From Lepidodermella squamata (lineage: Eukaryota; Animalia; Gastrotricha), in contig JBLDXI010000017.1 in assembly GCA_047495785.1 (NCBI GenBank), positions 1,488,001 through 1,552,000 of the forward strand: a stretch of 64,000 nt of DNA, written 5' to 3'. How positions within the stretch are numbered: the stretch's first letter is position 1; every line of letters begins with the position of its first letter. Both the position numbers and the translations under genes were made by a program. The notes under the pieces were generated by a model. The model saw nothing but the letters and a program-made list of their open reading frames with translations, searched no databases and was not told the origin of the DNA. Positions 1-64,000 of the stretch are shown piece by piece.

Positions 1-1283
1 TCCAAAGTCTGAAATACAAAGACAGTTTCACTTGATTTTAAGGCTTCTTTTGATTGAAGAAACTCACCACAACCCTATTATCACCACGGGCGCCATCGAA
101 TTCGTCATCACGAGACAAGAGAGACGAGGACAAAGTCCCGCGAGCCGGATCTCTGAATCGATTCGCAACTGAAGAAATGGCTGCAATCCACTGATTTCTG
201 AAATCACATTTCAATTTAAGGTCAATCAGTTCGCAAATATTGACAATTCTTTCAGCTTTAAATTTTATGGATTATTTTGACCCAATTATGACCTCCAAAT
301 ATAAGCGCAAATGTAGCGCGCCACAGTTGTTTTAATTAACAATTCATTTCGCCTATCCGTAAAACGCATTTCTTATGCTTAACATTCTCACACCTTGAGC
401 GGCTCAAGTATAGGGCTGTTTTACTCAGGGCTTTTAAAGCTCATATCGAATAGTCGAGTAATTTTTTCTTTTCTTTATATTATTATTATTACCGTTCTTC
501 CGGGGTATCTGTGCTGAAAGTTCTTTCGACAACCGTGGTAAATTGCAGCCCCCGTACAATGAAGGTATTGGCACGAGGTCTGTCAGCTTTCATGATCTGG
601 CATCCTTTCACGGTGAAATTGTTCAACGGATCGGTGTTGTGGCCTGGGTCCGGTTTTGCTCGAAACCCGTAAAAAGTGCCGTCGCTGCGAAGGACGAAAT
701 ATCGCGGTCGCCAATTTCGTATGTGTTCACCTAGAAAATAGCCACAGTGTATAACATCAAAAACAAACAAAATTGCATTGTTCTTGTGAGCAAATAAAAT
801 AAAAATTCGCCTTATCATTTATGTTGAATAATTTATGAGCAGACAGGAGCAACTTCGAGACGCTATTGACTATATGTCAGTACAATGCGCAGTGGCTGCA
901 GCGACCTCAAATGGTTCTCGTTTCATGGGGGAAGGTATATGAGCTGGTATTGGGCTCAATGCATCTAATTACATTCTTGCAATGCAAGTATGTGATAAAT
1001 ACAGGTTTGCATTTCGCATAGACGAAAAAGTCGATAAAGATCGTTATTGTACGACGAGCGAGCTCAATTCTCTGAGTGCTCTAGAATAACTTTATTTGCT
1101 CAATTTCAGGCGACTTCAGAGCCCGAATGTGAAAAACGTCGACTAATTAATTCAATGCGTAAACATACCTCTTTTATGAAGCCAGCCTTCTTTTACCACT
1201 GTAGTATTTGCTGTGATTAAAGGCGTGGCGCCTGCAGCTGTGCTAGCTGCAGGAACCTCACCGGGAGAATTTCTCGTGGCCAT
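1..1283 (-). CDS. AKT: AKT/PKB kinase, 5' part (PH domain and linker); continues beyond the window start. Exons 1283-1169, 730-493, 197-68, 8-1
   Basis: Spliced translation MATRNSP...[33 protein letters not shown]...PLNNFTV...[22 protein letters not shown]...[10 protein letters not shown] matches the AKT PH domain. GT-AG junctions keep the frame. Confidence 0.95.
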
Positions 1284-3605
1284 TCAATATATTATCAATC
1301 GTAATTTCTGGAAGAAAAAATTAAAACATAGTAAACGATGACGCGACAAGTTGTCGGTTATAAAATCATATTAGTATCAATAACCGAACCGTAAGCGTGC
1401 CGCAACTACAGTGTGAAATAACCTAATCATCAACATAACGGCCATTCTTGGGCGTACAATCAAATCAGCTTAGCAAAAATCGATTAGAGCGTACACATGC
1501 TCACATTGGAAAATACTGCGAAGAGCTTCTACCAAATTTGTCCACTGGAGCGCGACGCATAAAGGCATAATGGGAGTTTTTATCGAAGATGGGTATAATC
1601 AAATTGACCATAGTCGAAATAATATTTATCTAAAATGTTATCAGTTCGGCGGCGCCATGTCATTTGAAAAAAACATGTCACTGAACGCTAAGAAGGTTTC
1701 TGACGTCAGCCGAATCAAATATATGTGGATCAGTAACAACTTGGAGCACCAGTAAAATTAGCAGTGAAATTGACCTACTTAGGGATCCGTCGACATTGAT
1801 GATTCATTGTCGGGAATTCGATTTGATTATTGAAGTCCGAAGAATTTAAAAGGAAAATCTGCAGAGCTAAAGTCTATTTTCAAGAGTCCAACTGGGCCAT
1901 ATTGAAGGAATAGATAAATCTAAAATCCTACAGTAAAACCCTGCTTTCCCACTTGGAAAAAACATCATCCGGTTTATATAGCGCTGCCAGCTTTCAATTG
2001 ACGCCGATAGATAACCAGAGGTTGGCAGTTGAAATGAAATAAGAATTAGCGCTTGAATATGAATATTGAAACGAGAAACGAGGGGTTGAAGCTCTTAGTA
2101 CAGCTCTTAGTACAGTTTAAAAAATAAACACGTTCTCATGAGACAGAAGCTATAGATATCTCATTTGCAAGACAATAACTGGCCTGAAGCCTAAACAGCA
2201 GGCATAAACTAGCATGGATAAAGCAACGGATGGGTCTAATTGTGTGTTAGTTGTCTAGTTAGAAGACGTGGATGCGAAGAATCAATGGGTAGCATGTTAA
2301 ATTTGTCCATGTCAACGCTGTGTGTTCATAAATATTTCCCGGTGGAAATTATTATGAGGCAATGCTCAAGAGAACACATTCCGTAGATTCCGTGGAAATC
2401 AGTTGCCCTACAGATCTAAAATGATCAGCAAACGGCTTAAGGATCAGGCAGCTCGAATAAATGAAATGAAGGGCACATGCACGGTGCCATTGCAGGATAA
2501 GTAACTATGATTTGGCCGTCAAAATGATGAGCAACTTTTCCATATCTACAACCAGGCTGAAATGTCTATCTATGAGCTCATGCGACAATAAATAAGGTCT
2601 CGAATGCATTCAAATTCAACAGGGTAAGCAGGGAAAGCAAGGGAAAAATTGCTATCTAGTCTCCTACGCTTCAAACTTAAAACATTGGCAAAAGTCACAC
2701 TTTCACACTTGTCAATGAAAAGCAAAACTCTATAACAAACTCTTGTTTACGGGAACGCACCCAGATTCATAGGTATTACAACTCATCACCGTGTACCGTA
2801 GTACTACAGCACTCCACTGGTTTCGGTTCTAGGTTCTAGGTACGAACGATGTTTTTTTGCGTTGCGTCTTAGCTTCTTCCCGCTTAAACGACAGAAAAAA
2901 ACAAGCTAAAAATTACAAAATAAATTCTAGAGAGCAAAAACCTTTCATAAAATATGCTAACCTTTGTATCAAAAGGAATAAATAACATTTTCTGTGAAAA
3001 TTTTCAAGCAGGCACGTGGTCCTCATAAGTAGGTCGTTACAGAAATCGGTGATGATTTCAGGCTGGCGCATGAGCAGCCGGTTGTGGTGAGTAAAGTCTT
3101 TCTTGGGTCCCACTTTTATTGTTGTCGTGGCGGCAGACGCGTCTAGAATCATCCAGGACCAACTCATCTTTCAGCATTTTCGCATGACCTTATTTGTTGA
3201 TGGATGGACGACAAATTCTGCGGTACCAAAATCCAAAATTAAAGAGTGAGGTGAATACTTGTGCAAGGAATATATTTGGAATAGATCCGAATAGGCTGTG
3301 GTGCTTTCATATTCCCTTGATAGGAGCGGATAGAAATTTAATCCGCTTGCATTAATGCTCTGATAACCGTAAAGAGCTTATCGCAACACATTAGTTAGTT
3401 TATTGAGCATGGTTTTGTAATTTTTGACTTGCCATCAATGATTTCAGAGACTTTTTGAGTTAGACTGCTTAATTAGCTGTTGATAGCCATAATATTTGCA
3501 TGAATAAGAGCAATATTTAATTTTATTTGAGATTGGTATTTATATCCATAACGGAGCACAGACTTTCGTACTTGATCAAAAGGTATTTTTGCGCTAGTGA
3601 GGTTC

Positions 3606-4604
3606 ATGAGTTTCCATTATTATAATTACTACGATGACGACAGTGATGCCGAGGAAGATAATGCATCCGAAAGGTATTCTACCTTATCTAATGTAAAATA
3701 TTTTATTCATGAGTTGCGTTGAAGCTCCAGTGATGGAATTGGGGTTCCTGATGACATCGTCCTATCGGACGGTGCAACAGGTGGCAAAAGACGATTTCGA
3801 TTAGAAAAGCCGCGCAGTCGAAGCTCTAGCCGTGAGAGCGCACATATTCGTAGTTCAGCAGAATCGGCCAATCCGGAAAATACTTCTAGTGCATCTGGAA
3901 TAGAAGATGACATGGAAAGAGAATTGAATGAAACTTTGCGTGAAGCTCAAGCGGAGTATCATCGACAGATCGGGACTGATAACCCACCGAATAATAATGT
4001 TACCGCGATTGTCAAGTCAGATCCTTCAAAAGATGTCGCTAAGAAAAAATACGATGACATTTACTTCGATTCTGACGAAGAGGACGGCGCCGCAAATACG
4101 CAACGAACTGTCAAATCGAATGACGAACTGTTCTACGATCCCGATATGGATGACGCTGATTCCAAGTGGATGGATAAAATTCGGAGACAATATCAAGCTC
4201 CTATTCAGAATCCCACTGGGCAAGGTGCATCTGATCAATCAAAAGCCGCTCCATTGCCTAACAGTGATGCAGTTCTTAATTGTCCCGCATGTATGTCTCT
4301 GCTTTGCGTGGATTGTCAACGACACGAACTTTACTCGCATCAATACCGGGCAATGTTTGTGTTCAATTGTAAAATCGACCGTGAACAACCGATGAAATAC
4401 TCTGAAAAAGGCCCAAAATCAGCCCCGGCGCGTAAATCGCGAAAACGTGCTCATCAAGAAGCCTCCTCTTCATCAGACGCTCCCTCCTCAAGCCAAGGCG
4501 ACTTGTATTGCCCGGTTCATTGCAAAGTCTGCAACACGTGCGTTGCAATGTTTGATACCGATGAGGTCTATCATTTCTTCAACGTCCTTGCCAGTCATTC
4601 CTAA
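3606..4604 (+). CDS. EAPP: E2F-associated phosphoprotein; exons 3606-3673 and 3725-4604
   Basis: Motifs NDELFYDPDMDDADSKW, SDAVLNCPACMSLLCVDCQRHELYSHQYRAMFVFNC and PVHCKVCNTCVAMFDTDEVYHFFNVLASH are typical of EAPP. The short upstream exon splices in frame. Confidence 0.93.
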
Positions 4605-4718
4605 TTTAAAATGGATCTTTCAAGTTCACTCCACTTTTTATATTCGGTGAATTGAATATTTCGATAGAAAAATAATGAATAATTTACAGATGTGCTTGAT
4701 TATGTAGATATTTTACAA

Positions 4719-7700
4719 ATGCTTCTCAAATTGCTGCGCGGAGCCACGCGTTTTGGATGTCGCTGCAAAAGTTCTCAATCTTCCAGCGCGGCTTTTGGCT
4801 TTGAGGAAGTCCACAATGACGAAAATTCAACACTGACTCGAATAACAACGCCGCAACGCATGGATGACACAATTAGACGGCGGCTTGTGTCCCGCCAATT
4901 GCAAGAAGCTGAAGGTGAAAGAAGGCGAAGACTCGGCACTCCGATAATAGCATGTTCCAGACCTGCCTATAATTTGTACAAAGGTCGCCAAACTTGGTCG
5001 AAAACCACACCAATTACAACACTGGCATCTCATGGTTGGAAAAATATGAGGTCTAAGGGTGATCAATTTACGATAAATGCTTTCAGCAAACGTGATTTTT
5101 TCTTGAAATCGGAGAAAGATGATTCGGACACCATCACCTTTTCAAGTCTTTCTGCCATAAGTCCCAAAATTTCCGATTGTCTGAGTTCAAAATTCGAGAT
5201 AAATCGCATGACTAATATACAAGAATTGGTTATTCCATCGATATTGCGCGGCGATAACGTTCAGTTTGCGTCTGAAAACGGTTCTGGCAAAACTCTTGCT
5301 TATTTAATTCCGCTGGCTCAACTTTCTATGGAATCAAGTGGCCATTCAGTCATTCTAGTTCCTGGGCGGGAGCTTGTCGGCCAGGTTTCGAGAATAATTC
5401 AGCATATGAATCTCCCGTTTTTCAATGATTCGAATGTAACTGTCACAACACCCCTCACTTTCCTGAGAAACTTCGACGAAACTCGAGATGTCAAGCATTT
5501 AGTTGTTGATGACGCTGATACGTTGCTAGACGATAGTTTTGCAAAATCCGTCGGTGATGTTTTCAATATTTGGTCCGAGAGCGAGCAAAAACCGCAAGTG
5601 ATTTTTGCCTCGGCGACGCTGCCAACTGCTTTAACCGAAGTTGTTGGACGCTATTTTTCTGGCATTGACTTTGTGTCGTTGACAACTAAGCGAATCCATC
5701 GTCTTCCTTCGCACGTTTCGCACAAATTCATCCGATGCGGACCTTCTCAAAAAAGCGGTGAGTGATATTTTTCAGTAATATAATGCATCTAATGGCCCGG
5801 TTGATTCTGTTTGTCGTGGAACGTGAAGATTCTAAATAACTAATGAACTATTATCAAGATCGTAAAATCAGAAAAAAAATCGGTCTGATCTGATAAAATA
5901 AGTCGACTGTAGCGCAGAAATTTTGGTAAATCGTGCGCTTGGTTCGCAATATTCTGATGTGGTCTAATGCACAAAATTGCGCAGAATTTATTTGATTTTG
6001 TTTTTTTTTCCTGCTTTTTGCACCTTTTGCTGCGTTAATCACGCTTTGAAGCCTGCTACTTGCAGGGGACCCGGTAAAATTCTAAACATACCGCAAAATT
6101 AAAAAATCTAAACTAATGTGTTTTTCGTGGTTCATTGATTAAATTCAATGTTGTGAGGTTGTGTATGAATAGTGGAAGATCCTCCCGACGCTTCTGTTCG
6201 CTTCTGTTCGACGGATATTCCTAAATCGGAGTTCAGTTACAAATTGAAAAAAATGAATATACTTGCAGCAACCTTGAGGCACATTTGGCGACACTGAATA
6301 GATGAAGTGGAGTTCAGATGAGGAATTGTTCCCAATTTGCAAGCTTCTGGATAATTCTTTGGTACAAAACTATTAGGCACCATCTTCCCTCTGTTTTCTA
6401 ATGGTTGGTATTCTTTCCCTTGAGCCTGACCTATAATTTGGTCGAATATTTGAATATTTACGGTACATCTACCGTTCAAAAAGACTTTTGTCTTGGGCCA
6501 ATTTTCGATATTGCAGAAGGCAAGATGCAATAAAAACGGCTCCATTTGAACAAAAATCAGACGATGTTGTGAAGTTTGCGATTAGCGCAATGCGCATGCT
6601 CGATATCTTCGAATATTAAAATGTTGGCTGATGCAAATATAAATCCAAGAAATTAATTAGCAAATACGAAACATACCTGGAATTCGGTGACATGGATATG
6701 ACAAACGACACGACCGAATATCTGACGCTTGACGATGTCGTTGAGAATTTCTTTCAATTTCAACCGAAACACTCTTGCGCACAGATCGGGTCGATCTGAC
6801 GCCTCTTCACTGACTTTTCTGACGGCTCTTAGAGATTTCACGCTTGTAACACCGTTAGAAGTTAACATTCGTTAATTTGGCGTACCTTAAGTACTACCTT
6901 AAGTGGTGTCAATTTCGACTGATCCAACATTTTTTATTTCGAGCTTCGCTGCCCCTTCCAAAACTGTCACCATGGGAGCCAAGACCGAAAGGATTTCTCG
7001 TCTGCCATCCGACTTCCAGTGGTCGCATACTATCGTACACTTTTCGCACGATTTTACGCCCGCTCCTGCAGCAAGTTGTAACATGTGATCCATTTAAGCG
7101 GTTCAGCCGGATAACAGACTTTAGAAATTATACTTGCTCACTGGGTCTCGGCGAGCACCAATTTGAAAAGATGAATTAATGAGAGTGAGATGACTAAAAA
7201 ATAATGGCCGTATTTGCATGCGGTTATTTCGGTTAATACCACGGTTCTAGCGACCGGCGAACCGAACTCGGTTATTTTTTAACCGCGGCATCTCTACCCC
7301 GAGTTACGAACCAGCTCCTTCTGAAATTAAGGGATAGCCATATAATTGTATTTATGTGCCATTTCAAAATCGAAGATAGCAGAATGCGAAAATTGTCAGC
7401 ATTTTCACCTTTTTTACATCGCAAAACCGATGAGCACTGTGGCGAAAATATTAAAATACGTGAAAATGTTAAAAAGTAGTTGGCAATTTCGATTCCTCAT
7501 TATCATGCAATATTATCGCAATAATCAGGAAAAATTTAAAATTTCGCATTGTTATTCCCCATAGTCTTCGCCTGCATATCATTTCTGGGTGTTGAAGTTC
7601 ACCAAAAGGGCTCGAGAGCTCTAGACTTATTTTCACTGGCTGAATTTATTCAATGATCTACCAATATTATTATCTATTTTCCTTTATTTAGAATTGATAG

Positions 7701-8305
7701 TCCAGCTGGTGCGAAAAGTTCGAAATTCGCCTGTGATTGTTTTCTGCAACAAAGCCCCAGCCGTAACCTACGTCGTTCATCAACTGATCGAAAACGGCAT
7801 TCCAGCTGAAAACATAGCCGCTCTTGAAGGCCGCATGCCGGGCGAGGAGCGTGATGCGCAGTGGAACGCCTTCAAAACCGGTCAACGGTCAATTCTAGTC
7901 GCAACCGATCTGGCATCGCGCGGACTAGACACGCCTCATGTTCGGCACGTCATTAATTTCGACATGCCTCGGCAAGTTTCCGACTACCTGCATCGATCGG
8001 GAAGACTCGGCCGAGCTTGCCCGGTGGCAACCAGCGCGAATTATCTGGTTACGAGTTTGGTTACTTACCCTGCGGACGTTGAACTGGTTTGGCAGTTGGA
8101 AGGCGCGGCTCGGCGGGCGGCTTCGGGTGCGCCCGAAACGCCGCTGCCAGATGTGGACGCGAACATCAAGCGGCAACTCGTTCAACTGCAGCAACAGCGC
8201 GAATTAGCCGCCGAAAATGCGCAGCGAGATGATGAAACCGAAGCTCCGCTGCCTTTTCCACGCAAGTTTTTCGGCGACTCGAACGACGAAATTTTTACGA
8301 AATGA
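4719..8305 (+). CDS. DDX28: DEAD-box RNA helicase, DDX28-like (mitochondrial); exons 4719-5757 and 7692-8305
   Basis: Presequence-like N-terminus and LASHGWKN..SKGDQFTI segment; Q motif, GSGKT, D-D-A-D, SAT, ATDLASRGLD and YLHRSGRLGR. Donor G|gtgagt and acceptor tttag|AA are in phase. Confidence 0.88.
6677..6805 (-). mobile_element. Helitron Rep (rolling-circle initiator) fragment inside the DDX28 intron
   Basis: Translation SDRPDLCARVFRLKLKEILNDIVKRQIFGRVVCHIHVTEFQ matches the Helitron Rep block that precedes EFQKRGLPHxH. Confidence 0.85.
7220..7296 (-). mobile_element. Orphan hAT-like transposon end
   Basis: The minus strand starts TAGAGATGCCGCGGTT, followed by clustered CGGTT/AACCG subterminal motifs like those of the 28152-28965 element. 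No partner end was found. Confidence 0.45.
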
Positions 8306-8349
8306 ACATTATATTTGGGACATTCTATTTTTTAAGCTGCCTCTTCGGT

Positions 8350-8426
8350 AGCCAGTTTCCATCGTGTGTATCTCGGACTGTACTTTTTTACTGATTAAAA
8401 TTCTGAGATCAGGGTGAAAACTGGCC
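8350..8426 (+). ncRNA. bantam: bantam-family pre-miRNA copy 1; predicted mature 3p ~8404-8426 UGAGAUCAGGGUGAAAACUGGCC
   Basis: The 3' arm starts with UGAGAUCA and contains UGAAAACUG, as in bantam. The 5' arm gccagtttcc...atctcgga is complementary. Confidence 0.85.
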
Positions 8427-8539
8427 ATGAAACAGGCTTAATCGGCTTTTATTGAAAGAATCAACTTTTTAAGCTGGACTTTTTAAAATGTGTGCAATTT
8501 TAATATTTCCTTTTTATTTCCAATCATGCAACACACGAC

Positions 8540-8628
8540 AGTCGGTTCTCACCGTGCATCTCTGACTTGATTTATTCATCTGCTATTTCCGGCGAGAAAA
8601 GTGTCTGAGATCAAGGTGAAAACTGGCC
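8540..8628 (+). ncRNA. bantam: bantam-family pre-miRNA copy 2; mature ~8606-8628 UGAGAUCAAGGUGAAAACUGGCC
   Basis: The 5' arm gtcggttctcaccgtgcatctctgac pairs with the 3' arm across a long loop of about 35 nt. Confidence 0.85.
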
Positions 8629-9093
8629 GCCGTTTTTGTTCCGGTTCCGATGAACAGCAGTGATTTTTTGCTGAAGGCCGATCACGCCACCATTTTAGCT
8701 GCTCAGTGCAAAGCAATTTCGGACAGATTTTTTGCAGTGGTTGCTGCGTAGCTGTTTTTGTTTTCGACGGCGACACAGGGCCTAATTAGGTTGATCAGAG
8801 CCGACCCAGCCGCTGCGACCCAGAAAAAAATCGGTCACAGGGCGCGGCGTGTGGACTTATTATTACTCGAACGTCAGCAATTATTACGAACACGCCGCTC
8901 GCGTTTCGAAAAGCACGTTGCACACATCACATTCGACCACGCCACGTGTCGTTTAAAAGTGCGCAGTCAAACACACAGATTCGTCATTCGTCTTTTTGCC
9001 TCGATAAATCGCAAATCATTTTGCTACTGTCGCGACAAATCGCGGACCAGTATTTTTGCCTCTCGACTATCATAACAGCTTAGCTGTCAGCCT

Positions 9094-9170
9094 GTCGGTT
9101 TTCACCTTGCATCTGGGACGGAAATTCCTAGCGATTTCACAACTGTCTGAGATCAAAGTGAAAACTGGCT
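9094..9170 (+). ncRNA. bantam: bantam-family pre-miRNA copy 3; mature ~9148-9170 UGAGAUCAAAGUGAAAACUGGCU
   Basis: The 5' arm gtcggttttcaccttgcatctgggac pairs with the 3' arm and resembles the CGGUUUUC start of bantam star strands. Confidence 0.87.
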
Positions 9171-9252
9171 GGTGTCAGTTATTTCAATAAGGTAGCGGTA
9201 TTTAAAATTTCACATTTTATTGTTACAGTTTTCAGTTCTGATCAAAATGTTT

Positions 9253-9319
9253 GTCGGTTTTCTCTTGGTCCATCTCGGATGTGTTGTAAATCAGTCTGAG
9301 ATCTGAGTGAGAACTGGCT
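9253..9319 (+). ncRNA. bantam: bantam-family pre-miRNA copy 4 (position-8 variant); mature ~9297-9319 UGAGAUCUGAGUGAGAACUGGCU
   Basis: The 5' arm gtcggttttctcttggtccatctcgga pairs with the 3' arm; same architecture as copies 1-3. Confidence 0.8.
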
Positions 9320-12300
9320 AACAACAGATCTAAGCGGCATTTGTCATTCACACTATTTCCGGATGTTCGTTACGCTCTGCATGCTCGGCTCACCTTCGGC
9401 CCGCCGGGCATGCGGGTAACACCCAGACGCGTCGTAAAATTAGAACTGAGCTAGGCCGCGGATAATCTTTCGCGTGTGTCGGCCGCGCCTTTGAAAGTGC
9501 GGTATGAAAACGGATTATCGCATTTTTGCGAAACGCACCGCGTCGTAAAATTTTCAAGCGCGCGGCTCTCAAGCCATAAAACGCAAACCCATTTAACTAC
9601 ACACTCATCACGCGCGTTGAGTGGCAAAATTCCGCGGAGATTGACGTTAGAAACTCGACATTTTTGACACTCACACCAACAACGGCGAATTGCTAAACTG
9701 AGCCGATTAGCCAACGATGAGTCCTATCAATTGCTACATCGCCCAGCCTTTGTTCTCGCAGCGCCCGGGTTCGAGTGGGAACTACTGCGCTAGACGATTC
9801 TAATCCAGTGAGTCGTTGCGGGAGGCACGGCGACAATGAGGGTGGGGTATTGAGATTTTATTTTCCTTTTCTTTCTTTGAAATTTACTTGAGATCGATGA
9901 GGTAATGATGATGATGAAAAAATTGATAAACGTGTTTCACAGCGTGAGGTGGCTGTTTACGCTCCAGCTTAAAACTTGTCGCGACGACACACGCAGCCAC
10001 TTGAAATCAACTTGTTTATTTTTCGAGATAACACAAACATCGACAGATTTGCAGCACCGATAGTGACCCGGACATGTTTGCGCCCCAGATTATTTTTTGC
10101 TGAAAGTGAAATGATTTGTTATGACGCAGCTCAGTGTCAGATAAACACCATAATCCGGACGCTAATTTGATAGCAAAACTTTGACCCGAATTTTGAGTGA
10201 CCTACTTAACGGTTGGGCGCCGCAATAAAATCGAACACGATTGATGGCTGTGGCTGGTTGCTGTCAGGGGCCGGCCTTCCGAAACAGCGAAACATAAAAC
10301 GGGTTTAATTACCCCTTGACCACCACGGTTTGGCGGGAGTAGCCGGGGCCGGAAGACGGCGACAAGCCTGGCTAATTACGGCGGGGTTTGATAACCAGCC
10401 AAAAAGGCGTGCGTTGTTTACGATTGCAATTAGTAGCAGTTAAGGAGGCTGCTGCTGCCGCTGATACCTACCTCGTGGGCGGGTTTGTTTTGACACAAGA
10501 TAACACAGCCGTCGTCTGAACTTTTACCGCCAACACTACCACGCGCGGCCCATGAGAACGCGAACAAATGTCAAAGGACCACTACCTGTGAACTCAATTA
10601 AGGTGGCTTGGCAACAACAACAACAAATAATTACTGCTTCTGACTGCGGAAAAAAAACACCTGAATTGATGCACAACAATTTTTTATTACTGTAATATTG
10701 ATGTAAATGTTCACATAATAATATTATGATTTTTGTTGACATACTGAAGCTCAGCAGATTCTTGCCGCCTTATACACAAAAACAAGAACTTCAGCACACA
10801 TAATTTTTCATTGTGAGGACCCGCGCTCAGAATAATGTTAGGTATTGCTTTTCGCGAATATAGACATGTATTTGCGATAATAATATCATATTACTAGTAA
10901 TTATGGAAACAGAAAAAATGAAATGAAACAATTCATTCCTTCAATCAGCAGTTATTCCACTCCAATATAGGGTATACACAGATTTGAGCTGAATAGATTA
11001 AGGCGGTTATAACTAGACTACAGAAGACATCAGACCGGATTTATGAGTTTGCAAAATTATGAACACCCTATCATCACTTATTTCCCCGATTTTTAAATAA
11101 GAGAGACAGATAGAGAGACAGTCAGCCAAAACAAAAAAACACAGTGAGCGAACAAAAACGACGACCTTAAATTACACGCAGTGATGAGAGACAAAAGCAG
11201 ACAACAATTTGTTCTTCGATCCTACTACACTGTTAAATTAACGAACGCGAATAATTTAATCGTGAGACGGAATTTCAGTTTTTCATCATATCGACTTGAA
11301 AATTGATACCATAATTGAAAATACAGGTGAATTCGTTGCGAAGTTATTTTTCATGCGAAGAAATCATCGAATGGGAACATGGAACTAATAAGGCGGATGG
11401 AATGGACATTATAGTTTATCAGAAGAATATAGATTTCTTTTTTTTGCAGCAGCAGATGGGGTCGATTAATAACGTTAGAATAAATTTTCAGGAAGAAGCG
11501 CGAAACTGGTGATGATTGTTAAGTAGTAGATTTTGTTTTTCTTGTTTAGAAGATTCGATTCCAACACATTTCAAGTAAATGCACAGAGCGTAAAATAAAA
11601 ATCACACAAGTTAGTTTTATATTAGACGCGTTATGTAGCAGAATATTATGGATTTTTTTACACACACTTTACGCAATAATATTAGATTCATGAATATATA
11701 TTTTGAATATATTTATATATAATATTTTTCAGTAATGGTACGAATAATAACAGTAATTTTTGTTAATGTGCGATTATTATATTATTATATTATACAAGAC
11801 AGGTGAAATGTTCGTAACGTATCGAATGTAGAAGTAAAAAGCGTTGCCGCCTTAAAATTTCACGGAAACTTCAAAGCTTCAACGTTTAAAAACCAGAATA
11901 TTTCGCCTTTTGTTTTACGGTGCCGTGTGGTGGCGGTGCAAAAGACAAAATTAACAACTCAACAAGAATAATGGTACACGAAGAATATATAGATTTCACA
12001 TCTTTTTGAAATTTGAAATATATCGGAATTAAATTTATCTGGAAAAACTCCGACGATACAAATTTTCGAACCCCTTCAACGCATATTTACACGAAAAAAC
12101 GACGACCCGTTTTATTACGAAGGGGTCAAAAAGAGCAGCTAACAATATAATATTTAGATTTATGTATCAATATATATCTCTATTGAATAATTTTCCATTA
12201 TATACACGTATAACACCGCCGTAAACGCCGCAAAAATTTAAGAAATGAGGAAGAAGACGGAGAAAAATATCATAATCAGATTGTGCGATTCTCATCAGAT

Positions 12301-13039
12301 TGGGACAAGTTGATTTTTCATATATTTTTCATGTTTATCATGGATGGTAATAAGTACAAAACAAAAATTCAACACGCCCAATCTCAAAAAGGAGGAACAA
12401 AAGCTATGTGATAGTAATATTATGCTTTTAAGGTGGACAATCTAATATCGGCGTGATTTTGCTCTCCATATATTTATACAAAAACAAATCAAACAAACAA
12501 AAACCAACAACACCAATGTTTTACGCACAACGATTATAACACGATAATATACTCGGAATTCGATTTTAATATTTTCAATTTTAATTAGTTACAATTGGAA
12601 GAATATAGATAAGAATAATTTCACTTCGAATGATAGATAGTTAAACAAAAAAACGAGGACAAAAATTGCAAAGCAGATCGTCGACCGGTGGCGGTTGAAA
12701 ATTGCGTTTGACACTCACACATTGCAGCATTGAAAAATTGAGCCGAGTTGGAGCAGACTGAAAAAGCAGCAGAAACTTTGTGCGTTGGAAGTCATGATGA
12801 TGATGTCATTCACAATTTCAAGTTTTTGTTTAAATAAAAAGAGGACGATACACACTCGCGCGATCAGATCAGATCAACCCTCATCAAGAAAAAAATTGTT
12901 GCGTAATTTTTTTTGCACACGCACTCGTAATCAACAATTTGAATTTTTCGAAAATTAATTATTAAGGCGGAGGATTACGTTAATATTATAGTTCTGCGCA
13001 TTGGCGCAATTACTGAAGAATAATTTTGATTTTATCATC

Positions 13040-14559
13040 TCAGTTCGCCATTGACGAGAAGATGGGCAGGCGTCGGCCGTTGAGGAAGCGGCTGCTGACG
13101 TTGTTCGACACTGCCGTTTGGACTAGCGAAGCGGCATTGCGAGGACCCGAGTTTTGACGACGCAGCGCTGCGAGGTTTTGCGAGAGAGCGAGGCGTTCAC
13201 TCAACGCGGCTTGGATTCGCTTCTGCTGCTGCAGCTGCGCGAAGTTCAGCGGCATCTCGTCGGTCGAAATTGTGAGCAAGTGAAGGCGGTCGACAGGCGG
13301 CATCGAGTCCGACATCGAGGTCTGGCGGAGCGGTGGGAACTCGGCGTCGTTGATGACTACCAGCGGTTCCAACTCACCCGCAATCGTGCGCGCTGAAGGC
13401 GAGGTCGAAGAAACACTGGCGTTCGGCGAGCTCAGACCGATACCTGACGATTGAGCCGCGTCGGAACAGGCCGATGAAAGTGACGAGACGGGCGAGACGG
13501 CAGCGGGGCTCGGGCTGAGGAACACAGACTCGGCTGGTTCATCGATGGTGGTCGGCGAAATCGACTCGCCGCGGCCGCTGCTCTCGAGGGTGATCGCCAA
13601 CTGCGTCGGAGGTTTCATCATCTCATCGCCAGAGGTCGACTGCGGGCTCGAGTTCGAGTCATCTTGAGCAGGGTTGTCCAGGTCGAGCAGATGAAGAAAG
13701 TGGCAACGCGGTCCGTACGGGCAGAAGCCGACGGTGTGGAAGGTGCGGCAGTATTCGGTCTTGTACTTCGGATGGCGCGACATTTGCTTTAATTCGTGAC
13801 GGCCGTGGGCGAACTGGCACTTGTCGCCGTACTTGCACTCGCCATTTTCCATGAACGGACGGCACAGCTCAGTCTTGTAGCGGCCGACGAAATCAGCGTT
13901 GTTTTGACCGTTCGCCGCGTCGTTGTTGATCGCCTGCTGCTGTTGCAGCGTCAACGAACCGAAATTTCCCTCATTCGATGAATACGAATCGTGGCGGACC
14001 TTCGAACTGCGCGAGTGGTGTTGAGCCGAATCGCGACCGCTGGTTTCATTGCGACTGCGAAAATTCTGCCCGCGCCTATAAAAAAAATCCACCTTAAAAA
14101 TTCGCCGCAATAAAAAATAACGCGTTTTTTTACCTGAAACGGTTCGAGCGCGGCGGTTGTTGGAAGGAGCTGCCGTTTTTGCGGGGCGATGGCGAAGCGA
14201 CATGAAAGGTGGAAATCGGCGGAAAATCGTCACCGGTGTTGTTGCTGTTCGTGTTCGTATCCATGACGTACTCGTCCTTGAAAAACGAACCGCCCGAACC
14301 CGATCGCGGCCGACCGCAATCATCGGCAAACATATCGACATGGTGATTGTGATGATGATTGCTGTGGTGCTGGTATTGATGAAAGTTCGGGCCGGAGAAC
14401 GAAGAGCTAACAGGCCGCATTTGAAAGTTTTGCTGTAACAAATCATAAAAAAAGTTATTCATCGTTTTCGCATCACATGAACAAAAAACGTACCACAGAT
14501 TCGAAGAACTTCATATGGTTCTGCTGCATATCTTGACGGTAATCGGCTAGCGAAAGCAT
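13040..14559 (-). CDS. TIS11: TIS11/ZFP36-family tandem CCCH ARE-binding protein; exons 14559-14494, 14432-14134, 14075-13040
   Basis: Fingers [10 protein letters not shown]...[12 protein letters not shown] and [10 protein letters not shown]...[11 protein letters not shown]; C-terminal RRLPIF CNOT1-binding motif; three in-phase exons. Confidence 0.95.
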
Positions 14560-15305
14560 AGTTACTGTTGTTTCGCGGTACAACGTATTGAAAGGCAAAC
14601 ACTTTTTTACGATATTATTAACGTAATTTATCTAATGAGAGAAAACAACAGGTTAGTAGGAGGTGACCTCGCCGTGAATGCCTTGATTTTAACGAACAAG
14701 AAAATTAGGCAGGCGGTGGAATAAATCTCAAGTGGTGGTGGTAAACGAGGCAAGAAATTAGTTGTTCTGGCAATAAAAACGACGACGTTGGCTCATTGCT
14801 GCTTTGCTACTTATTAGCGACCTGCCGCACCACGAGTAGAACGCACTTTGCGCGCCAACCGGGCGGCTGCCGGTGCGGTATATTGAGGCCGGCCTTTATT
14901 ACTAGCGAACGAACGGCACAAGGGTCATAAAATTTAACTGACGACGCGCTAATAACCACCATCGATAGATACATTCATTCGCTATTGAAGGAAGAGAGTC
15001 GCCTGGGCACGTGGCAGGCGCCCATTTTTTCAAGTCGCTATACCTAGTACTAGAAGAAGAAGAAAAGGTATTCTGAGAGTCAACGTACTAGGTAATAATA
15101 ATGAGAACTCGAAATAAGAATAGCGCAATCGTATCATCAGCTGTTGTGTGTACAAAATGATGCGCGTGATCGGGAGAAAAAAATCTGTGCCAAATAAACA
15201 CAGATGATCGATAAACAAATAGAAATCTGGTGGTTGCGAAAAATAAACTGGCAGGGACACCGTGTCGCAGCAGCACGTGTTCCCGGCAGCCACCGCCGCG
15301 CTCTG

Positions 15306-15398
15306 ATTGGCTGCGTGGGTGGGGTTATTACCCGGGTTTGCGTCGACGAGATAAGCGAGCGATAGATATACACATAATGCGTAAAAGGGGGCGGAGCT
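15306..15398 (-). promoter_or_regulatory. CCAAT box and GC box upstream of TIS11
   Basis: ATTGG at 15306-15310 and GGGGCGGAGC near 15388. Function is inferred only. Confidence 0.3.
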
Positions 15399-18300
15399 TA
15401 TCGGAGCACTACAACTACTGCTATTTATTTTGCAATAATATATCAACACCGGATGGCGTACGGGCGAGCGCGGCCAAAATTTCACACGCTGCGAGAACAA
15501 AGCGGGTGCGCGCAACGGAGCGTAGATGGACGGGTTTTTCGATGGGGAGCGGCGTAACCTTGCAAAACCGGAAGAGCGACGGGATTTAGTGGTGATATTA
15601 GCGAGAAGTACGCAATTTTCAAAACGTTACAAGCGCGAGAAAAATTAAGCTGAAAATCAGCGTATTATTATTTTTCAAAAAGGCATATGCCGTCAGTGCG
15701 GAATGGTGGCAGTCGGTGGAAGGTTTTTAAAGGCGACGGACGCCGTTTGCTAAGTCCGCAAAGTAATAATAACCATAAAATGGCGCGTAGGTTTTCCCGA
15801 GCAAGAAAGGCCGTCATCATCGCTTCATAATAATCGCAGGTAATAATAATGTTGTTCATCGCCTTGCGAAGACGCCGCGAAAAAAGACATAAAATATATC
15901 CCTGCAGATGCCGAGGTGGGGTACTAAAAACTGTGCGCATTTACGGCGGCACAGGCGACGGTTATAAGAGCTAGTTGCACGAAATTCTTTTACATCATCA
16001 GCTAAGCCACCACAGCAAAAAAGATGGAAACCTAAACTAGCATAAAGTTTACCTGGATGCGTTTTTCCCACCGCCAATCTGGGAGCCAGAATAACTATTT
16101 ATACCGAAGATGACGACACACCTACAGCTGCGACCAGCGTAGGTGGTTTTAAGGCCTTGGAATTGGGAGAAACCACACCAACCTGTGGCATCATTAGTAA
16201 AACACCCACGCTCTTGCAAATTACGGAAAAGCCGCAAGGCTTATTCATCTTTTTACGCTGCTCTTTTTTTACAGCTAAGCAATAAAGATCGGCAACAGCT
16301 GCTGGCTAAAAAATCGCAGCAGAATCCTCAACCATTGCGTATACACATGACCTCCCTAAATGGGTACAAAACGGGCGGATGTCAGGTTGCGCGCAATTTT
16401 CCGCTAGTTTGCCAAAAAGCATGAAGGCAGTAGGGTACCTCGAGCGCGCGCAGCCCATAAATGTAAGCATTTGGCGCACGGCCGGCGATTAGCCTGCACG
16501 TGTTGCGCACCCGGCCCGTGGTCATAAAAAACGAGAGGCGAGTGTCCTTCGCGCAAAAAACTAGCGCGGCACACGACCTGCAAGGTACCACTTACCGCGC
16601 GCACAAAAAATCCAAATGAAAACATGTTGTTATTTTTCGGGAATTTTCGACTGGAAAATTGTTCAATAAGAACGAAGCAAGAAATGAGAATCAAACAATC
16701 GAGAAAAAAATTATATCGTGACTTCTCTTTCGTGGACTTCAGTCATGAAGATGAAGAAAAAAATGCTGATCAAAGTGCCGCCTTAATCGCGATTTTTTGC
16801 TTGCCAGCTACCCCGTGCAGCGCAATCTAGGCTACGAAGATAGCTCAACCGACGACGAGAAGCACAAGCCTGGTCGTTTTAACACGAACACGCGTCTTCG
16901 ATCATCGTCTGGTGATTGCGTAATTCGTTTCGCAAAAAAATGCACTACAAAAGGTTACGACCGATCGAAGATCTAAATGGCACTTATCTAACTTGCTGCA
17001 TAGTGCGGGACTAAAATTTGTTCTATTTTTATTATGGCAACCGGACTAAAGACGTACGTCCGTCTAGGTCATATAATTATCGACCATAAAAAGACAACAA
17101 ATTGTTTCAACTAGGTCAAATGAAGAGAAGCCTGAGTAACCCGATTTCGGATGAAATTATGCCTTAAAACACATGCTTAAGCCCTAAAAATACTTTGAAG
17201 GTCAGGAAAATGAGTTCGACACGAAAGATGTTCGATGACTAGAAAGATGACTTTCCGGTATCTTATATACGGAAAAGTCGAACTATCGATCACATGGTTT
17301 GAAATTTCGAAGGCTCTAAAAATAGAACAATAATTGACCGTGGCATTGTTGCCGTGGACAAAGTGCCCAATTAAATATAGTGACTTACTCGGCCGTGTGC
17401 CGTGATGAGCGACAGACAGACAGGACTGAAAAAGCTGGGCGTGCCGACCGGGCCTCATTAGTGAGAAAAAAACTTCCTGGTGGCTAAAACTGGCTGTTAC
17501 CCCTCTATTTCAGTGCAAAGTAATAAATCGAAGTGTAAAAAAATCTGCCTAACTGGAAAAAATCTGAAGTTATGGAAAAAGAAAAAATGGAATGGAAATG
17601 GGAATAAAACGGCGTGCTTTTTCGATTGTGGTTTGCCACGGGTAACTTACAGTGTAATTTAGAGCATAAACACATTAAAAAATGTGTCACACCTTGCAGA
17701 GACAATTTTTTAATCGCAGCTGCGAACAATGGTTACATCACAACGACTGTGATTTATTTGTGTCCTCTTGCGTCATTCAGCATCATCTTGTGTCTTCATT
17801 TTTTAGTTAAAAAAAAACGCGAATTTTTTTTCAGGGGTTCGATTATTTTTATTACTGTACTGCACCAGGTCAAATTTTACAGCGAGTTGAAAAGTAGTAC
17901 GCAGGTAACAAACAAGCGAGGTATTTTCCAAAGCTTGATACGATGCAGCAAATGAGACAACAAAGCGGTTTTTAGGTCGGCCTTCTACGAAAAATTGACT
18001 AAAACGAGACAGACAGGTACAACTATTTTTTTGAAATGAAATTTTACACAAAGAGAAAGAAAAAAACAACGCAACAACCGAGGAAAGTTTCTTGCATGGC
18101 GATCATAATATAATATTTCAAGAGTAAGAAATGCAGCACAAAGCCAGGCGAAGATATAGACGGCAGAAATAAATAGAAAAATTAGTAATTAATATTCAAT
18201 CAAAGTTCGACTTTTTGACTATTAGGCAGACGACGAGCTACACAGTTTTGGTTATCAATTTTATGTAAATAAAAATTTAACAAAAGTTGACGGGCTATAA

Positions 18301-19454
18301 ATACGCAATCGATGGACATCATGCAAAAAGCACACACGCGAACACACGTACACATTTCAAGGTGGATTTTTTTTCGTATTGCGCAACATTTATTAGTGAA
18401 CAAAACGCACCGATACAATCAGAGGGAGAGAAAAGCTTCAAAAGATATAAACTACAAATTAAGAAGAATATAAATGCAGAAGGCTGGATCCGCGCTTTTC
18501 AAACACGAGACGGCGACTGGTGCACCGATGGATGAACAACCCTGAAAATAAAAACAATTTTAAAAATATATTTCAGCTTTTGGGATTTATCGAGTAGTTA
18601 TTGATTTTAAAAGGTTCCACTAAAAATTCTTCGAATTACAAATTGCCGTGCTCGCGGAAAAATGTCCACAAACGAAAAATCATTAAAACGTTGAGAATCT
18701 TGCAACATCGAAATTACCTGTGAAAAATGTCACTCATGCTTCAGGAGCGGTAATCGACCCCGCTCTTTCGAACGGCGGAATGTTTTCTACTTTTTACTTT
18801 TTGCGCTACAGGTAAAAATGGACATATCTTTTGTTTTTTTTCACGTGAAAATATAGTTTGCGGGCGCCTCGGGTTCGATTCTTTACGACTCCTACATTTT
18901 TAATGCTCGGATTTTCAATTTTTATTTTTTATTTTATCATTTGGGAGCTTGATGAACCTATTTGCAAATGTTTAGCTTATTTGTGAAGTGCCAAGGCCGT
19001 TTACTAATGAGGCGAATTCGTGCCTATCGGCGTGTATAGCACAAAATGGCAGCCAATAATTTTTACGATGCGCTATTTTTTGTGTGTTAGCATTCATTTA
19101 TTGTGTGGACATAGCTCTATGCTGTGGACTTCGCCCGTCGAAAAAGTGACCCCGAGTAAAACGACGACTCCAGTGGACATCGCTCTTTTGATCTCTGAGG
19201 AATTTTCAAATAATTGTAAAGCGCGAAGAGTAGATAATGAATCCGCATTTTCGGCCGGGCATGGACATAGCACTTTTTTCCGCGCGCACGACGAAATGAA
19301 CTCAAAAGTGTTCTTTCGATTTTTTTGTCGGTTTTCAAAAATTGCGAAACAGAATTTTCGCAATTCAGAAATTTGTACAACGCTTTTACACCTCAATAGA
19401 AAACCTTATGCCAAGTTTAGATGTAATTTTTTTAATATAAATTCAAGGTAAAAC

Positions 19455-22400
19455 TCACTTTTTGAAGCCATCACGACCGGCGATACCAGTAGCACACCGC
19501 TCCTCTACTCGGGCTGGCGATAGCAATTGATGCTGTGAGGACAACCGCCCGGCTGGAACCGGCGTCGATGACATGGTCGTCGCCATATCGGAATTTTTGA
19601 CCTGCGGGCTCGTGATATGCAGCTCCTCAACCTCCGTGTAAATCACCGCTGCACCTCCACCAGCAGTCGGTACCACATCGCCCTTGTACAGCGTCTCCTT
19701 CAAATCGCCAGTACTCGTATCTCGAACCTGGGTCCGCAGCAAGTACTTATCAGCCGATTTAGTATCAGCCAGAGTCAATTCCGTGACGGACTTCCGCTTT
19801 TTCCCGGACAAATTCGGCTGCATGACGGTGTCGAGTTTCATCACGCCATTCGCATCGTGCTCCAGCCACCTTTCTGCAGACTGAGACCTCCTGTGACGCA
19901 GATGAGCGACGACCGGAGCGTTATTCGCCGGCGTTCTCACCGCAATTTCGGGTTTAGCGACAACAACCGGGCGTTTTTGAGCGGTTCTCGGAGCTTGGCC
20001 TACCCGGGTCCGATCAGCTGGGTTGTTGATTGAAACGTCCGGGTTTGAAGTCGTGCGAGCAAACGTGCCGGGTGACATGGTGGCCTGATGCGAGGCAGGG
20101 GCTGGCTGAACCGGCTTTTTCGCTGAATTCAGGCCCGGATTCTGATGAACCTGGGCATATACTGGTCGAGCGGGTTTGACAGCTGTTTTCGGGGCGGCGA
20201 CGCCTGTCCGGAACGGGGGCAGAGCCGGGGAGGACGACCCGGTCGACGAACTGGTAATCGAAGACGTTTCAACATGACGGAAATTGCGCTCCTGATGGGT
20301 CGAATGTTCGGTTTTAAGGCGGCGCAAGTCTCGATTTAGCTGAGATAATTGAGCTTGGAGTGACTTGACGGTTTCTCGCGCCGCTTTAGCCTCAGCATCG
20401 CGCTGGTCGATAGCCGAGCGTAAATCGCTGCATTCCCGCGAAAATTCGTAGTAACGCTGGTACGTGGCCTCCGTCGAGCCGCGGCACGATTCAAAATGCG
20501 AGTTCGTTTCAGCCCTCAATTCCTCAATTTTAGTTTTCCTGTTCAAAATCGACTCGCGGATCAGTTGGATTGTCATTAGATCGGGCTCATTTGCATCGTC
20601 CGGTGGTGGGATGTCCATTGACAGCGGGAACGGAACGATAGGATATTGGTGGCTCGGCAGCTCTCGAACAGCCGGTGAACGACTCCTTGATCGCTTTTTG
20701 TTCTTGGAGGGCCGGCGGTTATCTTTATTCTCATCGTTGACAACCCCCACGTCACCCCTTCCGTCCTTACTACGAGGCAACGGGGGCGGGATATGGACAA
20801 CAGGTGGCGGAGGGGGTGGTGGGATGTACTGGGCGGCAACTTTTGCAGTGATATCCGTATGAAAAACTTGAACCTCTTGCGAGAGCTCGGCAAATTTCAA
20901 CACCTGCAAATTTTCGCGGAATTCACTGCCACTCGGATTCACGCAAATGACCATCCGAACCGAACCAATGCCCTCGAAAAAATTCTTGAACATTGTCGTC
21001 AGTTTTGACTGGTTGTACGGCACCATTTCAGACTGGTTATTCGCTTGGTTCGTCCGCAGTTTTTCCATACACATGCGTAACGTCATCAGCGATTGGTTGA
21101 TGCCGCAACCCTCTCGAAGACGATCTCCCTTATTCTGGGTGCGATGGCTACGTTCCGACCCGGCTAGATCGACAATTGATAACTGGCTGATCCACAAAGA
21201 GTGTTTCGTGAAAGTTGGGCATGTGTTAGCGTCGCTTGACCGGCGTTCGGCAATCGCACCTTCAACAGCGTAACGAGGCGCTTGAACGACACGAAAATTA
21301 AAAACTGAATGACTACGGCTACTGCTGTCATTCAGCGAAGTGTGAGCTGATCGACGCCTCTGTTGGCCTTTCCACAGCAGTTCAAATGCCTCTGCAGCCG
21401 ATTTTATTTCGACTTCCTCCAGGCCGGAAACGAAATGCGAGCCGTCAAAGCTGCGTTTCAGCTGTTTTGTCAACGGACCACGGCCGTAATTAGCGTTGTC
21501 GAATGATTGATCGTCCAATAGGTCGAAAATGAAGTCGTTATAAACTTCGATGTAAGAGACAAAGACGGCGTACAGGTTATCTTCTACTGGTGGAACCGAG
21601 GCAGTTTCACGAACACGATTATTCGACATCCACTCGTTACGATCCCTAATAATGACACGGCCGATGAAAAAATGATTGCGAAAAATGCACACAAACCTTT
21701 TTAGAGTGCGATGCGTCGATGCAGCATCCTTGGCACGAGCCTCTTCAGCTGCTGCAGCCTCGGACTGAATGTCGAAGTTGTTAACATGATCCGGTTTAAA
21801 AATCTGCAGAAACATTTATTCAGGGGCTAAAATTGTTATAGGATAGCTTACATATTTTGGCGTTTGATATTCGGAGATTGAATTGAAAATAGCATCGATG
21901 CTTCGCGGTAATATGCCAGGCTGTTCAGGAGTGCCCGTAACGGTATGAGTTTTGCCACTGGATGTAACACCATAAGCAAATAGGAGCCCATTTTTGCCTT
22001 GAATAAGATCGTCAACGAGCCGTAAAGCGGTGTTGTTGAAAACATCTTGCTGGGAGGTCGGCTGATCGAAAACTTTGGTGAATGTGAAATGAACCTCTTT
22101 GGCAGCAGGCTTGTTTAATTCCTAGAGAGACAAAAGGGGAAACAAGTCATAATAAAACCTATCAGGATTAGCGTCTTACATCTGGATTGTAGATACGAAC
22201 AGTTGATTCGTTCCCAGGAACACAGCATAACTCTGACGGTTCTTTGCCTGGAACAGGTTTGATGCGGCAGAAAACCTAAGCAAAAGATGAAAATCTTGGC
22301 CTTAAGCATACATTTTTTCAAGAAATAATGTACCTCCACAGGTTCTGCATGAACCTGAGCTTTCCTCTTTCGATTGCGATTCCCATTCGCGGGTACACTA

Positions 22401-22472
22401 CAAAACAAGAGTTTTTGGAATGCATCGCAAATAAAAATGTATAACTCACTCAGGAACCCGAAAATCCGCCAT
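19455..22472 (-). CDS. KIF23: Kinesin-6 KIF23/MKLP1/Pavarotti; multi-exon, ATG at 22472
   Basis: GKNGLLFAYGVTSSGKT, kinesin-6 loop-6 insert, NDSSSRSH, DLAGSER, a coiled coil, HRRSQSA site and an MKLP1-type tail (ERWLEH...DTVMQP...LYKGDVVPTAGGGAAV). A 51-nt in-frame intron lies at 21646-21696. Confidence 0.95.
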
Positions 22473-23271
22473 TCAATAAGAAGGGTAAACGACTAAGGCA
22501 GAATTTCAGTATCAAGTTGAAATACCCTGAAGTTTAGAATAACATTAACCATCGAAATCTTTCATGCAACAACTGAGAACAAGTAAATAGTTGTAGTAAC
22601 AAGAGACATCACAAACCACACTTCGAACTCGGGAGAAGCTAAGATAAGACTAGAATGGAACAGTATTTCGGCAAATACTGTTACAAGGTCCAAGCGCCTT
22701 CAATCCGACTAGAGAGAATGGGTAAATAGAGTTGTTGTGCAGGATAAGGATAAGTAAGAGATGGATAAAGATGTATCATGTACATGAATAATACAACTTT
22801 TTAAAACCACGAAAGATGCCATCTTCTGCTTAAAATTGAAAGCGATGGGAGAGCCTTAGAAAATACGCGTTTCGCTCGGGTACGTGTGCAGCACATCATT
22901 CCTGCACATCCATCATCATCATCAGGCATCCGCAACCCGCAACTTCGGCAGAGGGAGGAGACTGCTGAGACAACGAAACGCCAAAACTTTTGAAAAATGC
23001 GCCACCATAATCATAAATTATTTAATTTTTCGTTTTATTAATTTATTCAAGGTTTATATATAACATAATAACATGTGTCAAACTTTGAATTTCAAACGGC
23101 GCTCAAAAAAGATTTTCGAAACGTCGACTCTTTTCGAGAAGTTATTGGTAGGTGAGTAGGTGAGAGTAATGCTGAGTTGTGAGTGTGAAGTCAACACTGA
23201 TTCTTACGTTTCCCTGCTGAGTTGTTTGTGCCTGAAATATACTATTCTAATTCTCACTTTTTTAGTTAGGC

Positions 23272-24960
23272 ATGGTTACCACATCATTGAACCAACTAGA
23301 GCAACTCAGTTTGCAGCAAAATGCGGAGTTGCAGTCAATGGACCGTAGATTTTTGTCCCGTCTTCAAAATCTGAATTTGCTTCGAAACCACTGCAATAAC
23401 TTGTACCAACAGCGTGAAAAGGTTGAAATGCTGTCCAGTTTACACGACAAGCTGTTGCAACAGGAGTTTACCCTTCGCAAACTGAGACGCATTCGTGCTG
23501 AGGTCGACAGTCAGCGCCAACGGAATGAAAAGCTTGCTCGTGAATTGGGCAAAACGAAAGGAGAACTAGAGGACAAAGAAACTAGGCTTCAAGCTACGAA
23601 GCTAGCGGCTCAGAAAGCGGCTGCGAATTATGAAAAACTCCAGAAACAGCAACAGGAATGTGGTGTTTCGGAAAACCGAAAACCTGTTACTGAGTTAGTT
23701 AATGGCTCAATTGATAAGGCACCTGCATCGCCTAAAATTTTGCCGAAACCGGCTTCCCTGATCAAACCACATCTTGAAGACAAGGAAATGTCTAATGAAA
23801 ATTCTCAACGAACAGACAATGATGACGAAATCGCTACGTCTTTTATTACTGGCTGGGCACCGAAGCCATCCAAGACTAATATTCGGCACTCTGCTTCTGA
23901 CGCTGAGACCCGATTTGATGACGATGGTCATCTGATAGTATCTGCAGCAGACTTTGAAAATGCTCGCCCTGCATCTGACTTTTTGTCCCACGCGCTTCCA
24001 ACCTTTCGTTACGCTTCGAAGTCCCAAACATTCTTGCGGAGAATCGGTGTGGATGGTGGACGCGCCAAAACCGTTGAATCGCTATACAAAGATTTCCATC
24101 CTCGGGCGCTGCAACAAACTGCCGTTTCCATAATTGACGAGAATGGATCTGGCGAGCAGCAGCAAAAGGGCGAAGTTGTAACTGCGTCAGTTGTTACGAA
24201 TGTGGCATCGAAAGACGAGACCCCCGAGCAATGCTTGGATAACAAGCCAATAATTAGATCTATTCTTATCACGAAAACTGTCACAAAACGTAATCTGGAT
24301 CGCAGGGTGAAATTTAGTCCGCTCTGCTTATTGCTGGATGCTGCTCTGGACGGCGATCTAGAATTGGTGAAGGTACTTCTTAAAGAAGTGAAAGACCCAT
24401 CGGCGCCAAATGACGAAGGAATAACCGCTCTTCACAATGCGATTTGTGCCGGACACACAGAAATGGTTGAATTGTTGGTATCTTATGGTGTGGATGTCAA
24501 TAGCGGGGATACTGATGGCTGGACAGGACTTCATTGCGCTGCTAGTTGTAATAACAAAGCTTTGTGCCAACTTCTTGTTGAGAATGGAGGTGCCTTATTT
24601 GCACTCACTAACCCTGATTCAGAGACACCTCGTGATAAATGCGAGCCTGAAGAAGATGATTTTGCTGAATGTTACGCCTACCTCTTAGAGGCTGAAGAGC
24701 AGCTTGGCAAGGCGAACAACGGCGTTGTTTATGCCGCGTTCGACTTTAAGAGTGATGAAATTGTTTTTGACGGCGATATGCTACAATTTGGACTCGGAAA
24801 CGAATTGACTATTTTGCGCCGTGGTGATGATTCTGAAAACAGCTGGTGGTGGGCTCGTAACAAGGATGGACGAGAAGGCTATGTTCCGAACTCCTACCTG
24901 GCTTTATACCCTCGAAACGAAGCATTCTGGAATCGTTACGGACCGGAAATAAGAAAATAA
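23272..24960 (+). CDS. ASPP-family protein (coiled coil, RVxF, ankyrin repeats, SH3); a short upstream exon is possible
   Basis: RRVKFSPLCLLLDAALDGDL, NDEGITALHNAICAGH, DGWTGLHCAASCNN and SH3 segment WWWAR...EGYVPNSYLALYPR. Confidence 0.93.
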   Translation: MVTTSLNQLEQLSLQQNAELQSMDRRFLSRLQNLNLLRNHCNNLYQQREKVEMLSSLHDKLLQQEFTLRKLRRIRAEVDSQRQRNEKLARELGKTKGELEDKETRLQATKLAAQKAAANYEKLQKQQQECGVSENRKPVTELVNGSIDKAPASPKILPKPASLIKPHLEDKEMSNENSQRTDNDDEIATSFITGWAPKPSKTNIRHSASDAETRFDDDGHLIVSAADFENARPASDFLSHALPTFRYASKSQTFLRRIGVDGGRAKTVESLYKDFHPRALQQTAVSIIDENGSGEQQQKGEVVTASVVTNVASKDETPEQCLDNKPIIRSILITKTVTKRNLDRRVKFSPLCLLLDAALDGDLELVKVLLKEVKDPSAPNDEGITALHNAICAGHTEMVELLVSYGVDVNSGDTDGWTGLHCAASCNNKALCQLLVENGGALFALTNPDSETPRDKCEPEEDDFAECYAYLLEAEEQLGKANNGVVYAAFDFKSDEIVFDGDMLQFGLGNELTILRRGDDSENSWWWARNKDGREGYVPNSYLALYPRNEAFWNRYGPEIRK

Positions 24961-25194
24961 CGAATGCTATTATTGTTATTAAATATTTATTCCTGATTTG
25001 TTGAAAGTATTAGCCATTTTTTCAGTTTGCTCAAAGCAGTTTTCTATGTAATTTTCTATGCTTCTGCTGCACCTTTGTATTGCTTAGTATTTCAACGATT
25101 AAATCAGGTGATGATCACCTGTTAATTATTATCAACGTGTATAAACCTTTCATGCGACGCTTTTCATTTCCATTGAAAAATTATTGTTTAAAAC

Positions 25195-27036
25195 ATGTCT
25201 TTATTAACGGGAATTGTTTTCTTCATTATTAGGCTTTTAGTTTTGATAATGGTGACTAAAATTGCCGCAATGACAGCAGGGAACAATGCGCCTGTGAATA
25301 TCGCGCGGTCGCTTTTTCACCTGCTACTCGCAGCCAGATTATGCGCAGTTCTGTTTTCAAACATCTGGGACTGTGACGAAACGTACAATTACTTCGAACC
25401 GGCTCACTTTTTACTCTACGGATACGGTTGCCAGACATGGGAATATGCGCCTGAATTTGGCCTGAGGTCCTACGCTTACCTACTGGTACATCTCGCAGCG
25501 GTTTACGTTCCTGCCGTTGTCCTGCAGGCGTCGAAAACATTCGTTTTCTACTTCATCCGATTTTTCTTGGTGATGCTAGAAATTTGGACGCAAACTAAAT
25601 TTGTTACAGCTATTTCGAGTAAATTCGGAGGCACGATTGGCGATATGACGTTGCTCTTAGCAGCGTTCTGCCCCGGTTATTTCCAAGCTTCGACGGCTTT
25701 TCTCCCCTCTTCAAGTGCTATGGTGTTACTTCAATTCGCTTTGACAGCGTTTATGGAACGGAAATATTACCAAACTGCAATTGCTGGTGCTTTTTCCGCA
25801 TTCCTAGTCTGGCCTTTTTCAGCCGCGTTATACATTCCAGCGGCCGTGGCGATTCTATTTGACCTAAAAACGAAATTTATCGCATATGCGGTGAAACTTT
25901 TAGTTCTGGTGTTGTTATTCGTCGTTGCTCCAATCGTGTTTATCGATACGTTATTTTACGGAAAATACGTTGCCGCAGCTTACAATATTGCTGTATACAA
26001 TTTCCTGGCAGTTGACGAGAAGCGCGGGTCGCATATCTACGGAACAGCACCGGTCTCATATTACCTGATGAATTTATTTTTGAATTTCAATTTCGCCCTT
26101 GTTTTTTGCGCTTTCGGTGTTTTCGCGCTGATTTTTGTGTCGCGCAATTTTTTCGCCCCTCACGCTGTTGGGCAAGAGCGAAAATCTGTGGCGTTGGTGC
26201 TTGTATCCACCTTACTTGTTTGGCTCGGTATTTTCTTCCCACAACCGCATAAGGAGGAACGATTTTTATACCCGGTTTACCCGTTATTTTGCTTAACGGC
26301 CGCTGTTGGAGTTCAATACCTGACCACGGTTATCTACCGAATTTTTCACGCTTTCGCGAAATTTCGTGCTTTTCTTGCCGATTGCGTTCAATTGGGTTTC
26401 ATCGCCGTATTTGTTCTGCTTTCTTTGAGCCGCTGTGCTTCGTTATATTTCAATTACCACGCTTCGATGGATGTATATCTTCGATTTTCGGAATCGGTAA
26501 AATTACCGGCTGGTAATACCGGGTCGACTTACAATTTTTGCGTCGGGCGTGAATGGCACCGATCTCCCGGCCATTTTCTGCTGAATGACCACCGCATTCG
26601 ACTGCGCTTCATCGAAAGTGCTTTTGAAGGTCTGTTACCAGGCCATTACCATGAAAATTTGACAATTGCAAACGCAACTCGAGCCTCGAGACCGGATATG
26701 AACGATTTGAATCGCGAGGAGAAAAGCCATTACGTGCCGGTTTCAACTTGCCATTTTCTAGCTGATATTAACATGGAATCGCTGGGCGATAAACCTGGGA
26801 AGGAACCGAATTATGCGGCCGACAAATCGTGGACAGTTTTGATTCGACTACCGTATCTGGCGACAGTTGACCGGGAAGAAGTTGCATTACCAGCCTGGAA
26901 ATCGCTGTCAAATCGTCTGCTTCGTGCTTTTTATGTACCGTATTTTTCGCCGCTGGTTACGCAAAGCTCATTCCGTGACTACGTGATTCTGCAAAATACA
27001 GCATTGCTACCCCTGAAAATTTCCTCAACTCTATAA
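25195..27036 (+). CDS. ALG9: Alpha-1,2-mannosyltransferase ALG9; true start may be Met at 25249 or 25270
   Basis: IWDCDETYNYFEPAH, QTWEYAPEFGLRSYAY, TAFLPSS, QPHKEERFLYPVYP and CVGREWHRSPG motifs; multiple TM segments. Confidence 0.95.
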   Translation: MSLLTGIVFFIIRLLVLIMVTKIAAMTAGNNAPVNIARSLFHLLLAARLCAVLFSNIWDCDETYNYFEPAHFLLYGYGCQTWEYAPEFGLRSYAYLLVHLAAVYVPAVVLQASKTFVFYFIRFFLVMLEIWTQTKFVTAISSKFGGTIGDMTLLLAAFCPGYFQASTAFLPSSSAMVLLQFALTAFMERKYYQTAIAGAFSAFLVWPFSAALYIPAAVAILFDLKTKFIAYAVKLLVLVLLFVVAPIVFIDTLFYGKYVAAAYNIAVYNFLAVDEKRGSHIYGTAPVSYYLMNLFLNFNFALVFCAFGVFALIFVSRNFFAPHAVGQERKSVALVLVSTLLVWLGIFFPQPHKEERFLYPVYPLFCLTAAVGVQYLTTVIYRIFHAFAKFRAFLADCVQLGFIAVFVLLSLSRCASLYFNYHASMDVYLRFSESVKLPAGNTGSTYNFCVGREWHRSPGHFLLNDHRIRLRFIESAFEGLLPGHYHENLTIANATRASRPDMNDLNREEKSHYVPVSTCHFLADINMESLGDKPGKEPNYAADKSWTVLIRLPYLATVDREEVALPAWKSLSNRLLRAFYVPYFSPLVTQSSFRDYVILQNTALLPLKISSTL

Positions 27037-27120
27037 AAGAGATACTAAAAACATTAACAAATTAAATTTTGAGAATTGGTTTTTGAAAATTTTATTTATT
27101 TTTATGTAGGTTTTTTATAT

Positions 27121-27855
27121 ATGACGTCCACTCGGAACTTCAATGACCTGCCTTTTGACTGTCTCTATCAGATTTTCGGGTATTTGAGCTACCACGAAAT
27201 CGAACAATTTCGACGGATCAGCCGCCAGATTAATACAATCTGTCATTTGTTCCTGAAATCAGGCGCCGCAAAACTACATACGAAGGTGATCCAAATTCTG
27301 ACAAAACTCAAAGGCTATCCACCGCAGCGTGATTTGCCAGATTTAATCAACGTTGCAGAGATTGTTAAGTTGGATCTCTTCATAATTGGCATGGCTCTTG
27401 ATCGGTACCTGACATTTTGCCAGTCGACATTTTACCCTGGTAAAATGCTGGATGAAATGTTTCAGATAGTGGCGAATATCGAGAAATTGATTAATCAGAT
27501 TTCTGATTGGGGCATACGTCGCCATTCCTTCACTTATTGCCTCATCATAGCAACAATGGCTAGGGTAAATAAGTTGAAAGACCTCTCGAAGATGGCCACG
27601 GACCATATTAAAAACGTCATGATACCGAGAGTGAGTGGTCAAATTACGTCCCGCGCTGCCTTGGAAGCCATCATTGAAATTCCAGCGCCGCTGACTGGAA
27701 CTGTCGGCAAAAAGTTAGTCTCGCCACCGAAGGATACGTGGCATTCGAATTTATCGACTGCGGTAGCTGTGGTCCTGGGCATTATCGCGTTGTTTGCGTT
27801 TGGAGCTGGCTGTTCCTTTGCCGGAGCGTATCTGGCGCTGAAATCGATTGAATAA
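27121..27855 (+). CDS. FBXO28-like F-box protein copy 1 with C-terminal hydrophobic helix
   Basis: F-box LPFDCLYQIFGYLS and FYPGKMLDE core; ends AVAVVLGIIALFAFGAGCSFAGAYLALKSIE. Confidence 0.85.
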   Translation: MTSTRNFNDLPFDCLYQIFGYLSYHEIEQFRRISRQINTICHLFLKSGAAKLHTKVIQILTKLKGYPPQRDLPDLINVAEIVKLDLFIIGMALDRYLTFCQSTFYPGKMLDEMFQIVANIEKLINQISDWGIRRHSFTYCLIIATMARVNKLKDLSKMATDHIKNVMIPRVSGQITSRAALEAIIEIPAPLTGTVGKKLVSPPKDTWHSNLSTAVAVVLGIIALFAFGAGCSFAGAYLALKSIE

Positions 27856-28151
27856 TAGACAGCTGCAAGACTTGGATCTTGTCTGTGAACTTGAAATTAG
27901 CTTCTCGAGAGGCATTTTAAGGTTTGGATTTAGTTCGCACTCTTAACCGAGTCTTTCAGGAGCTCTATCTTCGCGCCGGAGATTTCGCTTTGCTGCATGT
28001 TTTGAGGCTACAAGACAGATTTCATCAAAATCGTCGTTGTTGGTTGAAATCTCACAGCTTCGAGAGGAATCAATTTCGACCGCATCTCGCTATCAGAATC
28101 GTAGACTTCATGCGCTTTTGCTCTAGTCACTAAACCGATATGTATTTTCTG

Positions 28152-28965
28152 TAGGGGTGAGCCGAAATTTCTGGTAACCGGGTTGCCGAATTTTCAAGGC
28201 TGGATTCGGTTCGGTTCGGTTCGGTTCGGTTATCCTAAAAAAAACCGAATTTCAAACCGAATTTTACTTATTTCAGATTTGATTGTAGCTTGTTTTATTT
28301 ACAGTTTGCAGTCGCAGTTGTAATTAAGCACAGTTAGATAATTTTTACAGAAGATTAGCATCTCTGCTTTTCGCCGTTCAATGAGCATCGAATTCTGACT
28401 CCCGATTCTGAGCAAATTCTCGGTTTTATCGTGACTCGCGCCTGAATATTAAAAAATTAAAATTTAACCCTGTCGGGGTGTATACTCCCATTTTACTCCT
28501 ACTTAACGGCGTACAGCTAAGATGAAAATAGGCGGTAGAAAAACAGGCATTAGTGCGCGCGCATTCGCAGTAAACGCACGTGATCACCTGTACGCGCTAC
28601 GCTATTGGATACGCAACAAAACCGGCGCGCGTCTATCATTGTAACTGCATTGCGATTGGCTGAAAATCACGCAAACATTGCCTAATAATTTAAAACTGAG
28701 GCTGGTCAAATTGTGCGCCATATTGTGCGCCTATAATCGTATTCGTCACGCTATTGGTCTACGCTGACTTGACTCGCGCGCGATCGAAATCCTATTGGGT
28801 TAGTGTTTCTCGCGCGGCAAAACGCACAGTCACGTGAGCCAATGTTTAACGTGACGCTATTAGTTGAAAAACCGATCGGCGAAGGCGAAGGCAGCACGCG
28901 TTAATGTCAGTTTTAGGTATCGCGATTCTTTTCGGTTCTAAAGTTTACGATTCGGCTCACCCCTA
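28152..28965. mobile_element. Non-autonomous hAT-type element (MITE), 814 bp
   Basis: TIRs TAGGGGTGAGCCGAA...TTCGGCTCACCCCTA; perfect 8-bp TSD ATTTTCTG (28144-28151 and 28966-28973); (TTCGG)n subterminal repeats. The paralogous empty site is near 30281-30295. Confidence 0.93.
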
Positions 28966-29226
28966 ATTTTCTGTTTACTTTTTCGTCTTGTTTTCGTCTC
29001 GCTTTATCTTTGCTGATTTTGTAGTCATTTTGCATTCGTACTTCGAAAGGTGATGCCTGTCATTTTTAAGCAGGTAGATGCTTTTTGTCAATTTTTTGTC
29101 ACTGGTTTCGCAAATCTCATTCCGTGACTACGAGATCTCAACTCTAGCTCAACTGTATAAAGAAGAGACTAAAAAATTATTTGCTAAATTTTCACTTTTT
29201 GTTTTTAGGTTTTATTTGTATTTATT

Positions 29227-29961
29227 ATGACGTCTACTCGGAAGCTCAACGACCTACCTAATGACTGTCTCTATAAAATGTTTGGGTATTTGAGCTACCA
29301 CGAAATCGAGCAATGTCGACTGATCAGCCGCCAGATTAATGCTCTATGCCATTCATTGCTGAAATCAGGCGCTGAACAAATACGAACAATAACGCGCCGA
29401 ATCCAGACAGATTACAGAGGCCATCCACGGCAGCGTGGATTACGAAATTTACTCGCTGCTGTAGATATTGTTGAAGATGAACTCTTATCATTTGGTTTCG
29501 CTCTTGATCGATACCTAATAACTTGTCACTCAACGTTTTACCCTGGAAAAGTGCTGGATGAAGCGTTCCGGATTATGTTGAATATCAAGAAGTTGATTAA
29601 TCAGATATCAGATTGGAGCGTACCCCAACAGCCCTTCACTTATTTACTTATTGTAGGAACAGTGGCTAGGACACATAAGTTGGATGACCTTTTTAGAATG
29701 GCTGTGAAACATATTGATAACGTCATGATACCGATTATGAGGAAAACCCATGGACACATTTCTCCCCGCTCTACCTTAGCAGCCACCATCGAAATTCCAG
29801 CGCCGTTGACTGGAACTGTCGGCAAAATGTCTAACTGGCCACCGAAGGAGGCGAAGGAGGAGATAGAGATTCGAAGGTATGGACTGCTGCAGCTGTGTTC
29901 CTGGACATTATCGCGTTGTTTGGAACCAACTGAGCCTTTGCCGGGACATATCTCGCGCTGA
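29227..29961 (+). CDS. FBXO28-like copy 2; the TM-coding tail is frameshifted and decayed (soluble variant or pseudogene)
   Basis: The F-box and core are intact. The TM-homologous DNA is out of frame and, in its old frame, has an Asp codon and a TGA. Confidence 0.75.
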   Translation: MTSTRKLNDLPNDCLYKMFGYLSYHEIEQCRLISRQINALCHSLLKSGAEQIRTITRRIQTDYRGHPRQRGLRNLLAAVDIVEDELLSFGFALDRYLITCHSTFYPGKVLDEAFRIMLNIKKLINQISDWSVPQQPFTYLLIVGTVARTHKLDDLFRMAVKHIDNVMIPIMRKTHGHISPRSTLAATIEIPAPLTGTVGKMSNWPPKEAKEEIEIRRYGLLQLCSWTLSRCLEPTEPLPGHISR

Positions 29962-30560
29962 AAGTGATTAAGTCATAGGCAGAGACAGCTGCAAGACTTG
30001 GATCTTGTCGGTGAACATGAAATGAGCTTCTCGAGAGCATTTCAAGGTTTACACTTGGATTTAGTTCGCACTCTTATCCGAGTCTTTCAGAAGCTTAGCT
30101 TCGCGCCGGAGATTTCGCTTTGCTGCATGTTTTGAGGCTGCAAGACAGATTTAATCAAAATCGTCGTTGTTGGTTGAAATCTCACGGCTTCGAGAGGAAT
30201 CAATTTCGACCACATCTCTTTCATCTTGCTATCAGAATCGTAGACTTCATGCGCTTTTGCTCTAGTCACTAAACCGATATGTATCATCTGTTTACTTTTT
30301 TCGTCTCGTTTCATCTTTGCTCCATAGTTGTGCTGATTTTTTAGTCATTTTGTAATCGTTCTGTAAAAAGTGTAGCCGGTCATTTCAGGCAGCTCAAGGC
30401 TTTTTGTAAAATCTTGTTCTTCGAATTTTTTGCCACTGGTTACGCAAAGCTCATTCCGTGACTAAGTGATCTCAACTCTAGCTCAACTGTATAAAGGAGA
30501 GACTAAAAAATTATTTGCTAAAATTTCACTGTTTGTTTTTAGGTTTCATTTATATTTATT

Positions 30561-31280
30561 ATGACGTCCACTCGGAAGCTCAACGACCTACCTAATGACT
30601 GTCTCTATAAAATTTTTGGGTATTTGAGCTACCACGAAATCGAGCAATGTCGACTGATCAGCCGCCAGATTAATGCTCTATGCCATTCATTGCTGAAATC
30701 AGGCGCTGAAAAAATGCGAACAAAATTGCGCGGACTTCAAACGGAACTCAAAGGCCATCTGCCTCGGCGTGCATCAGCCAGAACCAACGACATTGCATCT
30801 CATTTAATCAGCAATGTCGATTCCGTTGGCCTTGAAGTCTCACGCGTTGGCTTCGCTCTTAATAAATACCAAAGAACTGGCAAGTCGACCTTTTACCCTG
30901 GTAAAGTGCTGGATGAAGCGTTTCGGATAATTGCTCATGTCGAAAAGTGGATGCCTCAGATCTCTGATTCTCAACCGCCCTCGAATTATTCCCGAGATTG
31001 GAAGTTGATGGTTGAGTTGGGAGACCTTTGCACTATGGCTAAGGAGCATATCGAAGACGTCCTCATACCGAGTAAGCAGCAAAGATCTTCGCTAATTTGT
31101 TCCGATTGTTGCTTAGATATCGACTACTCTGACTACTCTGACTGGCCACAGAAGAAGACATGGCATTCGAATTTATTGATTGCCGCAGCTGTGGTTCTAG
31201 CCATTATCGTTTTATTCGTGTTTGGAGCTGGCTGTGCGTTTGCTGGGACGTATCTGGCGCTGAAAGTTGTGAAATCATAA
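30561..31280 (+). CDS. FBXO28-like copy 3 with C-terminal hydrophobic helix
   Basis: F-box, LPRRASAR, FYPGKVLDE; ends LIAAAVVLAIIVLFVFGAGCAFAGTYLALKVVKS. Confidence 0.87.
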   Translation: MTSTRKLNDLPNDCLYKIFGYLSYHEIEQCRLISRQINALCHSLLKSGAEKMRTKLRGLQTELKGHLPRRASARTNDIASHLISNVDSVGLEVSRVGFALNKYQRTGKSTFYPGKVLDEAFRIIAHVEKWMPQISDSQPPSNYSRDWKLMVELGDLCTMAKEHIEDVLIPSKQQRSSLICSDCCLDIDYSDYSDWPQKKTWHSNLLIAAAVVLAIIVLFVFGAGCAFAGTYLALKVVKS

Positions 31281-31584
31281 CCATTTGCACGCATCTGTCT
31301 TTCGAACAGATATCTTTGAGCGAAGGCCTGATCTATGTAGTCATTGTTATAGTCTTTTTGTATTCTTAGTCACTTTTGTATACTTTACTGATTAATGTTT
31401 AATTGTCTTACTCGTGTTTTGTATTTCCGTATTTTATGCATTGCTCAATTTTTAACTTTGTGATTTCGTTACTACCTCTAAAAATTTCATCTCTTCCTTA
31501 ATAATAAAACGAGAGGCTCAAAATGAACAAATTAAATTATGTTAAAATTTCATACTTTCCTTTTAGATTTTATTTATATTTGCC

Positions 31585-32307
31585 ATGGCGTCCACTCGGA
31601 ATTTCAACGACCTACCCAATGACTGTCTCTATCAGATTTTCGGGTATTTCAGCTACCACGAAATCGAGCAATTTCGACTGATCAGCCGCCGGATTGATTT
31701 AATATGTCACTCAATGCTCAGTTTAAGCGCTGAAAAATTACAAGCGAAGGCGTTAAGATTTCAGACGGAACTTAAAGGCCGATTACCACGGCGCGAATCA
31801 GCCAGAAGCAACAGCATTGCATCTCATTTACTTGGTGATGCAAAGTCTGTTAAATATAGTCTCTCACTTATTGGCTCCGCTCTTGACAAATACCGAAAAA
31901 CTTGCAAGTCGACGTTTTACCCAGGTAAAGTGCTGGATGAAGCCTTTCGAATCATGGCTTATATCGAAAAATGGACGGCTCAAATTTCTGATTCGAGCAT
32001 ATCTCAGCCACCCTCGACGTATTCACGAGATTGGGATTTGCTGAATGAGTTGGGAGACCTTTGCACTATGGCTACGGAGCACATCGAAGACGTCCTGACA
32101 CCGAGTGAGGGGCAAAAATCTAGCCAAATTTCGTCCCATTTTGTCATTGATTTTGGCAAAAAGTTAGGCGCCCCACCGAAGGAGACTTGGCCTTCGAATA
32201 TATTGATTGCGACTGCTGTAGTCCTGGGCATTATAGCGTTGTTCGCGTTAGGAGCTGGCTGGTCTTTTGCCGGGACGTATCTGGCGCTGAAATTTACAAA
32301 ATTATAA
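31585..32307 (+). CDS. FBXO28-like copy 4 with C-terminal hydrophobic helix
   Basis: F-box, LPRRESAR, FYPGKVLDE; ends with a hydrophobic segment followed by KFTKL. Confidence 0.87.
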   Translation: MASTRNFNDLPNDCLYQIFGYFSYHEIEQFRLISRRIDLICHSMLSLSAEKLQAKALRFQTELKGRLPRRESARSNSIASHLLGDAKSVKYSLSLIGSALDKYRKTCKSTFYPGKVLDEAFRIMAYIEKWTAQISDSSISQPPSTYSRDWDLLNELGDLCTMATEHIEDVLTPSEGQKSSQISSHFVIDFGKKLGAPPKETWPSNILIATAVVLGIIALFALGAGWSFAGTYLALKFTKL

Positions 32308-32627
32308 CCGTTTGTTTGTGTCTTTCAAACAGGTTTCTTTGACCGAAGGCCTGATCTGTGTAGTCATTTTCGTTTTTGTAGTCCTTTTTTGTATGCTTCC
32401 AGGTTGCCATATTTGACAACTTGAGGTCTTATGTCAAATTGTCTTGCTCGTTTTTCATTCCGTATTTAACACAATGCTCAATTTTTAACCAAGTGATTTT
32501 GTTACTACCACTAAAAATCTCATGTCTACCTCAACTTTATAAACGGGAGACTCAAAAAAAAACAAGTTTAATGTGAAATTCGTCAAATATTCGCTTTTGC
32601 CATTTTAGATTTCATCTTATATTTTTA

Positions 32628-33368
32628 ATGACTCGGAAGTTTAGCGACCTGCCCTATGACTGTGTCTATCAAATTTTCGAGTATTTGAGCTACCACGAAA
32701 TCGAGCAATGTCGACTGATTAACCGCCAGATTGATTCTATATGCTATTTATTGCTCAGTTTGAGCGCAGAAAAATTACAAGCGAAGGCGCTACGATTTCA
32801 GGCGGAACTCAAAGGCCATTTGCCACGGCGTGAATCAGCCAGACAAGGTCACATTGTATCTGAGTTACTTAGCGATGTAAATTATGTTGAATGTAAACTC
32901 TCATCTATTGGCTCCGCTCTTGATAAATACCGAAAAACTTGCAAGTCGACGTTTTATCCTGGTAAAGTACTGGATGAAGCGTTTCGGATAATTGCTCATG
33001 TCGAAAAGTGGATGCCTCTGATCTCTGCTTCTCAACCGCCCTCGAATTATTCACGAAATTGGCATTCGATGGTTGAGTTGAGAGACCTTAGCACAATGGC
33101 TACTGAACATATCAAAGACGTCCTGATACCGAGTGAAGAGCAAAGATCTAGCCAAATTTCGTCCCATTTTGTCATAGATTTCGGCAACAAGTTGGACTTG
33201 GCAAAGTCTCCTGACCTCCTTTCCACAAAAAAGTCACCGAAGGATACTTGGCCTTCGAATATACTGATAACGACTGCTGTAGTCCTGGCCATTATCGCGT
33301 TGTTCGCGTTCGGAACTGGCTGGTCCTTTGCCGGGACGTATCTGGCGCTGAAATTTACTAAATCATAA
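32628..33368 (+). CDS. FBXO28-like copy 5 with C-terminal hydrophobic helix
   Basis: F-box, LPRRESAR, ELRDLSTMA; ends with a hydrophobic segment followed by KFTKS. Confidence 0.87.
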   Translation: MTRKFSDLPYDCVYQIFEYLSYHEIEQCRLINRQIDSICYLLLSLSAEKLQAKALRFQAELKGHLPRRESARQGHIVSELLSDVNYVECKLSSIGSALDKYRKTCKSTFYPGKVLDEAFRIIAHVEKWMPLISASQPPSNYSRNWHSMVELRDLSTMATEHIKDVLIPSEEQRSSQISSHFVIDFGNKLDLAKSPDLLSTKKSPKDTWPSNILITTAVVLAIIALFAFGTGWSFAGTYLALKFTKS

Positions 33369-33702
33369 CCGTTTGCACGCGTCCGTCTTACGAACAGGCT
33401 TTATTCAGCGAAGGCCTGATCTGTGTAGTCATTTTTGTGTTTTTAGTCTTTTTGTTAGTCATTTTTGAATGCTTCCAGGTTGTCATTTTTAGACAACTAG
33501 AGGTCTTATGTCAAATTGTCATGCTCTTTTATCATTCCGTATTTAACACAATGCTCAATTTTTAACCAAGTGATTTTGTTACTACCACTAAAAATCTCAT
33601 GTCTACCTCAACTTTATAAACGGGAGACTCAAAAAAACAAGTTTAATGTGAATTTCGTTAACATTTCGCTTTTGCCATTTTAGATTTCATCTTATATTTT
33701 TA

Positions 33703-34374
33703 ATGACTCGGAAGTTTAGCGACCTGCCCTATGACTGTCTCTATCAAATTTTCAAGTATTTGAACTACCACGAAATCGAGCAATGTCGACTGATTAACCG
33801 CCAGATTGATTCTATATGTCATTCATTGCTCAATTCAGGCACTAAAAAGATGAGAATGAAATTGATCGGAATAGCGACGGAACTCAGACGCCATTTACCC
33901 CTGCGTGAATCGTCCAGAAGCGTCCACGTTGCATCTGATTTACTTGACGATGTAAATTCTGTTCAATATAGACTCTCACGCGTTCGCTCCGCTCTTGATA
34001 AATACCGGAAAACTCTTCCGTCAACGTTTTACCCTGGCAAATTGCTGGATGAAGGGTTTCGGACAATAGCGAATATCGAAAGTTTGACCAATCAAATTTC
34101 TGATTTTAGCATATCAAAGCCGTCTTCGACGTATTCACGAAATTGGAAGTTGTTGGATGAGTTTAATAACATTTACGCAATGGCTATGGATTATATCGAA
34201 GATGTCTTGATACTGCGTAAGCCGCAAAGACCCGTGCAAGTTACTTCCCACGTTTCCTTAGCCGTCGGCAACATGCCACCGAAGGTTACGTTGCTTTCGA
34301 AGATATCGACTGCGGCAGCTGTGATACTGGCCATTATCGCGTTGTTCGCGTTTAGAACTGGATCTTCCTTGTAA
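33703..34374 (+). CDS. FBXO28-like copy 6 with a shortened hydrophobic tail
   Basis: F-box and FYPGKLLDE; ends AAAVILAIIALFAFRTGSSL. Confidence 0.83.
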   Translation: MTRKFSDLPYDCLYQIFKYLNYHEIEQCRLINRQIDSICHSLLNSGTKKMRMKLIGIATELRRHLPLRESSRSVHVASDLLDDVNSVQYRLSRVRSALDKYRKTLPSTFYPGKLLDEGFRTIANIESLTNQISDFSISKPSSTYSRNWKLLDEFNNIYAMAMDYIEDVLILRKPQRPVQVTSHVSLAVGNMPPKVTLLSKISTAAAVILAIIALFAFRTGSSL

Positions 34375-34556
34375 ACTCAAGGTCTTTCTCCAAATTATCT
34401 TATTTTTTCTTTATATTTGCCGTATTTCACGCAATGCTCAATTTGTAAGTGTGATTTTGTTACTACCTCGGAAAATCTCATCTACCTCAACTTTAAGCGA
34501 GGGACTATTTTGTAAAAATTTACCTTTTTCCTAGTAGATTTCATCTTATATTTATT

Positions 34557-35757
34557 ATGACTTCCTCTCGAAAGTTCAACGACCTGCCCTACGACTGTCT
34601 CTATCAGATTTTCGGGTATTTAAGCTACCACGAAATCGCGCAATGTCGACTTATCAGCCGCCAGACTAACGCAGTTTGCCATTCAGTGCTGAGTTCAGGC
34701 GCTGAAAAATTGCGAATTAAATTGAACCGAATTCAGACGAAACTGAAGGGCCAATTACCGCGGCGTGAGTCAGCCAGACGAGGCCACATGGCATCCGATC
34801 TACTCGAGGTTGTCAATTCGGTTGAAAATCGATTCTCAATCATTCGCCTCGCTCTTGATCGCTACCTAATAACTGGCCAGTTGACGTTTTTTCCCGGAAA
34901 AGTGCTCGATGAGGCGTTTCGGATATTGACGCATATCGACAATTTAGCGGCTCCGATTTCTGATGGAAGCCCGCCACCGCCGCCCTTCACTGCGCTGCAA
35001 AAAGTGACTATGCTCCGCGATTTGAGAGACCTTTCTACCATGGCGTCGGAACATATTGATGACGTCATTTTACCGAGTATGAGGCAAAGACCTGTTTCGG
35101 TTGAACCAATGATAAAGCGACTGATTTCGTGCCGATCTCACGCTCACGATTCTGGTAAAAAAAAATATTAAGCTGGATTTTTTAATTTCTTAATTTTTAC
35201 GAATTTTAGTCGCATCCTGTTCACCTGAGAAGAGCAGCGTTGTTCTATCCCCTTTATTTTCTTCACCAAGCACTCCTACTACGTCGAATGCTGCCGCAGC
35301 AAATGACAACGCGTCTACGTCAAATCTCGGACCCGATGATCCTATCCTACGCTTGTGCGGTCTTTTCTTCGAGCAGTTCCGCAGCATGTCCGGTCATATG
35401 GAAGAGCTGAAAAATCAACAGAAACAGGCCAATTCGAAAATTTCACAATTGTGCAACGATATGAATTTATTGAAACGGCAACTTAGCCAGGAGCAGCTAT
35501 TTTCCGCTAGTCTCGCGAAAAAAGTTGAGGTGGCTGAGGGCGCGTTGGCTGAGATGCGTCGATTGACGATGAATTCAGGCGCCGATACAGCCATCCAACA
35601 CGTTTGCGTCGCAGAGCCGGTTAAACAGCAACGGGCTGCGTCGAAGCGTAAAGTCAGCGAAACGGACGCGGGCAGCTCTAGCGGCGGTAAAAAGGCAGCC
35701 AAAAGCGAGCCGTCAGATCTGTCTGGTCGCCGGGTTACTCGAGCCTCTAAATCGTGA
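34557..35757 (+). CDS. FBXO28: FBXO28 orthologue-like full-length copy; exons 34557-35154 and 35210-35757
   Basis: QLPRRESARRGH...VENRFS...FFPGKVLDEAFRIL...LRDLSTMASEH matches the FBXO28 core. Exon 2 encodes a coiled coil and basic NLS-like tail, with no TM. Confidence 0.88.
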
Positions 35758-36186
35758 TTTATAATAAAAACGAACGCTGATTTATTCGCTCAAATTTTTA
35801 CAAGTTTGACCTATAATTTGATGTCTTTGATGAAACTGTTCTCCTTTAAGGTGGCTGCTCATCTCATTTTTTCGAAACTAAACACCAGACCTGATGATCC
35901 ATTTCTTGTCTCTAGCAAATCAGAACTTTTGATATATAATGAATCAATTATTACAGCTGTATGATGGAAGTTATTTGTTGTGGCGTGAACATGTTTTTCT
36001 TGAAATTGGGATGTTCAAAAATAAATCAACCTATAATATGTGCATCAAGAACGGCCAGATTTTTATTATTCGATTCGATTACAAAAGAGCACGATAAACG
36101 GGAAGATTTCGCGAAATAGAAAGCGCAGTTGGTCATCCGGAAATCTCAGCGGGACCTGCGATACTGAACCACCAGGGTTGAAACAA

Positions 36187-38187
36187 TCAAGCCATAGCCG
36201 ATGGCGGTTTAACCTAGAAAAAGCGCGTAAGGTGGAGTTTTGAAAGAACAGAATGAATTACCACAATGGTGAACTGTTTCCGGCTCATCTCAGTGAGCAG
36301 GCGCCGATCAGTGAGGCAGAGCGTGAGAACGCTGACTGCGGCGAGACCTACACCCCCAAAAGCGATGTAAACGCCGAGGCCGAACTCGGGACTGACTGCA
36401 TTACAATCGTACTCTTCTATCAGTAATACGAGCCCATTGATCGCCGAGGCACCTTTTATATCGTTGAAATGTCTCGCTGAGCTTCGTAAAATTAACAAGG
36501 ACTTACACGCAAATAAATTGAGGAAGATAGCGCCTTGGAGCGGCAATCCGTAGGAATCTTCTTTCTTTCGCGCGAACAATATAATGAAGACGAAAAGGGC
36601 GACTATTGCCACGAATTCGCCCACCGCCGCTAGCACCATTAAAGCCTGGACAGTTTGATACCGGATCGGAGTCAAAACTTGAAAAAAATCGGTGAAATCA
36701 ATAATTTTAAAAGACCATAATATACTCACTTGCTCCCGTAACATAGCCTGCAACAATCGGTACAACAGGGGCGCCACCGGCCATTTTCGTTATTTTCAAG
36801 TTGCGATCACCAATATCGATGAAGCCCTTGCGAGTAATGTAATCCGTGGTCACGTTAACCATAATAGCCTGAGTACTGTATAACAACTGAGTCCAGTCCA
36901 ACATCGGATTCGCCTGGTCAATGTCAGTCGCGTTGTAAACTTGGATTATTGATTCGTTCCAGTTACTTAACGTCCAATTATAGGAAATTCCAATAAAATA
37001 ACCTGAAAATAGCAGAACCTAAGCAGGCATTTACAATTAAGGTGACTATTCTAACCTCGGCGAACAAAAAGCCGCTGCCCAGGGTCTATCACATGACCCT
37101 GAAGACCAGTTCCATCGGACTGAATGTCATTGCTTACAATAAAATGATAACGCCGTCCGATTTTTTTCCATAGCGATATCTGAACTGTGCCGGATACATT
37201 CGCGTAAATGTCCCATTGCCGGACGACGCCGTCGCAATCGATTTCAAACTCAGGAAATAGAAATAGGCCGTATCCAGTACCATCAACTGGCTGTATGGGT
37301 AGTTTCCCGTTGACCACTTTCACGATGGACGGAGGGTCCCAAGCCCGACCAACCGTGCAAATTTCCCAGGTCGAACCAGGTAAGCAGCGATCTACATGCA
37401 TTCATTATAATGATTTACCGAATGAAAAACAAAAAACTCACCGGTTGGTGTACATATTGGTGGAACGGTCCAAGAACCATTTATGCAATATGACTGAAGA
37501 GTGTAGTCTCGTGCTCCAACCAAAGAATAATCTCCGTTACTACACGAATAAGTCGTTCGAGCGAATGATATAGTGTCGTATTTGTACGGCGTATCAATTT
37601 TATAAGTGGCGCCTCGAATATCAGGTGGGAGCGGGCAACTTATTGCTAATAAAAAATCAAATTTTATCAAATCAAATTTGACGCGATTATAAATTACCTT
37701 CGAGCGTATTTTCAGTTGGCGCGACGGTTGTGGTAGGAGCTGGAGAAATTGTTTTCACATACCCTGTTCGGTAATAATCCCGGCCAGGTGGTGGCGATAC
37801 AGCTGTTGTTGTAGATGGAGGCATCACCGTTGTCGTAAAGTTGTCCAAGTCCGGAATTTGAAACCGATTTTTTTCGAAATCGAAAAAATTATCGTTGTAT
37901 TTCAACACGTCGTAGCAATAATCAGGCCGTTTTCTCGATTGGAATAAGGTTAGGGAACTCCATGAAGAAGTCGAGTACCACGTGACGTCCATGCAACCCT
38001 GCCAAATGCCGAAGGTGGCTCGCAATTTTCCGGCCGTTTCAATCGCCACGTTGGGCATGTGATCGGCTTCAAAGCTGGCGGCTGGGTCATAGACATAAAT
38101 TAACCAGTCGGGCCGAATGAGGCAATAAACGAAAAGGCCGAGAACGCAGCAACATTGAATAACACCGGCAGCTGCGATTCTCAGCAT
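36187..38187 (-). CDS. Claudin/PMP22-like 4-TM protein with a Thr/Pro stalk, a Sushi/CCP domain and a further domain in extracellular loop 1; about 7 exons
   Basis: TM1 + PDW, FGIWQGC...C signature; Sushi CPLPPDI...YSC...LVG...CINGSWTVPPIC; TM2 YQTVQALMVLAA; TM3; TM4 FGLGVYIAFGG; probable last exon VKPPSAMA*. Some exon boundaries are approximate. Confidence 0.7.
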
Positions 38188-40645
38188 GTCGAAGGTGGGA
38201 TGAAATTCAGGTCAAGGTCCCCGATTTCAGGACGGTTCAGATAATTTCTTCATTAAAAACATTTACTACGCATTAAGAACATAAGTAATTGATGACAAGC
38301 GCTTGAAAACTATTTTTGTCTAAGAGGTTTCAAATCGACGCAGGAGATTTCAGATGGTTATATGATATTCTATTAGGATCAGCAATGAAAACTAAAATTA
38401 GTCAAAGCACCTTGGCAACGCTATGGCAAACGCACCGCTTGTTTCAATACGATTCGGCCAGTGAAAGGGGACCAGTTGCGTTTTTTTTCTGCGCAAGTCT
38501 GGAAAGGTGATGGGTGAAAAAAACGCGACGCCACCTGATTCTATTCATTCGAAACAGCCGCATTGATGTAACCTTTGCTCGTGACGCCAACATCAGCTAC
38601 TGCGTCTCAAGGAATTCGGTCATTTTGAAAAGCAGCTCATTTACGGATATATTCATTTGTTTCTATTCCATTCTCGTTATATTTTCAGAATCACTTATTC
38701 AGTTCCAGAATATTCTGCACAGAACGGAGTGAATAAAAATATTTAAATAAATACAATAAAATGCACCTCTATACCTCAATTTAAATTTTAACCTAATTTG
38801 ATTAATTTATAACCATCCGAATTTTTTCTTAATTTTTTTTTAAGATCTCAACAAATTTTTCTGCTATTTTCCTGCTACTTGGTTTCAATTTAAGCCGGAC
38901 TTCAAGAGTAGTTTTCGAGAATTCTGGAATATTCATATCAAATTCCTTTGAATTATTGGCTTGTATTATTTATTACCCAACAGGTTCAACCCAGGTAATT
39001 CTCAAGGCATATAAAGGTATTCAAATCTATCTTTCTACTTGCATTGTGATGCACTGTAGACTTCCAGGTGTGGGTACTCTAATACGATGCGCGTTATGAG
39101 AGCGCAATAGCCCAATAAAAACGCTATCACCCGCTTCGCCAGGCGCCAGCTATTTTTCATCGACCTTGTCCTGCGTTATACAACACGCAAGGTAGCAGCG
39201 GATATACACTAACTAACAGCGGCTACGGCCAGCATCTTAACACCGCCAGGCAATGAAGAGACCGTGTGCGGCTTCTGTTTCTACACAAGGCATCAGTAAA
39301 TTGATGACTATTTATATATATTCCACCGGAAGAGAACATTATTTGTATTTTCTCAGCAGCGCTGCTGATGCTCGATAATACAAATCAGGTCGTGTTATTA
39401 TTTTCTTTTGCGTTACCACAGTAAAAAGGCAATAAACAGGTAGCGCCTTATACACAGATAAATTGGCCCTTCAAAAAATATTTGAGCTTCTTATCATATA
39501 AAGACTCAAAGGTTTACATGATTTGCGCGTTTACAAGCACGGCATACAAAATAATCTATAGTCATTAGTGTACCTACTATCAATAATCGCTACAACGTAC
39601 GTACATATTCATTTATTTGCTGTACCTTATCATTGCCAAAGCTTCCTTTTCGATGTTTTCCAACAACCGGTATAACCGCAATGTTTTTTTTTCATGAACA
39701 CACTCTGGCCGGTTATTGATGAGGTACGCTATTTAGGATCAAGAGCCTTCGAACCATGACCTCATTCTTAAACTTGAAGATTTTCGCTTTTATTTAGACA
39801 GTGACCCTGTTATGAAAAAGAAGGTAATCATAAACAAACAATTGAAGAGTCAATTGGAAGACATTTTGCTATCTTGTATAATATACTACCGTACCTCTTG
39901 TTGGTTATATAAATACCGTTTTATATTTGCCCAAAAGATTACCAGACCTGTAAACGCGCAGCAAACATGCTCGAAAGTGACGCACGCCAAAAATTGGTGA
40001 TGATGTCTGTCACTCGCAATTACGCGGCAATTAGTTAACCAGGCTTGTTTTTTCCTCAAACACGGCCCTACCGGTATCAGGTATCAGGCTTATATATGTA
40101 TATATATGATGGCTACTAATGTACTTCCGTAATTTATCTTGGGGATGCAATTTAACACGTTCAACGCGACGAGGTATATCATTAATTTTCCATGATAATT
40201 GTCAACTTGGCTATATCGATTGTTGTTTGTCATATTCAAACGATATTAATTTACTGCTGCTTTCCTCGAGCACTTGTTGTTTTCTTATTATACATCGCTG
40301 ATAATAAAAGCTATGAATGGCGTGTGTGACGCCTGCTGGCGGGAGACAAGTGAGAAGAAGATCCATATAGTATAAAACGAGGCCAGCGCGGTAATAGCTG
40401 GGCGCAGAAATTTCGCAACACTTTTTCTTTTATAATATAAAATCGGCATCAATAATGCTAATTTTCGGCGACGATAGCGAGCAAGAGACTGCGCCGAGTA
40501 TTGTTATAATAATATATAATTATTGTAAGAAGGGCGACGATGAATTTTATCCCCATCTTTTGTATAGAATAAAATTGCGAATTTTTATGATAAATCGTTT
40601 TGATATCGCTCTCGATGAGATGCTGCTGGTCTCTGTTAATGACGC

Positions 40646-42630
40646 ATGTTGACCCGTCTCGCTCAAAACTGCCGTTTTTGCTTGTCGCTCAAGCGAAGCG
40701 CTTACCGGCGAATCACCGGTGCAATATTACTCCTGGTCACGTGCAATTTATTGCGAACTTTCCTGGAAATTTCATCGCCGGATGACGACGACGGCGGTGA
40801 GATAACGCCGTCTGTTTTTCCGACGGCTGGCCCCAATCGGCGTAATTTCCACTGCCTCGACGGCTCTCTCCAGCATGAACATTTCACTTACTTCAAGGAA
40901 GCTACGGAAACATGTGGCGAGTTTCTTTCGGCTGAGCTTTTCAACAATCGGTCTTATTTAGGGCAGCAGCAAATTAGAAAAGAGTAAGTCAAAATTGATT
41001 GCTGAGCCCCGAGAAATTTATTGATACTAATTTCTCTCATTTTCGGAGCTTTTTATCTCATCCTATCGAATGTGGGTGAGGTTTAAGGAATTTCTGCGAA
41101 ATCCCCATGTTCTTAAAATGTATTTAAATCGGGAATTATTGCTACTTTTTCCGGAATCTTGGAGCTGGAAGAACAAATTCCGAAAAATTCATTTGGAATT
41201 TTTTTGGAATCTCTCTTAACTTCAAATTTGACCTAATCGAGTAGAATTTGTGTTCCGACAATATCCCGACTATTAGGAAAATCCTTATCAGATTTCATTG
41301 AAAATTATACATTTATTTAGCGAAATTTAATGTCTGGTTCAGCTAAATTGAATAATCAATGCTGGGCATCGCTCTTGAATTCCCGAGAATTAACTCTTTT
41401 TCCATTTTCCCGTTTTTTTCATATAGGAATGACGTATCAATCGTTGTCGAGCTCGAAAATTGGCTCCGTCAACGATATTTTGCCGCAGTGAGGCAAAGTT
41501 TTTCGCCAGCAAACCGCCGTTGCAATTCGCCGAAGTTCATTCAATACTCGTGTGAACCTCGCCATCTTTGCGGCGGTTTCGGCGATAGAACCCGCGGGCT
41601 GGTATCTCTGTTCTACCTCGCCTTGCTTTCCAACCGCGTATTCATCGTTCGATGGCGCCAACCTGTCGATCTCGGCGCCTATTTTTCACTAAATGGCGAT
41701 CTCTACGCCGCAAAACAGTTCCGCTTCAACCATGGCAATAGCGATTCACCGATGGCTGAAAACTTCAAATTCATCGACTCGAAAGACATGAACGCATTTT
41801 CCAGCTTCATTAGCCATCCGAATTTTACCGGAATTTATCGCGACAAAGTCGTTTTATCTGTCGAAACTAATTTACCGATAAACATTTCAAGTGGGGCCTT
41901 GGAAAACGATCATTTCCTCCCGGCAGCTTGTCATTACTTCAACGAATTCCCGCGAATAGAGGAGGTGACAGCTTCCAATCTGTTTTCAGCTGCCTTGCGT
42001 ATTGTTTTAGGGAAACCGACCCAGAGGCTTAACTATGAATTCGATGCTTTCATCTCCCGAATCGTTTATCCAGCCGTGAAAAACCAGTCCGAACGGGCTG
42101 AGTTGTGGCGAAAGGCGTTTAAAGTCGGCATTCAAATGCGATTCGAACGGCTTGATTGGTCTGAAAACCCGGCAAATCGAGTGTCTAACGACCAAATCGA
42201 TTGTTTTGTCGACGAAGCCCTTCGAATAATCGACGATCAAAATCTGCCGAGTGACCATGACGTTTTCGTGTTTGTCACCAGTTCGGACAACCAAGCGACT
42301 GATCAAGTAGTTCGAGACATTTCGAAGAGGCGGGATTCACGACGAATTCGGGCATTTGCGCTTACCATGGCTCCTGTAGTCCATGTCGATCGATATTTCT
42401 GGTCGCCGACGATAGAAAACAACCTCAATATGACAAAGCGGGATTTGCTTCGTGGCAACACCAAGGTGGTGCTTGATTGGTATTTGTTGACGCAGATGGA
42501 TAGACTTGTTGTCAGTCAGAGTTCGTTTGCCACAAGTGCTAGCCTATTTTCGATGGCACCGACGCAAATATTCGATCACGCATATCGAAATCATTCGAAA
42601 AAGTGCAAATTTTATAGCCGTGCTGTATAG
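40646..42630 (+). CDS. Type II membrane glycosyltransferase of the fucosyltransferase-like (GT-B) superfamily; exons ~40646-40983 and ~41428-42630
   Basis: N-terminal signal anchor; GGFGDRTRG, GIQMR, VFVTSSD and DWYLL...SQSSF resemble the conserved motifs of alpha-1,2/alpha-1,6/O-fucosyltransferases. Confidence 0.7.
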
Positions 42631-45600
42631 AGAGTACATTTTTTGAATCTTTCTTTTGTAAACCTCTTACATCATCATAACTAATGCTACTTTATATTGC
42701 TACGGAAACAATTTGATTGAATAAAAAACGATCGACATTTTAATGCTTTTTTGTAATTCGGGGGAAAAATCGAAGGTAATTACGATATAAAAGGTTTTCG
42801 AGTAGATATATTAGCAATCGCATATAAAAAAATTGTACACGCCTCGAAAAAATTGTACACTCCGCAATTAAAAAAATGCGCATTGCGCATTGATTAATTT
42901 TTTGTTATATCGAATATGGCTGTTTTTTCATCAAAAGGGGCGCCGCGGAACTCTGCTCAGATAAATCTTAATGCTGTATTACCACGATTTGAGAGTCATG
43001 CCTCCTTAAATTTTAATGCAAACATGCCACTATAATTGGGCCATTTCGAAATGGGTCAAAAACTATGTTTCACTTTATAGTGCGGCCTGTCACTCAAAGT
43101 ACGGTAATACGGTAGATTTTCTCACAAATTCCTCTCTTATATATTCCCTGACAAAAGAAATTGGAATGTTTATATAAATATTTTATGAAAACAGGAATAA
43201 CAATTACGCGTGAATTATTTTGAATTTTTTTATTTCAAATTTTATGGCGACTGGCTCCGTTTTAGCGTGACCTATTTATTTGGCACACCCAAAAACGCGA
43301 GTATAAAATTTGCTGAAAATAATAATTTCCATAGTCTTATAGACTCAATCAATCATCATCATATCGAGCTAATAACAGTAGCATATAGGACGCGGCATAA
43401 ATCTGTGCGTATAAACTTTTCGCCGCCGAGCGACGTATATATAGCGAAGATAACGGGCGCACGATACGCGTGTTGCATGATGATCCCGAAACGATCGTTC
43501 AGTTTTGCCGCCGTCGTGTCGTATCGTGCGATTTAATAATCAAGTAAATAAAATTATATCGACCAAATTTTACGCGCTCTCAGTATTCAGTATATAACTT
43601 TCTATTATTACCTCGAGATTTTCCGCGCGCCGGCTCTTTACAATACCATATCTCGATATATAGAAGGAACACAATATATTGACGGCTTCCTGTTCTCCTT
43701 GTCTTCTCTCAGTAACATTTTCAATTATTATTTCTCGATAATTTACAATACAAAACGAAATTGGATAAAGCTTCAGACTTCAGTCTACGAGGGGTCACTC
43801 GTTCGTGTGGCCGGCCTGTCTTTGTTGAATGATTGAGGCTTTTTAGGTGTCGAAAATTTGACATGCCCTTCGCCTCAACTTCTGGTATACCTCTCAGTAC
43901 ACTTTATCGACATCTTGCGTGTGGCGATGTAATTATTTCAGATTTTTCAAAAACTTTCATGACATTTATTCATAAAAAATGTTTGTTGTCCGAAAAGTTG
44001 TTGTTTATTCGGTACAATTAGCCGGGCGCAAATAACAAAACCGGTCAGCGGGGGGATATTTTTATACCTATGCCCACTACTTGTTATACGGGGCGTGTGA
44101 CTCGGGAATAATTCGTGCGCTGTAAAAATGTGTATATTTATTCGGTGTAATAAATTATATCCCGCAGAAAAATCGGCACACGCGCGCAGCTTTTGGCACG
44201 ATGATATATCGAGCGTGTATCGTTATATTTTTTAGGTTTTCAATTATCCAATATATATAACAATATCTACGAATACGTGCGTATAAGCGAGTGTACTTTT
44301 CCGCCTGGTATAATGCTCTCACCTTAATAGCAGCACGCGCGCACAGCTTTGACGGGTGAAAACGTGCGCGTAATAACGAAATACATTATCATTATCATTC
44401 ATAATATAATGATCTTGATTCGTACGCGCCTCAGATCGCCGCCTTCCTGTTGTAGTAGTAATACACACAGACACACACAGCTCGCATTTTTGGCAAACAA
44501 TTTTTTTCCTGGCGTGCGCTCGCTGCTCAAGCTCTGCGAAACCCGATTTATTACCAGGCACGCGCGTTCTTGCTCTCGCCTATTTACATTGTTCACGTCG
44601 CATATGTAGTATATTCGTATATCAGCGAAAACTAGGCTTTTTTCCCTATACAAGAAGAATTATAATAACGAGTATTATTTTATTATTATCACGCTTTCGG
44701 TGCATTTTTTGTCCACGTGTAGCATAAAGCCCATTGTAGCATTAGCGAATAGGGTTTCGCATACATTTTAAACATGGAAATATTACATAATAACCACGAT
44801 ATATATCGCGCGATATATTTTTTGTATAATAATAATAAAATAGAAGTACGCCAGTCATCGCCGGCAGAGTGCCAAATTCGTGTGTTCGTATCAAATAGTA
44901 CTTATAATGGTTGTAGTAGAATCGCATCGGTCATTCTGCTCTTCGCCCATGTGTGCAAAAATAATAGTATAACAGTAGGCGAGCGGCAATTGGTGCTTGT
45001 TCAATAAATCTATACGCGATTTCATTCTTCGTAATATTTTTACAACAAAAATCCGCCGTAATTCAGCTCACCCTACTTGAGACCATTTTCGCTTCGTGAA
45101 GCTCGCTCTTTATATATAGGAATAAACGAAAATAAGAATGGAAAATTTTCGTTATTGCCAGACAGAAATTATCTACGTTCTGTACAACAATCATTTTACT
45201 TGATAAATATAATATCGGCCGGTACCGCCGCCGATAAATTTCTCGGCCCAACCAGACGCGACACACTTTTTCGACGCACGCGCGGCCTTGGCCTCATACT
45301 CCCGACGATAAACGCGAAATGGCTACAATGTATCGCCTTATACTATAAGCAAGTATATAATATATATTCTAGAGTGAAAATGGCGATACACACGCTTTGC
45401 TGGTATCGCGCTGGCCCCTTTTGTGGTCACCCTACTATATTTATAACCTGCGCGCGCTTTTCCTCTTCTAGCGCGCATAGCCGCAAAACCTGCGCCGAAA
45501 GCTCGCTTTAATGGCTTGTTCCTAAGATATCTAATATTATAAACCCTGCAGTCGTCGCCTTATTTTGATAATAGTAATAATATGAATGTAAAAATAATGC

Positions 45601-47596
45601 GTCGCACCCTTTTTATTTTTATATATTACTATAACTATTTCTCACTCAGTCGCGTCCCCCCACACAACAAACTTCCGGCGTGAAACGCCGTCTGGCAGCC
45701 TCCACTAGGTACCTATAACACATTGTTCTCGTCCGCCAGTCCCACCATTCATCGGTCGCCGGGCCGAATTTTTAAGGTGGCATTGTTCTAGAAACGGCGT
45801 CTTCATCTTGAAAAATCGCCGAGCAATTTGCTGTTGTTGAACAATTTTCGTGTACATTTTACAGCAGCTGCAGGTTATAGTGTTTTACCATCATCGCATC
45901 GTCTCTATAAAACAGGCGACAACAGTTTTCTCGCAAGCGACATTAAAACCTCGTTGTGTTTACCAATTATACATTGGCCACAGGCCTGTCGCGCGCGGCT
46001 TTGTTTGCGGCTATTTAAAAACCAATTATGAAAAATGGCCTTGACGTCGCTGCTTTCGGCCCTTGACTTTTGTCACAAAATGCCAATTTTTGCAAAATAC
46101 CATCATTTACGCGACTCTCATTATTTATTAAAATCACAGCCATATAATTTATCGCCAAAGTTTATAATTTTTCCATTGTTATTCGGCAGCACAAGTGTTT
46201 TCTCATAACTTTATATTGTTGTTGTTGTTATGCGATTTTTACCTGTGATAGACTTTGCTAAATACGGTATTTCAATTAGCAATTTTTTACCGACTAATCT
46301 TTTCGCCCCGAAGCGGGTAAAATGATGTTTTAGTGCGTGTTTTTTACGCAATAATCCGGAATTTCCTACATCAGGTGCAATCCATGTTCTTGCAATTAAA
46401 CTTACACCTGTACACGACTTGTGGAAATGTTTTATTTATTTTTATTACTTTGGCTTGGTTTTTCAGAAATACGATGTGTGACCTCTCAAGCTCGCGGCTA
46501 TTTTTACATTAGAATATTATTACACTCTAGTGCGTCTAATAAATTTCTCGCCGCACACCTTAAAACTTGGTGCGTGCTGCACATGTGAGGTTTATGGATA
46601 GTGGGAGTGCGTGTAAGGTGTTTCACCTTTTTCCTCCCCACTAATTATTATTCCAGTCATTAGCTTTTGACCACACTTGCTTACCTTTTACACGCATGTT
46701 TGACTAGAGCTCGAGTGCAGGACGACGTTGCCAAAAACACGACGAAGCTCGGCCAATTATCGAAGCCGACAAAGCGGATCGAAAATTCTCTTGTTTCTTC
46801 TTCCTCTAGTTCTTCTTCTTTTGCTCTCACTCGTCTTGCCGTAGTCGTACTCGTCGTCATAATCATCGTCGCGGCCTAAAGACTGAGAAGCCAGTAGGCC
46901 GCAAAACACACTCATCGAAACGGCCGAGCGATTTATCGATTCAATGGGCAGCGCGCATCTCGCTTTTTATTTATATTATTTTTTTGTATGTTTATTTTTC
47001 CCCTTATTATATTATTATTAATGTTTTGCCCTCTCTCCTGTTTTGAGAACAATAATAGTAATATATTGAAAAATACTCGAAAATACAGAGAAGACACATC
47101 GTTGTTAAAAACGAGAGGGAGAGATAAATTTGCTGCTGCTCGCCTCACGCTTATAGTATCTCTATCACATAATCATCAGCTTCATCGGCAGCTGCATTTG
47201 TGTTGTTTTTCGCCGCGGTTTATCAAACTAACTTGCAAAAGATACTCGTCGCAAAAACAACAACAATATAATGCAGTAAAGCAATAAATAAGTGCACTCA
47301 GGAGTCGCGCGGCCGCCCTCGCGGCGAACTTAATCTGAAGCTATGATTCCGCCAATTTTTTAGGATAAACAACACATATTTTTCTATCGCCCACTGATTT
47401 TTCCAATGCCAGCACTGGTATTTAGTTATTATGTTAGTTATTTTTTGTATTAAGGTGGAATTTTCGAAATTACCATTATTCATTCGTTTTTTCCACAATT
47501 CGAATCTCAACCAATTTTCTTTATTATTTTTTAATAGAATTTAAGAAGTTGAAAATGAGTCGCCTGTTTCCACCCGACCACGTTTGAATTTAAAGT

Positions 47597-50508
47597 ATGG
47601 CGCCACCAAGCGACTCTCAGAATATCAACAAAACGGCGCTGTTGATGGCGCCGATACGGCGGCGGCTTATCGCCGGCGCTATGCAAGTTCGAACGGCTTT
47701 CAAGCAGTGCTTTCCTATCGGCGGCGATGACGACAGTCGCCGGCGTAAATTGACGAAAAAGCGAAAAATGGCAGACGACGAGCCGCAAATCGACGTGGCG
47801 CCAGATCATAGCGACAAGGGCAGAACTTGCGTCCTACCGCTGATTGCTGATGACTCTTCAACGCTGACAACCACCCAAACTAGCGATGACTCATCGGCAT
47901 CATCGCCTCTCAGCCCGATGAGCGTTGGCAGCGACGAGCCGGTGATTGCTCCGTGCAACAAAACGATGACAACCGCTATCCTTGAGCCCCTTCGACCGAT
48001 GCGGCAGTCCTGTCTGGCGAGTCGCGTAAATCGCACTTTCTTACTGCGGAAAACGAAGGCGGCGTTGAATAAAGTGAAACAGGCGTCGGAAAAACCTGCG
48101 ATGAATGCTTCTCAGCCGAAAAAACCGGTTTCATCGTCGTCGAGTCGATTGCGTTTCGGAATGAGGTCAAATAAACCGCAATCAGCGCCTTCTTCTTCTG
48201 CTGGCTCCAGCGGCCGACCGCAGTTTACTGGCGGGAAAGCGTCGCTATCCGGCTGTTTGATGACCTTTGTCATTTTTACGAACGGTTCTTCGACTCGAAT
48301 GTGGTTTCTGGTCGCGCGACAGCCGCAGAACAACAGTGGAAATGCGGGTCAGAAATCGTCAGCGAAAAACAATCGGCAAACTGAGTCGCAGAATTCGTCG
48401 GGTGAGAATCAGTCTCAGCGCCGCCATCCGCCTGGTCACGAAAGACCTGCGTCTGCCGCTAGTTCGACGTCTTCTCGTCGCCGTAATGTGTCGACGCCGC
48501 CTCAAGGATCGTCGGCAAGCGCACAGGAGAAAAAGCGCTCCCTTATCAACAGATTCTTGTGTTCAGGTGTGTTAGCGATTTCTTTCATAGGCAGAGTTGG
48601 TTATAATTGATAATAGGCTTTATTGTTGAAAATTCTGACCTACTTATAAAAAATCCATTTTTCTTTTTTACGCACTCATTTTTTATTGCTTTGATTTTAG
48701 AGGATGGCAAGTGCACAGGATCAGATGGCCGATCTCGGCTGGCCATCGCAGCAAGTTGGGCTTGTCCGGCTGCTATAAAGCTGCTTCTTCGCCGAGGAGC
48801 TCCGGTTAATTCAGTCGATTCGCGCGGTAAAGCCGCTCTTCATTACGTCGCTTATGGGTAAGTTCCTTGATGTGCAATCTCTTCTTAATTTTGTGTGAAT
48901 CATGAAACGCACAATGAATATGCAAATGAGGGCGCAAAATTACCCGCTAAATATCCCAAGTTAACTAGCACATTTTAAATTGCCAAAAATCAGGGAAAAA
49001 TAACAAAACAATCAAAATTTGCAGGTAAATCAGGAATCCGCTTGCCCACCTGTGGTTAGAATTTCAAAATATTTGGTTGATTTTTAAACGCGGAATAATG
49101 GGTTTTTCCATAAGTTATACGTTGTTATTCAAATTGTAAATTTACTGTTCATATTTTTTAGTCATTCATCTGTCGAAGCAGTGGTAGAATGTTTGCTGTT
49201 GCTGCTCGACGCCGGTGCTAAAGTCAATTGCTTCGACGACGAGAACAACACGCCGCTGCACCTGGCGGCTCTGGCCGGCTGCGGCCCGGCTATGGGCCTG
49301 CTGCTGAAGCGGGGCGCTGACTCATCGGTGCCGAACGCCACCGGCCGCACCCCGGTTTTCAACTTCCTTAACAACGCCTTCAACGCCGACAACATACCGG
49401 GCCTGCTCGAGCTGGCGTGCGGCTCGCCTTACGCCTTCGCCGGCGCCTTTCAGCTGTCGGAGAAAATCAAGGCGCAAATGCCGAGCGCGCCCGAATTTCG
49501 ACGAAATCTTTCAACTGCGGCACTTTTCGACAGTTCACCTTCGAAAAAGCTCGTCGATTGCTCGGGACGAATGCCTCTCGTATTAAAGGTGAGATTTCCG
49601 ATTTCAAGGCTTGTCTTACAATACATAGATAGGGGAAAATATTAGTTTCATGCGTTTGGGTGACGGAATCTATTGTAGTTTCCCGTAATGGCACGTTTTC
49701 TTATTATTTCGTATTTTTGTCACCAAAATCGAATTTATTAATCATTTTTCAAATTAAATTTTGGCAAAAGAAAATGCAGAATTAATGATGAAACAGAAAA
49801 ATTGGTACGGCAACAAAACAGCAACTTTGCAGAACAGCGAATGCGACAAAACAGCTGATTTTTTATTTTGCGACAAAACACCGAAAACTTACTATGCACA
49901 AAATGCTTTGTGTTTCTGCTCAAAACAGAAATAACTGCCCAAAACAGCAAACACGACAAAACAGCATCTTTTTCATCTTGCAGAAATGAAATGTCGCAAA
50001 ATAAAAAAATGTGCCGTTTTGTCGCGTTTGCTATTCTGCTGTTTTGTCGCCGTACCAAGTTTTCTTTACTGTTTTCATTATTGATTATGCATTTCTGCAA
50101 GTTGAAAAAGTTGCTGTTTTGTCGCGTTTGCTGTTTTGGGTATTTGCTGTTATGACGGTCTGCCGAAAAATTATTAAGGAGGATTTTATCAATTTTTGAC
50201 AGAATTTGACGTTTTGATTTAAAATTTTCATTTACGCTGTTTTTTAGCTGACGATCCAACCATCTTTGATGCCGGTTCACATTGACGAGTCGCTAGTACT
50301 TTCATCTGGCTTCAAGGAACTGTTGTGCCTTGTTGCAACGTGCCCGCCGAGCTTGCAACTGCTCGCGACGCATTCTATCCGCAAAGCTCTGCTCGAGGCG
50401 CTTCACGCTGCCCAGCAATCAGCTTCATCGCCGTCGAGCGAGTCCATTCAAGCTGCTGCTAGCGTTATCGACCTTCCAAACTCTTTGAAATGCTTCTTAT
50501 TCGCCTGA
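47597..50508 (+). CDS. Ankyrin repeat and SOCS box (ASB-like) protein with a long low-complexity N-terminus; exons approx. 47597-48566, 48701-48858, 49162-49588, 50248-50508
   Basis: Ankyrin repeats GKAALHY and NNTPLHLAALAG; C-terminal SOCS box PPSLQLLATHSIRKAL...LPNSLKCFL. Confidence 0.78.
49770..50150. repeat. Foldback/MITE-like long imperfect inverted repeat in an ASB intron
   Basis: atgca..attaatgatgaaacagaaaaattggtacggcaacaaaacagc (~49773-49823) is mirrored by gctgttttgtcgccgtaccaagttttc..tgttttcattattgattatgcat (~50038-50092); internal repeats of ACAAAACAGC. Confidence 0.75.
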
Positions 50509-51550
50509 AACAGGAAAAATCACTGCGAAAATCTAACAACAAGACTTGACTCTCTTTTTCAGCTGCCTCATCCGACACAATAATAACTTTCTTTCTGAAA
50601 ATCCTTACCAATGTCACACGTTACATCTTCTTCTTCTTTTGGTGCAAAAAAGAGTGGAAAAAATTAATAACAGAGGAATTTAAAAATGAATTGTTCCTAG
50701 AATAAATTTTGGTGCCCTCTGGATTGATTTGACAAGAACTATTACCTCCAAGTTGTTGTATGAAAAAAAATTGTTGACGATGATTTGTAACACTATACGT
50801 CTATTATTTTTGTGTTTTTTTTTCTTGGATTTTTTTTACTGGAAATTTTAATGTACAAATCTTTCGAGTTTTCATCATGATGATAATACACGTGTCTGAG
50901 ACGATCTTTTGTTTTAAAAAATTTTACTTGGCGATTGAAGCAGGATGTAACCATGTTTTCAGTGCTTTCTCGGCGCGCTCCATCTTCACCTTCATTTGAA
51001 CGTTATTTGTCATAATATACATGATTTTATTTTGTTGGAAAAAATCATCGGTCTGTTGTCAAAATTTGATAGTTTCCTCTCATCTTTCGCTATCATCAAC
51101 CTCTTATTGCAAGTTGCCAATAGTTATAGCAGTACGTATGCCTCATTTTTTAGCTGAAATCTAACTTACCTCATTTCTCTGTTGATTTTTGTTTGTTCTT
51201 CATCTTCTCCGCGACATTTTCAAAAAATTAAATTCGCCTAAATGTAATAACGAATGTGTGTTGTGTTGAAAAAAACAATACCTTTACGATTCAGACACAA
51301 TTTTAGTATATTTTGTTATAATACAGGAAAAAAGTATATATTCCCTATTATTTACTTATTCATTAAACTGGAAAAAAATCGTAATATCGTCGGAAAATAT
51401 CGAAATAAAGCGGAATGATTCTTTCAGAGTTGCTAAAGGTTTTTCCTCCTGGGACGATGAGGGCTGACAGGTGTCAAAGTTGCACGCATCGGGCAAAGTT
51501 GGTGCAGAAGAAAAAAACGAATTTTTTCACTATTTTTTGCCATCGATAAA

Positions 51551-54120
51551 ATGATCAACTCGATTTTTAAACGCGATTTTTCGCTGTTATCTGCCGTTAA
51601 AAATTACGATTACCAAATTAAAATTAACGGGCCTTACTATTCCTATCGAGACCCGGTGACTGGTCGGCGAGAATTCGTGTTTGATGAAGAAATTCAGGGT
51701 TTCATCGACGAGGGTTTGACGCCCACGAAAGCGATTGAGCGCTACCTGGCTCGCAAATATTCCAAGTCCAATAGTAAGCAGCAGTCGAATCTTACGAAAT
51801 CACGAATTTCCAACTTTTCCAACACCTCGACCTTACTGTCACCGTGGCTTGGCATCAAGAATCGAAAACCGGAGGCGACAAAAGTGAACAAGCAGTATCG
51901 TAATCAAACTCTAGCAAATGTAGAAAGCAACGCTAGCCTGCAGTTTCACCAATCACCCTCTGCTTCAAAGCAGCCTTCATTTATAAACGATGATTTTCAA
52001 TTTAATAGCGACGATGAGGTTGAAGAAGAGAAGCCGTCGCATAGCAAGCGGAGGTGGCAGTTGAAGTTCGACATGGGCGATGATTCCGACTCGACTGGAG
52101 AACATCGAGAGCATCGCCATGGGGCTATGTCGATGATGTGCATGCGCGATGACCTTCAGCGGTACATGACAGCCTGTAAACAGTTCGAGGTCAGCCCAGC
52201 TCAGGCTTTTATCGATCAGCTCGGCGCCAGGACGATCCGGGTCAAGTACCACACGCTCTCCCCGATCGAGCTGGGACCTATGTTACATACACTTGCGGAA
52301 AGGGCTACAGCCCCGATAACGTCATTAGACCTTTCCTGTAATCCTTTAACTGATAAAGCCGCTGGATTGTTAGTCGCATTTCTCAACACGTCAGCGGCTG
52401 ATTGTTTGACTTATTTGAATCTCTCGGATTGCATGCTCGGCATGCGAGGTGGTCAGCAGATTCTCGACTGTGTCCAAGACAATTTTTCGATAAAAGAATT
52501 GTATTTATCGTCAAATAATTTCGGTGATACGATTGGGCCGAGTCTTCAAAACCTTCTTTCTGTAAATGATGTATTGAGACACCTTGACATAAGTCGGAAC
52601 AAGATATCTGTGGACTCAGCGGAACGATTGGCTGATGGTTTAAGTAAGCTTGGAATATAGCTCAAATTATTTCCGACCTTTTTGAACCTTTTCCAGGCAA
52701 AAATTCATCACTAGTATCTATTAATGTTTCTTGGAACGGAATTAGGCTTCGAGGAGGCGAAGCCATTGGAGCAGTCTTTGTGGTTTGGGAAAATAGTAAC
52801 CCTCCTTAAGATTTAAATTCTCCCCTTAATTTTCATCAGATGACAACCTTAAGTGAAATCGATTTATCTTGGAATGGCGTTTCGAACGACGGAGCTCGAG
52901 CGATTAGCGCTGCGTTAACTGAGCGAACTTGCGTTCTCAAATCACTGAACCTCGAATGCAATCGAATCGGCTTACTGGGCGCGTATGCTCTCGCCCGGGC
53001 CCTGCGTCATAATCGAACTCTGAAAAAACTTGACCTGACAATGAACCCGATCACTACTGAAGGCGTGAAAGCGATTTTCAAAGCTCTGATGAACAATTAT
53101 TACACAGGGTTGGAGCAGCTTGATATTAGGGACACTCCCATCGAGCAAGCATTCACGGATCTGATCGATCAAATTCGTCGACGAAAATCGAAACGAGCCG
53201 GTTCTGAATTCATCGTAAATTACGGCACGACAGTCCATGACCCAGATTTTTACATCTCAACCGCGGAGGCGTTCAACCGGGTCAATGACCCGATCACGAT
53301 TTTATTCAAATATGTCAAAGAGAAAGGGCTACGGCTTTTGGACCTGTTCGCTCAGTTCGATAAAGATCACTCTTCAACGGTCAGCATTGACGAATTTCGA
53401 CACGGATTTATCGTGAGAAATTTCGAATTGTTTTTTTTCTTTTTTAACCGTTTAAGCTTTTAGGCTACTAAAATTCCCTTGACTGAAGCACAGCTAGATT
53501 ATTTATTCGGAGTGATGGACTTGGATGGGAACGGTGAAATTGACTATGCGTAAGACTGAATCAATTATAACTCATCGCAGCTAATGAGGGTCGATTTATT
53601 TCGCAGAGAACTTCTCGCTCTTCAGCAACAATATCGTGAAAATATGCGGAGGAAATTACGAGTTGCGAAGCAGGAAGAGATGGAATTGGACGAACCGAAG
53701 TTGCCACCTTTACCTAAAGAAGTAAACAAAACCCCTCGGGACAAAATTCTCAAGTAAGTGCAAGTATATATCTCGTAATTGATATTACTATAAGAATAAC
53801 CTTGCAATAGAGCTCGAGATGACTACCTGAAGTCGAATAATAACACTTCGACGAGCAACAGACCGCCTGTGAAGTTGCCGGAAATAAATAATAGCAGCAC
53901 GGGAACATTGGCCAGCAGAAGGACTTCATCTTTTAAGGAAGCTCTCGATGTTGAACGCCGAAAATTGATGCAGTCTGTGAAAAATGATGGAAGCATCAGT
54001 CAAAGAGGTCCAGGGAGTATTGCAGGGAGTCAGGTGACACAAAATTCCCGCATTCCGCAGCGCAGGAATCAAGGCCGATCACGACCACCTGCTATCGAAC
54101 TAGATGAATCGGTTGAATAA
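51551..54120 (+). CDS. RNI-like LRR protein with C-terminal EF-hand pair (LRRC74-like); about 6 exons
   Basis: YMTACKQFEVSP, LDLSCN, LDISRN and IDLSWNG repeats; LRLLDLFAQFDKDHSSTVSIDEF and MDLDGNGEIDY EF hands. Confidence 0.82.
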
Positions 54121-54550
54121 CTCAAAACCCTCATTTTATAAACAACGTGACCATCTTTTATTATTCACTCTGTTAAATAGTTTTATATTACGAGTTGGAA
54201 CAATAGCAAGTTGATATATTTTTTCAGTCATCAACAGCATGACAATATTTTCAAGTAATTAATATTCGAAATCAAAAATTCATCACAAATCAGCACTTTA
54301 TACACGCGTCAGCATTCGCAACGGCTTTGTGATGATGAAACTCAAGTTAACAAGCATTGAAACAATCATATTTAATCGATAAAATAAACTTAATTCATGT
54401 TTTTAAAGCCAAGAAAATCAGACAATCTGAGACGATTATCGAATTGAAGCTAGTTTTCTCCGCTATTTAAAGGCACAACACGTCACGAGAAGCAATGATC
54501 AACCAAATTTTGTCATATTGTTGTAGTTAAAATAATGGATAAATGAGAGT

Positions 54551-57363
54551 CTAATACGATCTTGGATCAACACGCCGGCAAGGTGACACGCTACGAGCCC
54601 TGACCACGCGTCGAACTCTGGAATGTGAAGGCCCGGGTGGTGGACTGATTCGACGACGGCAGACTACGGTTTTCGTCGGAAGCGGCATGGGCGGACAGGC
54701 GCGGCTACATATCGCCGATTCAGCCGTTTCATACCCGGCGCGGTACGCTTCGTCCATACTCTCCAACAAATTGTCTTGACTTGAGGCCGCAGCCATGTAT
54801 GTCACGTGATTTGCTTCAATCAACCGGCGGAGGCGTTCGATTATTTCATACGCTGGAATAGCTAGATTTGAAGCGTCAAGGCCGAGCATTCTCGCGATGA
54901 CCTGGCGTTGGTCTAACAGCTCTTGCTCCCTGTCACGGAGTTCTTGAACTGAAATTTTCAGGTGGCGATTTTCGTCACTCAGCTGCTTCAGAACACCATC
55001 GGCGCGATTAATTCGTTCTTCACTCTCGCCACCTCTAGCCTGGAGTTCACGTTTCAATAGCGCTATTTTTTTGGCTTGTGAGTCATTGAGCTCACGCATC
55101 TCACGAAGTTGAAGTTCGTAAGAATTCAACTGATGAGATGAGTGGATATTTTCGTTGCGAATCTCGCTTGTTCCCAGGAGTTGCGCCTTGAGATCGCGGA
55201 CTTCGATCTTGGCCGCATCAAGTTGCGCCCTGTAGCGTTCGACCAATTTCTCGAGTTTGTATACTTTTTGCGACTCAAAGTCCCGTTCGCGCTCCATTTC
55301 ACCACGCCCGCTAAGACGTTCCTCAAGCTGAGTCACCTTCTTCCGCAGTAGGTCAAGGTGCAAATCTTTAGACTCGAGTTGCTCCTTCATTGCTTTAAGT
55401 TTGCGTTGAAGCTGATAGATCTGTGTAGTTCGGCCGGTAAGAGCTTCGTTTTCAAGCTTTACAAGCTGCTCGCCGCGGACCAAGATCGCATCCAGGGCCA
55501 AGTCGAGCCCAGTATCGGCTGAAATTCGGTCCATTTTCAGCACAGATGAAATTTGTTCAAGGAAACGAAGGTATTTCTCGCGATCTGTGCGTAGACCATC
55601 ACGCATGACCTCATTAGCAGCTAGATCGCTCTCCATGCGTCGCATTCGCTCTTTCAGCTCTGCGTTTTCTTGCTCGTAAACATTGGTGCGATCGTGGGAG
55701 GTTTTCTGTAGACGGTATTGTTCTTCAAACTGAGTGCGTAGATTTTCCAGTTTTTCTTTCAGCAGTGTGATATGAGTATCCTTGTCTTTGTTTGCGTCCT
55801 TCAAGTATTGAATATGCTGTTTAATGTCTTCTTCTGTGTGTTGCACTGATGTGTAGCCATCGCCGAGCAAGGAAGCAAGCTGCTCACGGAATGCTGCAAA
55901 TTGCGTAGAGGCGTTGCGCGCTTGATAAGACGTTTCACGAGTTGTAGTTTCAAGTTGCTGAGCCCTAAAAATTCAATTGATGAAATGAATGTTAACTACA
56001 TTGATTCGATCAGTTCATACTTTTCCAAATACGCTTCCAACTCATTGCGTGCGGAGTCATACTGACGTTGCATGTGATCTTGGCGATTGCGAAGAATCTC
56101 GATTTCTCTTTCCAGGTCAATTCTAATCGCCATAGCATCGTCGCGTTCCTTCCGCAGCTTTTCAATGTCAGAGCCGTATCGCAGCGTTGATTTCTGCTCT
56201 CGGCCAACTTCAGCAACGAGTCGCTGGATCGTCTCGCGATTAGCTTTATCTTCGAGACGCAAGGCTTCGACCTCGTCCTGGAGACGAAGCACCTTTGTCT
56301 TGTCCGTTGCATTTTCTTGGACAATTTCGGCAAACTTGCGGACGATTGCGTCAGGAGCAGCCATAGGATCATCGACGTGAACGATCGACCGCAGCTGTGA
56401 GATAATTTCTATGTTTTTCCGCTCAACTAGCGCCAGGTTTTGTTCAGCATGCTCTCGGTCCATCAAATGAACCCTAAAACATCAATTAGTCCCAAATAAA
56501 ACTAAGTGAATTCACTTACTTCAGACGGTTTTCCAGCTCAACGCATCTTTCTCGGAGTTCTGTATTTTCTCGCTGCATTTGCTCAGCAAACACTTTTGTG
56601 CGATTAGCAGTTGATTCGTAGTGACCCGTTTCACCTTCCAAATCAACTATTCTTTGTTTCAGAGCCTCAATAATAGTAGTGTGACGCGATTCCGTTTCAC
56701 GGTATGCATCGAGCTCAAGACGATAACGATTGACCTCGATTTCTCGAGATTCTGATGAATGTCTGGCCTCATGCAGCTGTTGATTTAGCTGCTCAAGTTT
56801 AGCTTGACACGCAGCCAATTCTTGTCTGGCATGATCCAATGCAAGCCTATCACCACTCAAGACGGAGTCAAGCTGTAAAATTATGTTGTGACTCAGCCAT
56901 TAAATTAAAATTAAAGATTACCTTCGTGCTGTCAAACTTGGAATATCGGGGTTGAATATCGATGCTTGACAATTGTCGAATAACCTCATCTTTCTTTTTA
57001 TTTTCAAGTTTGCAGAGAGCCAATTGATCCTCCAGCTATAAATAAATATTGGGAAATATTAGAAAAGCCTGTGCAACTTTATCTCGTAACAATGTCATGA
57101 CTCAGCAATTATACCATTACAGAAAAATTAAAGAATGGGCTTACCTCAGAAATAAGCTGACGATGGTAGTTGGGCGACGAATCTCGCAGATGCGGGCTTT
57201 CTTGCTTTGGGCGCAAAATTCCAGTAGATACACTTGTTCTCATGACACTGGAGCTGATTATGTTATCGATTTCTCTTCTCGACATGCTCTCCAGTTCTCT
57301 GCGAGAAATATTATCCAAGTCTCTACGCGAGCCTCCGATTATTGAAGAGCTACTGATATCCAT
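54551..57363 (-). CDS. CCDC170: CCDC170-like long coiled-coil protein; multi-exon
   Basis: QLESKDLHLDLLRKKVTQLEE and QVIARMLGLD...IPAYEIIERL motifs; heptad-rich ORFs linked by short introns. Confidence 0.8.
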
Positions 57364-58188
57364 AAGTTAAAGGCAAGCTCTAAGAACATCAAGAAAGAAA
57401 ATCAACGTGTAACTTGTGAAATTGGCAATCTCATTTAGAAAGATGCTACTCTGGCCTTATAATTGGCTATTTCATGGTATCATCTGAAGCCTTCCATTTG
57501 ATTAGCCCAGTATTTGCAAGCAGCGGTGGTTGCTAAAACATCGGAGGACATCCTAGTAGCACTTTCATCAACGTTGCTAAGAATTTTTCGTTGCTAAGGA
57601 TGCTACAATTATGTGTAATGCTAATGTGTAATTTTAAAATATGATTGCATATTTTGTAAAGTAATAGTTGAAGATTTTTGCTAATTTTGGCGCTGTCCAT
57701 TTTTTTGACGTAGCAGAAAATCAGAAGATGATTCATCTAACGTCCTTTAAGCCTAGCTGATTCAATGCTCTTTCGGTGCTGATTCATTTCAATTTATCAT
57801 CATTTTCCGAGAAATCGATTATTAAGCTATCCCAAGTTTACCAATCGAATTCTGCTTTTCTGTTGCAAATGCTGGTGGAACCTTGTATTGTCTCTATCAA
57901 TTATTACACAACATGTTCCTTATTGTCTATGGTTTCTCAAAGAACCAAGAAAAACTTGAAATTTCTTAATCATAAAAATGTTTGCTGATTCATCGATCTC
58001 GATGATTTATTTCTCTTGCGGTTTTGAGCGCCAGCTTTGTCGGTTAGACGGGAACCTCTGAAGGATTACTTGAACTGGGAGCAGGAATGCTTCTTCGCCC
58101 TCCTCAACTTGAAGATAATAGAAATCGCAATCTTTATGAAATTTCAATGCTAACTTGTAGACGTTTTACGGAGTTTTATCGATCTTTG

Positions 58189-58800
58189 ATGGATATACCG
58201 GACACAATATTTCCTCCCCCACCACTTCCGGCGCCTCCGTTATCGCCGATGATTGCGTCTTTGGTCTACAACGGATCAACTTTCGGTGGCTTCCAACAGA
58301 ATAAGAATAGTAAATATGCCGTTGAAGTGGAGATTCAACAGGTGGATTCGATGAATTCTCTGATTTACGGTTGCCTGACAATCAGAGGATTAACTGATGA
58401 CCCTTCGATTACTACGTTTTTTCACGGGGAAATAATCAGCCCCAAATTTCCGTTTTTGACCCGAAAATGGGATGCTGACGAGGAAATCGACCGAAAGCAT
58501 TGGTCCAAGTTTCCGCAATTCCTTCAATTCGCCGACACTTTCAATTCAGACGATTTCGATTACGGTCAACTTACTAAGCTGGACTGTATATTTATGAGAT
58601 GGAAAGAACATTTTCTGGCCTCGGATCATTCAGTTAATCATGTTCACGGTGCTTCGTTTGCCGGATTTTATTACGTGTGCATCCAACTTCGTGAAGAGTC
58701 CATCATGGGCTACTACTATCACAAGGACACTGATATGTTTCAATCGCTTAGTCTTTTACACGTACCCAACAAAACTTCTAGTGTTTATATTGTTCGCTGA
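58189..58800 (+). CDS. GID4: GID4/Vid24 substrate receptor of the GID/CTLH E3 ligase
   Basis: GSTFGGFQ, ITTFFHGEII, FLTRKWDADEEIDRKHW, IFMRWKEHFL and GASFAGFYY motifs. The acceptor at 58160 favours the ATG at 58189. Confidence 0.93.
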   Translation: MDIPDTIFPPPPLPAPPLSPMIASLVYNGSTFGGFQQNKNSKYAVEVEIQQVDSMNSLIYGCLTIRGLTDDPSITTFFHGEIISPKFPFLTRKWDADEEIDRKHWSKFPQFLQFADTFNSDDFDYGQLTKLDCIFMRWKEHFLASDHSVNHVHGASFAGFYYVCIQLREESIMGYYYHKDTDMFQSLSLLHVPNKTSSVYIVR

Positions 58801-58932
58801 TTTACGCATGTCATTTTTGCTCAGCTCAGCTTTTTCAGTTTTCTTCCTAATTTTTTCCAGTTCTTGACTGCCATTGAAGAATGATTTTTAAGCTTGATAT
58901 TTTTCTTGAATATAGCTTGTATTTTTGTTGTG

Positions 58933-59362
58933 ATGATTTCTTTGCGGAATTCGTATAATCAAATCGAGGGCAATGCTGGATCGTCTCCTCAGCATCAAGC
59001 GAAAACTCTGTCAGCCAGCTCAACGAAACCACTAAAGCGTAGTGGCGACCTCAATTTGACCGAAGGTGGAGTGTTAGATTTGAAGCGGAGAAAACCTGGC
59101 CCAAAGCCCAAGGCGGTTATTGCTGTAAGAAATTTGGATATTTTAATTAAACTCGATTGATTGTCGTATTTTCCAGGACGATCCTGAAAAGCAGAAAAAG
59201 AGGCAGGAGGGTAACAGAAAGGCTCAACAAAAGCGTCGGGATAAAATTAACCAATGTATCGCGAGGCTGGAAGAAGAAAATCGAGCTTTGAAAGATGAGA
59301 TTAACCGGTTGAAAACTGAGCTTGAAAATAAGAAATGTGTTAAATGTTCATCTAGTCTCTAG
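58933..59362 (+). CDS. Small bZIP protein; exons 58933-59124 and 59177-59362
   Basis: RRKPGPKPK basic stretch, then exon 2 (absent from the ORF track) DDPEKQKKRQEGNRKAQQKRRDKINQCIARLEEENRALKDEINRLKTEL. Confidence 0.78.
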
Positions 59363-59489
59363 CAAATTTAACTGCTGATTTGAATTCAATTTAATTATTT
59401 TTCAATGACCAATCCGAATTTAATATTTCTATTCAAGATGTGCGGATTAATGGTGTTATCATTTTATTATAGATAAATTGTTATTAAAA

Positions 59490-60758
59490 ATGAAGACTTT
59501 GCTGAAGCAAAAAGTTCATGCAGATCAAACTAGTCAGCCGAATGGCTATTCTTCCGGTAATGGCCGAATTACGCGTGGTACAAAATTAGAATTAGTCGAT
59601 CCTAATCGGTCGAAACAAATCTCCGATATGGACCTGTCGAATCAGCAGAAATCTCAGCCTGCTGCTGGTAATTCACAAGCCTCGAAGCGCGGCTACAACG
59701 CTGCATTTCAGCCCGGTCCACCAATCTATGCCAGCTCTGTCAACGTTCAACAAAGTAGCAGCCGGGATGGCATGATCGAGGACGCTGAGAGCGATTACAG
59801 CTCGTCAGCTGCTTCTTATTCACAACCTGCGGCGAAAAAAGGTGCTGGTTCACTTCTCCGCAGTACTCTAGCCGAACCGCGAGATAATGATAGTGGCCGC
59901 AAAAAGAATCGACCCGGTAGAAAACCGACAAAAGCCATCGATCATGTAAGTAGCTGCTAGATCTACGAATTTTATATTTTTTTCCTTTTTTGGTGAAAAA
60001 ATTAACTGAATTTTTCTTTCAATTTTTAGATGTCCGAGGAAGAATATCGGAGGCTCGAAGAAAGACGACTTAAAAATAAAGAAGCTGCCCAACGTTGCCG
60101 GTCTCGGAGAATGGCCAAGATACAAGAATTGGAAGAGCGCATTCGCGTGTTGAACGGCGAGATTAACATGATGAGAAACACGCACGAAAAATACAAAGAT
60201 GTGCCTACGAACTTACAATACTACATTGGCTCGAAGAACCACGTGTGCTGCCTTGCTTCGACCCCACCGGCGCGGCCTATCCAAATGCCACTCGTCATCG
60301 ATAGTTCTCAATTCAACCGACCATCGCCATCAAAAGCTAACGTCGTATCTTCCAACAGCGTGAAAGGCCTCAATTCGCCGTCATCGGTGCAAAATCGCAA
60401 CTTGGGCGGGCCGAAGCGGCCGCAATTTTTGAACCGGCCCGTTGTTAATTTGATCAACGAACAAAAACGGCCGTCCTCGCAACCGTCGCCTAGCGTTATG
60501 AACAGCTTCCTACCATCATTCAGCGGATTCACCCCCGGCCAGTCCGATCTACTGAATTCGTTCGCAAATGCCGGCACACCCGGGCTGCCGTCATTCGGCG
60601 GCAACGGCGATTTGAACAGCTTTGGAAATATGTTCGACGACCGGACACCGAGCCGAGAACTGGTTGGCAACAGCATACTATACCAGGCCCTCGATTTGCA
60701 AAGCAGCATCGCCCTCGAAACTCCGAATACGGAGGCACCGCGTCTTACCGCGCTATAG
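59490..60758 (+). CDS. Fos/kayak-like bZIP; exons 59490-59945 and 60030-60758
   Basis: MSEEEYRRLEERRLKNKEAAQRCRSRR, post-zipper H-x-C, FTP/TP sites and C-terminal PRLTAL (compare Fos PTLLAL). Confidence 0.85.
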
Positions 60759-62188
60759 ACAGTTGTGAATGATACTTAAATATTATGAACGAGGGAGACG
60801 ACGCCATTGAAAGATCATCCCATTGTACAAATCCGCCCTAATCTACTTAACGTTGTTGGTGAAGATGACAATTTTTTCTTATTGTTAGCTGGGAGAAAGA
60901 ACGCCGATTATTTTACGCCTCTCTTTTCGTTGGCTTTGCATTTTATTTTTGTTTCTGTACTTGTTCCATCATAATTCCGGTTGAGAAAAATTGTATGCTT
61001 GAATTATGTGAAGAGGATGATGATGAAAAAAAATATAACGAAAATTTGTTATTGCGGTATGTCGACACGACTGATATACACACTTATTCATCGAGCTGTA
61101 AATAAAAATGAAGAAGAAACCCCGGCAATATCTATGTGTCACAATCATGAGTAATTTGTCACTGTAGAAAAACGGACCAATTTCTTTGTTTCGTCCTCAA
61201 ATGCGTTTTCGTTGACTATAGCAAAGTTGTGGTTATTCTCTTCCTGATTAATAATTTTCTACCACTGTCGTATAAGTTTTGTGTAAAAAATCGTATATAA
61301 TAATTATCGATGATATGTGCCAGTGAGTGTTCTTACGATTGATAATTCTATTTTTTGGCCTTTTATATGTGTAGCAAATGCCCTGTGTTATTTTGCTGAA
61401 ATGAAAACAAAAAACGGTTTCAGAAGCGAGAAATTATTAAAAAATAGATGCGGTTCAATTAATAATAAAGACTTATATTATACAAATTTCTATACACCTT
61501 ACCCAAGAGACTCGAAAACTATGATTTTAATCCAGTGAAAATGTGCATTTCACGCCGATGATACATTCACACCTTGATATAAATATTTTTCTTCTTCACG
61601 CTCGCGCCGCTATGATCCTTTTCCTTTGACGACGCAGAAATGATAGGAAAACTTAGCTACATTATATTATTATTGTAATATTTATCTGCTTTTAAATTTC
61701 TGTTAAAACTATTTGAGAAAATTATATCTATATATGTATACTATTGGTGGATGAGGCTTATTTCAGACCGGCTAAAATGATAATGAAATAAAGGAGAGAA
61801 CTATTGAAAAATCAGGTGTTTTTGCCAAATTTAATTGAGCATTGCATTTTTTGGATGACACATCGAATTTCAAGTGTTATGGTTGTTTATTTTCCCACGC
61901 CAGTCATAAACCGTGGCCGGTGATATTGCTTTATTGAAGATCAGCGCAGGAGCCAGACGAAAAACAATTGCTTCATTCACTGGATTGGCGCGTAGAGAAA
62001 TTTCTGGTTTTTTATTGTAGTATTATTTGTTTCACTCTGCAGCTGGTATGAAATGTATTACTTTTTAATGAAAGCGTTTTATACTTGATATCATAACCTT
62101 ATCACGCAGTAAAAAACGCAGGCGCAGAGTACTAATATATTTGCGTTATTTTCGCTCGCTCTCAACGGTATACACAATACCCGAGCGA

Positions 62189-62345
62189 TGAATCATGGCG
62201 CAGAGAAGCTCGCGTGCGCCAGCACAAAAAACTACTATATAGAGCGAGTACTAGGGCGCGTAGTGTGAGCGCATGATTCACGCTGCACAGCAACGTCACA
62301 AAACATGAGTCAGTGGGGGTGCAGAGTTGCAATAAAACTATAAGA
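62189..62345 (+). promoter_or_regulatory. AP-1/CRE-rich promoter with TATA-like element upstream of the third bZIP gene
   Basis: TGAATCA 62189, TGATTCA 62274, ACGTCA 62293, TGAGTCA 62306-62312, TATAAGA ~62339. Confidence 0.55.
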
Positions 62346-62642
62346 GAACCGCGCTAATATGCGGACCCTCGCCGAAATCCTGGTTATGAAATCATGAAAC
62401 CCAAATATAATTTTTCATTTTTTTACACATGTCTTAGGTCGGTATGTGTAGGCCATTTAATTATACAGCACGAATCTACTAACGGATTAATGCTAATGTT
62501 GACACCTTATCATTTAATAGCAATGTAACTTTTCTTATAGAAATGAATCACTCCGCCTTGAAATAATATTCACTTCAATTTAACTTTTCAATTAACCCGC
62601 TATATTTTTAGACATTTTATCAAATTATAACATGCAGCAAGA

Positions 62643-63655
62643 ATGATTATGGCAGAGTTTCCACCACCGACGTCTGGTCCTTACCAGCCTGTCTACCAGC
62701 AACAGTCATCGACTGTAGTTGGAGATTATGCTGGTGATTCGAATTCCAATTCGAATTTTATTACTAATTACTACCCATTGGAAAATAATAATCAATATCA
62801 AGGCAATCAGCCATGGCAACAATCGTCATTTCCGATTTATGCCGATCAACAGCAGCAACAATACGTTCAACCTCATCCTCATCATCAGGCCGAGTCTCAT
62901 TTAGATGCTTTCGAACAACCGCCGTATTACGTTTACCACGGCGGCTATGAACCTATTGCTCCAAATTCCGCGTGTTCGGCCGACGCCAACATGGTCGAAT
63001 TTTTTGCTAGTAACAACGAAGAAGTGTCTCAATTAGCCGCGAACTGTAATCATAATGCCAATTACGATCTATCATCAACCACCGGTGCTCAGCATTTATT
63101 ACAACCACCGCAGTCTTATATTGTTAGTAATCCCATGGCTCAGGCGGCCGTACCGTCATCATCGATCTTGGTCAACGCGAGCTTGTCATCACCTCCACCG
63201 CCGCTATCTCACTTCCCTCGAACCTCTGCTGATGTTAATATTAATTCACCGCCAGTGTTATTCGCACAGGGCGTTAAATCTCATGTGGCCCATCATCGGA
63301 ATAGTAACAGTTCGAACAGCAATAATAGTAGCGGTGGGATTTTCGACAATCCTATCAAACTGAGCCGGCTTGAAGCCAGGCGAAAACGAAACCGTGAAGC
63401 AGCCCAGCGCTGCCGAACCAATCGTATTGAAACAATCAAACGGCTTGAACAGGTTAGAAAATCCTTCTTAATTGTCTAAATAATCTATAAATGCCTTAAT
63501 TTTTCTAGGATAAAGCCGAATTAGCAGCCGAAATTGAAGGTTTGCGCGCTATTATTGCCAAGCTGGATCCTCAAGTCAAGCAGCTCGGTGAGACTTGCTC
63601 GCAAGTTATGTCTGATGACGCTCATTCATGCGTTGTTCCATTTTCTAAACACTGA
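62643..63655 (+). CDS. Fos/ATF3-like bZIP; exons 62643-63452 and 63509-63655
   Basis: RLEARRKRNREAAQRCRTNRIETIKRLEQ/DKAELAAEIEGLRAIIAKL...AHSC; Q/N/P-rich N-terminus. Confidence 0.82.
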
Positions 63656-64000
63656 AGTCATCATTATTGAAGTCCATTACTTATTTTTCAAACACTGCTA
63701 TCTTCGCCCATCTTTGTGTCTCGGTTATTTTTCTTCCGAAAAAAATCTGAATAATTTTTCTACTTTAAATATGTGTATTTTGTTGCGATTATTTTTTCGC
63801 TCTATCAGTCATTGCCGGTGGCCGTCACAATAAATTCAAAGAAAAACCATGTTTTCATCTTCGAAAGTCTATTGCCTTTCATTCATTCTATTCAAAAAAA
63901 TTTATTAATCGCATCAACTATAAAATGTTGTTGTACTTAATTGAAAGGTATTTTCTTCTGAAAATGCATCGCTTATTACTTATTTCTGGATGTGAAAAAT

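Follow-up and report, generated by a model that had tools for sequence, protein, structure and literature searches.

Four tandem hairpins directly behind the DDX28 gene of the gastrotrich Lepidodermella squamata are almost certainly canonical, expressed microRNA (miRNA) genes of the bantam family. All four lie on one strand and within 980 nt of each other in the window, by which we mean the whole 64-kb stretch of DNA that was analysed. They are Lsq-Bantam-P1 to P4, published in 2019 (Fromm et al., 2019, Noncoding RNA 5:19, PMC6468455), and are thus already known as miRNA genes; what is new is their setting next to DDX28 and the evidence of conservation from a wild relative. The comparison allows a gastrotrich miRNA locus to be viewed across species for the first time, with an apparently older P3/P4 pair and younger P1/P2 copies. 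In addition, the location of a highly expressed miRNA array 7-14 nt past the 3' terminus of a protein-coding gene offers a simple case in which to study the making of primary miRNA transcripts.

Hairpins, small-RNA reads and family identity

The original prediction, made from the letters of the DNA, described four imperfect hairpins within 1 kb, each with a 3' arm of the form TGAGATC-N4-TGA(A/G)AACTGGC, and exact matches and folds both bear this out. A pattern search of the 64-kb window with TGAGATCNNNNTGARAACTGGC returned four exact matches, all on the plus strand, at 8404, 8606, 9148 and 9297, compared with 0 matches in 100 of 100 shuffles; no further copy with up to two mismatches was found elsewhere in the 64 kb. 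Each TGAGATC-N4-TGARAACTGGC copy forms the 3' arm of an imperfect hairpin, and the folding that had been proposed as a check gave MFE values of -28.5 to -37.1 kcal/mol, with z-scores of -2.7 to -4.6. In the four hairpins, as in the two orthologues described below, pairing involves 19-21 of 22 nt, against a threshold of at least 16 between the duplex arms, and 8-10 extra base pairs extend below the predicted Drosha site in each of the four. The claim that conservation is confined to the arms also stands: in the alignment of the four copies the invariant columns fall in the two arms only, and loops and flanks are unalignable.

Hairpin 1 (Lsq-Bantam-P1) spans 8344-8431 on the plus strand, with the mature 3p sequence at 8404-8425, a dominant 20-mer at 8404-8423 and a predicted 5p arm at 8353-8377. 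Hairpin 2 (Lsq-Bantam-P2; 8535-8633, plus strand) has its star 5p sequence at 8543-8565 and its mature 3p sequence at 8606-8627. In hairpin 3 (Lsq-Bantam-P3; 9085-9177, plus strand) the mature 3p sequence lies at 9148-9169, the dominant 20-mer at 9148-9167 and the predicted 5p arm at 9096-9118. Hairpin 4 (Lsq-Bantam-P4; 9248-9323, plus strand) carries the star 5p sequence at 9255-9279 and the mature 3p sequence at 9297-9318, where position 8 is U rather than A.

Supplementary File 1 of the 2019 study prints Lsq-Bantam-P1, P2, P3 and P4, and no other Lsq-Bantam gene, at scaffold25_size392769:302281-303242 (minus strand, span 962 nt), each entry showing the precursor with its 30-nt flanks and all small-RNA reads mapped to it (PMC6468455). 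Precursors and flanks as printed agree letter for letter with the window, with flank matches at 8325-8353, 8625-8653 and 9320-9345; the window can therefore be assigned to L. squamata and hairpins 1-4 equated with P1-P4; the published scaffold differs from the window in a TAGG insertion after window position 9077 and is otherwise identical. The main text does not mention bantam, and in the parts of it that the analysis covered no statement on the DDX28 neighbourhood, on clustering or on orthologues in other gastrotrichs was found (PMC6468455). A search of paper full texts with the four mature sequences gave no match, these sequences being printed in the supplement only.

The read evidence used here consists of the tables of that supplement, with positions transferred to the window. 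P3 is the highest-expressed copy, with 63,176 mature and 0 star reads, followed by P2 (8,616 mature, 4 star), P4 (8,312 mature, 4 star) and P1 (2,358 mature, 0 star) (PMC6468455). Because these published reads map exactly on all four loci, the bantam-family identity that had been proposed can be upheld. The reads of P1-P4 begin at the U of UGAGAUC except for three low-count ones (2-4 counts each), and the homogeneous 5' ends expected at 8404, 8606, 9148 and 9297 are seen in the published tables; MirGeneDB-style annotation asks for such ends among reads of 20-26 nt. The further expectation of star reads with 2-nt overhangs held for P2 and P4 but not for P1 and P3, which have no star reads, so that two of the four genes show the reads from both arms that MirGeneDB-style annotation looks for. 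The published star reads have unique exact matches in the window at the P2 and P4 positions given above, and folding combined with the 2-nt overhang rule predicts 5p arms that agree with them to the base. Relative to the 22-mer, the 3' overhangs of the P2 and P4 duplexes measure 2 nt on the Drosha side as well as on the Dicer side. Each of the four transcript regions thus forms a stem-loop that Drosha cuts about 8-10 bp above the stem base and from which Dicer takes off the loop; the 3' arm, from the U of UGAGAUC onwards, becomes the guide, and nearly all of the 5' arm is lost.

The 22-mer is thus the Drosha product implied by the star reads, whereas in the published tables 85-95% of the P1-P3 reads, as against 40% of the P4 reads, are a 20-mer ending in AACUG. 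This excess of 20-mers in P1-P3 could be due to paralogue-specific 3' shortening or trimming. An adapter-trimming artefact was rejected as their source, since P3 and P4 are identical in their last 8 nt and nevertheless differ in length profile.

Positions 2-8 of the mature sequence read GAGAUCA in P1-P3 (UGAGAUCA) and GAGAUCU in P4 (UGAGAUCU), the P4 seed being the same at positions 2-7 and different at position 8. Drosophila has one bantam gene, and nematodes have the mir-80/81/82 family in several copies. The array equals Drosophila bantam (RF00727) in seed, in arm and in the GAAA(G/A)CUG core of the 3' half; it differs in that Drosophila has a single gene and L. squamata four in tandem. As in C. 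elegans mir-80/81/82 (RF00728, clan CL00091), the 3'-arm guide opens with UGAGAUCA, followed by GUGAAA, but the gastrotrich loops are longer (17-40 nt between the arms) and the scores, at 31.4 and 23.1 bits, compare with a gathering threshold of 54.5 bits. The guide with seed GAGAUCA thus sits on the 3' arm, as is characteristic of bantam, and the 3' arm is dominant in the reads. The best Rfam models on hairpins 2 and 3 belong to the bantam clan CL00091 (mir-81 and bantam), the best of these scores being that of hairpin 3 against mir-81 (31.4 bits, E 2.5e-4), and the GUGAAAACUG core can be aligned with the mir-81 and bantam consensus. Nowhere in the window is an Rfam gathering threshold reached (31.4, 24.5 and 23.1 bits versus 54.5 and 61). 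The published curators placed all four genes in family BANTAM (PMC6468455), which is among the protostome families listed by PMC12256650.

Searches for additional members gave no candidates. A fifth bantam hairpin was considered at the seeds at 9889 and 55189 and rejected, as the folds there are no better than shuffles (z 0.06 to 0.79), and a sliding-window fold of 7600-11500 brought up no additional miRNA-like hairpin, either between the four or behind them. Two strong folds, at 9350-9440 and 9480-9570, were discarded as miRNA hairpins because they are GC-rich and not conserved in the relative described below. A direct repeat, CGCGTCGTAAAATT, at 9428-9441 and 9539-9553 brackets the GC-rich fold at 9480-9569 (-37.7 kcal/mol), and the stretch that it flanks has no conserved counterpart in that relative.

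Gene neighbourhood and a syntenic relative

The upstream gene had been named as DDX28, and named best hits and the DEAD and Helicase_C domains agree with this. The DEAD exon (4692-5765, plus strand) contains the Pfam DEAD domain, and its best hits named DDX28 are from molluscs, brachiopods and insects. The last exon together with a 32-nt 3' UTR occupies 7694-8337 on the plus strand; its coding part (7694-8305, stop codon at 8303-8305) holds the Helicase_C domain (Pfam, E 5.5e-26). These exons were searched singly rather than as a joined spliced model, and an exact look-up of four window ORFs in a protein collection gave no match. A transcript contig of run X1 agrees with the window throughout 7691-8337; 7691 is a splice junction and 8337 the end of the contig. 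The stem of hairpin 1 starts at 8351, 46 nt past the stop, or at 8344 when extended, close to the roughly 45 nt that had been estimated; only 7 nt separate the end of the transcript contig from the extended stem.

The best match to DDX28 (43% identical) is on a contig of an ENA metagenome assembly, L009. Its gene order equals that of the window, with Eapp, DDX28, a gap and, on the opposite strand, a tandem CCCH zinc-finger gene. Contigs L010, L012 and L013 are of the same species and have identical hairpins, and L011 is the same contig as L009; L009-L013 are 8-30 kb long and come from ENA ERZ23486787, ERZ23486764, ERZ27333047 and ERZ27332993. The DDX28 proteins of L. squamata and the relative are 43-53% identical, and the relative is presumably another gastrotrich. 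A search for more relatives with the Helicase_C exon recovered one related species only (P0061, four contigs, identical hairpins). L009-L013 provide a usable comparison genome for L. squamata. When JGI metagenome contigs were scanned with TGAGATCANNGTGAAAACTGG, eight loci (L001-L008) came up; these were set aside as chance matches, having neither a hairpin nor a second seed nearby.

In L009 the gap between DDX28 and the zinc-finger gene holds two hairpins, about 800 nt from DDX28, which are orthologues of P3 and P4. The P3 orthologue (L009:10745-10826) is identical in the 3' arm at 25 of 25 positions, and the P4 orthologue (L009:10931-11003) at 24 of 25, with the U at position 8 kept. Between the window and L009, the 3' arms of P3 and P4 are 96-100% identical and the 5' arms 81-86%, compared with 28-40% in loops and 32-48% in spacers. 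Both genes thus show the conserved arms and free loops that MirGeneDB-style annotation takes as characteristic, and no other non-coding stretch is as similar between the two sequences as the block made up of hairpin 3, spacer and hairpin 4. The consensus structure of six hairpins (the four of the window and the two orthologues) has 30 pairs, in which 89% of cells are paired versus 32-52% when the partners are slid. Changes on both sides are seen at 7 pairs, most of which belong to the basal stem and not to the mature sequence, and the covariation score is matched by 1 of 500 shuffles.

No trace of a P1 or P2 orthologue was found in L009. Because the syntenic relative carries only two of the four hairpins, the local expansion that had been proposed for the bantam cluster is supported by the comparison of the two sequences. 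P3 and P4 are probably the older pair, since a distant relative has both at the same genomic place; P2 and then P1 would have arisen later, through local duplication in the interval from DDX28 to P3. This order is suggested by one-letter steps along the array at mature positions 8-11, which read AAAG in P3, AAGG in P2 and AGGG in P1. The absence of P1 and P2 from the relative could also reflect loss there rather than gain in L. squamata.

Clusters of miRNA genes that arose by local duplication include the protostome mir-2 clusters and C. elegans mir-35-41. The gastrotrich array resembles these in that its paralogues share one strand, are spaced 150-550 nt apart and have arms that are conserved and loops that are free to vary. 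It differs in that its first hairpin abuts the 3' end of a protein-coding gene, with which co-transcription is putative.

Transcription of the array

Since P1 starts 7-14 nt past the end of the DDX28 mRNA, its primary transcript should begin inside the DDX28 unit, and with the mRNA ending at 8337 and the stem starting at 8344, the single-stranded flank needed by Microprocessor would come from the DDX28 3' UTR. The primary transcript of P1 would arise most simply by DDX28 read-through. We consider it nearly an even chance that a single polycistronic primary transcript, starting in or upstream of DDX28, contains all four hairpins. The location of the four on the same strand within 980 nt is consistent with this, as is the lack of room for a promoter between the mRNA end and the hairpin 1 stem. 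Pointing the other way are the RNA data, in which run X1 has one contig at the locus and none across 8338-9700, and a candidate internal promoter that is common to both species.

This candidate element (8935-8959, plus strand), about 135 nt before hairpin 3, consists of GACCACGCCACGTG, which includes a CACGTG E-box, followed by TTTAAAAG. In L009 it can be aligned with GCCACGCC...TATAAAAG, which precedes the orthologous hairpin by a similar distance, and in both species CCACGCC and then T(T/A)TAAAAG stand about 135-140 nt before the P3-type hairpin. Judged from these letters, P3 and P4 may be served by their own TATA-like promoter near 8952, in addition to or instead of transcription from the DDX28 side.

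There may accordingly be two transcription units, one supplying P1 and P2 by read-through from DDX28 or from a start inside it, and the other supplying P3 and P4 from the TATA-type promoter, an ancestral arrangement that the relative would have retained. We hold this arrangement as a whole to be a tentative but substantial possibility. The block common to both species argues for it, although the comparison is of two species and the block is short, its identity being 56% over 27 columns against 32-40% in the neighbouring spacer. In the relative the hairpin pair stands away from DDX28, at the distance of about 800 nt noted above, and in L. squamata the variants of run X2 (see below) are absent from the block. 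P3 reads are 7 times those of P2 and 27 times those of P1, which would fit separate promoters, but read numbers of clustered miRNAs often differ through processing efficiency, and the promoter before P3 is itself predicted rather than observed.

It is rather unlikely, when taken as one joint proposition, that the bantam array is the downstream part of an operon-like DDX28 unit and that its products undergo paralogue-specific 3' trimming. Under such an operon-like organization, read-through past a weak DDX28 poly(A) site would make P1 and P2, perhaps even the whole set of four hairpins, available to Microprocessor.

Downstream of the array, GGTTTAATTACCC at 10303-10315 equals the opening 13 letters of the nematode SL1 leader, probably by chance. 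Rfam gave no SL1 match there, and the stretch includes a TAATTA homeodomain-type core.

Copy number, variation and adjacent sequence

That the hairpins are dispersed inverted-repeat copies or chance palindromes, and the small RNAs degradation products or siRNAs, is hardly credible, and no evidence in its favour was found: the four copies in 64 kb all lie inside the cluster, DNA contigs of run X2 cross the hairpins into unique flanks at a depth of 65-76 versus 76-88 on the DDX28 exon, the published reads show one fixed 5' end together with 2-nt overhangs and an extreme bias to one arm, and the arms but not the loops are conserved in the syntenic relative. The original prediction had itself raised the prospect of a dispersed repeat, which is excluded by the restriction of the copies to the cluster and by the contigs of ordinary, single-copy depth that bridge to unique flanks.

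Run X2 also provides a view of variation within the species. All 12 of the 12 variant events at 8340-9330 fall in spacers (P ~0.01 if events are independent, a value limited by their clustering at 8458-8510, which makes them not fully independent). At 9077 X2 contains two alleles, one being that of the window and the other that of the 2019 scaffold with its TAGG insertion, which makes the sequenced stock either heterozygous or mixed at the cluster locus. Sites with two alleles are also seen at 8458-8510, 9025 and 9056.

Other non-coding similarity between the window and L009 takes the form of short blocks. The block GAACTTT..GCCGCCAAC.CTACCACGC at window 10517-10544 and L009:11918-11945 (89% identity over 28 nt) follows the last hairpin at a distance of about 0.9-1.2 kb in each of the two species. 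Three more short blocks, at window 12479-12503, 14485-14547 and 3606-3634, have 87-96% identity with L009. The block at 12479-12503 is A-rich and probably belongs to the 3' UTR of the tandem CCCH zinc-finger (TTP-like) gene that occupies 13040-14446 on the minus strand.

Follow-up and report, generated by a model that had tools for sequence, protein, structure and literature searches.

A tandem array of FBXO28/pallbearer-derived F-box genes with putative C-terminal tail anchors in Lepidodermella squamata

Introduction

The F-box proteins FBXW7-beta, FBXL2 and Mdm30/Mfb1 are associated with membranes or organelles and act as SCF receptors at organelle surfaces. In nematodes and plants, rapidly evolving, lineage-specific sets of F-box genes have arisen by tandem birth-and-death accompanied by gene conversion, the F-box itself being conserved and the domain on the substrate side variable. 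In the nucleus, FBXO28 is an interaction partner of MYC (PMC3721474). FBXL4 is reported to restrict NIX and BNIP3, two tail-anchored receptors of mitophagy (10.1101/2022.10.12.511867). In Arabidopsis, CFB associates with membranes in a helix-dependent manner and binds ASK1 in an F-box-dependent manner (PMC5853388). De novo membrane segments emerge from T-rich sequence (PMC7005711). Here we analyse a 64,000-nucleotide stretch of Lepidodermella squamata DNA (the window), in which a soluble ligase adaptor probably gave rise, judging by its sequence, to a membrane-tethered family.

Results

Seven tandem F-box genes, one of them the FBXO28 orthologue

Seven ORFs on the + strand, c1 to c7, span 27121-35757, each with an N-terminal F-box according to the ORF list and Pfam, and tblastn detected no further copy or fragment of the F-box gene within the 64-kb window. 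The Pfam F-box or F-box-like match lies at residues 5-44 in 7/7 copies (18.9-30.7 bits, with c2 and c4 slightly below the 20.5 gathering cut-off of PF00646), and the aligned F-box columns are mostly invariant. The sequence search returned FBXO28/pallbearer proteins over the core at 30-36% identity, and every one of the 376 profile-search matches lay over this core (E 1e-27 and weaker, profile positions 6-216). An alignment of 70 family members revealed the family-specific helical core, marked by LPRRES, FxPGKVLDE and ELRDxSxMAxEH; LPRRES, near-invariant family-wide, is lost from c1 and c2. The AF2 model of c5 (pLDDT 80.5) matched residues 58-279 in comparison with the human FBXO28 model (E 2.9e-8), and the human, mouse and cow FBXO28 models were all found at E about 1e-8 with TM 0.58-0.59; among solved structures, neither sequence nor fold gave a match. 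The sequence, profile and model matches all agree on FBXO28/pallbearer; an earlier sequence-only reading of this DNA had named FBXO28.

The last gene, c7 (34557-35757, +, 381 aa), is the ancestral FBXO28 orthologue. Its exon 1 (34557-35154) and exon 2 (35210-35757) are separated by a 55-nt GT..AG intron of phase 1 (35155-35209), which is spliced in a contig of run X1 at a depth of 78. We took X1, kept as contigs, to be RNA; this is a guess, and the run shows the c7 splice. The c7 core is 72% identical to that of the orthologue P0001, and exon 2, which matches the C-terminal half of P0001 (E 1.9e-19), encodes an S/T/P/A-rich linker, a coiled-coil-like region and a basic end, with no hydrophobic segment. 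The coiled-coil region and basic end were found only in c7; c1-c6 stop before both, and no coiled-coil remnants were found in the spacers between copies. Since they lack these parts, c1-c6 are derived paralogues rather than canonical FBXO28 members.

A shared hydrophobic tail replaces the C-terminal half

All six duplicates are unbroken ORFs in which the FBXO28 layout ends with the core and a common 3' segment, absent from c7, follows. The ORFs and hydropathy thereby bear out the earlier description of seven tandem paralogues with only the last in the FBXO28 layout, and of six single-exon copies with a different 3' segment, which proved homologous in all six. Four have a full 30-aa hydrophobic run. 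In c1 (27121-27855, +, 244 aa), which consists of F-box, helical core, linker and tail, it occupies aa 211-240 (nt 27751-27840) and is followed by KSIE; in c3 (30561-31280, +, 239 aa), aa 205-234 (nt 31173-31262), followed by KVVKS; in c4 (31585-32307, +, 240 aa), aa 206-235 (nt 32200-32289), followed by KFTKL, or by KFTKS in the X2 allele (variant 32303 T>C); and in c5 (32628-33368, +, 246 aa), aa 212-241 (nt 33261-33350), followed by KFTKS. These Lys-containing ends of 4-5 residues are those reported previously.

The two other duplicates depart from this form. In c6 (33703-34374, +, 223 aa) the DNA alignment shows a truncated form of the shared tail, with a hydrophobic run of 17 aa (nt 34303-34353) and the end RTGSSL. 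In c2 (29227-29961, +, 244 aa) the F-box and core are intact and the tail has decayed: a remnant at 29871-29975, in another frame and with an internal stop, matches the c3 tail (tblastn, E 7.7e-7), and in the DNA alignment 11 nt are inserted, 6 nt are deleted and a stop is present. Because the same tail is present in another frame, c2 is not a separate kind of copy. The sequence-only reading, which counted five copies with a hydrophobic helix, thus holds in full for c1, c3, c4 and c5 and for a 17-aa run in c6; it was right that c2 lacks the run, but c2 does not have an unrelated end. Decay is under way in these 2/6 duplicates, and for c6 it is probable from its low X1 depth (6-15) and its exclusively nonsynonymous variants.

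The Kyte-Doolittle maximum over 19 residues (KD19) coincides with the tail in the five tailed copies, reaching 2.38, 3.14, 2.73 and 2.53 in c1, c3, c4 and c5, and is below 1.6 in c2 and c7. c1, c3, c4 and c5 share the motifs TWxSN and FAGxYLALK without change, and a G-x-G is conserved in the middle of the run. In the c5 model, a helix spans aa 210-228 (pLDDT ~66-70), and the model does not extend over the final 16 residues. The F-box takes up residues 1-45, so no signal peptide is evident on inspection, as had been claimed. Hydropathy and inspection together thus reveal a single C-terminal hydrophobic segment with a short end in c1, c3, c4 and c5, partially in c6 and not in c2, with neither an evident signal peptide nor a second membrane segment. 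By hydropathy, therefore, the tail has the sequence features of a candidate tail anchor, in line with the earlier claim.

A search of 5.8 billion protein clusters yielded nothing resembling the tail, and 0/192 fetched FBXO28 relatives have a C-terminal membrane segment, so that the search for this architecture elsewhere, proposed with the first reading, returned none. The exact c3 and c5 proteins likewise had no existing record.

The tail is retained in putative transcripts

An X1 contig at 30928-31407 crosses the tail and stop codon of c3, another (31891-32295) covers c4, and two (32989-33356 and 33327-33637) cover c5; no splice joints skipping the tail occur in the X1 contigs over c3-c5. The tail-coding ends, whose retention in mRNA had been suggested as a check, are therefore unspliced in this putative RNA run. 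X1 reaches a depth of 33-68 across the c3-c5 gene bodies and of 65-115 along most of c7; the lowest spacer bins show about 6-13, indicating some signal between genes too. For c1, X1 holds 90% of the sampled words.

The array arose from one founder between ALG9 and c7

Upstream, the array adjoins an ALG9-type mannosyltransferase gene (25195-27036, +; a single ORF of 613 aa; Pfam Glyco_transf_22, E 4e-88), which shares 60% identity with its L001 counterpart. The downstream synteny anchor, common to L001-L003, is a claudin-like tetraspan gene, the start of which lies at 36214-36777 on the - strand. In a metagenome relative, a single FBXO28 gene lies between ALG9 and the claudin-like gene, an order that matches the present locus. 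The ancestral locus thus comprised ALG9, one FBXO28 gene and then the claudin-like gene, and six extra copies now lie between ALG9 and the orthologue c7. Because the relative has a single FBXO28 gene in the same synteny, the array is lineage-specific, as the sequence-only reading had supposed; no related arrays were found in JGI metagenome contigs.

Each repeat unit consists of an ALG9 3' remnant, an intergenic stretch with a pyrimidine-AG site, the F-box gene, the tail and ~170 nt. The 5' part of every unit derives from the last ~130 nt of ALG9 and an 84-nt intergenic stretch, and the unit profile matches the ALG9 3' end region at 26905-27111 (nhmmer, E 2.3e-22). With ALG9 aa 572-611 as the tblastn query, and with nhmmer, a C-terminal ALG9 remnant was located in the c1-c2 spacer (29093-29137, +), with equivalents at 30391-30471, 31418-31492, 32451-32522, 33513-33599 and 34460-34486. 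The spacers are 41-46% T, and Rfam gave no match in 26000-37000. In the tree, the duplicates form one clade (99/99) beside c7, and the branch lengths give their core about ten times the evolutionary rate of the c7 core. All six copies come from one founder, in which the coiled coil and basic C-terminus were lost and an orphan end of ~45 codons took their place. The tail has a single origin, since its DNA aligns across copies and c2 retains a remnant. Amplification of the unit followed, and later still gene conversion and the decay of c2 and c6.

Several sources of the tail were considered and rejected. A lost splice site or a frameshift that would have turned the c7 intron or exon 2 into the tail looked suggestive (GGCAAAAAG versus the donor GGTAAAAAA), but the local alignment scores of the tails against c7 35120-35330 were within the null of 1128 random window segments, and the unit profile found nothing in c7 (nhmmer). 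For the last membrane helix of ALG9 (LADCVQLGFIAVFVL versus IATAVVLGIIALFAL), tblastn gave only E 0.8-2, other membrane helices in the window matched equally well, and a second ALG9 match used the same DNA in a different frame. The claudin-like gene gave no significant match (tblastn, E 0.4-2.5). The 11-mer CGTATCTGGCG, shared in the same codon phase by the tails and ALG9 26852-26862, was considered as a possible junction microhomology and dismissed: its flanks are unalignable, it and the ALG9 remnant are not colinear, and its blastn E is about 21-23. The orthologous locus of the relative contains no tail-like sequence.

Selection on the duplicates

Pairwise ω was 0.2-0.6 for the F-box, 0.4-0.9 for the helical core and 0.36-0.77 for the tail, the last estimated from about 35 synonymous sites. 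The tail ω is below 1 in every pair of intact copies, which speaks against the neutral tail (dN/dS near 1) that had been named as a possible refutation. The pairwise core dS among the four intact ORFs is 0.31-0.72, and a 240-codon ORF under neutral change of 0.15-0.3 per site survives with P <= about 0.02; the intact ORFs are thus too old for neutrality, since neutral survival at their divergence is at most about 0.02 each. Under random change at the observed divergence, an open and equally hydrophobic tail would result with P 0.03-0.08 in 5/6 pairs. Between X1 and X2, there are 0 variants in the hydrophobic runs of c3-c5 versus 11 in the adjacent UTRs, and the synonymous/nonsynonymous counts are 4/5 in c4, 0/6 in c6 and 9/2 in c7. 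With a core ω of 0.4-0.9 and nonsynonymous-rich variants in c4 and c6, relaxed constraint fits as well as diversification.

Discussion

The reading that we favour, with moderate confidence, is that a tandem FBXO28/pallbearer expansion produced tail-anchored, probably ER-bound SCF receptors that are undergoing birth-and-death. The tail of c1, c3, c4 and c5 would act as the anchor; with no signal peptide and a 30-residue run 4-5 residues from the end, insertion would be post-translational, keeping the F-box and the helical core on the cytosolic side, accessible to Skp1/Cul1. A hydrophobic segment with low tail charge leads to ER targeting (PMC5450235), and the ER is favoured here because the segment is very hydrophobic and the charge of the end is low (0 to +2). 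The proteins might then serve as membrane-tethered SCF substrate receptors, whose fast-evolving core would pick membrane-proximal targets, while c7 would retain the ancestral soluble or nuclear job. What suggests Skp1 binding is the conservation of the F-box (ω 0.2-0.6). In a more ambitious version, which we regard as quite unlikely, a tail anchor from sequence without a detectable ancestor turned a conserved soluble receptor into a diversifying ER-tethered family surveying membrane targets, such as foreign proteins or misassembled ones at the ER surface; expression would have been immediate, each duplicate bringing along the processing signals of an operon-like run. One might further speculate on a quality-control or defence role.

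The duplicates could instead be functionless by-products heading for loss, in which a truncated copy was read into T-rich non-coding DNA that, through codon bias, spells a hydrophobic peptide, and the ALG9-FBXO28 intergenic signals drive transcription in an operon-like run. Such an origin is in keeping with the breakage of c2 and c6, the core ω of up to 0.9, the nonsynonymous variants (6/6 in c6, 5/9 in c4), a tail with no relative anywhere searched and the 41-46% T of the spacers, T-rich sequence readily yielding membrane segments (PMC7005711). We nevertheless consider it unlikely, as four ORFs have stayed open at a core dS of 0.31-0.72 (chance of neutral survival no more than about 0.02 each), the F-box ω is 0.2-0.6, the tail ω is below 1 in all intact pairs, TWxSN and FAGxYLALK do not vary among the four intact copies, the hydrophobic runs are free of variants, and the depth in the putative RNA run is near the c7 level.

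Two further accounts accept functional duplicates and appear very unlikely. The tailed copies might be membrane-tethered decoys or regulators that hold Skp1 or core partners and limit c7 or SCF. The F-box is indeed their best conserved part and the coiled coil and basic C-terminus are gone; however, a decoy has no need of several diverging cores, and a core evolving ~ten times faster than that of c7 better fits a changing than a fixed partner. Equally, the C-terminus may not span the bilayer, but form a monotopic or hairpin element (e.g. on lipid droplets), a homo-oligomerisation motif rich in small-xxx-small spacing or a quality-control degron that keeps protein levels low. A 30-residue run is long for one span, the G-x-G is conserved in its middle and the AF2 helix covers only aa 210-228; against this, the first 19-20 residues alone have a KD of 2.4-3.1, typical of a true membrane segment, and the second part, at about 10 residues, is insufficient for a return span.

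The earlier idea of an undescribed system goes too far, in that the array is a derived gene family rather than a multi-part system, and an F-box with a C-terminal membrane segment is known from the plant CFB proteins (PMC5853388). If the tails anchor, the locus would provide a dated example of a ubiquitin-ligase receptor switching cell compartment, a new tail-anchored class among animal F-box proteins and a tractable instance in which an old gene acquired a new membrane anchor. Material for comparison is at hand in the adjacent ancestral gene, the one-copy relative and the decayed copies, which are internal neutral controls.

Like vertebrate FBXO28 and Drosophila Pallbearer, all copies have an N-terminal F-box and the family helical core, to which c7 adds the coiled-coil-like region and basic end; unlike them, c1-c6 are multi-copy and fast-evolving, with a hydrophobic tail instead of the C-terminal half. 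The Arabidopsis CFB group has a similar layout of N-terminal F-box, no classical interaction domain and a predicted C-terminal membrane helix, but it is a plant family that is not FBXO28-derived and has no tandem array, so the resemblance is one of layout only; no CFB-like plant protein was noticed among the named matches of the sequence search, the profile matches being unnamed. FBXL4, FBXW7-beta, FBXL2 and Mdm30/Mfb1 are, as predicted for c1, c3, c4 and c5, SCF receptors at organelle surfaces, yet they belong to other F-box subfamilies and use an N-terminal targeting sequence, an N-terminal membrane segment or a lipid anchor rather than a tail anchor at the C-terminus. As with T-rich de novo segments, the tail is an orphan on a T-rich strand, and neither the window nor the orthologous locus nor the protein databases offered a source for it; it differs in being a putative C-terminal extension of an old gene and not a whole new gene. 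Finally, the array shares the birth-and-death pattern of the nematode and plant F-box expansions, whereas here it involves only six copies, a normally conserved parent gene and a predicted change of compartment.

Structure of the F-box array

The ORF list, a Pfam scan and alignment placed seven F-box genes on the forward strand, numbered c1 to c7 from 5' to 3' (c1, 27121-27855; c2, 29227-29961; c3, 30561-31280; c4, 31585-32307; c5, 32628-33368; c6, 33703-34374; c7, 34557-35757), each with its F-box at residues 5-44. tblastn with c1, c3 and c7 as queries detected no further copy, whole or partial, across the 64 kb window, and the seven-copy array described by the sequence-only reading is confirmed, with refinements for c2 and c6.

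The copy with the FBXO28 layout, c7, contains a 55-nt intron (GT..AG, phase 1, 35155-35209), whose exact splice joint is present at depth 78 in a contig of X1, a sequencing run taken as RNA. The spliced protein (381 residues) contains an S/T/P/A-rich linker, a coiled-coil-like region and a basic C-terminus; hydropathy reveals no hydrophobic segment in it. The X1 allele of c7 bears an in-frame 3-nt insertion (GCA) at 35295, within the Ala-rich linker encoded by exon 2, a length polymorphism. The LPRRESxR motif, nearly invariant among 70 FBXO28-family proteins, is kept in c3-c7 and lost in c1 (27310-27340) and c2 (29415-29440).

The duplicates arose from c7 in this lineage

c5 matched FBXO28/pallbearer proteins of molluscs, arthropods, echinoderms, hemichordates and nematodes (30-36% identity), always within its first two thirds. 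A seven-copy profile searched against 1.84 billion representatives gave 376 matches, none of which aligned past profile position 216; the sole match below 1e-30 was P0001, the 355-aa FBXO28 orthologue of a metagenomic relative. c5 was also modelled with AlphaFold from 70 family members (mean pLDDT 80.5; >90 across most of residues 11-170). The model has a core made entirely of helices, a linker that is disordered, and a helix spanning residues 210-228; it was matched only by FBXO28 models (mouse, human and cow; E ~1e-8, TM 0.58-0.59), and by no solved structure.

P0001 is encoded on three ENA metagenome contigs, all with the mannosyltransferase gene ALG9, one FBXO28 gene 60 nt downstream, and a claudin-like gene on the opposite strand, the same genes that flank the array in the window. 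Sequence identity is 72% between c7 exon 1 and P0001, and 60% between the two ALG9 proteins. Maximum-likelihood analysis placed P0001 and c7 at the base of the tree and united the six duplicates in a single clade (support 99/99), which splits into (c1,c2) and (c3,c6,(c4,c5)). The single copy in the relative, the shared flanks and the tree together indicate that the array arose from c7 in this lineage, so that the proposed lineage-specific expansion holds. The duplicates' path lengths from the split are ~10 times that of c7, and thus they evolved much faster. The relative's gene (L001 9649-10716) is a single uninterrupted 355-codon ORF, whereas c7 is interrupted by its intron; the difference reflects either intron gain in this lineage or intron loss in the relative.

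A hydrophobic tail inherited from one founder

Hydropathy analysis revealed a run of 30 hydrophobic residues near the C-terminus of c1, c3, c4 and c5, followed by KSIE, KVVKS, KFTKL and KFTKS, respectively. This tail is the top-scoring segment within each protein (Kyte-Doolittle 19-residue maxima, 2.38-3.14), and the architecture read earlier, a core followed by a putative hydrophobic C-terminal helix and a Lys-containing end, stands for these four copies. DNA alignment showed that the tails are homologous across all six duplicates. In c2, the same tail has been frameshifted and stopped (11-nt insertion, 6-nt deletion, stop), leaving a membrane-segment remnant in a different frame (29871-29975, E 7.7e-7); in c6, it departs from the others after 17 hydrophobic residues and ends in RTGSSL. 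This homology implies a single tailed founder with four intact and two damaged descendants.

No source of the tail was found elsewhere in the window, in the relative's locus, or in a tail-region search of 5.8 billion protein clusters, and of the 192 FBXO28 relatives fetched, none carries a convincing hydrophobic segment at its C-terminus. The c7 intron and exon 2 were rejected as sources, their alignment scores falling within the null. The 11-mer CGTATCTGGCG, encoding YLA, is common to the four intact tails (e.g. 32276-32286) and ALG9 (26852-26862) in the same codon phase. Its position in ALG9, ~45 nt upstream of the remnant boundary, is odd, but the sharing is probably due to chance, since the flanks do not align.

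The repeat unit and gene conversion

The spacers of the array are homologous to each other. The final ~160 nt of each correspond to the 3'-terminal ~130 nt of the ALG9 CDS together with the sequence between ALG9 and c1 (nhmmer E 2.3e-22). Every spacer retains a recognisable remnant of ALG9 residues 572-611, ~40 decayed codons (29093-29137, 30391-30471, 31418-31492, 32451-32522, 33513-33599 and 34460-34486), followed by the intergenic copy. This places the left breakpoint of the unit inside ALG9 (~26905). The unit comprises the ALG9 3' remnant, the intergenic stretch, the F-box gene with its tail, and ~170 nt of 3' flanking sequence; amplification took place after the tail had become part of it. 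Apart from an insertion of ~817 nt (28153-28970), the c1-c2 spacer corresponds to the c2-c3 spacer; the insertion matches nothing else in the window and nothing in Rfam, and contains no ORF of at least 60 aa.

Synonymous divergence is highly uneven along the genes. The F-box dS is 0.03 for c2-c3 (29227-29370 vs 30561-30704) and 0.08 for c5-c6 (32628-32765 vs 33703-33840), whereas the cores reach ~0.5 or more, indicating recent gene conversion restricted to the 5' end in both pairs.

A pyrimidine tract ending in AG (TTTAG or CCTAG; e.g. 27100-27108, 34520-34534) is conserved ~22 nt upstream of each F-box-gene ATG, and also in the relative (L001 9590-9648), with no paired donor. Together with the short distance from ALG9 to the first F-box gene (84 nt here, 60 nt in the relative), these sites would fit spliced-leader trans-splicing of an operon-like run; no spliced-leader sequence was seen in the contigs.

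Expression and constraint

The RNA label of X1, available as contigs, is a guess backed by the c7 splice; a second run, X2, has flat depth and no c7 joint, and behaves as DNA. X1 depth was 33-68 over the c3, c4 and c5 gene bodies, 65-115 over most of c7, 6-15 over c6 and ~6-13 in the lowest spacer bins, and X1 held 90% of the sampled words of c1. X1 contigs cover the tail and stop of c3 (30928-31407) and c5 (32989-33356 and 33327-33637), and another (31891-32295) spans the entire hydrophobic run of c4, ending 10 nt before the stop codon. No tail-skipping joint occurs in the X1 contigs for c3-c5, which keep the tail. Low-depth "opposite strands" joints ~100 nt apart in X1, in the c4-c5 spacer (32377/32475) and inside c6 (33764/33867, 33865/33967, 33871/33971), could reflect artefacts of cDNA synthesis or of assembly, or else antisense or hairpin transcripts.

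Nei-Gojobori estimates by gene segment gave ω of 0.2-0.6 for the F-box and 0.4-0.9 for the core. Tail ω was 0.36-0.77 between intact copies, and ~1 or more in pairs with c2. Comparison of the window with the X1/X2 alleles gave synonymous and nonsynonymous variants of 9 and 2 in c7, 4 and 5 in c4, 1 and 1 in c5, and 0 and 6 in c6; none fell in the hydrophobic runs of c3-c5, and 11 lay in adjacent untranslated stretches. In simulations, a tail mutated at random to the divergence seen between copies stayed open and equally hydrophobic with P 0.03-0.08 (five of six pairs), and a whole ORF had a probability of <= ~0.02 of outlasting 0.15-0.3 neutral changes per site. Taken together, the intact copies have been maintained by selection; the F-box and tail are constrained and the core is relaxed or diversifying, while c2 and c6 show decay in the array.

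Predicted membrane anchoring and known precedents

Tail-anchored proteins lack a signal peptide and have a strongly hydrophobic segment near the C-terminal end. c1, c3, c4 and c5 show no evident signal peptide and carry such a segment 4-5 residues before the end, and so are predicted tail-anchored proteins by this accepted definition. The tail would be inserted post-translationally, leaving the N-terminal part in the cytosol and placing the putative Skp1-binding F-box and helical core at the membrane surface. Among tail-anchored proteins of mammals and yeast, a highly hydrophobic segment combined with a tail of low charge favours the ER (PMC5450235); the segment GRAVY (2.4-3.1) and end charge (0 to +2) thus point to the ER as the predicted destination, with the mitochondrial outer membrane as second choice. 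FBXO28 interacts with MYC in the nucleus (PMC3721474), and c1-c6 lack the coiled-coil and basic end, the part putatively tied to nuclear/chromatin localisation.

The overall interpretation is supported in part: its architecture, lineage-specificity, expression and constraint stand, and under it the duplicates would be localised to membranes and may assemble into SCF complexes, with a putative role in organelle quality control or defence. The "undescribed system" proposed earlier is not a new kind. The duplicates share the F-box and helical core of the FBXO28 family, and the array falls into the known class of birth-and-death F-box arrays. A membrane segment at the C-terminus of an F-box protein is also known: Arabidopsis CFB has an N-terminal F-box, through which it binds ASK1, and a C-terminal membrane helix, through which it associates with membranes (PMC5853388), a plant precedent for this layout.
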